A stretch of DNA of 63,956 nucleotides, the filler included, from Globobulimina sp. (Eukaryota), in assembly GCA_003354225.1 (NCBI GenBank). It is 19 parts of 19 records of this genome, joined end to end, with 100 filler letters (N's around TTAATTAATTAA, not from the genome) between each part and the next. Parts side by side here need not be neighbours in the genome. Positions count along the whole stretch, not along the records: positions 3,376 to 6,650 come from PIVH01003235.1; 18 more parts are not named here. One strand, given 5' to 3'. Shown here in pieces: positions 1 through 63,956 of this stretch. Below the pieces are notes generated by a model. It saw nothing but the letters and a program-made list of their open reading frames with translations. It made no database searches and had not been told where the DNA came from. Both the position numbers and the translations under genes were made by a program. How positions within the stretch are numbered: position 1 is the first letter of the stretch; each line of letters begins with the position of its first letter.

Positions 1-1083
1 AGATGGCGATGTATTTTGAAATGATGTATGATATCTTGTTTAAATGTGCCAACTTCGATATTACTTTTTGGGAATCGATATGGAATATACGATGCTTTTG
101 TCGTATTACCTAATTGTCGAGCAAATTGTTGGAGTTGGTTGTTGGTTATTTGATTTTGTTGCGGTTGGTGTACCTAAATATATTTATTATATTTTATTAA
201 ATATATTTTATAAACAACACATTGCAAGTGTGATAATCATTACGTATTGATATTAGTATCCGGTCAGATACACACTATATTATTATATTATATACATTTG
301 TGTTTAGCTAATTGGGTGTCGCAGCTGAGGGCATAGGTGCACTCACGTGGGTCTGCACATAGTCAGTTATTCCCACTAGTCACACTACAACTTAATAGGG
401 TATGTATATAATTCAACCAATCTGAAACATTATATCTTGCTATTTTATATAAGTTAGATGATGTTTCTAACGTGTTAATATTAGATCTTTCACTTTTATA
501 CTCAATCAATATTAACTCCTCGTATTTAATGTCTACCGTTATTTGTCTAGTATGTTGACGAAAATAAATTTTACACTTTAGTATAAACTATTTATGTATT
601 TATAAAATTAGTCTAAAATTAGAGTTTAGTCTAAAAATAGATTTTATAATATATAGTCTAAAAATAGAGTTTAGTCTAAAAATAGATTTTATAAAGTTTT
701 TCTAAAGATAGAGTCTAAAACAGAAATAGAGTCTAAAACAGGAATAGAGTCTAAAAACAGAAATAGAGTCTAAGATTAGATTCTTAAAATAGAATGGATG
801 ATAATTTTGATGGTACATAAGTAAATACTATGCAATTGATCAGTGTAGTGGTAGGTGGATAATATAATTGTAGTGTGGAAATGTCCGAATAGATTAATAA
901 AAAATTTATAAAGAAAGGAAATGGACATACGTTGTGTGGTTGTTGAGGTGGTGCTGCACCTCTATGTCTACCACGTCCTCTACGTGCTGCACCTCTATGG
1001 TGGGCACGTCCTCTACCTCTACGTCTACCTCGGCCTCCGCCTCGGTTATTATTTGTGTCGCGGCCACTTCTTAATTGGACCAT
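1..1083 (-). CDS. Spliced RG/His-rich protein, 3' partial (exon 1 1083-931, exon 2 173-1)
   Basis: MVQLRSGR...RGRG...PHN ends at a GTATGT donor; the TATTTAG acceptor at 174 gives the in-frame continuation VHQPQQNQ...HHFKIHRH, open to the contig end. Confidence 0.55.
607..785. repeat. Degenerate tandem repeat with core (A)GTCTAAAA(A)(C/T)AG, inside the intron
   Basis: About 9 copies of GTCTAA/TTCTAA units such as ATAGAGTCTAAAACAG. Confidence 0.85.
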
Positions 1084-1463
1084 AATAATTTAGTTGGTTT
1101 TTGTTGGTTTGCTGGCTCTCTGTTCGAAACGTTAGTATGCGATACCAATGTTGAGTTATAGAAGAATTAGAAAGAAGAGGAAAAGGATAATAAATTAATA
1201 TAATAATAGAATATAATAATAGAAAAAAGGTATAATAAAAGGTAATTATGATATTGAGGAATAACAAGGAGCACAACAATTTTACTTATTTCTTTAATGT
1301 GTTTATAATTTATTAATAGCATCATCACTGTATAAATAAATATATGGATGGATTATGAATTCCAACATTGATGAATTTTGACGGATTCTTTGATAGGAGT
1401 TTGTTATTTCCAGTCTTCTTTCAGTTTCAGCAAAACACTAATCAAAAACTTTAACTTGCAACT

Positions 1464-3226
1464 ATGATGTTGTTGTTGTTGAGTTGGTGGCTTATATTTG
1501 TTAAATCAATGACATGGGAAGATGTTACAGACATTTTAAACAACGGAATCACATCTAAAGTATACCCCGGCTATGCTGCATTAGTGGGCCATAGAAATGG
1601 ATCTATTTTATATGAAATGTGTGGAGGACATTTTGTATATCCTGGCGACACTCCACCTCCTTATGATAATAAAACAAATCCATCCATGCAAATAGATACT
1701 CATTTTGATATGGCATCAATCACAAAATTATTAGCAACAACCTCTGCTATTCTCAAATTAATGGAAAACAAAGCATATATTTCATCTTTATTTGATCCAA
1801 TCACTCAATATTTGGGTTCATCCTTTGCTGTCCATAATAAATCACATATTGATATTATAAATTGTTTGCTGCACAATGCTGGCTTTCATCCGGATGCTGT
1901 TCCATATTGGTACAATACGCCAGAATTTGGCTGTCCTCAATCTGCGCAGTTTGAACCCATATTAACTTTTAATTGCACCACAAAAATATATGATGATGTT
2001 TTAGCGCAGCCATTGCAATATAACACAGGAACGAAAATGGTGTATTCTGACTTATCAATGATGACATTATCATATGTGATTGGAACAATTGTTAAAAATC
2101 ATCAAATCGTGACAGATTCAGAGTTACTGCCGCTGTGTGTTGCAGATACAACGGAGCCTCCAATCATATGTTACTTTGAAGCATTTGTTCGAATGCATAT
2201 ATTTACTGCACTCAATATGAGCAATACTGCCTTTTTGCCCACTTTATATTCCCAACAAGCAATATGTGCTCCGACGTGTAACAGCAGCACGACCTTTAAC
2301 CACCAAATACTGCAAGGAATTGTTGAGGATCCCAATTCATTTGCAAATGGTGGTGTTTTTGGTATATATGTTCCTTTGTTTTGTGAGTCAAACATTAATT
2401 GTGGCAACTTTCTGTTTTGTCAGGTCATGCCGGCGTATTTTCAAACATTCCGGATGTTTATAAGTGGAGCAGACATATATTGAACTCCGCAGCACAGTCA
2501 ATACCAATTTATAATTATACAAATCCGTATTTGGATGAAGCAGATGATTATGATTTAAATTATAACAATGATGATGATTATGCATTACATTTCGATCCTC
2601 AATGGACCCATTTATTTCTATCAGAATATGCACATAGTTTATCTTCGAGAGCGTTGGGCTTTGATACGAATGACTTTTCTGTGACTGATTATGGCGGAAG
2701 TCATGTTTGTGGCAACTTTGAATATGGCGCTTTTCAGACTGTCTCAATGCATACCGGATATACGGGAACTTTATTTTGTTTGGATCGAGAACGAGATTTA
2801 ATTTATTTATTACTGACAAATCGGGTTTATCCGGATTCCGATGCTTCCTCTCAAATAACTGCACAACGACGCTCTTTTTCCAATGCTGTGCTGCAAACAG
2901 TTGATGCTGATGTATATTATGCAAATAAGAGGCTGCAATTTGCAACTTTATACAAACAATGCAATGATACGTGGAGAGACAATATGATGTATTCAGAAAG
3001 TTTGTGTGTGTCATGGATGGGAGGATCACGAATAGCATCTTTAGTAATGGCACTAAATACATATGGATTTGAAATAAATGATACAGTGATCACTCCGTCA
3101 AGTTTGAATGAATGGATTTTATTGCAAAATTATTATGATGTCAATAATCAATTATTGGATGGCCAAATTATTCAAAATATTGATGCAAACCGAATATTGT
3201 TTAGGGAGCATGTCAATAGAATGTAA
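1464..3226 (+). CDS. Secreted beta-lactamase-fold (class C/AmiE-like) serine hydrolase with a C-terminal C39-like domain; intron 2362-2423
   Basis: Signal peptide; SxxK (FDMASITK), YSD, GHAGVF formed across the intron, and HTGYTGT; C-terminal LYKQCNDTW...TPSSLNEW. Confidence 0.85.
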
Positions 3227-3275
3227 TCGGTCGGTGGGTGGGACCACATTTTCAGCGAAGGTGGTTTTTTTTTTT

Positions 3276-3375
3276 NNNNNNNNNNNNNNNNNNNNNNNNN
3301 NNNNNNNNNNNNNNNNNNNTTAATTAATTAANNNNNNNNNNNNNNNNNNNNNNNNNNNNNNNNNNNNNNNNNNNN
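3276..3375. other. Artificial contig spacer (N44-TTAATTAATTAA-N44). The same spacer starts at 6651, 10025, 13399, 16773, 20146, 23519, 26892, 30264, 33635, 37005, 40375, 43745, 47115, 50484, 53853, 57221 and 60589.
   Basis: Identical 100-nt spacer with a six-frame stop core recurring about every 3.37 kb; contig lengths fall steadily from 3275 to 3268 bp. Confidence 0.99.
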
Positions 3376-4414
3376 TAACCGGTGCTAATACAGGTATTGG
3401 CAAAGAAGCAGCAAAAATATTATCGTTAACTGGAGCTACGGTGGTTATTGGAAGTCGTAGCAAAAAGCGAGGCCAATTGGCTAAAAATGATATTATTAAT
3501 ATGAACAAAAATATAACGTCAAACAAATTGAATATTGATGTGATGGAATTAGACTTATCATCAATATCAAACATTGATGTATTTTTAACAAATTTCAAAT
3601 CAAAATATAAATCGTTGGATGTATTGATATGTAACGCCGCTGTCAATCCATTACAAGATGGACTACAAACAAACGATGGCTTGGAAGCAGCATTTGGAAT
3701 TAACCACATTGGTCACATGTATTTAGTGTTGGAATTAAAAGATTTATTGACAATTAATAAGAATTCGAGAATAATAATGGTATGCAATGAGTACACATTA
3801 TATGATCAGCAGAAACGTTTCATTTTGTTGTTGTTTTTGTTGCTATATAGGTCTCAGCGGTGCCATACGAGGATGAAAGAGCAAACACAATATTTGATAT
3901 TAATAATTTAAATGGTTATAATCAATGGGACGCCTATTTTATGAGTAAAATGGAGAATATTATGTTTACAAAAGAATTTGCAAAGCGTTATCCGAGTGAG
4001 AATGCAGAAAATAATGGTTTGCAGATTGTATCATTACATCCAGGCGTTGGTGCTACGGATTTATTGCATGCCAGAGACAAACAGAAAGATGTTATAATAC
4101 GTAAAAATACTGTGATAGTTCGCATATTGAATGTATTATTCAAGTATTTTGGTGATACCATTGAACAGGTTTAGTTTTATAAATAATTAATAACTTAATA
4201 GTCTTAATATGAATATATATATATGAATAATATGCAGTTATCTTATACGCAAATATATTTGTCATTGACGGATGCAAAAAATTTAAAACATGGAGCACAT
4301 TTTCGAAATGATAAAGAACAAAAAGTGTTTGGAGGAGTGGTTGACAATGAGGTGTTGTGGAATCAATTGTGGAGCAAAAGTAAAAAAATAATCAACGACA
4401 TTAAAAAATCTTAG
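3376..4414 (+). CDS. Short-chain dehydrogenase/reductase (retinol dehydrogenase/WWOX-like), 5' partial, introns near 3780-3850 and 4169-4237
   Basis: TGANTGIG, LDLSS, DVLICNAA, INHIGH, YFMSK (YxxxK), LHPG. Confidence 0.9.
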
Positions 4415-4726
4415 CTAAAACTTGCATTTTTAAAAATGACGCTCGTCATCTTCTTTATTACTTGTAGTGGTTCACATTTCGTTCAATACAACATCAACAA
4501 CATATTGCTTATGATGATCTTTTATCATTAAATCCTTGCATTATGCGAATGACTTGGACTGAGAGGAAGAGACTAAGTATTTTACAGCCATGTATACAGA
4601 GCATAAATACAGAAAAGAAGTCACAACTCACAAGACATCAAACAGATTAAATTCGCACGCATAAGCCCATCAATTGCAATATACAAACTACACACAAATA
4701 CATATGATCTCGCAATTGATACACAG

Positions 4727-6650
4727 ACAGAGACTACGAAATTGTTAATGCGCTACTTGGCCATGACGGCGCCGTCTGCGTCGATGCAAAGCAGCGTCGT
4801 GGAGCAGCAGATCATTGCGGCTTCGCCTATATTGGAGGCGTACGGCAACGCAAAGACGGTGCTGAATAATAATAGCAGCCGCTTTGGCAAATTCACAAAG
4901 TTATTGTACGACGTCCCGGATAAGGCGCGCGAAGGACACATTTTGGGCAGCTATTTGGAGACGTACTTGTTGGAGAAATCGCGAGTGGTCTTCCAGTCGC
5001 ACAATGAGCGCAATTACCATATCCCTTATTTTCTGTATCACGGCATCGCCAAAGAGCAGCACGAAGCGTACGGCATCATTCACCCTAAAAAGTGGGCCTA
5101 TGCCAACCAAGGCGGCGAGGTGGAAGTGCCGGGAATTAACGATATTGAGCGCTACAAAGAGTTGGCAGAGTCGCTGAACATGATGCGAGTGGATGGCACG
5201 GTGCAGCGCAATTTGTGGTATATCAGTACGGGAATCTTCAATTTGGGCAACGTGGCCTTCAAACGCGAAGGCGATGGCTTTGCGTCCATTGACCCGAAAT
5301 CGAGGCCGTCGCTGGAAACCTTGGCCCGTTTATGGGCGATTGAGCCGAAAGCGATGAACGACCGCTTGACCACGGCGTCGATGAAGGTGATGAAAAAGTA
5401 CATTGTGAAGAAAGTGCCGTACGACGACGCGGCGACCAATCGGGACTCCATCGCCAAGGGCATTTATGAGAACATCTTCTTGTATCTCTGCGAGCGAATC
5501 AACGCAGAGTTGTACCAGACCGACGAGGAAAACATCCAATCCATACTATTCATTGGCATTTTGGACGTGTTTGGCTTCGAGAACTTTTGGATCAATTCTT
5601 TGGAGCAGTTTTGCATCAATTTCACCAACGAAAAGTTGCAGCAGTTCTTCAATTATCACATCATCCGCAGTGAGCAGGAGGAGTACATCAAAGAGTCGGT
5701 GTTCTGGAAACCTTTGACGGTGCCCGACAATGTGGAGTATATTAACTTTGTGGAGGGAAAGACTAAGGGCTTCTACACGTTGCTGGACAGTGCGTGCAAA
5801 GCGCCTAAGCCGACGTGCGAGGCTTTTATGCAAAATTTGTTCAAACAGCACGGCGACAATCCGTGTATAAAACACATAACTAAGCCGGGTTCGGGCAATG
5901 CGAGGGGCGGACCCGCGGGGAAGAAGAAGAAGGTTTGCTACTTCTTTTTAACTTTAATTTAATTAATAATTCCCGTGATAATAATGATAAATAACACTGT
6001 TTGTGTTTGTTGTTACAGGGCAAGGTTTGCTACGTTTTATGCCATTTAATAATAATAATAATTCCTTCAAACTGAATAAAATATGTTGATAACAATAAAA
6101 AAATCTTTGTGTTTGTGTTATAGGGCAAGGTTTGCTACGTTTACCGTTTAATAATAATAATATGTGAGAATAAAATATGTTGATAATAATAATAAAAAAT
6201 CTTGTGTTTGTGTAACAGGGCAAGGTTTGCTACTTTTTACCATTTGATAATAATAAAATTGCTTCAAAACTCCGTCTGAAATTAAATAATAAGCGTTTGT
6301 TTTTAATAATAAGTTGATATTTAATAAAATTGCTATTTAATAATAAGTGCTTCTAAAACTTGAAAATCAATAACAATTTGGATGAAAATTATATAAAATA
6401 TACAGAAATCGCGCAGTTCGGACCGCTACGAAGGCTTTCAAATTACGCATTTTGCAGATTTAGTGGCCTACGATGTGAGTAAATTCTTGATCAAGAATAT
6501 GGAGGCTGTGCACCCCGACACCGCCAAAATGATGAAAAAGTCCAAGACCCACTTGGTCAAAGAAATAGGTGGCAGCGGGCCCAAAGGGCGAAAGAAAAAG
6601 TCTGTGACCTCAGTATTTTGGGGCGGCATCCGAGTGTTAATGAAGAATTT
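4727..6650 (+). CDS. Myosin motor domain, partial. Exons: 4727-5932; micro-exons 6019-6024, 6124-6129 and 6219-6224; 6406-6650
   Basis: TETTK after the P-loop, LEAYGNAKT, switch I NNNSSRFGKF, YLLEKSRVV, switch II IGILDVFGFE, NSLEQFCINFTNEKLQQ, ITHFADLVAY. Confidence 0.96.
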
Positions 6651-6750
6651 NNNNNNNNNNNNNNNNNNNNNNNNNNNNNNNNNNNNNNNNNNNNTTAATT
6701 AATTAANNNNNNNNNNNNNNNNNNNNNNNNNNNNNNNNNNNNNNNNNNNN

Positions 6751-7725
6751 CGTCTATCGATAATTATAATTAATTTTGTTATTTTATCTTTAACAATGCG
6801 TTTAATATCATATTGATTTTGGAATTCCGCAGTATTTATATTGTTGGTTAATCGTTGATAATCATAAATGTTATTTCCATGCAAATATTCTGTGATTTCT
6901 GCAATGTTATAATGATAAATAACATTTTCGTCATATACACTGCGCACTGTCTTTGGTATTATCATTACTTTTAACTCAAATCGTGTGTTTCTGTCTTTTT
7001 GCAACGCATTTTTAAGATGATGTACATAGTGGGAAACACTAAAAACATGATCCATTGTTTCAAACATATCATCATCGATAATATAAAATGGATAAAAAGT
7101 CATTCTTTCTTTCAATATATCATTTTCAGCAAATTGTTTCACAGACTCATGTTTTAAATATTTATCAGTTGCTTTGAAGAGATCATTTTGAAAGTCCTGC
7201 ACCGAATACTCAGCAAAATGATAATTGCTAAATATAAAATGGCGGTGAACATCAAATAAATCCTGTAATATTTGCTCTTCATTTTCATTGTTGTATTCAT
7301 CTTCGTCTTTGTTATCATTAATCAATGCTTCTATGTACAATATAATTAATATTTGGGTGTGTTTCTAAATGAAAAACAAAATATACTTAACCACGATTAT
7401 CAGCTGTGATGGGAACAAAATGAGTGGCTCTTTGGCATAACTTTCGAAGATATAATCTTTCCTCAACGTCTAAATTGCGTTTTGTTTTTAAAATATCAAT
7501 CATTTTATCAATATATTTGTTATCTAAATCATATAATTCTATGTTTATCTCTTTATCATTTATTGTGGCACGGATTGCATTGGCAAGTTTCGGATACATT
7601 TCATGTCCAACACAGTTTGCTATCTTCAACCAATTGATTCCATTCTGTTTCATTACATTTTGGATTTCCAAGTCATACATTGGATTTGCATTCCATTCTG
7701 TAAATTCGTTGTTGATGATATTCAT
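6751..7725 (-). CDS. Hypothetical protein, two exons, 3' partial
   Basis: ORFs 7387-7725 and 6699-7340 are separated by a short GT-AG-like intron. Confidence 0.55.
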
Positions 7726-8100
7726 ATTGTGTTCATTAATATTATTGTCATTTATCTCTTTGTGTCCATGCTGTGATGACTGCGATGTTGCAAACTTGCA
7801 ATTGACACATCCAAGTTCGCTGCAGCTGTGGCGGTGGCCATGATAAGGCAGTCAAGCCAGTATGAAAAGTTCTAGTACTCAAAAAAACAACTTTTTCGCA
7901 ACTGTACATGGTGTTTGCCAAACGGGCAAATTGATAGGAATTAATTCGATATATACATATACAACTAAACAAATATAGTAACTCCAAACTAAGGCAAACT
8001 TATTTAAACTGCCGGTCCGTCCTACATTAAAAGCGTTAACTTTGCGGCAAATAGATTCAGAAACACGAATCTCGATTGGTAGTGCCTAGCCAATTAATTA

Positions 8101-10024
8101 ATGGCGAAATCATTGACATTAATTGATTTAGAGGATTTCCTGCCGACTGTACAATTAAATCAGGCACAAAGCAGCATTGACAAAGACGACAATTTCATTC
8201 AAAATCAGTATACAGAATTTATTAAAGTGACGTCCGATGCCACAGCCATAGATTATAGGGCTCACAAAAAATTAAAAGCTTTCAAGCAATTTGTATTGAC
8301 AGAGAACGAAGAATATAAAAGAAACAAAGTGAGAAGAAATTATTTATTTAATCTCATTTACAACAAATATATGTTTGATATCCAAGCCATTAAATCGCAA
8401 AATGTATTCAATAATTTTTATTTCCAGCCTCAAGAAAATGGGATCATTAAACAATTTTTTGTTGCCTCCGTTCAAATACTTTTCACCATTTTATTGTCGC
8501 TTGAAATTATAGTAAATTTCGAGGACATTGACTTTGAGAATAGCTTCAATATGGCCTTGGCAGTGATTATCATGTATTTGACCTACGTATTAATTACACC
8601 AACGGTGTCATCCATTGTGGGCGATGTCAAAATATTAAGTCAATATTTCCATTTAAATGCCTTAAACACCGTATTAAATGCCACCACAAATATTGTGTTG
8701 GCGTTGGTACTGCCATTTGTTACCTTTTTTGTCATACTAAACTCTGAAACTTTGACCGACGTAGTTCTTAATGCCACGGCCATTGCTTTTATAATTGAAT
8801 TGGATGACGATGCCGCGACTGAGGTTGATGCGGAAAATTGGTTCGTTACAGCATCTGCTTCGTTTGATAATATATTTAAAAGAGTTGTTCCATTCAATGA
8901 TGATATTATTACCAACGATATCGACAAATGCAGCGAGCAAAACATTGCACGTAAAATCGAAGCAATTAAAGTTGAGATAAGAAATGAAAACACACGAATG
9001 GAGTATGGCGATGTCTCCATTGGTAAAAAAATACTTCATTTCGCCCGCAATGTGACCAAATTTGTGTTTGCGCCCATTTTGATATTTAAATATCCATATT
9101 TTATCATTGCTGACGCGGTGAAACGAAGGGATATTCGCAACGATTCGGATGTAAATGTAACTGAACATGTCACGTTATCAAAACCAATCAGTTGCAAAAC
9201 AAATGAATATGACGAAATATTACAAAATGATGAGGAAGAAATGAAATATTTTTTTACCAAAATTGACCGTGATAGGCATAATGATTTTGCAGTTGTGCGA
9301 GCATTAAAACTTAACCACGAAGCAAATGATTTGATAAATGATTATAAATATAACGATGCTCATAATAAATGCACTGAAGCCATATATTTATTACATGGGA
9401 ATTTTGATATTGATGTAGACGAAAAAAACGTTTTGTCGCATAATTTTGGTGAACGCACTGACGATCGCGACCAGAATGCGGCGGTGAATAATTTACTGTC
9501 AATTTTACATTTTAACCATGGCTATGCATTAGAAAAAAGAGCCAAACAATCCTGGATTTCAGAGATTATCACCAATCAAAGTGGCCATACATTTACAAAC
9601 TATAACGATGCAATTAAAGCATATGAACGTTGCCAATCTTATTTAGATGCAAATGATGGCAAAACTGGTTTATGTCATAAATTAATATCTGATATTTATT
9701 ATGATTTATATGAATTTGATAAATCTTTACATCATTACCAACAATATAGCAAAATATGCGAATCCGATCAAAAACGATGCAAAGATATCACCAAAAAAAC
9801 AAAAATGTTCTATGATAAATATTTAGAAATTTTAGATGATTTTCGGGTTCATATTTATGACGAAAATGAAGAAAATAAATGTGATCAATCTCATGATATC
9901 GATTCATGTCCAATTAAAAAACTCAATGCTGTTTTAGATGACATTGAGAAACATACGCTCTTCAAAGAAAATAATTCATTGGTTGGTAAATATTACTTTG
10001 TTCTCGGAGAATATTATCAATTTG
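8101..10024 (+). CDS. Membrane protein with about 4 TM helices and C-terminal TPR-like repeats, 3' partial
   Basis: ORF over 640 aa; hydrophobic helices around DVVLNATAIAFIIELDD; TPR-like YNDAIKAYERC and YEFDKSLHHYQQY. Confidence 0.7.
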
Positions 10025-10124
10025 NNNNNNNNNNNNNNNNNNNNNNNNNNNNNNNNNNNNNNNNNNNNTTAATTAATTAANNNNNNNNNNNNNNNNNNNN
10101 NNNNNNNNNNNNNNNNNNNNNNNN

Positions 10125-11615
10125 TTTTTTCACCAACACCAACAAGTCTTCGATAAAGGCGACATTGTACGAATATCGATTCACATCATCCATTCGCATC
10201 ACTTTATCCTTGACCACGGTCAATGCGTCGGCTTTATTTAACAGTGGCTCCCGATCATCATTCTCCTCTTCCGGATCAGACACAGTCCCATATGAATCAA
10301 ATTTGATTTTTACTGTTTTCGGTGCTCCCACTTCTATCATTTCAATATTCCCATTTCCTGCTTCATTGTCTTCACCGTCATCATTATCTAATTCATTCTC
10401 TGCAGTGTTGATTTCTGTATTTTGTTTTAATTCTTGTTCCTCTTTGTTATCATCACCTGCATTAAATGGGCTTTCTCGAATGGAATCCCGATGCAATGGG
10501 TTTTGCAATAATTTAGATTTTGATTTGGATTGACCGCGTTCCATGGAACCAATTGCATGCGAATCAAGCATTAAATCATCATACGGTCGATTGCAACGCA
10601 TATAAAACTTTTGCTCCGCCAATAATTTCTCTTGTGCCACTTGCAAACCTTAACAAAAGAAAAGTATCACATGCTGCCATGTTCACTCAAAGTAAAGTGT
10701 CTCACTCAAAAACATCATTTCAAACATGTCACACTAAATAAATGTGTACAGTACCTTCAAACTGATAACCTGTGATCAAAATGCGTATCAATGCAATCAA
10801 ACAAATTACAGTTAATATTGCTAAACCATTAAACAATATCGATTCCACCGGCGATCCCGTTATAAAAAATGTTCTATAAAACGTAAACAATGTTAAAAGA
10901 CACGTTATCGATATAAACCACGTTGTCGGTAATTCTATATATTATTTTCCGTAAAAAAACACATCAGTACACTGACAAACAGCATACCCTGTTCCCCAAA
11001 TAAAACCTGTCCTTGAACCGCTAAAAACGACCTAATCTCCAACCAGCCCAACGCATTTTGCCTCCGTATCATCGACAGAAACAAATCCCGACTGATCGCG
11101 CTGCCTTTACTCGGGATCTCCACCATGCTCTCATCCATACTGAGTCTGAACGCATCGCGCATCTTCTCCTTTTTGTGCAAGATCTGCGTCAAATCGCTCA
11201 TCCATCCCCGATAATTATCGAACTGTTTCTTGTATTGGATCTCCACACAATATATGATGCTCGCGATCAACACGAAATTCACGATCAAGGCTCCAATCTC
11301 CAACAAGTAATCTCCGTCTTTGCTGAAAAAGGTGCCAGAGCCGGAAGAGCCTTCTGAAGAATCGCCAAAAGTCAAGCGGGTCAAACCCGGCGTCAACGCA
11401 TACAATAAACCTAAGAACAGCACTATAAATGTCCGCAATTTGCTCAATTTCCATCGGTTGTTAGTCCGCGACGACTCAAAGGCGCGCACAAATTTGTACA
11501 CTGAGCTGCGATGAGAAAAATCCTCTCCGAAGAAGATGGTCAATGAGCGCAAGCGTGCAGGCGCGGGGATGGCTGGTCGTAGCTGCTGATCATAGGCAAT
11601 CCACACAGACAGCAA
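10125..11615 (-). CDS. Multi-exon hypothetical membrane protein, partial
   Basis: ORFs 10935-11615 and 10077-10646, with a short TM exon near 10755-10935 bounded by GT/AG. Confidence 0.55.
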
Positions 11616-11816
11616 TAACGAAGATTCCGCTTAAACCGGCCTTGAAAAAGCGGCCCCAATAAAATGTGCGCACCAAACGGAAGTTTTTCAATGATAAGAT
11701 CGGCGATGGAATGTGGTCTGGCGGCAACTCCTCGGTCTGCATGGCCGGGGACAATTTATTTGAATCAATTCAATGTGGTTTTGTTGTGTGACATGTGGTT
11801 TTTACATGAAACGTAC

Positions 11817-12560
11817 CTTAAAAAACTGTATTTTGTTGGAACCTTTGGAGATTTTACTATAAATATCATCATCTTCGATATCATCGAAATCATCGCCGCC
11901 ATCACCACATAGCGAGGGACAGCATATACTTTCTTGTGATTGTTGTTGTTGTTGTATTTGCGGTATGACGTCAGCATTAATATTGTGATTATGTCTGCCG
12001 CCACCAAAATGTTGAAAATATAGAGGCAAGACCATATCGAATAATTGTGTTAAATTCGTGGATGTAAAAGAGGACACTTCGATGTATTCGCAGTCCCATT
12101 TAGTCGCTTTTTGCTGTGCTTGGTCTTTGGTAATGACTCGCTCTGAGGATAAGTCGCTGTGAGTGCCTACTAAGATGGTTGGGATTGACTCTGTTTCTTT
12201 CACTCTGAGCACTTTATTGCGTAATAAATCGATGGTTTTAAAGCCATCCCGCGAGCAGATGCTATATGTAAAGAGGAATATTTGTGAATCGCGGATCCAT
12301 TGGTCTTGCATTGACCAAAATACTTCTTGGCCGGCGGTGTCTAATATCTCTACAAGAGCTGATTCGCCATTTACGGTCACATTCTTACTGTATGTGTCTT
12401 TTCATATTTATAATTTACATTTTATATTATATATTATACCTTCGATTGTTGGGTCGTAATCTGAGAGAAATGCGCCAGTGATAAATTTCATGACTAATGC
12501 CGATTTGCCTTGTCCGCCACCTCCGAGCATGCATGTTTTTATGGTAGGAACTGCTGCCAT
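11817..12560 (-). CDS. Ras-family small GTPase (intron near 12395-12440); C-terminus probably continues past a donor near 11816
   Basis: [47 protein letters not shown]. Confidence 0.92.
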
Positions 12561-12915
12561 GGTCGAACTTATTATCTCGCGTTTCTGTTTGTTGTGTTTT
12601 TGTTAGTCTTCAAAAGTCAAAACACTAAGAAATAGTATACATCACCCCCAAATAAAAGGGCCTGTAGCCTGGAACTTAGCCAGGCGGAATATCTATAGCT
12701 AAAAGTGTTAATTTCGATTGGTAAGAAATGAATATTAGAGGAGTTAATTTTGTTCAACAGATATTGTTTTACCTCTGTCAATTATGTAGCTGCTGCTGCT
12801 CTGACATCTGTCAATTATGCCGCTATTCACCTCTATTATTAGACTCATTCTATACGTATAGACGACGACCAGTGTAATTAAAGAAAGAAAACACGTATTT
12901 CGATATTAACCCCAA

Positions 12916-13398
12916 TTGCAACAAATGGTGAATTCTTATGCTGTTATTTCTTGTGCTGTAATTTCAGTGTGTTTCATTTGTTACTGTTTCAACTCCAGAA
13001 ACAAAAAAGAAAAACAAAAAGAGGCAAAAAATAAGCAACAAATACTTAAAAAATGGAAACCAAAACCATTACATCAAAATGACCAAAACGAAGCACAAAC
13101 ATTTTACGAATATGAACCCATTGTTGTCAGCAAAAATGATCAGAATGCCCCGGCGTCATTTATTAATTTATTAAGTTGTAATTATTCAGGTTTAGCAACT
13201 CATGAAAGGGTAAAAAGTGCCGCAAAAACTGCAATTTCGAAATACAATGTCGGCAGTTGCGGTCCTCGAACTTTCTATGGGACAATGGATGCTCACAATA
13301 ATTTGGAACTAGCACTAGCTGCATATTTTGGGGACAAGAATAAAACAGCAGTTATCTATTCCGATTATATTAGTTTACCAGTCTCCATAATATCGGCG
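12916..13398 (+). CDS. SPTLC1: Serine palmitoyltransferase subunit 1 (LCB1-like), 3' partial
   Basis: N-terminal TM, WKPKPL, NYSGL, KYNVGSCGPRTFYGTMDAHNNLE. Confidence 0.85.
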
Positions 13399-13498
13399 NN
13401 NNNNNNNNNNNNNNNNNNNNNNNNNNNNNNNNNNNNNNNNNNTTAATTAATTAANNNNNNNNNNNNNNNNNNNNNNNNNNNNNNNNNNNNNNNNNNNN

Positions 13499-13671
13499 TT
13501 AAACAATGCAATCAAACATTCAGCTATCACAATTTTAGGGAAACGCTTCTCATAAATTAACAGTTTCCGAATTTGTTTAAACCGGAACAGCGAACATATT
13601 AAAAATGCAACCATTCCCCAGGAAAGACCGCAAATTGTATACCATAAGACATATCTGTCACGTTCCAACAT
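13499..13671 (-). CDS. N-terminus of a multi-pass, 7TM-like membrane protein
   Basis: TM helix followed by YEKRFPKIVIAECLIALF; truncated by the contig end. Confidence 0.45.
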
Positions 13672-13927
13672 GTTCTGACACTTCGCACTCTGTTTTATGA
13701 AAATGAGTGCATGCTGGGTTTAGATTTGTGTTTGTAATTAATAAACATAGAGTGTACTTGTTGCAATTGTTATTTGACGAGAGGATGATTTGAAGTAAGA
13801 AGTTGTTTGAAGTTTTTTTAGTTTGAAGTTGTTTTCGTAAAATGAGGCAAACTAAAACTGAACAAAAAAAAGTATGCACAAACAAACAAACAAATCTATA
13901 ATAATAATCATTTCCAGAATTTAGCAG

Positions 13928-16772
13928 TTAGCACCAATTCTGTTGCAGTGCTCTCCAATTAAAATATTCCTTCCACGCCACCACCGTAAACAAAACGGCC
14001 AAATTCATAAAAATGTGCCAGAAATTATGCGAAGTAAAGACGTAATTAAACCATTGCTTCTTGTCATCACTTATCAAATTCAGATATGCCGACTCCAGAC
14101 ACTGTTCGATTGTCATTTCATTTTTAATTTCATTCACAATCTCATTTTCCAACGCATCAATTTCTTTTTCTAACTCCATTTTCCTGTCCTTCAAACCTTC
14201 ATTACTCACATTGTCATATAAATGTTTGTCCATATTTTCAATTCGAGCCAACCTATTTTCTGTTTCAACGGTATACGATTGAATGTCATGCAACATTTTC
14301 GCAAACGACATTTGTGGCTTTAAACTCTTGTTTCCATCATTTTTTGCATCAAAAGTCGGCACTGGAATGCAAAACTTTTCTTCATAGGTATTTTTCATTA
14401 ATTTTTTAAACCTCCGTTTCACAAAAAATGCTTCTGGGAATTTCGAAGCACGGAATATCACCGCAGACAATGTGCAAAACACACTGACTGTCCAATAGGT
14501 CATGGTGATATACGGCACATTCTTGTCGTCTGACGATAGCAATAAAATATACAATTCATACAAATATAAAAATATTAATGTGAATACGAAGAAAGCGCCC
14601 AATGATAGATCGCGAATGACTGAGTTTTTGGTGGTTAATGCCGTCATTGTGGTGGAAAACGACAGTGCCAAAATAGCAAACATGTATAATGTTTGTAGGT
14701 TATTTTCGCAATAAAAGATGCAATGAATCCAAACCACCGAACCAAAGCCTGCGGCAACAATAATTGACAAAAAATCTAATTTCCACCATATTTTCGAGGA
14801 TTTCTTGGAAATGCACGAGAATGAATGCGCTAAGCCAGATATAATTGGCCTCAGTATAATGAATATCAGCGATACATATAACAATATCTTGGTATACGAG
14901 TTATAGACATCGGAATTGACCCAGAAATGTCCATTATTGTCCGTATTGAAATAAATAATAACTACGCATAATATAAAAGCAGGGATGAATTCCGTCCATA
15001 TGTTCATAGTTTCATTGTGTTTCTCAAACATCGATTTCAAACATAACATCGCATCATAATTCACGCGATATCCAGTCAATATGTACGATTCTATGGTGGC
15101 AGCGTACCATTTTGGTAATTCATGCACTGAGCCACAATGAGGGTCTGTATTCCGCAGCGAATCCGTGAAAAATAAGTGCATATCTTTGATTTCCTGCTGT
15201 TTTAAATCATCATCAATAGCATCTGTTAATTGTTCCAACTTTCTGCCAGATTCAACTGTTTGTAACAGATTCATCTCATTGCCAGCCTCGTTCCCATCAG
15301 ATTCAATGTCTTCATCCTCTTCATTTTGTGTCTCTAAATGCAACAAATTGCCGCCGAGTCCTCGTATCATGTTAAATATACCCAATGCGTTAGATTCTCT
15401 TTTCTTTATTAATCCCAATTTAGTGCCAAGCTCTGATGCAGCGTCAGTCTGTCCATCTAAATATATAACATACTTTTTTATAAAATATATACATTTTATA
15501 TTTAAAAACTGAACTCCATCCATGCTCCGTACCACGTTTAGTCACATCTCGTCTCACAGCGTCATACAACTTTGATTTTTGTCGGTGATGACTTCTTCTT
15601 TTCGGCGATTTCCTCGCTGATTGGTAATAAACTGAACCAGCACTCGGAAAAGCGACATCATCATCGATGCTCTGGCCAGACACCAATGATTTATCCACCA
15701 CATTCTCCAAAACATTGATCAGTTTCTCTCTGTACGTCGGCATGGAGGCGATATCGGGCATCGCTTTGGGTGTATCATAATGGTGCGACTGCGATTGATG
15801 TCTATTCACATAATTCATGACACGTAAAAAGGATTTGCGCCGCGCTCTTTCTTTGGCCTTTACCTGATGGCCCAACACGAACTGAGATAGGATGAGCACA
15901 ATATTAATACTCCAGAAATCAAAGGATTGCTCAGATTTGCTCGTCTGTGTAACACCTATTTATTGCAAAGTATATATTACTAATTAATGTATATAGCAAT
16001 TAGCAAATACTATAACTGATTGCGAGTACATTCCAAAACAACCACAATGACCACGCACAGATCAAATACACTCTATATCCGAGACTGCCGTATATCGAAG
16101 CCACTAATGACGACAACAAGTAATATACTAAAAATTTGTCATCCGGTAAGGAGCCGAAGATATCGATGGTATTTTGCAAAATTAATAATAACAACAATGA
16201 TAATACGCACAGCGCAGTCATAAAATTGGAATATAATCCAAATGTAGCCAGACAATTTGCGGACACTTTGCTGTCGTTTGATGTGGTTGTTGTGGCATAA
16301 TTGTCTGTGCTGGTTTTGCTTGCTTGGAACAGCGATTTTAAATAACTGGTGGTTGAGGAAGATGAGGCCAAGCAGACAAACGTAATTCGCACCGTGTCCT
16401 TAACAAATGAGCCATTGGTCCCAGCTGTATATCAAATATTTGTCATTTTCTATCCATAGAACATCCAACTTAAACTAGCTGGAAAACACTAGTTTGAACT
16501 AGTATAAATACGTTATATTTGATAAAAAAAAATATAATTTCAACAGCGAACTCCGTGTAGGAACACATATTGATAGAAACGCGTTTTTTTGATGATAACA
16601 AACCTAAAAATATATAAGCAACAATCATAGCCAATATAGCGACTCTTATGGATGTGCCATATCTCTCTGTTACAAATATCCTAAATTGCTTCTCTCTGAT
16701 TGGAGACACAAATTTTAATGTCCAGTCTGAAATACTGTCATTCATTTTACTTTCTTCTTCCTCCAACTCATC
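13928..16772 (-). CDS. PAQR/adiponectin-receptor-family protein with an extra N-terminal multi-TM block; introns 16425-16603, 15956-16010 and 15457-15532
   Basis: YILTGYR, HNETMNIWT, SGLAHSF, KLDF, KFPE, TSHNFWH; three GT-AG introns join all exons in frame. Confidence 0.85.
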
Positions 16773-16872
16773 NNNNNNNNNNNNNNNNNNNNNNNNNNNN
16801 NNNNNNNNNNNNNNNNTTAATTAATTAANNNNNNNNNNNNNNNNNNNNNNNNNNNNNNNNNNNNNNNNNNNN

Positions 16873-17249
16873 CATTATATTTGACGATTGCGTATTCCTT
16901 ATTATCTACGATGCATTTGGTGTATTTACCTAACAATGTAATATTTGATGGATTGATCGTGGAACATTGTCTAAGAATGTGCATTCAATCTGTGTTCATG
17001 GTGATTGCTATGGTTATACAATATTATGAATATGGAGCGGTGTTAGGTTTTTTAGATTATTCAATCATGTTATTTTGGGTTGTTTGGGTTTTTAATTGGA
17101 TGTTAACTTTTGTTATAAAACGAGGATTTAAACAAATCGAAGATAAAATTCAAATTGTATACTTTCCGACACGTAATTCTAATATGGATGATGTTGAAGA
17201 TCAAACTGCCATACAATTGACAGCCGTAAAATCAGATATGACTATGTAA
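16873..17249 (+). CDS. C-terminus of a hypothetical membrane protein
   Basis: Hydrophobic ORF open from the contig start. Confidence 0.45.
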
Positions 17250-17584
17250 TGTATGACATTGTATGTAGAGTGAGGTATTATTAATATATGAGTGCAAGGA
17301 CAGGGTCGATGACTCGTGGAATCTTAAAATCAGTGTTATCGCCTCACAAACATAGTTTCGTCTCCGTTGTGATATATGAGCTAGTTGTCAATAATGGCAA
17401 TAACTCGAGACTAGCTTTTTTGTGTGTTTGTTTGTTGTGCGGATCTGAACCCTTAAAACATGTATTATTTACTTTCAAAACCTAATCTTTACACAATTGA
17501 AATCTACACATAATATTAAATTCTAACAACTACACAAATGCGTGATATATACTTGTAACAAATGGGAGGATATAACCTTTTCAA

Positions 17585-19507
17585 TCAATGCGCTGTAACA
17601 TCCTCACCATCATCAACGATAAACTCATCACGATTTATTTGATTAAGATCTGCGATATCAACACCTTGCAATTGAATGCTAAGATTCATACTCGAATGGT
17701 CTAAATAATGTCCATGTTGTTTCTTATCCTTTGCTCCTTCCGTATTGCTATACTCCATCCCCATAACTGGCACTATTCTCGGTGCGCTGGGCAAAGATAA
17801 CAACCCACCATCAGATGAAACACTTAAAACCTTCCTCATGTGATCCATCTCAATCTCAACTACACGATTCTTCAACTTCTGGTCACGAATCATCAATATA
17901 ACAATAAGCAAACACAAAACAGTCACTATCGCAATGAAAATAATAATAATAAATACAATTTTACGCTCATTCTGCACTTTTACATACACGATATTAGCCT
18001 CCTCAACTAATTGCGTGCTGGAGATGGAAGTGCTGTCAATGCCAGATACTTCATACGATGATGGACTATTTGTGGGTGGATAGGAAGGATTATTTGGGGG
18101 CGAATAGGAAGGAATATTTGTAGGAAATGCGGTTGTTTCCATTGTTGGGTTATATGTTGGCGAAACTGTAGTCTTTGTCGGGTTTAATGTTGGTAACACT
18201 GTTAATGGATTTGATATTTCATAACTATCATAGTAGTCAGTGCCCGCAGTATTTGCTCCACCAAATACATAAATGTGGCTATTTACTAATATGACAGATG
18301 GCGATGATCGGCCTATATTCGATATGCCACTGCCTTCACTTATAAGTGTCATGCTTGATGTTGAGATGTCATATATTTGTATGCCCCGAGAGGCTGTGCC
18401 TTGTATGCAACAAAAATCTCTTCCTCCAATTAAATATATTTGATTATTTAAACTGTCCACCACTGCGCGATGAAAATATATGTTTGAACCGGGTATATAA
18501 GCAATAAGAGACCAAGAATAATTAGAGGCTATATTTGCTATATCGCCAATGTATATTCTTTCGGATGATTCGCGTACGGCAGTACCTGCGGAATCGGCCT
18601 GGGCGCCACCGAATGCATATAAATAATTATTATAGACAACACAGGCGTGTTTACTGCGACCTTCGTTCATATTTGGTCCTAAATACCATACCGCAGAGCC
18701 TGTGGTTTACAGAATGTGTTATGAATGGATTACATGTTCCACTTTCAATGTGTCTGTAAGATGCACACTTTAATACAGACGGACACCGAAAGTGTTGCTG
18801 TTTTTATACAATTATGTTTAGAATCTGTATATGAGCTTATATAGTCATATTTGTTTGATCTATACAAGGGATTTCATATCGAAATATATACTGTATTTTG
18901 ATTCTAAATATGTAGAAAAACGTTGTTGTATATATTTGCAACCTGAGGCAGGATATATTTGCATCCGCACGCTGCTATAACCGTTGGTAGAATCAGTTGA
19001 CACAATTAGACCGCCAGTGGCAAACACATAATCTGGATAAACCGCCGAAACACAGGGTGCCTCTCGATGGGAATGTAAAGTACTTCTAAATGAAGTCAAT
19101 TGAGCTGTTTTGAATGAGAATTCATGTAAAATTCCTTCATTAACAAAGAATATCAATGATCCCCACTGCACAGAGCATTGCGAATTTACTTTGCCTAATA
19201 CGAGATTTAAGTTTCCATAATCGGAGAAATTGTTGTACTGCAGATTGTAGCTCCATATTTGATTTGCATCAGATCCAACAAGCCATATCCTCTCTGTTGA
19301 CGATTCGTAGCCTTGCATGATTTTTTTTTTTTTTGTGATTAGAAATACAAAAATGAGGGAAATAAAACCTGTGAATAATGTGGCTTTTTTAGATGGCATT
19401 GGAGGAGAGGTGATGGTGGTCCATTGTGTTAATGGGTATTGTAGCTGTGAGTGGCATATGTTAAATATCAGGAGAAACAATGACCATGGTCGTGATCGGG
19501 GTGCCAT
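17585..19507 (-). CDS. Type I membrane Kelch beta-propeller protein with a PT-repeat stalk, multi-exon
   Basis: Signal peptide; Kelch motifs YAFGG, IYLIGG, IYVFGG; PTxxPT repeats; C-terminal TM helix. Confidence 0.85.
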
Positions 19508-19537
19508 TGTCTCTCAGAAATACTTTAGTTGAGTGGT

Positions 19538-19909
19538 TAGCGTCAATTTCAGGCTAGGCTACATCATTAAATTGCGACATCTTTTCATGATAATGGCACT
19601 TTTTTGTCAGGATTTGTGATTATTTCCTGATAAATAAAACCCTAGGATTTCTTATTTCCTGACTTTGTTATCGATTTGCACACCCAAGACAAAGTTATAA
19701 CAAACACAAAACAAACCCAAGACAAACCTATAGCAAACCGTTTCTGGATATGAAAAGCGTTTCTGAATAAAATGTATACAACTTATCGACCAGGGGGAGG
19801 GGTTATCTTTTGGAATATATCGTTAAAGCAAATCAAGCCATTTTCCTGTTTCAAGTTAATGTCAACCTGAAACGTTTTCGTGAAAATATACTACCTGAAA
19901 TTCGCGCTA
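19538..19909. mobile_element. Candidate MITE with imperfect 16-bp terminal inverted repeats
   Basis: TAGCGTCAATTTCAGG ... CCTGAAATTCGCGCTA (14/16 match); internal TTCCTGA and CCCAAGACAAA repeats. Confidence 0.4.
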
Positions 19910-20245
19910 TGAATGGTCGTTGGGTTCACTATTATAAAAAAGAAATAAAAAAAATGCAAAGTAGGTAGTATTATACAGAAATATAAAATTATGTCTATAG
20001 GTTATAATTATTAGTAAGTTCACGGGCAGAACAAAAAAAAAGAACATCCAAAACAGAAACTTGAACACACATTTGATCAGTGGTTCAGATTTCTTTTTTG
20101 TTCCACCCATCAACTTACTTTATAGCAGATGTTTAGTTTTGATTTNNNNNNNNNNNNNNNNNNNNNNNNNNNNNNNNNNNNNNNNNNNNTTAATTAATTA
20201 ANNNNNNNNNNNNNNNNNNNNNNNNNNNNNNNNNNNNNNNNNNNN

Positions 20246-20955
20246 GATTTTTATATGGAAATGATGGTGAAAAATATGACAAGTTTATCAATATAGAAAA
20301 TGATGAAAGTGAATGTTTTTATACACTGCGCGTGTATTGCTGCTTAATTATATTAACAAATATATGCTCCATACAACAAGATATCAAAATATTTATTGAA
20401 ATTCCATCGGGTTCAATTCCGTGTGGAAAGAATAGTTATTATCAAAAAACACATTTTATTGGCATTGATTCATATTCGACAAAGAAAATAAAATATTATT
20501 TCTATTTCCCAACAATTCCACATTCAAATAAATTATTATTTCATTCATTTCCTGTAATAATATCCAAATATAAAAATAATGAAATTATTTATCACAGCAA
20601 ACCGCATAAATTAAATGTAAAATCACTGGCGTCATTACATAGAAACATAAATGTAAATGCAAATAATGAAAATATTTGGAAACAATGGCAAAATATATCA
20701 ATTTCTGGAGATTATAATAAGGTGCTATCATTTTTAGAGAAAGTGAATTTGCACAAATTATTTAAAATCAATTCGGATTCATTGCAGAGAATATATTATT
20801 TATTAAATCAAAAAGATTCGTTATCGTTTTGGGAGAAATTAATGGAATTATTAGCTGAGAAATTAGTGTATGACGATGTTATTTATTCATATTCATTAAA
20901 ATACAAAGAACAATCACAAAATCAATTAATTTTATTTAAATATTTATTAAAACAG
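20246..20955 (+). CDS. Fragment of a large conserved hypothetical protein, cut at a junction near 20955
   Basis: IEIPSGSIP...YYFYFP...HSFPVII motif; the ORF tail beyond 20955 is only the antisense of the RT. Confidence 0.5.
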
Positions 20956-23518
20956 CTTGCATGTTTTATGTTGATATCGGACATTGATTCACCAATAATT
21001 TTGTTGTATATTCCAATAAAAATCTCATCAAATTTGCGTTGCCATTTATTTATACCTAAATATGATAGATTTCTCGCTAAATAATTGATTTTATTGATAT
21101 TATAAAAATTTGATATTAAAATGTATTGATGATGGACGGATTTGAGCTTTTGTATCATTTTAAGGTTTTCGAGCCATTTTGTCATTTTATCAAACATAAA
21201 ATCGTCCACATCCTTCGCAGTGCCTTTCCGTACTCCCATGACTTCAAAAGATCCCTTTTCCAAAATTTTCAGATTGGAAAAATCCACTTCGTCCGCCCCC
21301 GGAACGTCTAATGCATTCACAAAGTCAATGTCCGACAATATAGCATCGTACAATTCATCCAATGTTTTACCAATAATTAATTGGGTTTTATTATCCTTTA
21401 AATTTAGTCCATATTTCAAAGCAATTTGATTATAAACACGTAAATAAATTAAATTAAATGTATTCTTCGCCAATTGTCCATTGTCATCAATGTAATATGC
21501 TCTCCCTTTAGTTTTATAGTTATTTAATAAGGAGATACATTTTTGTTTAACTTCGACCTCAATTTCACGTTGAACCAAAGCCAAACTGTACCCCGACGTT
21601 ATTCTGCCTTGTATTCCACCATTACGATGATATAAAACGGTGCCGTCGGCCAAATAAATCTTAGTCGGCATCTTATACATACTAAACATTAAAGGGTACA
21701 GATTTGGCACGTATTTCGCGTACAATTTTAAAACTTCTTCGTTGTTTAATGAGTTGAAGCAATTTTCAATGTCGGTTTGCAATAAACTGTAAAACTCCGA
21801 CTCTGGCTTCGAATCAATATCGACGTCTTCATCGGACTCTGGATTCGTCGCTGGATTATAACACTGAGAATGTTGCATAAACCAACCCGCGCGGCGATGC
21901 ATATCGACCATGGCCTCAGCTCCCCGTTTAACACCAATACCTATTTGGGCCGGGTCGATATTTTTATGTAACTCGGACTTGTTTATACTTACCGCCTCCG
22001 ACTCAGCTAATCTTCCAAAGGTGTCTGATATACCAATGGGTCGAATATCCGGTTTTGTGTCGGCGGGGGCGTCTTTTTTGACTGGTTTGTTGAGTAAAAC
22101 TTCACGAACGCCCCAGAAATATGGACAGATAAAGTCGGGGCAGTCGCCGTTCATAATTATATTAAGGAATCTTATCAATGGCGCTGTGAGTTTAATAACG
22201 CTGCGAATCTTCCATAATTGTTGGATAACTTTGACGTTTAATATATTAATACCGCCCGATGCCAATTTATTCAATTTCGTGAACATAACATTCAATCTAA
22301 GTTCGTTTGTAACTAACTTGACTGATCGGAGCGACTTAATTTTAGTTAATGGTTTGCCGGGTTTTAATTTGGATTTTAATTTCGTAATGTTTTCCTCTGT
22401 CAAGGCAGCAACGCCGTGACTTTTCAGTACGTCGTTGGCCCTCTTTACATAACCTAATCGCAGGTACTTTCCACATTTGTTTAATTTGTATTTTTCGATA
22501 CGCTTCGCGTCACTAATTTGATTTGCTTTTGTTTCCATGTTTTTTTCCAATTTTATTTGATTTTTCTTAGTTTCCTCCCATAACTCAATGATTTTCCCTT
22601 CTTTCCACATTTTTATTTTTCTTTTAAATGACGAGTCAATTCGAGCCAGATGTTTCTTTCCCGAACGAAGTGGTTTCTGTCGAAAGATTTTGAATAACAT
22701 AAAAAATTTAATCCACGGTAACCATTCATGTCTCGCTTTTTTATTGTTACATTGACGCAAAATGGCAGTAAATAACTGACCAATTTGCACAATATGTTTG
22801 ACCGGAAAATTCTCCGTTTTATATATGTTTAATTTTGCGACTTCTTCCAATAATGATTGATTTTCAAGCAAATTGTCATATTTTTCATCTTCTTTTCCAT
22901 CAGAAAGCATTGCTGAGTCATCACAATGTATTGGACTGTAATCATTGCTGTGATTAATTGATTGAAAAATAAATTTATTATAACATAATGAGCACATTTT
23001 ATTGTTCGAACTGGATTTGATTATTCTGCGACAATTAAAACCATTGCATTCGATGTAGTTATACACCGATTTGAAACTGCTGTCGCTGTGTGACTCAAAA
23101 TGGCGTAAAAAGTGCTTAATAAATACGCCCAAATATTTGTATGACTTATCAAAACATGGACAGTCCGGAATGTCACATTTATAGCTTGTTCGGGCTGTGC
23201 GTGATGTGCATGATTTGCATACGAATGAATCAATGAATATTTCTTCTCCTTCGCTGATTTTCGAGCATTTAAAATGGGTCTTTTTGTGACATACAGCACA
23301 GCACAAATGAGCTACGTTCATTTCATGGGTGCAATTATCACATTTAATGTCATCAATTTTAAGCTCGGCATCGACGACTTCTTCACTGTCATTAATATTG
23401 ACTGGAGGCATAGGAACGTCCTCGTTTTGCTGATTTAATGTAAATAACTGATTATCAATGAAAGTATCATCGCATTCGACGTCGTGAAGTGCCAGGATGC
23501 CATTATTGGCAGCTCCGG
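20955..23518 (-). mobile_element. Non-LTR retrotransposon ORF (CRE-like): PHD + C2H2 + C4 zinc fingers + reverse transcriptase; open at the 5' end, 3' truncated
   Basis: RT motifs IRPIGISDTFGRL, QIGIGVKRGAE, LQTDIENCFNSL, GGIQG, YYIDD; intronless; the frame stays open to the contig edge. Confidence 0.88.
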
Positions 23519-23703
23519 NNNNNNNNNNNNNNNNNNNNNNNNNNNNNNNNNNNNNNNNNNNNTTAATTAATTAANNNNNNNNNNNNNNNNNNNNNNNNNN
23601 NNNNNNNNNNNNNNNNNNAAAGGTGTTTGTAACAAAAAAAACAATTTAGAAACATAACAATTTGTACAAAAAAACAAAACAACAAAAAATCTTTAGATAC
23701 TTT

Positions 23704-24888
23704 CTACGAAAATTCAACTCTTCTTATTGTGTCTGTATTATAACGACGAAAAACATTCCGTTTGACTGGATTCCATTTTCCCTTTTTTAGATTTTCTTTT
23801 TTATTGACATATATTGCATATATAAAAAATAAAACATTTCCCAACCCGAACACCAACATAGTAATTCGTCCACAATCTGTATCAATCTCCGCAGCATTCG
23901 CTATTAATCCCTCTCCGCCGTATCCAACAATGGTCGTTTCAATCGTAATAAATAATACTAACCCAAAAATAAATAAATTATATTTATCCAATAATGTCAT
24001 ATAATTAACTTTTGGCAATCTATCTGAAATAATAAATTGGAAAGCAACAATGGTCAAAGCCATTGTGATGGAATAACTTAATCTGTCCCCAATATCTTCC
24101 GAACTAATACCAAACGTAGCACACGACATCATTCCTAAAAATAACAACCATAAAACCAATCGATAAATCACCCCTTTCCATTTTCGTTTTACTTGCAATC
24201 GAAATACTAATATTTCATACACCTTCACCGTAGGACCAGATACCGATTTCACTTCAAAAATGGTCAAATCAACATTAATCATTTCCCAGTCTGTGATGGA
24301 AAACCATGTTTTATCGAATCTAATATAAGCATTGAATATTTCCTCTGGAGGTGGACCAAATGTTACTTGTTTTTCATAACCCTCTAATTTCAAAACAGCA
24401 GATAAAGATTGTACATCAAATGGAAAGTTTGCAATTTCAAACTCTTCCGTAAATATCATTGTGTACTCAATCAACTGATAGTTGTGTTTCTGTGTAATTC
24501 TGATAGGTTCTGTGGAATACTCGACCACTTCTACTGAGTTTAAGAAACTATAAACGGGCAAAACCTCCGGTTCATAATTTGTTGGATCCGTTAAATAAGT
24601 TTTCAAGTCTCTTTCTGATGCCTTCCAATATTGTTTTAACTGACCTTTTATGCCATACCTTTGAGTTTGGGTATCAATACTTGTTATTTCTGTGATTTCA
24701 AAGCGTACTCCAACTCGGAGTTTCTTACATATGGTGACGTTTCCTTTGCCATCTTTTGCTTCAAAGTCAACGAGATCTTCTGCTTTATAAATTTGGACTA
24801 CACTCCGCGTTCCTGTATTATCACTTTTCTTCTCTTCGATATGCAATTTCTGATGCAACTCAATCTGCTCAATATGTGTGGATGCCAT
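23704..24888 (-). CDS. Cys-less pentameric ligand-gated ion channel subunit
   Basis: ITEITSIDT, Pro-loop NFPFDVQ, DWE, LQVKR, four TM helices, DRLSYSIT, LPKVNYMTLLDKY. Confidence 0.92.
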   Translation of the reverse strand: MASTHIEQIELHQKLHIEEKKSDNTGTRSVVQIYKAEDLVDFEAKDGKGNVTICKKLRVGVRFEITEITSIDTQTQRYGIKGQLKQYWKASERDLKTYLTDPTNYEPEVLPVYSFLNSVEVVEYSTEPIRITQKHNYQLIEYTMIFTEEFEIANFPFDVQSLSAVLKLEGYEKQVTFGPPPEEIFNAYIRFDKTWFSITDWEMINVDLTIFEVKSVSGPTVKVYEILVFRLQVKRKWKGVIYRLVLWLLFLGMMSCATFGISSEDIGDRLSYSITMALTIVAFQFIISDRLPKVNYMTLLDKYNLFIFGLVLFITIETTIVGYGGEGLIANAAEIDTDCGRITMLVFGLGNVLFFIYAIYVNKKENLKKGKWNPVKRNVFRRYNTDTIRRVEFS

Positions 24889-25157
24889 TGTTCAGTTGTC
24901 GGTTAAATATTATTTATTTAACCAAAGTGTCCAGTGCATTTTAATATGTTTTCGGACAAAAAATTATTGAAATTGAAATTGAACTAAAACAAGAATCACA
25001 GATTACATATTCTCACTTGCCATGTTAAATCAACAAAAAGATTATTTATAATTACTAGTATGTTAACATTTTTCAAACATTGTGTATAACTGTATATGCA
25101 CACATGCACATTGTTAACAACTCAACATCTGATCACAATAACAAAAATCCATTTTTT

Positions 25158-25413
25158 TCATTGATAATTATACCTTCCATCAGTTGGTTTTGCTCCTTCT
25201 CCTCCTTCCTCATGATGCTGTTCATTGACTCCATCATAATTAGCTCCAGGATTATATGCAAATGGCGCAAGTTCATCAGGCCCAGACCCCGGTGGAACAT
25301 GTACACGTTGTGGCTCAATGTGTCCACCTCCACCACCATGCGCATATGATGGAGGTGAAACTTTTGGCACTTGTTGGTATCCAGATGGCTGAGGTTGTGG
25401 TATAACTACCACT

Positions 25414-25448
<35 letters not shown>

Positions 25449-26286
25449 TGGTTGTTGATATACGACTTGTTGTTGTGGTGCTACCTGTCCCTGAATTTGC
25501 GCTGGCACCATTCTGCCGTCGGGCATTTGGACCATAATAATCTGTCCTTGTGATGCAGCAGCTTGTAACTGCATGGTAGGTTGCTGCTGAATGACTGCAT
25601 TTTGCGGCATGACATCTTAGCACATTCCAAAGCGAAGTTTTTTAAAAACAAAAATGCGAAAACATCTCCCAAAAATAGATAAAGTGCATACTTTGATCAG
25701 GAATATATTGAACTGTCTGGGTAAATATTTCAACCTCGATGGGTATGCTGATCGTTGTGTTGGCATCTTCCTTGTTTCTAAATATGTTATTACCTGTTCC
25801 TAACACAGTGAATCTAATAATATTCGCATATTTAGCATTCAATCGCATTAATTGTTGAGCTACACTTGACTTAACATCACTGATATACTCTTTATTAATT
25901 TCGCCATATTTTGTAGCAGAGACTATGAACAATATCATGCCTCCGATAAATCCAAATATGCCAATAATTATTGCAAACACCCACATCGCTGTGTTGCCAG
26001 ACAAACCTCCGCCGAGACCCAAACCCATTCCACAACCTGCCCCAACCATAAATAATGCCAATCCTAGCCAGAAATAACAAAACCATTTCTTATATTCTGC
26101 TTTTCGTTCAGATGCATTTTCGAGTGTTGCCGCCATACGAACGTATGTCACAAATTCATTCCACATTCTTTCATCAATACGTTGGCTCCATTCCTGTGGT
26201 TTTTGCGGTAAACCATGCACCGCAAAATTTCGTACGGTGAATCTCACTTTTAATTTATTTTTGGGAGCACTGGAAGAGTTGCCCAT
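25158..26286 (-). CDS. Membrane protein with a predicted N-myristoylation site, an Erf4/Golgin-A7-like region and a Gln/Pro-rich tail; one intron
   Basis: MGNSSS start; PQEWSQRIDERMWNEFV before two TM helices; poly-Q exon 25158-25610. Confidence 0.55.
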
Positions 26287-26359
26287 GATTAATAGATTAA
26301 AGGTTTTTGAGATTTCTGTTTCCAAAAATCATAGTCGCAACAATAATAACTAGTTTGTT

Positions 26360-26891
26360 TTAAACATAATACTGCATCAAAATAGGCAATATTTGATTTA
26401 TTATGGCATCAATTTTATGTTTCTCAATTCGGCCTTCATCATTCAAATTGTTTTTTATTGTTTTTCGAACAAATTGAGCATTTTTTACAATATCCAACTC
26501 ATTGATATCCATTTCCTTTTCATCATCTTTTTTAGCAACATTCATGTTCATATTTTCTATTTTCTCGTTCATTTGTTTAATATCATACTTATTTTCAATT
26601 TTATTTTCTTGAGCTTTGTCGTCACAAAAATGAATAATTTTTGCATTCAATGCACCAATTTTATGGTTTGTACAACAGACAGAATCCACAGTTTTATCTG
26701 ACACAAAATCCAATGAGTTGAGCAATAAAACAGTATTGGTAAATAATGAAGAATTTTGAAAAAATTGCTGAAATTTAGATGTTTTATTCCAAAATGTGTG
26801 TTTGACCTGTTTTGATTCAGATTGATTATTAAAACAATACGACGCAAAATGCTCACAATTATTAAACATTTGATTATATTTTTTAGATCCA
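26360..26891 (-). CDS. LRAT/NlpC-P60-like protein C-terminus, 5' partial
   Basis: Catalytic NNCEHFASYC motif. Confidence 0.75.
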
Positions 26892-27184
26892 NNNNNNNNN
26901 NNNNNNNNNNNNNNNNNNNNNNNNNNNNNNNNNNNTTAATTAATTAANNNNNNNNNNNNNNNNNNNNNNNNNNNNNNNNNNNNNNNNNNNNATATATTAA
27001 TAGTTTTTTTGTGTTCATGTAAATTTTTTATTTGGTTGTTAAATATTATTAATTCAATTGAAATTAGTTTTCAATGTACGTGATATGATCGTCTTATCGC
27101 TGCTTTTAATAAAATGAATTTCTGTTTCTGAGGGGATATGAAAGCTGAACGACCCAAAACGTCCCTGTAGAAGATAAATGAAAC

Positions 27185-27920
27185 ATGTCAGTTATACAAA
27201 ATTTAAAAACGAACAATGCAACATCACCTCCACTGCAGCCGCCGCCACCACCACCATTAGAGCCAATAACATTTCCAACTGCTGATGTGCAGTTTTCACA
27301 CGACAGTGATGACACAGACATACCGAATACTTTGATGAAGAATAATCAGAATAATCTATCATTTGAGTGTTCACACTGCGATAAAGCATATGCATCACAA
27401 TCAAGATTAAGAAGACACAAATTATATCATTTAGATATCACAGAGAGACCATATAAATGTTCATTTTGCATTTGGTCATTTGTTCAACAATCTGAATTAA
27501 AACGGCATACTCAAAGAAAACATATATCAAACAATAATAAGCCAAATAATCATAAATTAAATGATGATGACATGAATGTTGCAGTCGATGATGTTAGTAA
27601 ACAGGAAATTGATTCAATGGAAGTGCCACTTCCACCATGTAAAGAAAGTAATGATTACGAACATAAAAACGACAAAATATTGAAATCAAAACGATCAAAG
27701 TCAACAAAGACAAAGCGATATGTTTATAAATATGATGATTTTGTTGATGGAATGGAATTTAACTTTGAGTGTAAATTTTGTAACAATTTTTTCAAAAGAA
27801 AACAACACCTAATCGATCATCAACGTATTCATAAAAAAGCAAAGCCGTGGACTTGCAAGTATTGTATGCGGTGCTTTGCCCTCAAACAGCAATGGAAAAA
27901 ACATCAATCTTCTCATACAT
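27185..27920 (+). CDS. C2H2 zinc-finger transcription factor (4 fingers); 3' end uncertain
   Basis: CxxC...HxxxH fingers with RPYKC and KPWTC linkers. Confidence 0.88.
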
Positions 27921-28058
27921 TGACAATGAGTAAACATACAACAATAATTATGTACTTCGCGCTTCAGAACAACACCTTTTTGATGCCCTTGCATTGTTTC
28001 AATCAAACACTCATTGGAAATACTATTATCACACAACGCACGTTTTTCATGTAGCTAC

Positions 28059-30263
28059 ATGGCTTCTCAATCTCAAACAAGATATCTTCTGATATCACAA
28101 GCGTGGATATTATTGCATTTTGTTGCTGTACTATCAATATCTCCATTCAGTTCATGGACACAACCAATATCTCCTACAATGCCCACTGGAAAAGCAACAT
28201 TAATGCTCGGCTATCATACTTCTACCAATCGAATATGGCTAATTGGTGCTACCAACAATACAGCAAATTTAAGCAACAATGAAATATGGTATTATGACAT
28301 TGAAAGTGATACATTTACAGATTATGGGAACTTACCATCAAGCCTAGTTATTGATAATTTAGATTCACAAAGTTTTACTCAACTCGGCGATTCAATATAT
28401 TTCATCAATAATTTGTTTTTGCGTGAATTTGATATGAATATTGGAAATTTAACAAATTCCAGCTCCGAAATAGCTGTTAGAAACAGCAAAGCTCAGTGTC
28501 TAACCAATGATGGCAGATATATTTTTGTTGTGGCCGGAGAGAGGGAGCATTCTGGCAATGGAGCGGACGTATTGCAAATATACGACACGATACAAAAAAG
28601 ATGGTTTACTGGAGACAACGTACCGCATTTTAGACGCAAATTAACTTGCATCGTATCACCAGATGGTAATTATTTATATGCATTTGGTGGTACATATAAT
28701 ACTGGTCCGCAAATGGAATATTTATTGAATTCAATAGAAAAACTTAATATCACTAATATGCTCGATGTGGAATTAAGCAATGCAACGTGGTCTACAGTGC
28801 CAATCACAATGGCATCAAATTATTATCTTCAAAGAAGTGTAGCTGATCCAGTAAATAATTTAATTTATATATTAGGTGGTAGGGTTGGTGTGGATGGTAT
28901 GTCTGATAGAAATGTGATAATATTTGAGCCTGATCCAATAAATGATAAGATTTCAACATCAACAATTTTAATGAACACTGGTCGTGCCTCGCCAGCGGCA
29001 ATTATGGTGAATCAAATAATATATGTATTCGGTGGTTATGGTAATGGTAGCAATGAATTTTCCACATTTGAGTTCTCAAATGAATTGACATTTGCACCCA
29101 CCACATCACCAACAACTACAAACCCAACAACACCAGGTGTGATATGATAAAATAAATGTAAACAATCAGATGATCAGCAAATCTATAGATTTGTTTCTAC
29201 CATTTTTCAGCGTCAGGTCTTTTTTTTTAATAAATTAATTATAATATTTTACATAAGATCCAAGTCATCCAACCACGGACTCGCCAACTACAACAGCACC
29301 AACACAACAGCAGGTATTTCTATATCTTATCTTCTAGAAACATTATATATATATACACAACAAAAGCGAGTGAATGATGTTGGTGCTTGGTGGTCATGTT
29401 CTTATTTGGAAATATATATTGGCATTAATGATATATTGATTATGGATATTCATCCATTAAAATTTGAATGTGCAGACATTTTTGATCTATCTACATCTGC
29501 GATATTGGGGACAGATTCTATTTGTTCATGGACTCAAATACATACAATTAATATATATTTATCATCCTCAGCTACCATAGATATCAATGACACCGTTACA
29601 ATTAAAAATAACGCATTTGAATATTTAAAAAATAACCAATGGTTTGCGTTAAATCACGACATAATAATTGATGATATACAGCATGAATGCCAGGATGCAT
29701 CGCCTATAATATCTATCAATATGCCAAATGAAATAGGAATTTGTGACAATTTATTGTTTGATGCTCGTAGCAAAATAGGCAATTTGGGTGGAAGAAGTGT
29801 GAAAGAAATTGAATGGCAAATTTCTTTAAACAACAATACCGAAATTATCCATGCAATGGACACATATCTGGTCGTTATACAAAATAATGATATTAACCCC
29901 GGATCATTGATATATTTTACATTCACTGTCGTAGCATGGTATAATAAATCATCGTCCATCAATGGAATGATTGTTAAATCAAATAATGCAATTCCGACTG
30001 TTGAATTGTTAGCATCATCAACAATAATCACCAGTTTTACAGATCAAATAAACATAGAATCGATTATATCATTCAATGATAAATGTTTAAATAATACAAA
30101 TATTTTATCATTATCATACTCCTGGAATGTTACACTTGAATCAATTATAAATGGATCTGGAATGTATGATGGATCTAAATTTAATCCATTAAATGATATT
30201 ATTATCAATAATAAACAAAACGTGCTGATAATAGGTAACGAATATATGCAATTAATACAAAAA
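28059..30263 (+). CDS. Secreted or surface protein: Kelch propeller + PT stalk + REJ/PKD-like region; multi-exon, 3' partial
   Basis: Signal peptide; Kelch GG motifs; introns after 29136 and 29313; LGTDSICSW...IGICDNLLFDARS...GGR resembles REJ-associated regions. Confidence 0.75.
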
Positions 30264-30363
30264 NNNNNNNNNNNNNNNNNNNNNNNNNNNNNNNNNNNNN
30301 NNNNNNNTTAATTAATTAANNNNNNNNNNNNNNNNNNNNNNNNNNNNNNNNNNNNNNNNNNNN

Positions 30364-30482
30364 TATGTACGAGAATATGTACGTAGAGAACAAGCAGATT
30401 CTGTGATGATATATTATTTATTGAAGAAAGAGTGCATATTTTCATTTGTGCCAAGATTTTTGTATCGTGTTAATGCATGGAC
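30364..30482 (+). repeat. 119-bp exact terminal direct repeat of contig 10 (second copy 33516-33634)
   Basis: Identical sequence at both contig ends. Confidence 0.97.
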
Positions 30483-30951
30483 TGTTGTTGCAGCAAGCAA
30501 TGCTTTGGAAAAAGCAAAAAGATTTTGTTCCAATCAAAAGGAAAGTGCTGATTGGACTGGAAGTGCGTATAAATCAGGTATTTAATGGCAACTGTTAATT
30601 CCAAAATGATATAAATATTGTTAGCACCACAGTGGTTTGTGATAGATGTTTGTAGCAGTAACTATGCGATAAATAAAATTGAATTAAAAAACAATTATTC
30701 TGATAACGATTCCATTCAATGTTTTACATTACAAATTATGGAATATGGATGGGATAAGTGACATTTATAATACAATGAATAATGGATGGAAAAATGTAAA
30801 ATCTTTTAGGAGTGCGCAAACCACAGAATGGCAGACATTTTCTGTCCCAAGCAATCTGAAAGTAAGGTCAAGGTATTGGAGATTTTATGTTTCGTCAATA
30901 TATGGTGGCGACTCAAATTATGTGAGTTTGAATTATTTAAAATTGAGCTGA
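30364..30951 (+). CDS. C-terminal F5/8 type C (discoidin-like) part of a BACK-domain protein that starts at 33117 across the terminal repeat
   Basis: PQWFVID...FTLQ...W...WQTF...SRYWRFYV; intron near 30578-30625. Confidence 0.7.
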
Positions 30952-31070
30952 CTGTGACAATTTTTCATATCTGATATTTCTATTTTTCGTAAATGACGAG
31001 TCAAGATTAACACAAAAAAAAAAGAAATGCAACAGTTGCAAAGAAAGAAAGAAACATTTTTGTAGAGATT

Positions 31071-31245
31071 TTATGCAACAAAGACTGTAAATATGATAGC
31101 TAGAAAGATTAACAACGCAAATACTTTAATCATAAGCCATCGATTGCCACTCAAACTCGATAAATATTTTTGTAACGCATCAATGGCGCCGTCCATATGA
31201 ACTATTGAATCCTCCACATTGTCTCCGATCTGTATAATGGTTTGT
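31071..31245 (-). CDS. Syntaxin-5-like Qa-SNARE C-terminal fragment
   Basis: IQIGDNVEDSIVHMDGAIDALQKYLSSLSGNRWLMIKVF followed by a TM tail. Confidence 0.8.
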
Positions 31246-31426
31246 AATAAAACGATAAGAGACCAGATATTGTAATCAAATTTGGAGTTATTATTTCTGG
31301 TAAAAATGATTGTAATTTCGACCACCAAAATTTCTTCAAATACGGCTCAATGTAAGAGGCAGAAGTGCAAGAATATTTGAAATCTTTGATTACGTTCCCA
31401 TGCTCTCTGATCAACTCTTTTAACAT
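31245..31426 (-). CDS. Choline/ethanolamine phosphotransferase (CDP-alcohol phosphatidyltransferase) N-terminal fragment
   Basis: FKYSCTSASYIEPYLKKFWW...LPEIITPNLITISG. Confidence 0.75.
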
Positions 31427-31529
31427 ATTGAAGAGAAGTTTTTATTTTGAATTGCAAAACGCTTCTACTGGATAAACCCAGAACAAACTCAAAACAAACT
31501 GGATGCACCGTTTGGTTTGGCTTTGGGCC

Positions 31530-32067
31530 CATTAAAAAGAAAATGTATATTTTCAACTGTTTCAAGGCGCAAAATATTGGATGTATGGTCAGTAGTTGCA
31601 GCAAGTCATGAATTAACTAAAGCGAAAAAATTATCATCCGTACAATCTCAAGCAGCTGAATGGGACAAACTCAAGTAATGCTAAATGTTGAGTGGTTTTC
31701 TGTTTTAACGGTGCATGGCTACATGCTTCACAATTAATTAATAATAATAGTACCGCAATGGTTCATTGTGGATATTGGTAAAGCAAGAACCATTACAAGA
31801 TTTGAATGGAAAAATAAATATGGTGATGGCGATTGTATAAAAGATTTTAAATTGCAAGTCTCGAATCAAGAGTGTAGATACAATGCACTGAATGCTGATT
31901 GTTGGATGGATGTTTGTTGTTATACAAGTAAAAAAAGTGCAGAGTGGCAAGCGTTTGTTGTGCCATGCAAAAGAACAGCATGGTCACGATATTGGAGATT
32001 TTACCTATCATCCATTCATGGAGGTACTAGTAACTACACCGCATTGGATTACTTGAAACTGGAATGA
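31530..32067 (+). CDS. Second F5/8 type C domain fragment, paralogous to 30364-30951
   Basis: WSVVAASHELTKAKK matches WTVVAASNALEKAKR; PQWFIVDIG...FKLQ...SRYWRFY. Confidence 0.65.
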
Positions 32068-32239
32068 AACAGTTATATAATAACTATCCACCAAATAAAA
32101 ATGCACTGAATGTCTATTAGATATTTAAGTGGTTTAGTCAGTAGAAAAGACGAGCTTTTCACTTTTGGAAGTTCAAGTTCTTTATTTGCCTCTTTACTGG
32201 TTCACTCAGGTTGAATACAAGAATTCCGACATTCCAATG

Positions 32240-33049
32240 TTAATTTGGCTTGATTTTATTTTTTAAATTGCATACTTTGACAAAGTTTTGAACGATCGAT
32301 GGATATATCACAACAGACACAACATACACTAATACGCAAACACATTTATATCCAATGTGAATTGAGGAATAGTTTGTAAATATATGATATGAACCATACG
32401 TTCCTAAAATAAATCTGGTGAGACCAAAAGTGAAAACATATAAACCTTTCCAAAAGACAATACTGTTCGAATATTTCTTGTTCGTAAATATTTCTATTAA
32501 TTTGGACATGTGATATATTGGATCGGTTATTTCACACCAAAATAATGCATAAAGAACAAAAAAACCAGAACGATCGCATATTAAATTCATACTACACGCC
32601 ATTGATGAGATCAAATGATGGATAATAAATATATATCCAGGGTGGCCAGTCAATTTTATGCTATATATTAGGCAACAAACTGTAACATCATATATATAAT
32701 AACCGATGGAAATACAGGAGATGAAACGTTGAAAATCTGTGGTGAATGAATACATATGTTTGTCCTCTAAGCGCATGACGTACAAATCCTCAAAATATGT
32801 GCCTAATATGATTATCAACGACCCATTCAATAATGAGCACAATCTGTCACAAAGAATAAAATGGGTCATTGGGTTCGCTTTAATATGCTTAAATTGTGGA
32901 TGCAAATATGTGGGAACGATGTAATAATAAAGTGATAAATATAAAAATGTAAACAGGAAGGTGCTTCCGAAAATATAAGATAGTGTTTGTGTGCTTAAAA
33001 ATGCTGAGAAATCTATTGACACATTCTCTGTTGGTTTCAACGACGCCAT
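32240..33049 (-). CDS. TLC (TRAM/LAG1/CLN8) domain membrane protein
   Basis: SIGYYIYD, IIHH, CEITDP, FGLTR motifs; multi-pass. Confidence 0.85.
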   Translation of the reverse strand: MASLKPTENVSIDFSAFLSTQTLSYIFGSTFLFTFLYLSLYYYIVPTYLHPQFKHIKANPMTHFILCDRLCSLLNGSLIIILGTYFEDLYVMRLEDKHMYSFTTDFQRFISCISIGYYIYDVTVCCLIYSIKLTGHPGYIFIIHHLISSMACSMNLICDRSGFFVLYALFWCEITDPIYHMSKLIEIFTNKKYSNSIVFWKGLYVFTFGLTRFILGTYGSYHIFTNYSSIHIGYKCVCVLVYVVSVVIYPSIVQNFVKVCNLKNKIKPN

Positions 33050-33116
33050 TATTAATTTAGCAATCTTCCAAAGTTTTTAACCATCACAAATATATGTATT
33101 AAATTCTGCGTATTAT

Positions 33117-33634
33117 TTGGATTGTTTGGATGAACAGTTTTATCAAAAATGTGTAGCTATTGTTATAAATAATGCACCTGCAATATTATCAAGTGCTGGC
33201 TTTCCTTCATTGCATCCACATTTATTAATCGATATTATAGCAAATGACCAGTTTCAAACAAATGAAGAAGATATTTGGATGGCATGCTTAAAATGGGCTA
33301 AAAATGTTAAATTGAAAGCTTTAAAATTCCCTTTCAAGAAATCAACAGTATTGCAGATCTATAAAAATTATGATAAGGATAATGATGAAAAAGCAAACAT
33401 GATTCAAACTCATGATTACAAAGAAAATTTAAAATTTAATGATTTATCTGCCATCCTGCAACCGATTCTTATTCATATACGATTCCCATTGATGAAACAA
33501 GAATTTTTTGTTGATTATGTACGAGAATATGTACGTAGAGAACAAGCAGATTCTGTGATGATATATTATTTATTGAAGAAAGAGTGCATATTTTCATTTG
33601 TGCCAAGATTTTTGTATCGTGTTAATGCATGGAC
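33117..33634 (+). CDS. BACK domain of a BTB/BACK protein, 5' partial
   Basis: EEDIWMACLKWA, HIRFPLM. Confidence 0.8.
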
Positions 33635-33806
33635 NNNNNNNNNNNNNNNNNNNNNNNNNNNNNNNNNNNNNNNNNNNNTTAATTAATTAANNNNNNNNNN
33701 NNNNNNNNNNNNNNNNNNNNNNNNNNNNNNNNNNCAACAGCAACGCCATTCAGTTCACATGGTTAGTAACTATCTAAACTAACACGGTTTTTTTCTTTGA
33801 TCATCA

Positions 33807-35002
33807 TTGACATTTAACATGGCAAATTGGACATGGCATGATTTAACATCCAATGACGACGAACTGGAAGTTAAACTGAGTAATGATACTGAACCAGAGC
33901 TGAAAACGAATGATTTTGCCAAAGTGGAGCAAACAGCATGCAAAGCAATGGATATTCACAATATACTGTTATTTTCTTGGCAGAAACTGTTTATTGATAT
34001 TAGACTGGAGGATGAATATAAAAAATCTCATATTAAACAATTTATAAATATTCCTTTAAATTCAGAGGAAAAGCATGTTCTCCATATATTAAAACATACA
34101 TTAACTGCAATGCTGCGACACAAAACCATTGATGTCTATTGTTATTCAAATAAAAATATAATTGCAAATAAATTAGATGTTAAATGGTATGCATATATTC
34201 AACAAATATTATACAAATATTTCACTAAACAATATAAATTTGGTACATTCAAAATGCTGGATATTGATTATGAAACATTTGAAAATAAATATGAATATCT
34301 CATAAATTTGGATAACTGCAAAGTAAGTGACATAGTTAAGCAATATCCGAGTATCATAATTGAGAATAAATTATTGCTGGGCGACAGTGATGATGCAGAA
34401 CATAGAGAAATTATAATTGATTATGGCATTTCACATATAATTAATGTAACATTTGAGTGAATTGACAGATTCACCAAATACAAATTACAAATATTGCAGA
34501 TAAGTTTAATGATTGTATTGAGTTTATGGAAAATGCATTGGATGAAAATAATGGTAATAATAATAATTGCATTTTATGTCATTGTTTTGCCGGCGTATCG
34601 CGGAGCTCATCGGTGGTTATTGCATATTTTATGAAAACAAGAAATATGGAGTTTGGAGATGCATTGCAATTTGTTAAAGATAAGCGAGCGATTATTTGTC
34701 CAAACGAAGGGTTTCAAAAACAACTAAAAATGTGGGCACACTCACAACCAAATGAAAATGGCGTTGAATGTTATGACAAAGGTAGTCATTCAAATGATGA
34801 GCGGGAAATAATCAGGCACTCCATCTCAAAGAATATGGATAAACGTAAATTTAGAGATAGATTGAAAGAGAAAGGATTGAAGAAAATTGTCATTATAGAA
34901 TCGGAGCATGATAGCATGGAATGGGATGTTTGGTGCAAACAGTCAGCGTGGACAGTGGATGGGGAATCATATATTATTTATACTGATGTTGTTGTCAAAT
35001 AA
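33807..35002 (+). CDS. Rhodanese + dual-specificity phosphatase (MKP-like), with an intron or frameshift near 34458-34500
   Basis: FIDIR..EYKKSHI, YPSII, ISHIINVT, HCFAGVSRS, AYFM, ICPNEGF. Confidence 0.85.
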
Positions 35003-35385
35003 TACAGGTTTGGCAATATTGTTGCATTGATTTCTTAGAGTTTTGAAGAAGATAATAATTATATTGTATGTATGTTGTGTTATATTTATGGAAAGGTTCA
35101 TTTGTTATCGCTAGTTGTGTCTGTCTGGATTTTCAGAAATTGGATATTCACGACAAAATCACGAAAAGTATATCTGGCATTATATAAGGAATAGATCCGA
35201 AGACCTGTAACCTTCTTTAGTTTGATAACTGTCATAATAATATAGGAAGTAATAAATGAAGTAAAAAATAAACAAAAAAAAACGAAAAGAAAGAAATGAA
35301 TAATAGTATATTTAGTATTGCTTAAACACAAACAAAAACAAACAAAAAAACACGTTGTATGCAAATTTCAGGAAAAGTAGAATTA

Positions 35386-35610
35386 TCTTTTGTGTGGGGT
35401 GGGCTCTGTCTGCTCTTTTGTGTGGGGGGTGTTCTGCCTGCTCTTTTGTGTGTGTTCTGTCTGCTCTTTTGTGTGTGTTGTCTGGGGTGTGTTCTGGCGT
35501 CATAAAGTGATTACACATAATGTTCGAGTCAATAAATCAGAAAAAAATTATTTTTAGAGTTTAGGTTAGACGACAAACACAAAAGCGGACAGAGCCCCCC
35601 ACACAAAAGA
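35386..35610. repeat. Foldback element: tandem TCTGTCTGCTCTTTTGTGTG units plus an inverted copy
   Basis: CTTTTGTGTGGGGTGGGCTCTGTCTGCT at 35387 is the inverse of AGCGGACAGAGCCCCCCACACAAAAG at about 35584-35609. Confidence 0.7.
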
Positions 35611-36222
35611 GTGTTTTGTGTTTCAAGTCGTGGTGTAATAAATATGCAAATTAACATAGACAAAGTATGTATTTTTATATCAAAATTTGGTGTTTTTATT
35701 ATTGAATCGCGGGGTCATTTGGTTCTATTAAAACTGACTGCCTTCAAACCGATTTGGCACCATTTGCACCATCATATTATTCATATCTTCATTCCCCAAC
35801 TTTATAAAAATTCCATCAGAAATTTCCAGAAAAAATTAACGTCAGCAACCAATTAAACCTTCAACAAATTAACAACATAAGAAAAATAAGGATTTAATTT
35901 ATTGAAAATATGTTTAACAATTTCAATAACTAATAAAGAATTTACATTTAATCTTTTAAGTTCTACGATACATTGTCTATTTATATTCCCTCAGTCATAA
36001 ATTAAATAATTCATTTTCGTTAATTTGCATGTAAGCAATTGAATCATTCAACGTCTTTATGAGGGTTATTAAAACAATAAAAATACTGAAAACATACCAC
36101 AGTTATCATCGGTGCAATTCATCGCTTTGTGGCTATTATTTGTTACTTGCTATTATTTGTTACTTGGTTTTTGTAATTAAGTGTGTTTTTCTTAGCTAAA
36201 CTTATAAATTTCTAACACCATA

Positions 36223-36630
36223 ATGGGAAACTGTTGTCAGGTCGATGCAACCACAAAAGAATTGGATCAAAAATTAGCCAAAGAAGATGAAATAGAAACA
36301 AACACCTCGAAAATATTGTTTCTAGGTATGCCATTTCAGACATTTATTCATTCAAAACACAACAACAACAAAAAGGTGCCGGAGGTGGTGGTAAATCGAC
36401 GATATTTAAACAATTGGGACGTATCTACAATGGCAGCTATGATACCGAATTTGATCAGGAATTACAGAACAAAATATATGCTCAAATCACAGAACAAATG
36501 CAAACCGCACTCACAATGTGGACGGAAACTATATGTACTGAACAAAAAGGAGACGATATCACTGACACATTAAATCAATGCATAGAAACTGTCCAAAACC
36601 ACAACGACTTAACCACATTTCCAGACAATT
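36223..36630 (+). CDS. G-protein alpha subunit N-terminus (intron 36326-36375), cut by a junction
   Basis: MGNCC acylation motif; KILFLG|AGGGGKSTIFKQL. Confidence 0.88.
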
Positions 36631-37004
36631 TATCAGTAGCTAACGTAATGTTTGCAGCTGTAGAAGCAGCACAAGTATTGTCAGTTGCATCAAAACCCCA
36701 AACAGGCACAGTGTAATTACCAGTTAACGTTACTTCCGAAGTAGCCTCAGCAAACATTGGAGTAAATACTCCTGCTACTAGAGCCGCGCCAGTTGTGTCA
36801 GCTGCAGCAGTGTTTACAGCAACAGTCAAGCTACCAAGACTAGCCTTATCAGTTACAGTTCCAGTAAATTTCTTAAAATCATCATTTACTTCTGCAGTAG
36901 CGTCTGTAGCAACAACAGTAGTCATAATACCTGATACAGGCTGAACAAGGTTAGACAAAGTTGCAGTTTTAAATGAGTTAGTCTGTGCAATGGCATCTGA
37001 AACA
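36630..37004 (-). CDS. Ala/Thr/Val-rich, bacterial-like surface protein fragment
   Basis: Intronless, GCT/ACT/GTA-rich codons, composition unlike the host genes. Confidence 0.45.
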
Positions 37005-37104
37005 NNNNNNNNNNNNNNNNNNNNNNNNNNNNNNNNNNNNNNNNNNNNTTAATTAATTAANNNNNNNNNNNNNNNNNNNNNNNNNNNNNNNNNNNNNNNN
37101 NNNN

Positions 37105-38229
37105 TACCTACCTAGGTAGGTACTGAATTGAGCCTTGCTGTGTCCGGTTGAGCAAAATTAATCGCTTTGGCCTGTAATAACTGTTTAAACATTACTTTAT
37201 TTTGACACATCTCTCCAGTGGCAACACCAATATTTAATTTATTTAATTCATTGGCAATCTTTGCATGTCCCAATATATCATCGGGCGACGTTGGCTCCTC
37301 GATCCAATACGGTCTGACAAATGCCAATTGTTTCATCCATGCAATGGCTGTCGAAATATCCCATACCTGATTGCAATCCATCATTAACAGACAATTCTCG
37401 CCAATCGACTCTCTCATAATGCGTGCTCTGCGCATATCATCTTCCACATTCCGACCAACCTTCATTTTAAATGCGCGAAAGCCGAGCTGCAAATATTTGC
37501 CACACAAAGCTCGGACTTTTTCATCGCTGTATCCGAGCCACCCCGCAGCAGTCACATACAATGGATAGCCATTACAATGCAGGAAATCAATTCTTTTTTG
37601 TTTTTTAAATTGATTTTGTTTCAATTCTCTTTTAATTTGAGCTGCGTTCAAAACATCGGTTAAATATTTCAAATCAACGCATTTATCCACCAACTCATTG
37701 ACATTCATATCAACTAAAAATTTCCATAATGGTTTGTTATAACACCAACTCCACAAATCAAAGATAGCATTGTTAAATGCTGCCGATGCTAAATGGATAA
37801 CACCTTTTTCTGGACCAAGCCATCTCATTTGAGGGTGATTCGATAATTTGCGACTAAATGCTAATGGATTTGACACAATTTCGCCAAATGACATTCCTGT
37901 AATGAAGGGAAACATTGATTGAATGCAAGCACATACGACTTCGGTGCCTTTGCCCAAAGTAAATGTCATGCCATGACCAACAATCTGTGATCCATTGCTG
38001 TTTGTAAATTTTAATAATATATATGCTGCTGAATAATCTGGATTTATATGAACAGCATCTGAACCATGCGAGAAATCTGATGTTGGGTCTATATATTTCA
38101 TGCATATTATACACCAAAATATATTGAACGAATGGAAACGGGACATGACCAACATCGAACATCAAATATTTCTATATCATTTAAGATGTATGTCCCAAAT
38201 GTGGACGGATCCACTTTATGCGTTGCCAT
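37105..38229 (-). CDS. ENOSF1: L-fuconate dehydratase (enolase superfamily member 1), 3' partial, intron near 38090-38154
   Basis: DVR|YPTS...GSDAVH.NPDYSAAY, RWLGPEKGVIHLA, AGWLGYSDEK, FKMKVG, WIEEPTSPDD, VATGE. Confidence 0.95.
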
Positions 38230-38267
38230 TATTCGAAAAACTAGTAATAATTAGATTACAACTCAAT

Positions 38268-40163
38268 TCAAACAAACACAGCAGAAGATAACATATTAGC
38301 ACATTGTGTATTTTCACAATTCCTTGATTGTTGCAGCCAATCTAATAAATACGATTGAATTTGATCACTTGTTGTGTATTTCAATAATGTATCAATTATT
38401 AATGGTAACACACTCATTCTCAATACATTCCTCTCACTCATTTTATCACCACGATAATTCCTTTGTTTTTTATTGTTTTTCCTTAAAACCATCGTAAACA
38501 TTCTGCTCAAATATCCCATCTGTAAACATCTCTCAATATCAACGATATTCGAATCAATTAAATATATGACAACGACAATATTGCAGGATAAGAATGCTTC
38601 AAACATTCCATAATCTACATCAAATTTCATATTCCATTCACCATCATAACCACCACCATAATGTATATGCATTTTTTGACTAAATCCATTTCCGCTTTTT
38701 CTTAATACATTCAATAAATATTTCATATTATTCCATATTACATTCGTTTGGTTACTTTCTCTAAATTGTTTACAAAACATTGAATATAAAGAAATAAACA
38801 TTTTATGAACGTAATAAGTATTTTGATATGAAACATGTTCGAATTTTCCATTTTTAACATCAACCAAATAATCAATTATATATTTTAATACACCGCCATC
38901 ATTATAAACATCTCTGTTCGTCAATAAATCAAATAACAATGTTGATTTTGCATTAATTTGTGTACGTTTTATGTTTTTATTCAGCAACAAAGGTTTCTCA
39001 AACCATACTTTGTCGATATGATAGCTCGCATTTGTTAGTATCAATTTGATCATTTTTAGATCATTAATATATTTCTTTAATAAAGATATAATATGCCATG
39101 TTTCCCATATTCCATCGTAAAACTTTACATAAAACATTAAAATTTCTTCATTGCTTTCTTCTTTCAGCCATTTTGACCAAAAAAACGAATGAATATTCCA
39201 TTTGGCAATGACAGATTGCACAATTTTGAATTGTTTTGGTTTTAATATATTTTCATTACATAAAATATTGTTTTTTAGAAACATTTTCCATTTAAAGGAA
39301 TGCGAATAAATATATTTCAATGCAAATATAATCCATTCATCATCAGATACAATCTCTGAAAATAACATTGAGGTCGAACCAAACTGATAATCGTCAATAA
39401 TATCACAGATATTTTGAAATGGCATATATATCTCACATATATTTCGTAGCGAGTTGCTCATATTTTGTTTATAGTTCAAGTAAACCATAAATACCAGACC
39501 TAAATCACTCCATTTCTTGTTATTTGGCGAGTTATTGTTGTTTTTGATAACATTAAATACTTGAAATCCATTACAGAATAATTGATAAATAATGTCATTT
39601 GATGGCATGCCCGAAAAACAACCACTTAAATAAGCCATATTTGCATTGTGTGTGAAAGTTATAACTGATGGATATTCGCATAAATTAAATTCATATAAAC
39701 ATAATCTGCATTTATACCATAAATTTGTTAAATGTAATATTTTATTAATGATTGCGATTTCGTTGTGATTTAAATGTTTCATTACATGCCGAATATGACA
39801 AAATATACCAAATGGCATTTTGTGACTGGTTGAAAGTATGACAGAAATATCAGCGCCGTTACTTACTAATATATCAATTATGGACCAATAAATATCTTGA
39901 ATACATATATCACGCTCATTCTTTAGTTTTAATAATAGTTGGTATAATACATTGGTTTGAGGAGTGTTGCCGTTTAATAATTGATATTTGGATTCATACG
40001 ATAAATGTGGCAACAATTGAGTAAGTTGTTTGGAGCATCCTATCAATGCTTGTGATTTATCCGTTACTGCTGCTGATGGATGAATCCACTTTTGATCGAG
40101 TAATTGATCCAATCTACTTTCAACTGTTAAAACTATGGAATGTGATTCCATTTTCTGATGCAA
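38268..40163 (-). CDS. Hypothetical protein, about 630 aa
   Basis: Long ORF in AT-rich DNA; only a weak ankyrin-like LVSNGADI motif. Confidence 0.7.
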   Translation of the reverse strand: MHQKMESHSIVLTVESRLDQLLDQKWIHPSAAVTDKSQALIGCSKQLTQLLPHLSYESKYQLLNGNTPQTNVLYQLLLKLKNERDICIQDIYWSIIDILVSNGADISVILSTSHKMPFGIFCHIRHVMKHLNHNEIAIINKILHLTNLWYKCRLCLYEFNLCEYPSVITFTHNANMAYLSGCFSGMPSNDIIYQLFCNGFQVFNVIKNNNNSPNNKKWSDLGLVFMVYLNYKQNMSNSLRNICEIYMPFQNICDIIDDYQFGSTSMLFSEIVSDDEWIIFALKYIYSHSFKWKMFLKNNILCNENILKPKQFKIVQSVIAKWNIHSFFWSKWLKEESNEEILMFYVKFYDGIWETWHIISLLKKYINDLKMIKLILTNASYHIDKVWFEKPLLLNKNIKRTQINAKSTLLFDLLTNRDVYNDGGVLKYIIDYLVDVKNGKFEHVSYQNTYYVHKMFISLYSMFCKQFRESNQTNVIWNNMKYLLNVLRKSGNGFSQKMHIHYGGGYDGEWNMKFDVDYGMFEAFLSCNIVVVIYLIDSNIVDIERCLQMGYLSRMFTMVLRKNNKKQRNYRGDKMSERNVLRMSVLPLIIDTLLKYTTSDQIQSYLLDWLQQSRNCENTQCANMLSSAVFV

Positions 40164-40263
40164 GAAGCAAGCTAAGTAACTTAGTTAACGATATATTCAG
40201 ATAGATAACCTTAGATATTTAAGTCAACGTATTGCAGCCTTGATAACCGCCTGTATACAGAGC

Positions 40264-40374
40264 GAAAAGAGCATTCGGTCTTCAGCGTCAGATTTCTGGT
40301 ATAAGCAAACCGTTTCTGGTGACTGATAAAGGGAAAAATAATATAGGTTTGCCTTCGTTTCTCAGAAACAATAA
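40264..40374. mobile_element. Dispersed MITE-like repeat, copy 1 (copy 2 at 55566-55735)
   Basis: Shared core GGTGACTGAyAAAGG...GCCTTCGTTTCTCAGAAACAATAA; 40264-40294 is the inverse of 55706-55735. Confidence 0.7.
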
Positions 40375-41545
40375 NNNNNNNNNNNNNNNNNNNNNNNNNN
40401 NNNNNNNNNNNNNNNNNNTTAATTAATTAANNNNNNNNNNNNNNNNNNNNNNNNNNNNNNNNNNNNNNNNNNNNCAGAGGAAGTGAAAATAATGAAGAAA
40501 AGCACAATGAACCACAATTCCAAGCAGGCAGAGGTCCATTAATCAAAAGATCGCAACCTTCAGAATTTAAATATAACTCACAAGCCACTCAACCATTTTT
40601 TAATAACCAAAATACAACTTTGATGGTAGCGCATATTTTATTTTTCCGCACCAAAATCAGATCACTCAATTGATACGATCTTAGCGGATGATATTAATTA
40701 TGCGCAGGCAGCTGATCATATGACACGTGCAAATATCGCTTATTAACCTCCTTTTATTTATTATGGCACATTATGGATTATGCCATGTTGGCTTAAATTC
40801 ATTGATTCTGTTATTATTCTTCGAAGAAACACACCACACATATTTAGATATTGTGTCCAAGTATAAATTAATATTTATAGTATTTGGCATCGAAATATTT
40901 TACGATGTCTTAGAATTTATTGTGAAAATATGGATTCTTAATCGCGTTTCAATATTTATTGCTTTTATATTATATATTTTGTATGCATTCACATTTTGGT
41001 ACTATACAATATGGAATGCAGCAGTAACAATATTGTTTTTGTTGCGTTTTGTTGCTCAGAGATTGAATATGATTTATCTGAAAGAACCATCCATAATTTG
41101 AATATTCCATTCTGTTTCAAATCTGAAACTCAAGAAAGATTGGCATTGCTGCATGTATCCAATCATAGTGAGATACAGTTGGCAAATAACTGGCGATTCA
41201 AAGGTACAAAATGTGTCTGGATGTCTGAAAATGCATTTAAATGCGAAGTAAATAATAAATATGATAATGGTACCGGACCGTTATTTTATCGATGTCCGTT
41301 TAATTTTATGTTTGTAATCACTTACTGTGTGATTGGTATACCGTTGTTGATATTTATTATTGTCACAGTTTTCTTATTGACAATGAAACGGATGATATGT
41401 TGTTGTGGTGCTAAAAATAATACGATATTTGATGAATGTTGTCATCGATATAGTTATTAATTGTTTGTTTCTTAGAGTTTTGAAGTTGTGTGGTTTTTTT
41501 GAAAAACGTTTCATAGAAATTCTACTTTGTTTTAACCAGATACCA

Positions 41546-43006
41546 ATGTTTAGCAATTTATTTGGTAGAAATAGCAAACGGAACAATAAACAGGGACTTG
41601 TATGGCAATTAGAGCGTAATCATAAAACGTGGAGAATACGGAACAGCCCAATAAATATTAACGACGAATATATTTTATATTCAACAGACACAAATGTTGG
41701 CGAGAATGGAATTGTATTATATGACATAAAAAATCATAAATTTGATATTACCAAATATCCGCCACATATCTCACCAGAATATCATAGTTATTGTCGACAC
41801 AATGATGAGATTTATATGTTTAATACAGATGGAAGTATAATAATATTTGATATGAATCAAAAGACATTTAAATCCATTTCAAATATAAAAAATAAACAAT
41901 TAATTGGAAGATATAGTTCGTGCATTCATACCCGCATTAATCGAAGAGATATAATTCATATTTTTGGTGGTTTAGAGAATGAAAATCATTTATTATATTC
42001 TGTCGCGAATAATGAATATAAAATTGCTACTAATTTCGGTGTAAAACTGGAGAATCCGTCGGTTATTCATTTAGAATCACAAAATAAATTAATAATGTTT
42101 TGTGGCTATGCAGCAAAAACATTTTTTATTGGCTCTGTAATCAATGAAAATGAAATTAAATGGGAGATATCAAAAACATTAAATATACCAAATAAATTAC
42201 GTGATTGTGGACAAATGTTTTATAGAAATCATATAATAATATTTGGTGGCTGTGATACGAATAAACAGTATTCAAATAATATTTATTTAATAAATGTAGA
42301 AAATGGAGAAATTACAGAATTAAACAACATTCATTGCCCAGCAAAGGACAAATATCATGTTGTATTTATTAATAACAAAATACATTTATTTGGATTATGG
42401 AACAATATCAAACATTATAGTTTGTCCATCGATGCAATGAATAATATTTTACCTCAAATTAATAATAATAATAATCACAATAATGACAATAATGATAATT
42501 ATAAAGAAGAAAAGGAAAATATTATTATTGATGAACAAGAAAAAGAAAATATTATTATTGATGTGCAAGAAAAAGATGATGTAAATAGTTTGAGGGCGAA
42601 AATGAAAATCAAAGACAAAATAATTTTAGATTTAAAAAAAGAAAATAAAGAGTTACGATTGAAATTATTGGAATATGAAGAAAAAAGTCTGGATGAAAGG
42701 AAATATTTTGAATGGAATGCCAATATGATATGTTTATGGATTATGCAGATTGATAATGGGCTGTTTAATGAGTATAAAAACAAATTGTTAAATAATTTAA
42801 TTGAAGACGGAATTGAAGGAAGCGATTTATTTGATATTAATAATCATGATCAATGGAAGCAATTTGGAATACATAAATATTGTCATAGAAAAATTTTAAT
42901 TCAAAATATTAAAAAGTTACTTGATAACAATAATAATGGTAGCAATGCTAACAATTATCAACGTTATGAAGGTACCGCAAATTGTACAAAGTATATTGAT
43001 CGATAA
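41546..43006 (+). CDS. Kelch-like propeller + coiled coil + SAM domain protein
   Basis: IHIFGG and IIIFGG repeats; SAM-like EWNANMICLWI...IEGSDL...FGI...HRKILIQNI. Confidence 0.85.
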   Translation: MFSNLFGRNSKRNNKQGLVWQLERNHKTWRIRNSPININDEYILYSTDTNVGENGIVLYDIKNHKFDITKYPPHISPEYHSYCRHNDEIYMFNTDGSIIIFDMNQKTFKSISNIKNKQLIGRYSSCIHTRINRRDIIHIFGGLENENHLLYSVANNEYKIATNFGVKLENPSVIHLESQNKLIMFCGYAAKTFFIGSVINENEIKWEISKTLNIPNKLRDCGQMFYRNHIIIFGGCDTNKQYSNNIYLINVENGEITELNNIHCPAKDKYHVVFINNKIHLFGLWNNIKHYSLSIDAMNNILPQINNNNNHNNDNNDNYKEEKENIIIDEQEKENIIIDVQEKDDVNSLRAKMKIKDKIILDLKKENKELRLKLLEYEEKSLDERKYFEWNANMICLWIMQIDNGLFNEYKNKLLNNLIEDGIEGSDLFDINNHDQWKQFGIHKYCHRKILIQNIKKLLDNNNNGSNANNYQRYEGTANCTKYIDR

Positions 43007-43844
43007 TTGTTTTTAGTAATTATATAAATAATACGTTTCCTCTTTTGTTGTGTTGTTGACCTTGTTGTGTATTTTTTTTATAATTTTAATGTTTCCTATA
43101 ACTCTGTCGGATTTTGTCGGATTTATAAACTCTGAAATTGAAAGAAAGATTGGAATAGCCATTTGTTGATGAATATCTATCTACATAATCATATATTTTT
43201 TTCTCTCATCACACTTAAAAAAACAATTTTTTTTGGCATTTCTATATTAATCGGCAAGCTTAATGTTGTAAAATAATTGTTCATTTAAAAGAGGATCGAC
43301 AATCAACTGCATGATCAAAATTGATGCTCTTTGCCAGTCACTTATGGCTACACTTAACATTCTCATATATCGATCGACCTCATCTGACGGAGTTACTTTG
43401 TTTATCTTCTTTTTCTCATATAAAGCATGCAATTTCTTAATAATTTCATTGCGTCGACTACTATCACTTCGTTAAAAAATGTTGATACATTTGACTTATC
43501 CTGGAATATGTTGTGGATTGTTGATGTCGTGTTGGCTCTGACCATATGTTTGGTCTTTTTAGTGAATTTCATAATTCCTAACATGATATCTGTGAATGAT
43601 TTGGGGCAAATTCTCCATACAAACGCTAATAATTCACTGAGTGCCTCCTTCGAATCCTTTTTCTTTTTGTTTTTCTTTTTCTTGCTATCTGAGTCACTGT
43701 CATCTGAGTCACCATCTAAATAGAGACAAAAGGAAGGGGCACTTNNNNNNNNNNNNNNNNNNNNNNNNNNNNNNNNNNNNNNNNNNNNTTAATTAATTAA
43801 NNNNNNNNNNNNNNNNNNNNNNNNNNNNNNNNNNNNNNNNNNNN

Positions 43845-46800
43845 AAATGGAATTCATTTCTTCCCATTGTTGACTCAATAAGCGCTACATTCGATTTTAC
43901 AACTAAATTCACAAAATTTTCATTTCACAATTTTTTGTTTTTTTGTTACATTTCTGGACGACAAGTACCTAAAATACTTTTCGATGCTGATTACGAATAT
44001 GGCATATATTTTAGGCTTTATAGATAGAGAGGCTAATACATTCAAATCGTTTTAATTGATCAATTAATTTTGAATTTCTACATAAAAATTGAAAAAACGT
44101 TTATTCCAAAATGTTAACTTATCAGAGCACTTCGAAATCGCTAATTTAGATTCGACTCGACATGAGCTTATACATAGAAAGTAATATTGTGCTATATGCT
44201 TGGTGTAAATTTCCATTTTCATTCTTATTGTTAATATAGCTAAATAGTTGTTTTCATTGCACTATTTTCATTGTACTCTATTCATGTGATTGATATAATG
44301 TAATACAGCTATGTATAGTTGTGTGTGAAATTGGTCAATCCGATATCATCAGGCCAAATCCTCTTTCCCAAGAGCAAATCTGGCTAGGCCAAATGTTTTT
44401 TGCAAGAAAAATTTATTCGAAAAAAAGCTGGAGTTTTTCAGAACCACAGGTGATATTTTGATGATAGTTTTTTTTGCTTCTTTGAACACTTGTGCGACTT
44501 TTATTTTTTAGAGTGGTAAGGCAGACTGTGACACAGTAGCCAGTTTGATCAAAGGGTTTGTCAATAAAATATTGGACTAGGTCGTGATGTCACAACAGCT
44601 GGCCAGTTCATGGATGCAACAGCATTTGCCGACAAGCTCGAATCTATCATCATTTTTACTGGGACAATCTTGCCTTATGAGGCGGCTATAGTTGCACCAG
44701 AGCTACAACAAAAAGGCAGAAAGAAGAAAAAGAAGGCTGCCCCAATGCCTGGGATTAGCACATTTTTTCATTTTGATTATGTGGACAATGTACTGATTGC
44801 ATGGAACTATCCCACTATTGGTGAGTGACATATATGCATGTTTAACAAATTATTTTCTGTTATACTGAAAGAACTATGCACAAATATAAATGATAGTATA
44901 CCTTTTAGGCATTGGCATGCCTGTTCCAATAGATCCATACATGCTTGAGCCAAACAGATACAGTTTTTTTGCAACCAGAGAGCAACATGAAATGAAACCA
45001 ACTCGCGAGAAAGCAGCTTCTGAATATTGGCGAAAAGTTGGAACAGATGACCAAGAGGAAAGTGATGAAGGGCAGAAAGAAGAAGGTACTGAAGATGTTG
45101 ATGACCATGCAGAGCCAATAGCAGAACAGATGGAACAACATGAAGACATTGATGATCAAGGTGAAAGTGTCTCTGTAGAAGACATGTCACTGCTGTATCA
45201 TTGTCCAATCCAGGGTTGTATCAAGCGGTACAGGTACTTCAAAAACCTACAACGCCACCTAACTAAGGTTATAGTTATTTGCTGTACAAACAATGATTAA
45301 ATATTTCCTACTTGCAGGGAACCCACAAATTTGTGCCAGTGCGCGAAACTACACAAGACATTGCCCAAGGGATGTTCCTGGAAAGATTAGAACAAACACG
45401 TTTCATTCCAAATCTACCAGATATTGAAGCTACAGCTGAGGACCTTGGCCAACAAAGTTTGGAATGCGGCCAACCAATGCCTGAAGGTTGGGCAAGACAA
45501 ACCAAAAGAGAGACAAAACGGTTTTCCCCTGAACAGAGAGAATACCTAGACAAGATCTTTGATGAAGGACGCAGATCAGGAAATAAAGCCATTGCAGAAG
45601 ATATCCGAGATAAAATGCAAACCGAAACTGTTGATGGTAGGACAACAAAGTCAAATGTATACTATTGAACTGTACGTTTTGTATTTTAGGAATACCAAGA
45701 TTTAGCCCTGAAGATTTCCTTGATGAGCGCCAAATTGCTTCATATTGGAAAAGACGAGCAAAACTTCTGGAAAAGCAGCAAGACGATTTTCAACAGCAAT
45801 TAGAAGAGGCAGCAGAGGAACAGACACTTGAGGAAGTCGATATGGAAGATGTGGCTGATGAACTGTCATCCATTGATGATGAATATGTTGACATAGTTGC
45901 AAATAATGTAGATGTGACCATGGAAGATTAGATACCCTCTTAATTGCTTTTTTCTTACTGTTACTGTAGTGTCAAATTTCAAAATAAGTTTTTGTACTTT
46001 TTGTAGAGCTGCGATAATTTACTTTTGATGATAAGTATGTTGTTATATTTAACATTGACAAATCGGTGTTAATCAATTAAAACGATTTGAATGTATTAGC
46101 CTCTCTATCTATAAAACCTAAAATATATGCCATATTCGTAATCAGCATCGAAAAGTATTTTAGGGACTTGTCGTCCAGAAATGTAACATAAAAACAAAAA
46201 ATTGTGAAATGAAAATTTTGTGAATTTAGTTGTAAAATCGAATGTAGCGCTTATTGAGTCAACAATGGGAAGAAATGAATTCCATTTTCATAATCAGCAT
46301 AAAAAAGTAGTCCAGGGACACTATTTATGATCAGAAATACGAAAAAGAAAATTTTCGATTTTTGAAATTTCGAAAAATTCGATTGAGCATAACTGGTCAA
46401 GTTTTAACTTTTGGAAAAAATGGATCACAGTTTTGAATTCAGCATCAAAAACTGTACAAGGGAGCCAATTTTCAAGAAAAAATTCGAAAATTTTTTTTTT
46501 CCGACAACCTTCCACACCCAAAACACCCCCCATGTCCCCCCTAATCGACATTCAAAATGTGCCAATAATGTTTGCTATGCAGTTGTGCATCCATAGTATA
46601 AAAAATTAGCGCATGATCGGAACAATTGGGGGAACTGTAAGCAAAAAATTGAAGGGTGTCAGAGCAAAAAATTGGCTATCAATACCTTTACGGAGGCACC
46701 AAACCTTTACGGGTGGTCAGAATGGCTATATTCGGTTATCATTCGATTGTGCTGATCGAATAGTTTCTAATAAAGTTTTTTTCAACGTTCTAGCTTGATC

Positions 46801-47037
46801 TGGAGAGTAGCTGTAACAAGTTTTGCATTGCCGACAAATACGCAGAAATGTATGCAAATTTTCCAATTTTGCAACATGTAACTGATCATAGCGCCTAAAC
46901 CAAAGGTCGCAGCCCGAAACGGACATCGGATTCGTGTTTCCCATGGTCGACTTTGGGGGTATACATATCTTTTTCAAAAATTGCAGAGTGGTCCAAATCT
47001 GTAAGCAACTAAGGCTCACTTTGTAAAAAAGGGCATG
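43845..47037 (+). mobile_element. Sola3-like DNA transposon, internally deleted, with long terminal inverted repeats (43845-44060 inverse of 46072-46287; right repeat may extend to the TTAA at 47038)
   Basis: 216-bp near-perfect inverted repeat enclosing transposase exons. Confidence 0.75.
44428..45931 (+). pseudogene. Transposase C-terminal half, intron-containing, frameshift near 44575
   Basis: WSFSEPQ|SGKADCD, GRDVTT, PGIST, C2H2 CPIQGC...H...GTH, GWA, homeodomain-like RFSPEQREYL...QIASYW. Confidence 0.75.
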
Positions 47038-47727
47038 TTAAGGTTCTATAGTTTTTAATTTTACTTTTTGAACCTTTTTTATGTAATAATGTTACTTCCT
47101 GTGTTTTTCCTATGNNNNNNNNNNNNNNNNNNNNNNNNNNNNNNNNNNNNNNNNNNNNTTAATTAATTAANNNNNNNNNNNNNNNNNNNNNNNNNNNNNN
47201 NNNNNNNNNNNNNNAAATATTAGTTCAAAATTAATTAATAAGTGTTATTTTGTTTTATTTGGATAAGCTTGTTTCTGTCGGCAACGTTTACAATATCTGT
47301 CTTTGCCAACACTCGAGTATTTTTATTTCATTCATTTGGAATGTTTCTATTTGTAATGGCTTATTGTACTGCAATTTATTTCGGCATTAAAAAAAATCAA
47401 AATTATGCATCAATTTGTCATGTAATATTGCACATTTTGGCAATTATGTTCAATCTCTTATTATCATGCAATTTATCATTGATTGATTTTTGAATCTTTC
47501 ATCCATTATGTGCACTTTTCTTGAAATGTTCAGTGATTTAAACATTAAAAACAACTTAAATAAAGAACCTGTTGTACATTTTGCCAATTCTGTATCTTCT
47601 GTAATGTGAGTGGTACTGGTACCGGAGGTCTCTACTGGTCGCAAAGATACAAAGATACAGAATATATTACTTCTTTCAATCGTTTGCACCAAAAACTTTG
47701 TTTCATTTAACTTAAAAAAACTTAAAC

Positions 47728-50274
47728 ATGTTTGAATTTCAGTCTTTGAATGTGAAAGAACCGGAAGACATAGATTATGCAAAACAATATTTATCTCCCT
47801 GGTCTGGATACTTTAAAAAATCCATCAAAGAAAGACAAAAATCAGTCAAAAACGAAGATAATAACGCTGGTATATTACCATTAAACATTGCTGATATAAT
47901 GATTGAAAATTGTATTGGCACATTATCATTACCATTAGGAATATCACCAAACTTTATAATCAACAACAAACATTTTATTGTACCATTTTGTGTGGAAGAA
48001 CCATCCATCATCGCCGCAGCCTCCTCAATCTCAAAATTAATTGCAAAAAATGGTGGTTTTAGCACCTGTAATTCCGACAAAAACGTAATGATCGGACAAG
48101 TCCAAATATTAAACATCAATACAAATATCAACAATGCAGCCAATATTATCAAACAAAACGAATCAAAATATATCCAAATGGGTAACAACAAGTACTGTGC
48201 ATCCATGGTTAAAAGAGGTGGCGGTATCAACAAAATTGAATCGAGAATCATTGTGCCACGAATTTATAAACATAACAAAACTCAAAGAGAGAAATATTTA
48301 GTGGTCCATATTCATATCGATGTATGCGATGCGATGGGCGCTAACAAAGTAAATACAGTTTGTGAAGGTCTGTCTACATTATTTTTAAATGATTTAGTAG
48401 CGAATGGATGTAATACCGCAACAATTGGATTGAGAATATTAAGTAATTTATGCGTAACTCGCATGACCATGTCGATTTTTTGTATCCCAGTCGCAAATTT
48501 ATCATGGAAAGGTTTTGAAGGTATGATTGTGGCCAGAAAGATTGTGGAAGGTTACGAATTTGCAATGGATGATATCTATCGGGCGAGTACCAATAATAAA
48601 GGTATTATGAACGGGATGGACAGCGTTGCCACTGCATTGGGACAGGATTGGCGAGCCATTGAATCGGCGGCGCATTGCTTTGCAGGCCTTGATAATGATA
48701 ATAAATATGGTCCTTTAGCTCATTATTTTATTGACTATTCTGCGAAGAAAAAATGTCAATGTTTGTATGGGTATTTAAATGTACCAATCTCCGTTGGGAG
48801 TAAAGGTGGTTCAATTACTACACATCCTGGATATAAATATACACATTCTGTGCTTAATATGAATAATAATAATACGGAATTGACTGCAAAGGATATTGCA
48901 AATGTTATTGTTTCAGCTGGATTAGCGACCAATTTTGCAGCCATTCGTGCATTGGCAATTGAAGGGATTCAAAGGGGTCATATGATGCTGCATTCAAAGA
49001 ATATCGCTGTTTCAGTGTTGGAGAATAAGGAGGAGCAGTATTTGGTGAATGAAATATCTCAATTCATGGTGAAGAAGAAGGCGATAAATACAAATATGGC
49101 AAATAGATATGTCGCAGCGAGGAAGATTGAATTTGAAAAGAAAGACGAAAATGGTGGCGGTTGTTTTCCATCGACATTAATGGCTGAGATACAAAGTGAA
49201 TATGGTGTGGTCGAATTAGATGTGGTTATTGATACGAATATAATGCATCTGATAAATAAGGAGATGATGCATTTAGAAATTAAAGGTGATAATGTGAATA
49301 ATGAAGAAAAAATTGATGAGCCACAATTAATGGATGATATTATTTTGAAATTGTTTGGCAAATCCAGTGCTGATATTGCTAAGACCTATAATATGATGGA
49401 TTCGTTGAATATTTTATGTAAAAATGATGATTATGAATATAATAATGAATGTAAATCTGTTTTATTAGAAATTAAATTGTTAGCATTATTAATTAACACC
49501 GTATTCACTCAATATTTATGGAAACATAAAGACAATTCATTTATTCTCTCGATGTGTGACGAAATTGAAAATTATATACTAAACACATATGATAAACCAA
49601 ATGAAAATAAAGATATACCAATCAAGCCGGTGCACACAAACAATGAGTTGGAATCAAAATTATTTTGCCAATGTATAATTAAATCATTGTTACGTTCATT
49701 AATATTTCGTATAAAAATTGTTGAAAGGAAAATCATTACAGAAAATATTGGGCATTGTTTGTTAAATTGGCAGTTATCATCATTGTATTCATTGAAATAT
49801 ATTTATGAATTAAATCAACAATGTATTAAATTAAATGTACCCAAAACGGAAAATGAAATAATTTGTAAATGGTTGAATAATGTGTTACTGCAAAAAGCCA
49901 ACAAATATCCCGTTTTGATATTTTTATTCTCAAATATCTTAATTATAAACAAATTAAATGATTTAACAAAAGATTTTATTGCCGTCATTGAAAAATGTGC
50001 ATTGTTTTTGCAATGTAATATGAACCTTCATTATGATATCAAGAATGTAAATGATGGTAAACAAAGTAATATATATTTATTGTATTTGCAATTATTTGAG
50101 ATTAATGACACTGCAAAACATAAGGAATTATTTTCTACATTGATCAATGAAAAAATCAAGGAAATAGATGTAGAGATACAACAAACAATGGCACAGAATG
50201 AAGAATTACAAGCATTTTTTGATTTGAATCAACTGATACAATCTTTGCAATTAATAAAGCAAACTTGCGTTTAA
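47728..50274 (+). CDS. Class II (bacterial-type) HMG-CoA reductase with a C-terminal extension of about 370 aa
   Basis: ENCIG, VEEPSIIAAAS, DAMGAN, NNKGIMNG, GQDWRAIE, EGIQRGHMMLH. Confidence 0.95.
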   Translation: MFEFQSLNVKEPEDIDYAKQYLSPWSGYFKKSIKERQKSVKNEDNNAGILPLNIADIMIENCIGTLSLPLGISPNFIINNKHFIVPFCVEEPSIIAAASSISKLIAKNGGFSTCNSDKNVMIGQVQILNINTNINNAANIIKQNESKYIQMGNNKYCASMVKRGGGINKIESRIIVPRIYKHNKTQREKYLVVHIHIDVCDAMGANKVNTVCEGLSTLFLNDLVANGCNTATIGLRILSNLCVTRMTMSIFCIPVANLSWKGFEGMIVARKIVEGYEFAMDDIYRASTNNKGIMNGMDSVATALGQDWRAIESAAHCFAGLDNDNKYGPLAHYFIDYSAKKKCQCLYGYLNVPISVGSKGGSITTHPGYKYTHSVLNMNNNNTELTAKDIANVIVSAGLATNFAAIRALAIEGIQRGHMMLHSKNIAVSVLENKEEQYLVNEISQFMVKKKAINTNMANRYVAARKIEFEKKDENGGGCFPSTLMAEIQSEYGVVELDVVIDTNIMHLINKEMMHLEIKGDNVNNEEKIDEPQLMDDIILKLFGKSSADIAKTYNMMDSLNILCKNDDYEYNNECKSVLLEIKLLALLINTVFTQYLWKHKDNSFILSMCDEIENYILNTYDKPNENKDIPIKPVHTNNELESKLFCQCIIKSLLRSLIFRIKIVERKIITENIGHCLLNWQLSSLYSLKYIYELNQQCIKLNVPKTENEIICKWLNNVLLQKANKYPVLIFLFSNILIINKLNDLTKDFIAVIEKCALFLQCNMNLHYDIKNVNDGKQSNIYLLYLQLFEINDTAKHKELFSTLINEKIKEIDVEIQQTMAQNEELQAFFDLNQLIQSLQLIKQTCV

Positions 50275-50583
50275 TAATTGAATATTATTTTTGACCACTT
50301 CGTTCTCACCAATATTTAAAGAAGATTAAAAGTAAAAAGTTTGTGGATTTTGGATCTTTTTTGAATTCGTCTCTACTAAAAAACCTATAACAAACGTAAA
50401 CAATACGTAAACACTTGTAAACAAAAACTTTACGATAAAAAAAAAAGAAAACAAATAATATCAAAACCACATATTTCTTCCATNNNNNNNNNNNNNNNNN
50501 NNNNNNNNNNNNNNNNNNNNNNNNNNNTTAATTAATTAANNNNNNNNNNNNNNNNNNNNNNNNNNNNNNNNNNNNNNNNNNNN

Positions 50584-50874
50584 ATCTAAATAATGTTTAT
50601 AAATTTGCATTAAAAATTGACTGAATATTGCCTGTCCGTTACTGTTCTCATTTTTTGTGTTATTTAAGCTTTCATAATATTTTAATGCTTTCGTCACTCT
50701 TTCAACCGCTTTGCATCCATTTACTGCGCAGTTATTATTATTATTAGCACTGTCGACGTCATTTATTTCTGTGCTTAAAAAAAAATTAAAATCAAGGCTT
50801 GGTTTTGATGGTTTGGCTGTATTTGCAGTTTCATTGTCTTTTGAATGTGGCTGATGATGATTCCCCTTCGACAA
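50584..50874 (-). CDS. Hypothetical protein N-terminus, 3' partial
   Basis: ORF open to the contig edge. Confidence 0.45.
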
Positions 50875-51006
50875 TTAATTGGTGAAACGAATGAGTAATG
50901 GATTCTAAATAAAAGGCTAAAACTGTAAACACCTAATTGCCGGACATGCAGGCAAGTGCTGATTGCAATAATTGTGAAGTTTCTGCAAAGTTTTCTCTGG
51001 AAAAGC

Positions 51007-52123
51007 ATGGCATTTTTTAAGAAAGCACTGCAAAAAGCAGATAGTACTTTGAGCAACGCAGTCAGCAGCACGGCATCAGTGACTGTCGCAGCCATAACGA
51101 CTACAGCAACAACAGTGGCAGATACAGCAGCCAGTACCGGCAAAATAATTAAAAACAATACAATAATACCAATTAAAAGCATCATCAGCTATTCATGACC
51201 CGTCAAGATCCCAAATTGGACAAAATAACCATGATCGAGATAACTGGGTCACAGCCCAGCAAATTCGACAATATTTCCGTGTCTCTCGCGGTAGCTTAAA
51301 ATTTCGATTTGCCACCGACGGAGGAAAAGTATTGATTTATCACTGTTGGCGTCCAAACCAGGATGCTTTGATTAATTTGTTTGAAGCAGTGCATGGTCGC
51401 TATGTCAAACAAGTCAGAAACTCTCGTTATAAATATGTCAAATATAAAGAGCATAGTATCAAACATCATAATTACGCAGAGATACTTGGTTTTGTCAAAG
51501 GATTTATCTCTGCCAATTATCCACGAACTCTGCCACTGTCAAAAAGACGATTTGCTATCAGATTGGCGGAATTCTGTGCGGTTTCCATTGATGAAATTGA
51601 TGGGAAATATGGCTTGGGAATGAAAGCAGCTTCGCAGTATTACACTGTCGGTGATACATTGGTCGATGTTCATAGTGGCGTTGGACAAATATTTGGCGGT
51701 AAGCCAGTGACTGGAAGCATAAATTTGGTTGGATCTGCTGCTCAAAATACGGCTAAATTTGGCGTCGCCACTGCAAAATCAGTGGTCAATACAAATGCGA
51801 TTAAAACTGTTGTTTCTGTCCCGCAACATTTAGGAAGTGTAAGTGCTCAAAATGAGGATGAAAAATATATTTTATCGGATCAAAGTCAAAGGAGCGATAA
51901 TTTAGGAATAAATGCGACGAAAAGTGATGATGGATATGCAGTAAAACCAGGAAATATCGAAGGTGATTCGTGTCCGATTTGTTATGCCAACGGGAAATCG
52001 CATGCGTTACAATGTGGACACATTTTGTGTTGGGATTGTGTGCAGAAAGTTGATCAATGTCCATTTTGTAAAGAAAAAAAAACTCGAGTTGTAAAATTGT
52101 TTAATTTAACAGACGACGATTAA
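51007..52123 (+). CDS. RING-finger protein (C-terminal C3HC4), intron near 51134-51188
   Basis: CPICY...CGHILCWDC...CPFC; exon 1 MAFFKKALQK joins in frame. Confidence 0.85.
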
Positions 52124-52535
52124 TTTTTCTTCTTCTTCATCCACTATAAAACTACAAAATACTCCGATTCAAAACACCTTTTGTTAATGTGACAATTCAA
52201 TAGAATTAGTGCATTTAAGTAAATTTCACTCGTCAACTTAACAATGGCAATTCCACCAAATCAACAAGGCCCACGGGATGAGCCAAACGCATACTAATTA
52301 ACTAATAATATAAATACTAAAATTGTGGAATCTGCATTATCTTTTCCCTCTTTTTCAAGATTTCAATAAGTATTCCAATTTCTACAATTATTCAGAATCC
52401 AAATAGGTAAACCCTTTCGTTAATTGCTGGCTGCAATATGCAATTTTTATGAAAGAAAAGCAAAATGGAATAATTAAAAATAGAGAGAAATAATTGAACA
52501 TAGAGAGAAATTTATGAGCATCTATATTTATTCTG

Positions 52536-53837
52536 TTAATGGATTGTATTTTGTATTTGAATGAATCGCAGATGAGCCATTGCAATGTATTTAGACAATT
52601 CATACAACCTATTATCAAAATAATTGTATTTATACAACGCTTTAAAGTCCTTTTCCGATAAATATGACATAAAAACTTTCCTATTTTTTGTCTTATCATG
52701 TTCATGTAACCACTGTTTAAAATATTGACTGTTGTCTAACCCAAAATGTTTGCAAATATCTGATAACGATACATTCCATATTTCAGTGATATCCACACCA
52801 TGCAACGGATCGAATGTGGTCGATAATGGCAACACATAATCTGTTTGCATCATAAATTGTATAGCATTGTAAAAATTAATATCATTTTTTTCATCGTTGA
52901 TCTCGTCCATATTTATCATCATTCCATCGTAACTAGATATCCTCCTACCATATTTTCGTCCGGTTCTGTGCTGAAACCTGCTTCGAATTCGATCCTCCAA
53001 TTTCCTCCGACCGCCATATGGTTTGTGGAATTGATACCCAATCCATCGAGTTAGTGCATTACTTAAATATCCTTCAACAATCCATTTGTTCCTACTGTGT
53101 CCATTCCAATCAGTATCAATCCATTTGTTTTGTAATAAGTTATAGAAAATATCCTGATTTTTAAAGTCCATTATCCATTCATCATCGGTTTGATTTTTCT
53201 GCCGAACTGGAAACATTTTCACATCATTCATAGATCGTTTGTTCATATTTGTATACATTTGTATGAATGATAGTATTCTTTCAATTGGTTGCCGCACTGA
53301 TAATAAATAAATAAATGAATGAGGACATAATTTCGGATACATATATTGTGCATTTCCGTGCATTGGCGATGCACTCGCAATCATTGAATATTTGCCTTGA
53401 GTTGTTATCTTATTTTGAAAATTGCAACTTTTTTGTCCTCCATCTGACGATTTGAACCAACCACCACTTCCTGGGATATTACAATTATGACCAGGGGTTT
53501 TTATATTATTTTGCCGAAATGTTTTGCAGAGTGTGGTTCCTCCACTTCTCGGTAAATGAATATTGAAATAGGAATATGAAGACTGGTTAAATATTTTTTT
53601 AATTTTGAAAAGTGTTTTGTCGGTGTTTATTAACGTTTGTTGAAGAATATTTTCGTTACAAGTGTTTATATTGCTGTCGCAAATGATAATCATTGATCTG
53701 TAGATTAGTAATATTTGATGGTAAGAAGATGAATTATTGCCATCATAATTTATCATAAATGTATTTGTAGTGTGCAGCAACTGATTGATGGTGATATTTT
53801 TTAGGTGACCATAATTATAAGTGAATGAATGATTCAA
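52536..53837 (-). CDS. Golgi-type sulfotransferase
   Basis: 5'-PSB loop HLPRSGGTT; 3'-PB motif VRQPIERILS; C-terminal NYFDNRLY. Confidence 0.8.
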   Translation of the reverse strand: MNHSFTYNYGHLKNITINQLLHTTNTFMINYDGNNSSSYHQILLIYRSMIIICDSNINTCNENILQQTLINTDKTLFKIKKIFNQSSYSYFNIHLPRSGGTTLCKTFRQNNIKTPGHNCNIPGSGGWFKSSDGGQKSCNFQNKITTQGKYSMIASASPMHGNAQYMYPKLCPHSFIYLLSVRQPIERILSFIQMYTNMNKRSMNDVKMFPVRQKNQTDDEWIMDFKNQDIFYNLLQNKWIDTDWNGHSRNKWIVEGYLSNALTRWIGYQFHKPYGGRRKLEDRIRSRFQHRTGRKYGRRISSYDGMMINMDEINDEKNDINFYNAIQFMMQTDYVLPLSTTFDPLHGVDITEIWNVSLSDICKHFGLDNSQYFKQWLHEHDKTKNRKVFMSYLSEKDFKALYKYNYFDNRLYELSKYIAMAHLRFIQIQNTIH

Positions 53838-53953
53838 TTTTATTTCAACAAANNNNNNNNNNNNNNNNNNNNNNNNNNNNNNNNNNNNNNNNNNNNTTAA
53901 TTAATTAANNNNNNNNNNNNNNNNNNNNNNNNNNNNNNNNNNNNNNNNNNNNA

Positions 53954-55546
53954 GAAATTTTACAAAAGCAGAATAAGATAGAAAGCAAATATGAGCGACA
54001 TAGGTTAGCGCGAAAGCTAATAAATGGTAAATATCACCAAAAACCCTCGCCAATGCCAATTAAATCAACGCAATTTGACAATATTCGAAAGAATATTAAT
54101 TTTAAATGTAAAACAGTGTCGGAAATTTACGGAATTTTACAAAGTTCATCAGCAAAAAAAAATAATTACGACCATACCGTGTATGTGTGTGGTATGAAAA
54201 AATGTGAAACGTTATCACAAAATTATTTTTATAGTGAAAAAATAATGAAATTAATTTATGACAACGACATTGACAGAAACGCGATTGTGTACAATGAATT
54301 ATTCAAAATATTATTAAAATACAGAAAGTTAGAAACTGCATTGTCATATTTGACGCATATGATAAAACGGGACAAAATCGCGCCGACAGTAATAACCGCC
54401 ACCATATTGATTGGTGGTTGCAAGGACCGATCCGATTATAAGTTGGCACACAAAATATGGACTCTTATCATTAAGAAAAACAATTTATTGCCAGACAGCA
54501 TTGTTTATACGCAATTAATATCTGTGTACGCTGCGGCCTGCAAACCAGTGTTGGCATTGAATGCATTTAATGAGATGCTGCAATATAACATTTTGCCGTC
54601 GATTACTTGCTATGGGGCATTGATAAATTGTTATTGCCGCGTAAATCAGCTATCGGACGCAATAAAAATCTTGAAATTGATCCATGATAATAACCAATTA
54701 AAGCATGAAATAAGTCATGCGCAGTACACTCCATTTTTGACATATTATTTGCGGCAAAACAAAGCCATCAAAGCGTTGCAAATTTATGATCAATGCGTCA
54801 AATTAATGATGAATAAAAATAAAATAATCAACCATCATCAACAGAAATTCGATCAAACATATTTATTAAGAGACGAATCATTGCAATATTTGCGCGCTGT
54901 GATCTATGTACAATTAATCAAAGAGAAATATGATAAAATGCGGAATGACATGAATGGCATTGAGGGGGATAAGGAGATACAGGAATGGGTTCAAATTTTA
55001 TTCCATGTTATTCCGTATGAAAGAGAATCCATATTTGGTTTAAACAAAATAAATCATCGATTATCGCATCAACAATTACAAATTATGCTGTTGCTGTATG
55101 AGACTGTGGATATTGGGAAAGTGATTGGGTTTTTTGAAGAGGATTTATTAAAAAATGGTAGTTTTGGAATGTGGCAATCTCAATCCATGCCGGGCAATGC
55201 AGGCATAAATAATTGGGTTTTAGATGTGCATTTAATGACATTTCAAGTTACTAAATTTGTATTGAAATATGTGTTTAAATTTGAAAAAGATAACATATTA
55301 AATTGCGATGAAAATAATGCAAATATTCGTATTTTATGTGGTGATGGAAAACACCGAATTGTAAGGAACGAATTGGGGAAAGATTATGAAAATGGTATTG
55401 CTATCTGTGTCATACAAGAGTTATTGTCATGGAATCCTCCAATTAAAAGCAAACGAAGTGAGCAAAATAATTCATTCATCATAATAGATAAAAAAGATGT
55501 TCTCCGATTTTATAAACTTAACGGTGAGCACAACTTGTTAACATAA
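53954..55546 (+). CDS. PPR protein with a C-terminal SMR domain, 5' partial
   Basis: PPR repeats (IVYNELF, PDSIVYTQLI, PSITCYGALINCY); SMR motifs LDVH and ILCGDGKH. Confidence 0.88.
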   Translation, partial: EILQKQNKIESKYERHRLARKLINGKYHQKPSPMPIKSTQFDNIRKNINFKCKTVSEIYGILQSSSAKKNNYDHTVYVCGMKKCETLSQNYFYSEKIMKLIYDNDIDRNAIVYNELFKILLKYRKLETALSYLTHMIKRDKIAPTVITATILIGGCKDRSDYKLAHKIWTLIIKKNNLLPDSIVYTQLISVYAAACKPVLALNAFNEMLQYNILPSITCYGALINCYCRVNQLSDAIKILKLIHDNNQLKHEISHAQYTPFLTYYLRQNKAIKALQIYDQCVKLMMNKNKIINHHQQKFDQTYLLRDESLQYLRAVIYVQLIKEKYDKMRNDMNGIEGDKEIQEWVQILFHVIPYERESIFGLNKINHRLSHQQLQIMLLLYETVDIGKVIGFFEEDLLKNGSFGMWQSQSMPGNAGINNWVLDVHLMTFQVTKFVLKYVFKFEKDNILNCDENNANIRILCGDGKHRIVRNELGKDYENGIAICVIQELLSWNPPIKSKRSEQNNSFIIIDKKDVLRFYKLNGEHNLLT

Positions 55547-55565
55547 TACATAAGTTGCTATGTAC

Positions 55566-55735
55566 AAAACATTCGGACTTCAACTTTTGGAGTTAATCGC
55601 TCACCACATTTAACTTTTTTGGCTTAGTGTCGTTTCGTTTCGTTTATGGTGACTGACAAAGGCAAAAATTATATAGTTTTGCCTTCGTTTCTCAGAAACA
55701 ATAATAATCTGACGTTGAAAACCGGATGCTCTTTC
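55566..55735. mobile_element. Dispersed MITE-like repeat, copy 2
   Basis: Same core as 40264-40374, with a degenerate left repeat AAACATTCGGACTTCAAC. Confidence 0.65.
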
Positions 55736-55877
55736 ATAACCAGTATAGAGCTGAAGATAGTACGTGAATTCAAACCAAACTTGGAACCAAATCCAGAACT
55801 AAGACTTAAAGTTTTTAAAATACAAATTTTCTTTTATCAATTTTACAATGTCTTCATGTCATCAACTGCTTCACTAG

Positions 55878-56815
55878 ATGATCAGGAAATTTATGACCCA
55901 TGATTTGCTCCAAAATATGCACTTTAATCCATACGGCTGTTGTAACATTCAACTAATGCATTTTTGTGACAAGAACAATAGCAAAGATGTTGCATTTGAT
56001 CACAATCATAACTATTATAAAGACATAGGATTTGAGAACCTGAGTAAAAGAGATTATCATTCCATTACAATACCTGCAATCAAGCAATCATGTTAATATT
56101 AAGCAGTCGATCCATTTAAAAAATGTCTATAAATATCCAGTTAATACGGACAGCATAAATCCGAATGAATTTGTAATTTTGTATATTTATGACATTTTAA
56201 AATGGATTGCAAGACAATAGATTGGTAAAACAATATCATCCGGACACAAATCCAAATATTAATCATATTGAAGCTGCCATCAAATTAGAAAAATTAAGAA
56301 AGGCCTATTCTATTTTAACGAATTTCTCATCAAAACAACAATATGATTCATATCATCGCGCCCCATTTCAAGATATACCATTTCATTCAATGCGAAATCA
56401 ATTGGAATATGATGCATTGCTAAGAGAGAAAGAGAGGAAACAAAAAGAAAAAGATCCAATGTCATATTATGAGAAATTGAAAGATAAAACATATCAATTT
56501 AATTATTATGCAGATAAACATAAAAAAGGTGGATTAAAAACAAGCAAAATTGAGACCAATAAAGTTGAATATGACTGCGATAGAAATAATATTTGGAACG
56601 TTAATCAACAAAAATTAAACTCATTAGGAATGTACAGTATTGTTGGAATTGTGATTTGTTATTTAATTTATGATTTATTTGATTTGAAAAACAGTTTAAT
56701 ATTTCGAAAAAACAGAAATAAATTCGGCAGTAAAGCGTCGGATGAAACTGACCAAACTTTTATTAATTGGCTAAATACTGTGAACCGCCAAGACAATGAA
56801 CAAAATAATAATTAA
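55878..56815 (+). CDS. J-domain (DnaJ) membrane protein, intron 56092-56213
   Basis: NYYKDIG...IKQS|YNRLVKQYHPD...KAYSIL; C-terminal TM helix. Confidence 0.85.
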
Positions 56816-57373
56816 ACCGGCTCTTCAAATCACTTTAAACGAGTTGTTCCATCCCATAGTCCCTAATGATCGATCAACTGTAAAAGTCAGAATCCGATCA
56901 CCCAAAACACGCATCCACCGTAACATCATTAACGATAGTTTTTATGCTCTATTCTACATTGAATCAATTCAAAATGAGTGAATGGGTGCTTTAAGTATAC
57001 AAAATAAAATATATATAAACATATAATTGAAAATATCGGACAAACACCCTTACAAATACGGACAAACAATGTAGAAAACAATTGTGTCCATTTCAAAACT
57101 GAATCAGTTTCGCTTTGGTCGCGTCCAATGCTCATTGCAACAAATACGAATCAACAAACTTCAGTACTTTTTTTAACCGATTCGCCATTGTATATGGATC
57201 CAAGATGGATCCCTCATACTNNNNNNNNNNNNNNNNNNNNNNNNNNNNNNNNNNNNNNNNNNNNTTAATTAATTAANNNNNNNNNNNNNNNNNNNNNNNN
57301 NNNNNNNNNNNNNNNNNNNNAAAAACGATATTTGAAAAAAAAAAAAGCAAAAAAAAGAAACTGTTTCCGTATA

Positions 57374-58939
57374 TTATTTTGGCGAATTAGCAATTGCCTT
57401 TTCCCAGAAGGACGTATCAATTTTCTTTGAAGAACTTCCCTTTGGTCTAAGTGTAGGCGGTGTGGGTGGTACCGGTGGTGAGCGTGGAGAAGCAGATCGA
57501 GATCGGGGTGTTAGAGTCACTGGTAAATTAATATTAATATTTGCAATATTTGCCGAACTATGTCTGGGTCTTTTAATGTGGAGCGACACATTATATTTAT
57601 CATTTGTTTCCGTCTCAGCAATGGGTGATGGCGACGGCGAGGGTGCTCTGAATGTTGTGTTTGCCGATTTAGCCATATGCTGTGTGGTTGGTGGTGTAAT
57701 TGGATTATCCGAATTGGATCGCTTCCAACTTAATTTATTAACGGATGGTTTCCTCGTCGATGGAACCGGTGTCTGTACCGTATTGGTGTTGGATTGTACT
57801 TTAATTTGTTGATTTGCCTTATCCTCATTGGCTACATTTTTGCTTAATAAGTCGCCACAAAACTGAATGAGCACAACATCGCACTTTGTGCATAATTTGG
57901 AGTATATTTGTTTGGTGAAATCAAACTGGAGATATAGCATAAAAGACGTAATGATCATATCACAAACAGGTAACAGCCAGGTCCAGGTTTGCTGAATGCT
58001 GCCATGTGTATTACCAACTGTTGCTAGCGTATGTATTTCGATATAAATAGTGCCGATTAAGGATATAAATGAGCCGATCGTGGATAGTAAGACTAACAAT
58101 GTCATTTTGGTCATCACATTCACCAAACTCTGGTTGTTTAACACAGTTTGATTTGGTGCCGGTGTTGTTGGTGTTGGTCGCGGTGAGGGAGAGGGCGATG
58201 GCGAGGGAGACCTTTGATTATTGACACTGTTTTCATCCCGCTTTGACCTGCTTTTCTGTGATATGTTATAAGATATTGTTAACCGCAAATTTCTTCGCGA
58301 ATTCAAACCATTTTTCACCAAACTTTGTAGTTTTGATACAAATAAATATAAAATCCATAAACACATGGATTCAATCAATATCTCCCAAATTATTTGTGAT
58401 ATTATGATGACGGCAATGTTTGAGTTGTTAACGATTTGCATGATGATGATAAAGGAGGTAATAATTAGTATTATCAAACAACAATACATGAGACGCATGA
58501 AATTATTGCTAAATCCATAGGCAGAGTTTGCAAAAACTACTTTTAAACGTATTATGAATACGGTTAACATGGATAAATGGCCAAATTCATCAAATATAAC
58601 GATGGAATATTCTGTGGCTGCGAATGATTTGTGATAATATTGAGCAACAAAACTAGTTCGTGAATCTTGGTCTAATTTGTGGCCATCAATTAATAATATT
58701 TGAATCACCAAAGAAATCATTAACACCACAGATATAAAAAATGATATTATGCCAAATAATGTTATTATTATTATAAATAATATTTGTTTGTTGCTACATC
58801 GATTTGAGCGTGATTTGTTTTTATTTTTCTGATGTGCAATATAAATTAAATGGATTACAATTGCCAATATGACAAAAGCAGCAATGAAAAAGAAAAAAAG
58901 CACAATGTACGCGCTGGTAATTTTAGCTTCCTCTGACAT
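57374..58939 (-). CDS. Orphan GPCR-like 7TM protein with Ser/Pro-rich loop 3 and tail
   Basis: Seven hydrophobic helices, FIIRLKVVF, YSKLCTKCD after TM7. Confidence 0.75.
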   Translation of the reverse strand: MSEEAKITSAYIVLFFFFIAAFVILAIVIHLIYIAHQKNKNKSRSNRCSNKQILFIIIITLFGIISFFISVVLMISLVIQILLIDGHKLDQDSRTSFVAQYYHKSFAATEYSIVIFDEFGHLSMLTVFIIRLKVVFANSAYGFSNNFMRLMYCCLIILIITSFIIIMQIVNNSNIAVIIISQIIWEILIESMCLWILYLFVSKLQSLVKNGLNSRRNLRLTISYNISQKSRSKRDENSVNNQRSPSPSPSPSPRPTPTTPAPNQTVLNNQSLVNVMTKMTLLVLLSTIGSFISLIGTIYIEIHTLATVGNTHGSIQQTWTWLLPVCDMIITSFMLYLQFDFTKQIYSKLCTKCDVVLIQFCGDLLSKNVANEDKANQQIKVQSNTNTVQTPVPSTRKPSVNKLSWKRSNSDNPITPPTTQHMAKSANTTFRAPSPSPSPIAETETNDKYNVSLHIKRPRHSSANIANININLPVTLTPRSRSASPRSPPVPPTPPTLRPKGSSSKKIDTSFWEKAIANSPK

Positions 58940-59081
58940 TATCAGATGACTAGTTCACTTAATAGAGATTTTTGTGCTTGATAAATCTCAATTTATTATC
59001 ACGCCATAGTATTCGCCCTTTTGTTTTGAAAGACGAACCAATCTCAAAACCAACATTCAGTCTTTTAGCCGACTGTTCGCA

Positions 59082-60412
59082 ATGTTATTTGTTTGGTTAC
59101 TAACCATAAACGTTGCATTTGCAGACAATTTGAACGAATTTGATACGTACAATGCAGATGAATGTAAACGTGTTCGTCGATCATGGCCAACATTAAGCAC
59201 ATCAGAAAAAGAAGATTATATTTCAGCATTGATGAAAATACGAGAGAATGGGAAAGGCGATGTGTTGTTGGATGAATTAGTGTCAATTGCATCAGTCCAT
59301 GAAAATAAGTTTGGTGAGATTGAACATAAGGCGTCGTCCTATTTATTTTGGCATGGTTATCTTTTATGGGAATTAGAATCCCGAATAAGAAATTTAGGCG
59401 GAAAATATGCATGTTTTGGCATGCCATATTGGGATTTTTCAGTTGAAAATCAAGCATTAGCTATATTTGATGATATTGTTGGCGGTGATGGGGATCCAGA
59501 TAATTCGTATAATGTTAATGGATACTCATGGGACTATACAACAGAGCAATATTGGGTCCCTGCGCATTGTGACGCAGAAGGTGATGAATATCCATTATGT
59601 TCATTAAAACGAGCAACCAGCACAAATTACGGTGGTTATTCTGCGGTTGAAACAGGTACAAACAGTTTGTTGTAATTTGCAAATTGCATTTTGACACAAA
59701 AATACATGAAAGTGAAATGAAAGTATATTATACAGGTGACGGTATTATGGAAAACGAGCAATTTGCAGATTTCTCGGATTGGTATTCGGACACATTTAAT
59801 TTACCACGCCAACTGTTAACAAGTGTGGAGTATTTATGTTGGCCAGTAATCACAAGCTATGATCCAATTTGGTATTTATTCCATTCGATGGTCTCTTATC
59901 ACCAGGCAATATGGACAGACTGTCATGATTATGATTTGATAGCACCCGGTGATTTAGACGAATATTCGGATGCATACACAGCTTTTTGTTATGAGGATGG
60001 TATATGTGGCGCAATGCAGTTAGATGACAAAATGGTATTTGGCGGCTATTTGCAAGAGAAAGAATGGAGTTTCATCCATGACAATGACTTAACTGTGCGC
60101 AAAGCGTACCATTTCCCGCGGTGGAATATCATTTATGATTTGGGCGATGGGACTGGCTTTTATTCGGATTCTGGTTTAAGAGAACGTTGTGAAGGGAAAT
60201 TAAATGATGACTGGTTTATATTGAACGAAAATGAAAATGATAAAATATTGGAGTCGTCATCGCAATTATTTGTAGGGCCATATGTATCTTCTAATCAATT
60301 ATCAATTATTTTGTTTATTGCAATGTTGATTGGGTTTGGATTATGGTTTTTATTAAGACGAAAAAAACAAAAATTAATGTTATCTCATACGGACAATTAC
60401 GGATCTTTTTAA
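59082..60412 (+). CDS. Tyrosinase-like type I membrane protein, intron 59656-59735
   Basis: Signal peptide, RVRRSW, CuA site H...H...FWH, MPYWD, DPIWYLFH, C-terminal TM helix. Confidence 0.85.
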
Positions 60413-61055
60413 ACGATTCATTAATTGTTTTTTATTTCTAAATTGCTTACGTGCACTGTTTTTTTTTGTTTGTTTTTTTTTCTATCTTTATTATTATCTT
60501 TATTTCTGAATTCTGATCTGAGTGCTGAAAGTGAATTCGAAAGTGGCACAGTTTTTACGCTAGAAAATAAACTCACACACTTGCTAAANNNNNNNNNNNN
60601 NNNNNNNNNNNNNNNNNNNNNNNNNNNNNNNNTTAATTAATTAANNNNNNNNNNNNNNNNNNNNNNNNNNNNNNNNNNNNNNNNNNNNAATTTTCATTAT
60701 GTGGTTTATTGGATATTTTAAGTGAAACAAGAAAAAGAAATAAAATAAAATGTTCATTATATGGCGTATGGAAGGATTATAAAAAAGAGAGTGGAGTTAG
60801 ACGAAGTTGGCTATATTTTGTATATTCATCAATCTCATCATCATTAAATATTAAATATCCAAAAATTAAAATATCAATGCAACAAACAAGTGATAGTAAC
60901 GGTTTTAGAAATGATTTATTAATTTTTGACTGTGTGTGATTGTTAATAAAGATTTTGACGCTCAGCTTTTGTTTCTTGAGCCAATTTGGCATCCTAAATA
61001 AAGAACTACTTTTCATTTTAAATTCCATACTTTTTTCACAACACAGAACATACGG

Positions 61056-61632
61056 GCATTAATACTGCATAATATGATGATAGAGCATTAATACTGCATA
61101 ATATAGCATTAATATCGCATTAATAACATGTAATAGGGGGCAAGTTCAGCTTAGACCTAAGCTAAGCATTTCTATCCTAAGCTAAGCATTCTAAGCATTT
61201 CTAAGCATTTTACTCTCTAAGCATTTCTAAGCTAAGCATTGTAAGCCAAGCTTGAGTCACTAATCTTTTATGTTAAGCATGGCCAATCTTCAAGCTTAGC
61301 TAGCTTAGCCTGCTAATAACAGTCACAAAAAATCATCGCTATAATCAACTGGTTCTTTTAGTGTTGTGCTATCAGTGGTTATATAATCAATAATGTTTTA
61401 TAATCAGTGGTTATTTAAATTTGCTTTCATAATATATAATCCTTGCACACAAATCATAAATAAGGCTCATAAATTAATTAACCAGCTACAAAATGAAGAG
61501 TAAACTAGATAAAAATTCAAAGCTTAGCTCAAAAACTTGAAATTCTAATCTTTGTAGCTTACAACTCTTAGGCTTAGACTGTAAGCTAAGCAAACATCAA
61601 GCCAGCCAGGCTTAACATTCGTAAGCTAAGCA
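61056..61632. repeat. Arrays of GCATTAATA and CTAAGC(ATT) short repeats
   Basis: 4 copies of GCATTAATA at 61056-61125; many CTAAGC/GCTTAG copies at 61149-61310 and 61520-61632. Confidence 0.75.
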
Positions 61633-62329
61633 GAGTTCTACCTTGGGGGCAACAGAGTTGCATTTTGGGGCGATAGCCCCAGAGGCAAGGTAGTCACAGA
61701 GGCAAGAGCCCAGGGTGCAAGACGCACGATTACAAGATGAATGGTGATTTTATATAACATCATATTTTTGAAAAAAATGGAAAAAAAAATCAAGAAAAAA
61801 AAATTTAGAAAAAAAAAATATCGAAAAACTTCTTAGTGAAAAACTTTCTTAGTGAAAAACTTCTTTAATGAATAGTAAAAAAAAAAATCGAAAAAAAATA
61901 TTTTTTTTTATTTTGATGAAAAAAGTAGTATATAGTACTACTACTATTTTCATCAAAATTGAAATTAACATTAGCCCCAATGAATGCTTTCTTAAATACA
62001 TTTTTACATAAAAGTTAAATATCACACAAGGAAAGATTTGTTAAAAAAAGTTAAAAATTACATAAAAGTTAAAAAGCTAAACTATTTTTGCCAAGATTTT
62101 GTATGATATGACCAGTTTATCTGTGTCGTGGCATCGTTTTTAAATTTTTGTGGAGCATCGTGTTAACATTTGAATTCTTTTTAAATATATATATGAATTC
62201 TTTTGTGTAAGTCTGAATAACTCCGTGTTTTCGAGAATGTGTTCTCATCGGTGTTGTCATTTTATATCATTTTGTATGGTGTTTCCACTGATTTTCTATA
62301 CGCATACAAGTATACAACGTAATACAATA

Positions 62330-63065
62330 TTTCCGAAGAACTTATCCGATGATCAAGAAAATGCTATAAAAGACCTTCGGGAGCATCCAGTAATTATTCA
62401 ACGTCCATCTTATAAAACGGGCAATTATGTCTTCACAACATCAGATAATTATTATACGCAATCACGGAAGACGATTTTGAAGCAGAATTTAGTCCCTCTG
62501 CCAGAATTTGATTTATCTAAAATGGCTCAAACATTTAACAAGTTATTACTTCATTGGTTTAAAGCCGGCGAGCTAACGTTTGAATGGATCGAAGCAATAA
62601 AGGCTCGGTATCCTTTCGATTATTACTATAAAGCATCAATTATGTATTGTCAATACAAAGACCATAAACCGGATCCGCGGTCGCAACGTGCAATCAGCTC
62701 TTCATGCGGTACAATGTTTAAACCCACAATGCAAATGATTCTATATCACCTCCTTCCACAATGGTATCAATTAAATTATCAAATAAAAAACACGAAGGCA
62801 ATAATGCACTCCATTCTGCCGCTGACGAGGGTAACTTACTGTTTTTTGCAGCGTCGATTTTGCAGCCCAAGTATGTGATTTTGTGATGATAATTTTTGAT
62901 TTGCTCCTACAAAACACAACGAGTGGGTCAAACAAGTTTGTGATCTGCAATTGATTTATTCTGGGCGGTACCGGGACGATTATCTGATACTTGCTGCAGG
63001 AGATTTGGATGATGTTTATTTGCTGAGGGAAGGTTTGAATCATTTATTAGATTTCAACACAATGC
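62330..63065 (+). pseudogene. Penelope-like retroelement reverse transcriptase remnant
   Basis: NLSDDQENAIKDL..IIQRPSYKTG, YKDHKP..RAISSSCGT, then in another frame YSGRYRDD (TAC at 62969); frameshifts and an internal deletion. Confidence 0.75.
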
Positions 63066-63288
63066 ACGCAACCCCCATTACGGCGATCTTTATAGTAGAA
63101 ACATTAAAAATGTTTACGAGGATTTGGTAATGCAGTCGTTTTATGACAACGACGGCGTCATTCAGCAGACAAATTCATTGATTTTGAAGGGGATTATTCA
63201 AACAATATTAAAACATTTTACTGGTCTCGATGGCACAAAATTTTATCGTTATAATGGTGGCGATATAATAAATTGACAAGATCTCAAT

Positions 63289-63915
63289 GTGAAGCAGAAT
63301 TATGTGAATTTGAGTCAAATGTATTCGATTATTAAAGGCTTGAACGGTATCACTGATTTTAAGAAATTAAATACATTTACGTCAGACTTTAAGAATAAAG
63401 TTGACCAAAAAATGATTGATGCAGAGACGATAGCAATGTCCAATTATAATCATAATATCATGAAGTTGCAGAATTTTGTCATTAATAATAATATTGACAT
63501 CGTCAATCTTTTTGATGTACCTATCAATGAATTACGAGAAGCTTTGGATGATGCTGTAATCGCTCCATTGCCTCTTCCCCCGTTACCCAGTACCCCTTCA
63601 GCCCCATCTATTGATGTTAACAATCATTTATTCGATCCATACGACCCCCATCGATCTCCGATCATTATGAGCCCTCCAATTAATAATTCATTTGTTGATA
63701 ATTTGCTGTTATCACAATCCGTTGACTCTGCTGTCAATGACATTTGTGGGTTAATGGAGATCGAGGATGTCCAGTCTGAGATTCATCATTCAGTCATTTC
63801 GTGTAATAGTAATGCAGCATTTATATGCGATATGGAGGGCACATTTTTTGCGGAACAGAATTGTGGAGTTTTTGCTATGTTTTATGGAACAATCATTGCG
63901 GAAATGTCAACGTGA
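63289..63915 (+). CDS. Hypothetical Pro-rich protein fragment
   Basis: 208-aa ORF with no recognised domain. Confidence 0.35.
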   Translation: MKQNYVNLSQMYSIIKGLNGITDFKKLNTFTSDFKNKVDQKMIDAETIAMSNYNHNIMKLQNFVINNNIDIVNLFDVPINELREALDDAVIAPLPLPPLPSTPSAPSIDVNNHLFDPYDPHRSPIIMSPPINNSFVDNLLLSQSVDSAVNDICGLMEIEDVQSEIHHSVISCNSNAAFICDMEGTFFAEQNCGVFAMFYGTIIAEMST

Positions 63916-63956
63916 TATGTAGTTAGTTTATGGAACAGGTTTTTGAATTGCGGAAA

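Follow-up and report, generated by a model that had tools for sequence, protein, structure and literature searches.

The 473 bases that separate two exons of a myosin gene in this Globobulimina sp. DNA very probably comprise four short GT–AG introns and three 6-nt exons, all of which enter the message, and the resulting longer loop 3 very probably goes back to tandem duplication of ~95-nt units. Three identical micro-exons are used at this site, and all are included together in the mature message. The first-pass annotation had described the segment as four phase-0 introns and three GGCAAG hexamers flanked by YAG and GT, and all of its statements about the sequence proved true.

The window, i.e. 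the whole stretch of 63,956 bases that was analysed, is made of joined small contigs: 36 runs of 44 N occur in 18 pairs, each pair placed around the twelve bases TTAATTAATTAA, the pieces are ~3.27 kb each and slowly decrease in length, and the linkers carry stop codons. The micro-exon array lies on the piece at 3376–6650; the linker starts at 6651 and the adjoining pieces in the window are unrelated. All exons and introns of the myosin gene described here are on the plus strand.

Exon 1 of the myosin motor domain (402 codons, 4727–5932) directly follows an acceptor AG at 4725–4726 and ends with GKKKK, with four AAG codons forming its 3' end at 5932. It is followed by intron 1 (5933–6018, 86 nt, GC 0.24, ending in TTACAG), micro-exon 1 (6019–6024), intron 2 (6025–6123, 99 nt, GC 0.22, ending in TTATAG), micro-exon 2 (6124–6129), intron 3 (6130–6218, 89 nt, GC 0.22, ending in TAACAG), micro-exon 3 (6219–6224) and intron 4 (6225–6405, 181 nt, GC 0.20, ending in ATACAG). 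Each micro-exon reads GGCAAG and encodes Gly-Lys, and each intron opens with GTTTGCTAC. The next myosin exon (exon 2, 6406–6650) begins with KSRSSDRYEGFQITHFA, includes the basic loop-2 stretch and is cut at the contig end at 6650.

Across the 63,956 bases of the window, the donor sequence GTTTGCTAC is present at 5933, 6025, 6130 and 6225 and at no other place on that strand, and its reverse complement has no copy in the window. GGCAAG directly followed by GTTTGCTAC occurs three times (6019, 6124 and 6219), and the acceptors ahead of the three hexamers are ACAG, ATAG and ACAG. All four introns are phase 0, so that every donor–acceptor combination preserves the reading frame, and each intron, if retained, contains an in-frame stop (codons 10, 17, 18 and 31). 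GC content is 0.20–0.24 in the four introns versus 0.50 in the exons (GC3 0.70), and GGC makes up 22 of the 32 glycine codons of the myosin gene. A branch-site search (YTNAY, 12–55 nt before the acceptor) found TTAAT in intron 1 (52 nt) and TTGAT in introns 2 and 3 (34–35 nt) but no candidate in intron 4, which is too weak to use.

Tandem Repeats Finder reports an array at 5976–6268 with a period of 95 and 2.9 copies (79% matches, 13% indels, score 344); of the nine tandem-repeat rows for the whole window, it alone has a period >45. Unit likeness was assessed by pairwise local alignment scores against 200 shuffles: units 2 and 3 score 107 and units 1 and 2 score 49, with shuffle maxima of 28–34. 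With this period and unit scores of 49–107, the adjacent homologous exon-plus-intron units are a tandem exon duplication. The first ~88 nt of intron 4 (6225–6312) score 61 against unit 2 (shuffle maximum 27) and represent a fourth, degenerate unit with neither acceptor nor hexamer. The second half of intron 4 (6313–6411) was tried as a fifth unit and rejected, its scores of 19–31 lying inside the shuffle range.

When the three units are aligned with one another, 65 of the 111 columns show no variation. Acceptor AG, hexamer and the nine bases of the donor together make up the longest invariant run (17 nt), whereas outside it the share of invariant columns is 51%; a run of at least 17 nt appeared in 181 of 100,000 column shuffles. 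This run, in a small sample of three units, supports the earlier observation that the intron interiors have diverged and the hexamers and splice signals have stayed unchanged.

Transcript evidence was taken from assembled runs. The run search found seven runs, five of which, from two studies, contain at least half of the words sampled, and the contigs of four runs (X1, X2, X4 and X5) were aligned along the whole contig 3376–6650. Runs X1, X2 and X4 are one sample and may be the source of the assembly; X5 belongs to the other study, has another organism label and is the one independent run. The evidence consists of assembled contigs and not of reads, so that rare variants are dropped and no proportions can be obtained from it. 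In the same runs, contigs join GT..AG boundaries of a neighbouring gene on the same piece (3778>3850 in X2; 4165>4235 in X2 and X5) and confirm introns of 71 and 69 nt with donors GTATGC and GTTTAG. From these joints we infer that the contigs derive from spliced RNA, the kind of run not being on record. Judged by these neighbours, introns of 86–99 nt with donor GTTTGC are usual here, and it is one intron of 473 nt that would stand out.

Two contigs, X2 record 13 (1358 nt) and X4 record 17 (1817 nt), follow exon 1 to 5933 and continue at 6404–6650, with 15 extra letters at the joint. The aligner could assign the G at 5933 and the AG at 6404–6405 to either side of this joint, and the 15 letters together with this G and AG are exactly three hexamers. 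The assembly word, presumably of 31 letters, is longer than the 18-nt hexamer repeat, so the count of three is not an assembly ambiguity. The flanks of these spliced contigs differ from the window at 0–4 letters. Intron 1 is removed in the joining X2 and X4 contigs and unspliced in X1 record 7, intron 2 is likewise defined by the sequence and the contigs, and intron 3 is unspliced in X5 record 24 (6122–6294). The pattern YAG|GGCAAG|GT is found three times in the DNA, and the spliced X2 and X4 contigs contain all three hexamers, as expected of spliceosomal micro-exons. The proposal that the hexamers are exons is borne out by these contigs, in which exactly three of them stand between exon 1 and exon 2. 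Two other arrangements were considered and ruled out: (i) recursive splicing through a zero-length exon, since AG and GT are separated by six bases that the transcript retains; and (ii) mutually exclusive tandem exons, since all three copies occur in one contig.

The repeat might also have been made by mis-assembly of a short-read graph. The array does lie on a 3.3 kb contig of a highly fragmented assembly, and this contig may be mis-joined upstream of 4719, which does not affect the region 5852–6520. However, roughly one position in five differs between the units, which are also distinguished by indels, so they are not collapsed or expanded identical copies; the transcripts require three hexamers; and unspliced contigs that were assembled independently in two studies (X1 at 5852–6074 and 6298–6520, X5 at 6122–6294) have no letter that differs from the window. 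The X1 contig 5852–6074 and the X5 contig 6122–6294 thus reproduce the array exactly, which answers the concern, raised in the first-pass annotation, that the repeat is an assembly artefact, and we regard an artefact as extremely improbable.

In another explanation, the source of the transcripts is a different copy or allele that carries the 18 nt inside an exon, with 5933–6405 being one intron here and the hexamers inert relics. The assembly is fragmentary, many foraminiferan-type myosins exist, and the spliced contigs differ from the window at two to four places in exon 1. These differences include positions 5167, 5557 and 5732, but X1, the run with unspliced contigs of this locus, differs from the window at all three as well, and they look like variants of one locus and not marks of another gene. 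Furthermore, the inserted letters are exactly the hexamers that acceptor and donor flank in the genome, and inert relics do not explain a 17-nt core that is invariant against a background of 51%. Two joined hexamers occur nowhere in the window DNA, which, at ~64 kb, is a small sample of a fragmented assembly. On this evidence a second copy is very unlikely to be the source of the transcripts.

The sole complete spliced form that we see, in the contigs of X2 and X4, contains three hexamers. Among the contigs of the aligned runs there is no form with zero or one hexamer, and rare forms could be missed by contigs. No X5 contig bridges the whole joint between exon 1 and exon 2. In this run, two contigs stop 11 letters past 5933 and one starts 13 letters before 6404, and all of these letters are hexamer repeats; counting the shared G and AG, the ends lie 12 nt past exon 1 and 15 nt ahead of exon 2. 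We simulated contig ends with a k=31 graph and nine mixes of spliced forms. The three-hexamer form alone, or together with unspliced RNA, gave no such ends; the one-hexamer and zero-hexamer forms, each mixed with the three-hexamer form, placed the ends 6 and 0 nt past exon 1, respectively; and ends of the X5 type came only from mixes of the three- and two-hexamer forms, with or without unspliced RNA (two of the nine mixes). The contig ends of this very fragmented run hint that a two-hexamer form coexists with the three-hexamer form in X5. Such a signal could fit skipping of a micro-exon or an allele with one unit fewer equally well.

It had been proposed that the array is a splice-tunable charge series, in which cassette micro-exons are used zero to three times under regulation and the graded charge of the loop tunes actin affinity. 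The frame is kept by any donor–acceptor combination, as such a series requires, and the contig ends in X5 are compatible with an additional two-hexamer form. These ends are the one trace that fits alternative cassette use, and allele and splicing are not separable by them; no contig lacks one hexamer. Against the series, the complete spliced forms in X2 and X4 have three hexamers only, and a zero- or one-hexamer form beside the three-hexamer form would, in the simulation, end contigs 0 or 6 nt past exon 1, which is not seen in X5. The transcript joints in the contigs show inclusion of three hexamers but no ladder from zero to three. The graded series as proposed is not supported, the complete form with three hexamers being the only one seen and a two-hexamer form being hinted at in X5, and we consider regulated use of zero to three micro-exons improbable.

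The signal in X5 might instead lie at the DNA level. In this explanation the array would be a minisatellite in which individuals or alleles differ in the number of copies, with unequal crossing-over adding or removing an intron plus a Gly-Lys pair, and splicing itself would not be variable. Several observations point this way: the units are tandem and ~95 nt long with 79% matches, units 2 and 3 are far more alike than either is to unit 1 (107 versus 49), which suggests a recent duplication, the organism label of X5 differs from that of X1–X4, and the X5 contig ends fit a mix of two and three units. But a DNA contig with two units was not seen, the unspliced X5 contig at 6122–6294 is identical to units 2 and 3 of the window, and the signal comes from contig ends only. 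We therefore rate DNA-level variation as unlikely, though less so than the regulated series. A broader idea covers both routes: the array could tentatively be viewed as a frame-safe length ruler for loop 3, adding or removing two residues and one charge per step by unequal crossing-over or by skipping of units, a possibility that we place well below an even chance.

Both exons belong to the myosin motor domain by the curated Pfam cut-off. Exon 1 matches Myosin_head (PF00063) with 378.4 bits (E 7.9e-113, profile positions 99–472), and exon 2 matches it with 35.1 bits (cut-off 33.3, profile positions 477–528), so that the array falls in the gap of the family profile between positions 472 and 477. 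Exon 1 contains NNNSSRFGKF and LDVFGFENF, with NSSRFGK as switch I and DxxGFE as switch II; together with the P-loop, these are nucleotide-binding motifs. The P-loop is absent from the contig 3376–6650, and the loose ends of the spliced contigs before 4725 read by eye CGESGAG, matching relatives. An upstream myosin exon is present in the transcripts and absent from the 5' part of this contig, where the loose ends occur at 4725.

The closest proteins are EukProt, JGI, ENA and MERC entries with 79–85% identity, exon 1 being 80–85% identical to foraminiferan-type proteins, and the closest named proteins are from Reticulomyxa filosa (59% and 65% identity in two protein searches). By sequence similarity, the gene is classed as a foraminiferan-type myosin. 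Neither of the two protein searches returned a protein of the same species, and hence there is no independent protein record with (GK)3; the best matches are 85% identical in one search and 83–89% identical over part of the query in the other.

When the basic segment of a relative is aligned to myosin Va, it forms an insert between R542 and M543. According to the available part of PMC8735999, loop 3 of myosin V spans amino acids 532–546 and forms the Milligan contact to actin, and PMC5762158 states that loop 3 varies in size from myosin to myosin, possibly in relation to its prominence in the interface. The array thus maps to the surface loop between the helix-loop-helix motif and the F-x-I-x-H-F/Y-A strand, i.e. 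loop 3 or the Milligan contact. The earlier assignment of the site to myosin loop 3 is supported by the R542/M543 insertion, which lies inside amino acids 532–546, and by the Myosin_head gap at 472–477. Surface loops of Chara myosin alter velocity, as reported in the part of PMC8872768 available to us; loop 3 differed there by one residue, and swapping it was without effect.

We then compared loop length among relatives, measuring the segment between the G-N-A-R-G and (F/Y/W)-x-G-F motifs in the 29 of 240 stored proteins that matched this pattern. Each of the 14 close relatives with the shared G-P start has a segment of 15–17 residues that carries a net charge of +6 to +9. The other 15 matches span 8–30 residues, and only P0013 (21) and P0131 (30) reach 21; the 30-residue segment is probably an unspliced read-through. 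In the window, the segment would be 15, 17, 19 or 21 residues long with zero, one, two or three GK pairs, and its charge +6 to +9. The (GK)3 segment is therefore 21 residues, four to six longer than in the close relatives, and at least two of the three units look, on this sequence comparison, like additions in this lineage.

One relative (P0129, the ORF of an ENA contig with 79% identity) exits the coding sequence directly after GGKKKK. This fits an intron at the same place in the relative, and thus an older intron in which the array may have grown. A metagenome scan found four loci with 49–75% identity, two of which (L001 and L002) were translated, both reading through the loop without an intron; these two look transcript-like or from other paralogues, and the scan thus yielded no genomic orthologue. 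Of the other two, L003 ends before the loop and L004 (49%) was left out of the reading.

The observations suggest the following course of events, whose order of duplications and ancestral state we infer from the sequences. A segment of ~95 nt (donor, AT-rich body, T/G-rich tract, acceptor and hexamer) very probably multiplied in tandem inside an older intron, and a fourth copy has decayed. Since units 2 and 3 are the most alike, their duplication would be the latest. Constraint has probably preserved acceptor AG, hexamer and donor unchanged and let the interiors drift. The copied unit already has donor, body, acceptor and hexamer, so later copies need no new signals. As for the first hexamer, one reading that fits the sequence is a duplication that ran from the last AAG of exon 1 to just past a cryptic intronic YAG-GGC, in which case a copy of AAG plus donor would land behind a cryptic acceptor.

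The first-pass annotation had called the locus a visible case of intron gain by tandem duplication. This holds in part: the units are tandem copies of one segment, as Tandem Repeats Finder and the unit scores indicate, so three introns were added by duplication. However, it was an existing intron that was copied along with its hexamer, and none was built from exon sequence. Creation of introns from a duplicated exonic AGGT segment was considered and rejected, the intron copies (GC 0.20–0.24) being alike each other and not like exon 1 (GC 0.50).

In the message, each copy would be removed separately by intron definition, as short introns are, and a 6-nt exon could then be handled three times running. 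Inclusion of all three micro-exons would be the main form, and a two-hexamer form probably coexists in one run through skipping or a shorter allele. The mature loop 3 very probably carries six residues and three positive charges beyond the single-intron reading, and a longer, more basic loop may strengthen the electrostatic hold on actin.

Animal myosin II has alternatively spliced inserts in surface loops 1 and 2, which are regulated cassettes. There, as here, small exons alter the length and charge of a surface loop, but the loops are 1 and 2 in the animal proteins and 3 in this gene. Among the literature matches listed, there is no description of splice inserts in myosin loop 3, and the literature searched yielded no paper that treats foraminifers together with microexon or micro-exon.

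Plant micro-exons are a second point of comparison. The available sections of PMC8831610 describe micro-exons of ≤15 nt that are constitutive, preserve the frame and lie inside conserved domains, with Myosin_head among the commonest hosts; they also report adjacent 5- and 12-nt micro-exons in rice that were validated by RT-PCR, and note that annotation often misses micro-exons. The likeness to our case is in tiny frame-preserving coding exons within conserved domains, Myosin_head included. By contrast, the plant micro-exons described in that text are old, conserved and unique in sequence, whereas here three identical 6-nt exons form a young array in a variable surface loop, and the extra loop residues are absent from the proteins of all 14 close relatives.

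Three further systems share features with the array, each as far as the excerpts seen describe them: (i) in tandem exon duplication (PMC9741552), an exon and its adjoining intron are copied head to tail within a gene, as here, but the exons are of ordinary size and usually mutually exclusive, whereas the 6-nt copies here are all included and the protein gains a repeat; (ii) in intron gain by tandem genomic duplication (Hellsten et al. 2011, PMC3265369; potato RdRp, PMC4974935), one step likewise yields extra working introns, but the new intron arises there from duplicated exon sequence, whereas here an existing intron was copied with both splice sites; and (iii) the schistosome MEGs (PMC10526429) also have consecutive symmetric micro-exons (3–81 bp in MEGs), but they are secreted and almost wholly made of micro-exons with introns of up to 5 kb, whereas the present case is a local array with ~90-nt introns in a housekeeping-type motor gene. 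The combination of identical 6-nt exons, a young tandem array, joint inclusion and the actin-contact loop of a protist myosin is one that we did not find described.

The spliceosome of a protist from a little-studied lineage handles three consecutive 6-nt exons with ~90-nt introns, which puts intron-defined splicing to a strong natural test. The locus is also a young and legible case in which tandem duplication took the intron count from one to four and lengthened a protein; proven recent intron gains are few, according to the part of PMC4974935 available. It is a warning for annotation as well: if 5933–6405 is called a single intron, the predicted protein stays in frame but is wrong, with six residues missing from the actin-binding loop. 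If the number of units varies, the locus offers a handle on loop-3 charge versus actin affinity. Foraminiferan cells are famous for fast pseudopodial transport. Should the array indeed act as a length ruler, the two- and three-hexamer forms hinted at in X5 would be a first sign of such natural variation, an intron-built minisatellite would give a motor protein a tuning knob that is heritable or set at the level of splicing, and the locus would be a dated example of intron number rising by three in one gene.

On the same piece, bases 4476–4695 are covered by no contig of the four runs aligned. The neighbouring gene has an exon at 3851–4165 for which the Pfam search gave no match, and a first exon that matches adh_short (Pfam), i.e. 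it is a short-chain dehydrogenase gene.

The window (positions 1-63956) is made up of 19 pieces of about 3.27 kb, ordered by decreasing length and separated by linkers of the form 44 N + TTAATTAATTAA + 44 N (e.g. 3276-3375 and 6651-6750). Gene neighbourhood across the linkers carries no meaning.

The contig that holds the myosin gene (3376-6650) also contains a short-chain dehydrogenase gene at 3376-4414 on the plus strand (adh_short, E 3.8e-13). This gene has two plus-strand introns, one of 71 nt at 3780-3850 (donor GTATGC) and one of 69 nt at 4169-4237 (donor GTTTAG), and both are confirmed by joints in contigs assembled from two sequencing runs, X2 and X5, the latter from a second study.

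At the upstream edge of the myosin gene (4471-4726), the spliced contigs of X2, X5 and a further run, X4, carry letters other than those of the window before 4725. Read by eye, these letters encode the P-loop (...CGESGAG), and the P-loop exon is absent from the contig at 3376-6650. A contig from run X1, which shares its sample with X2 and X4, diverges from the window at 4719, with letters that differ again from those of X2, X4 and X5. Two readings fit: the dehydrogenase gene may be nested within a long myosin intron, with the upstream myosin exon on its far side, or the contig may contain a mis-join around 4470-4718.

The myosin exons within 4727-6650 have a G+C content of 0.50 (0.70 at third positions) and their introns 0.20-0.24, while most of the window, at about 0.23-0.40 per kb, lies far below these exons. 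A further G+C-rich stretch occurs at 11001-12000.

The window's myosin gene is cut off ahead of its tail. Seven full-length relatives (P0003, P0005, P0006, P0007, P0011, P0013 and P0070) end at the C terminus in a Cys-x-x-Met box (e.g. ...CQLM, ...CSLM, ...CTLM, ...CLIM, ...CAFM and ...CNLM), which we take to resemble a prenylation signal; if it is one, a lipid-anchored myosin family would be of interest. In another relative, P0123 (from an ENA contig, 83% identity), the open reading frame ceases to match myosin beyond ...STEAF, a point at which the gene in the window is uninterrupted. This relative probably has an intron there that the window's gene lacks.

Finally, intron 4 (6225-6405) contains a small repeat with a 16-nt period (2.7 copies, 6302-6348) just after the degenerate fourth repeat unit.
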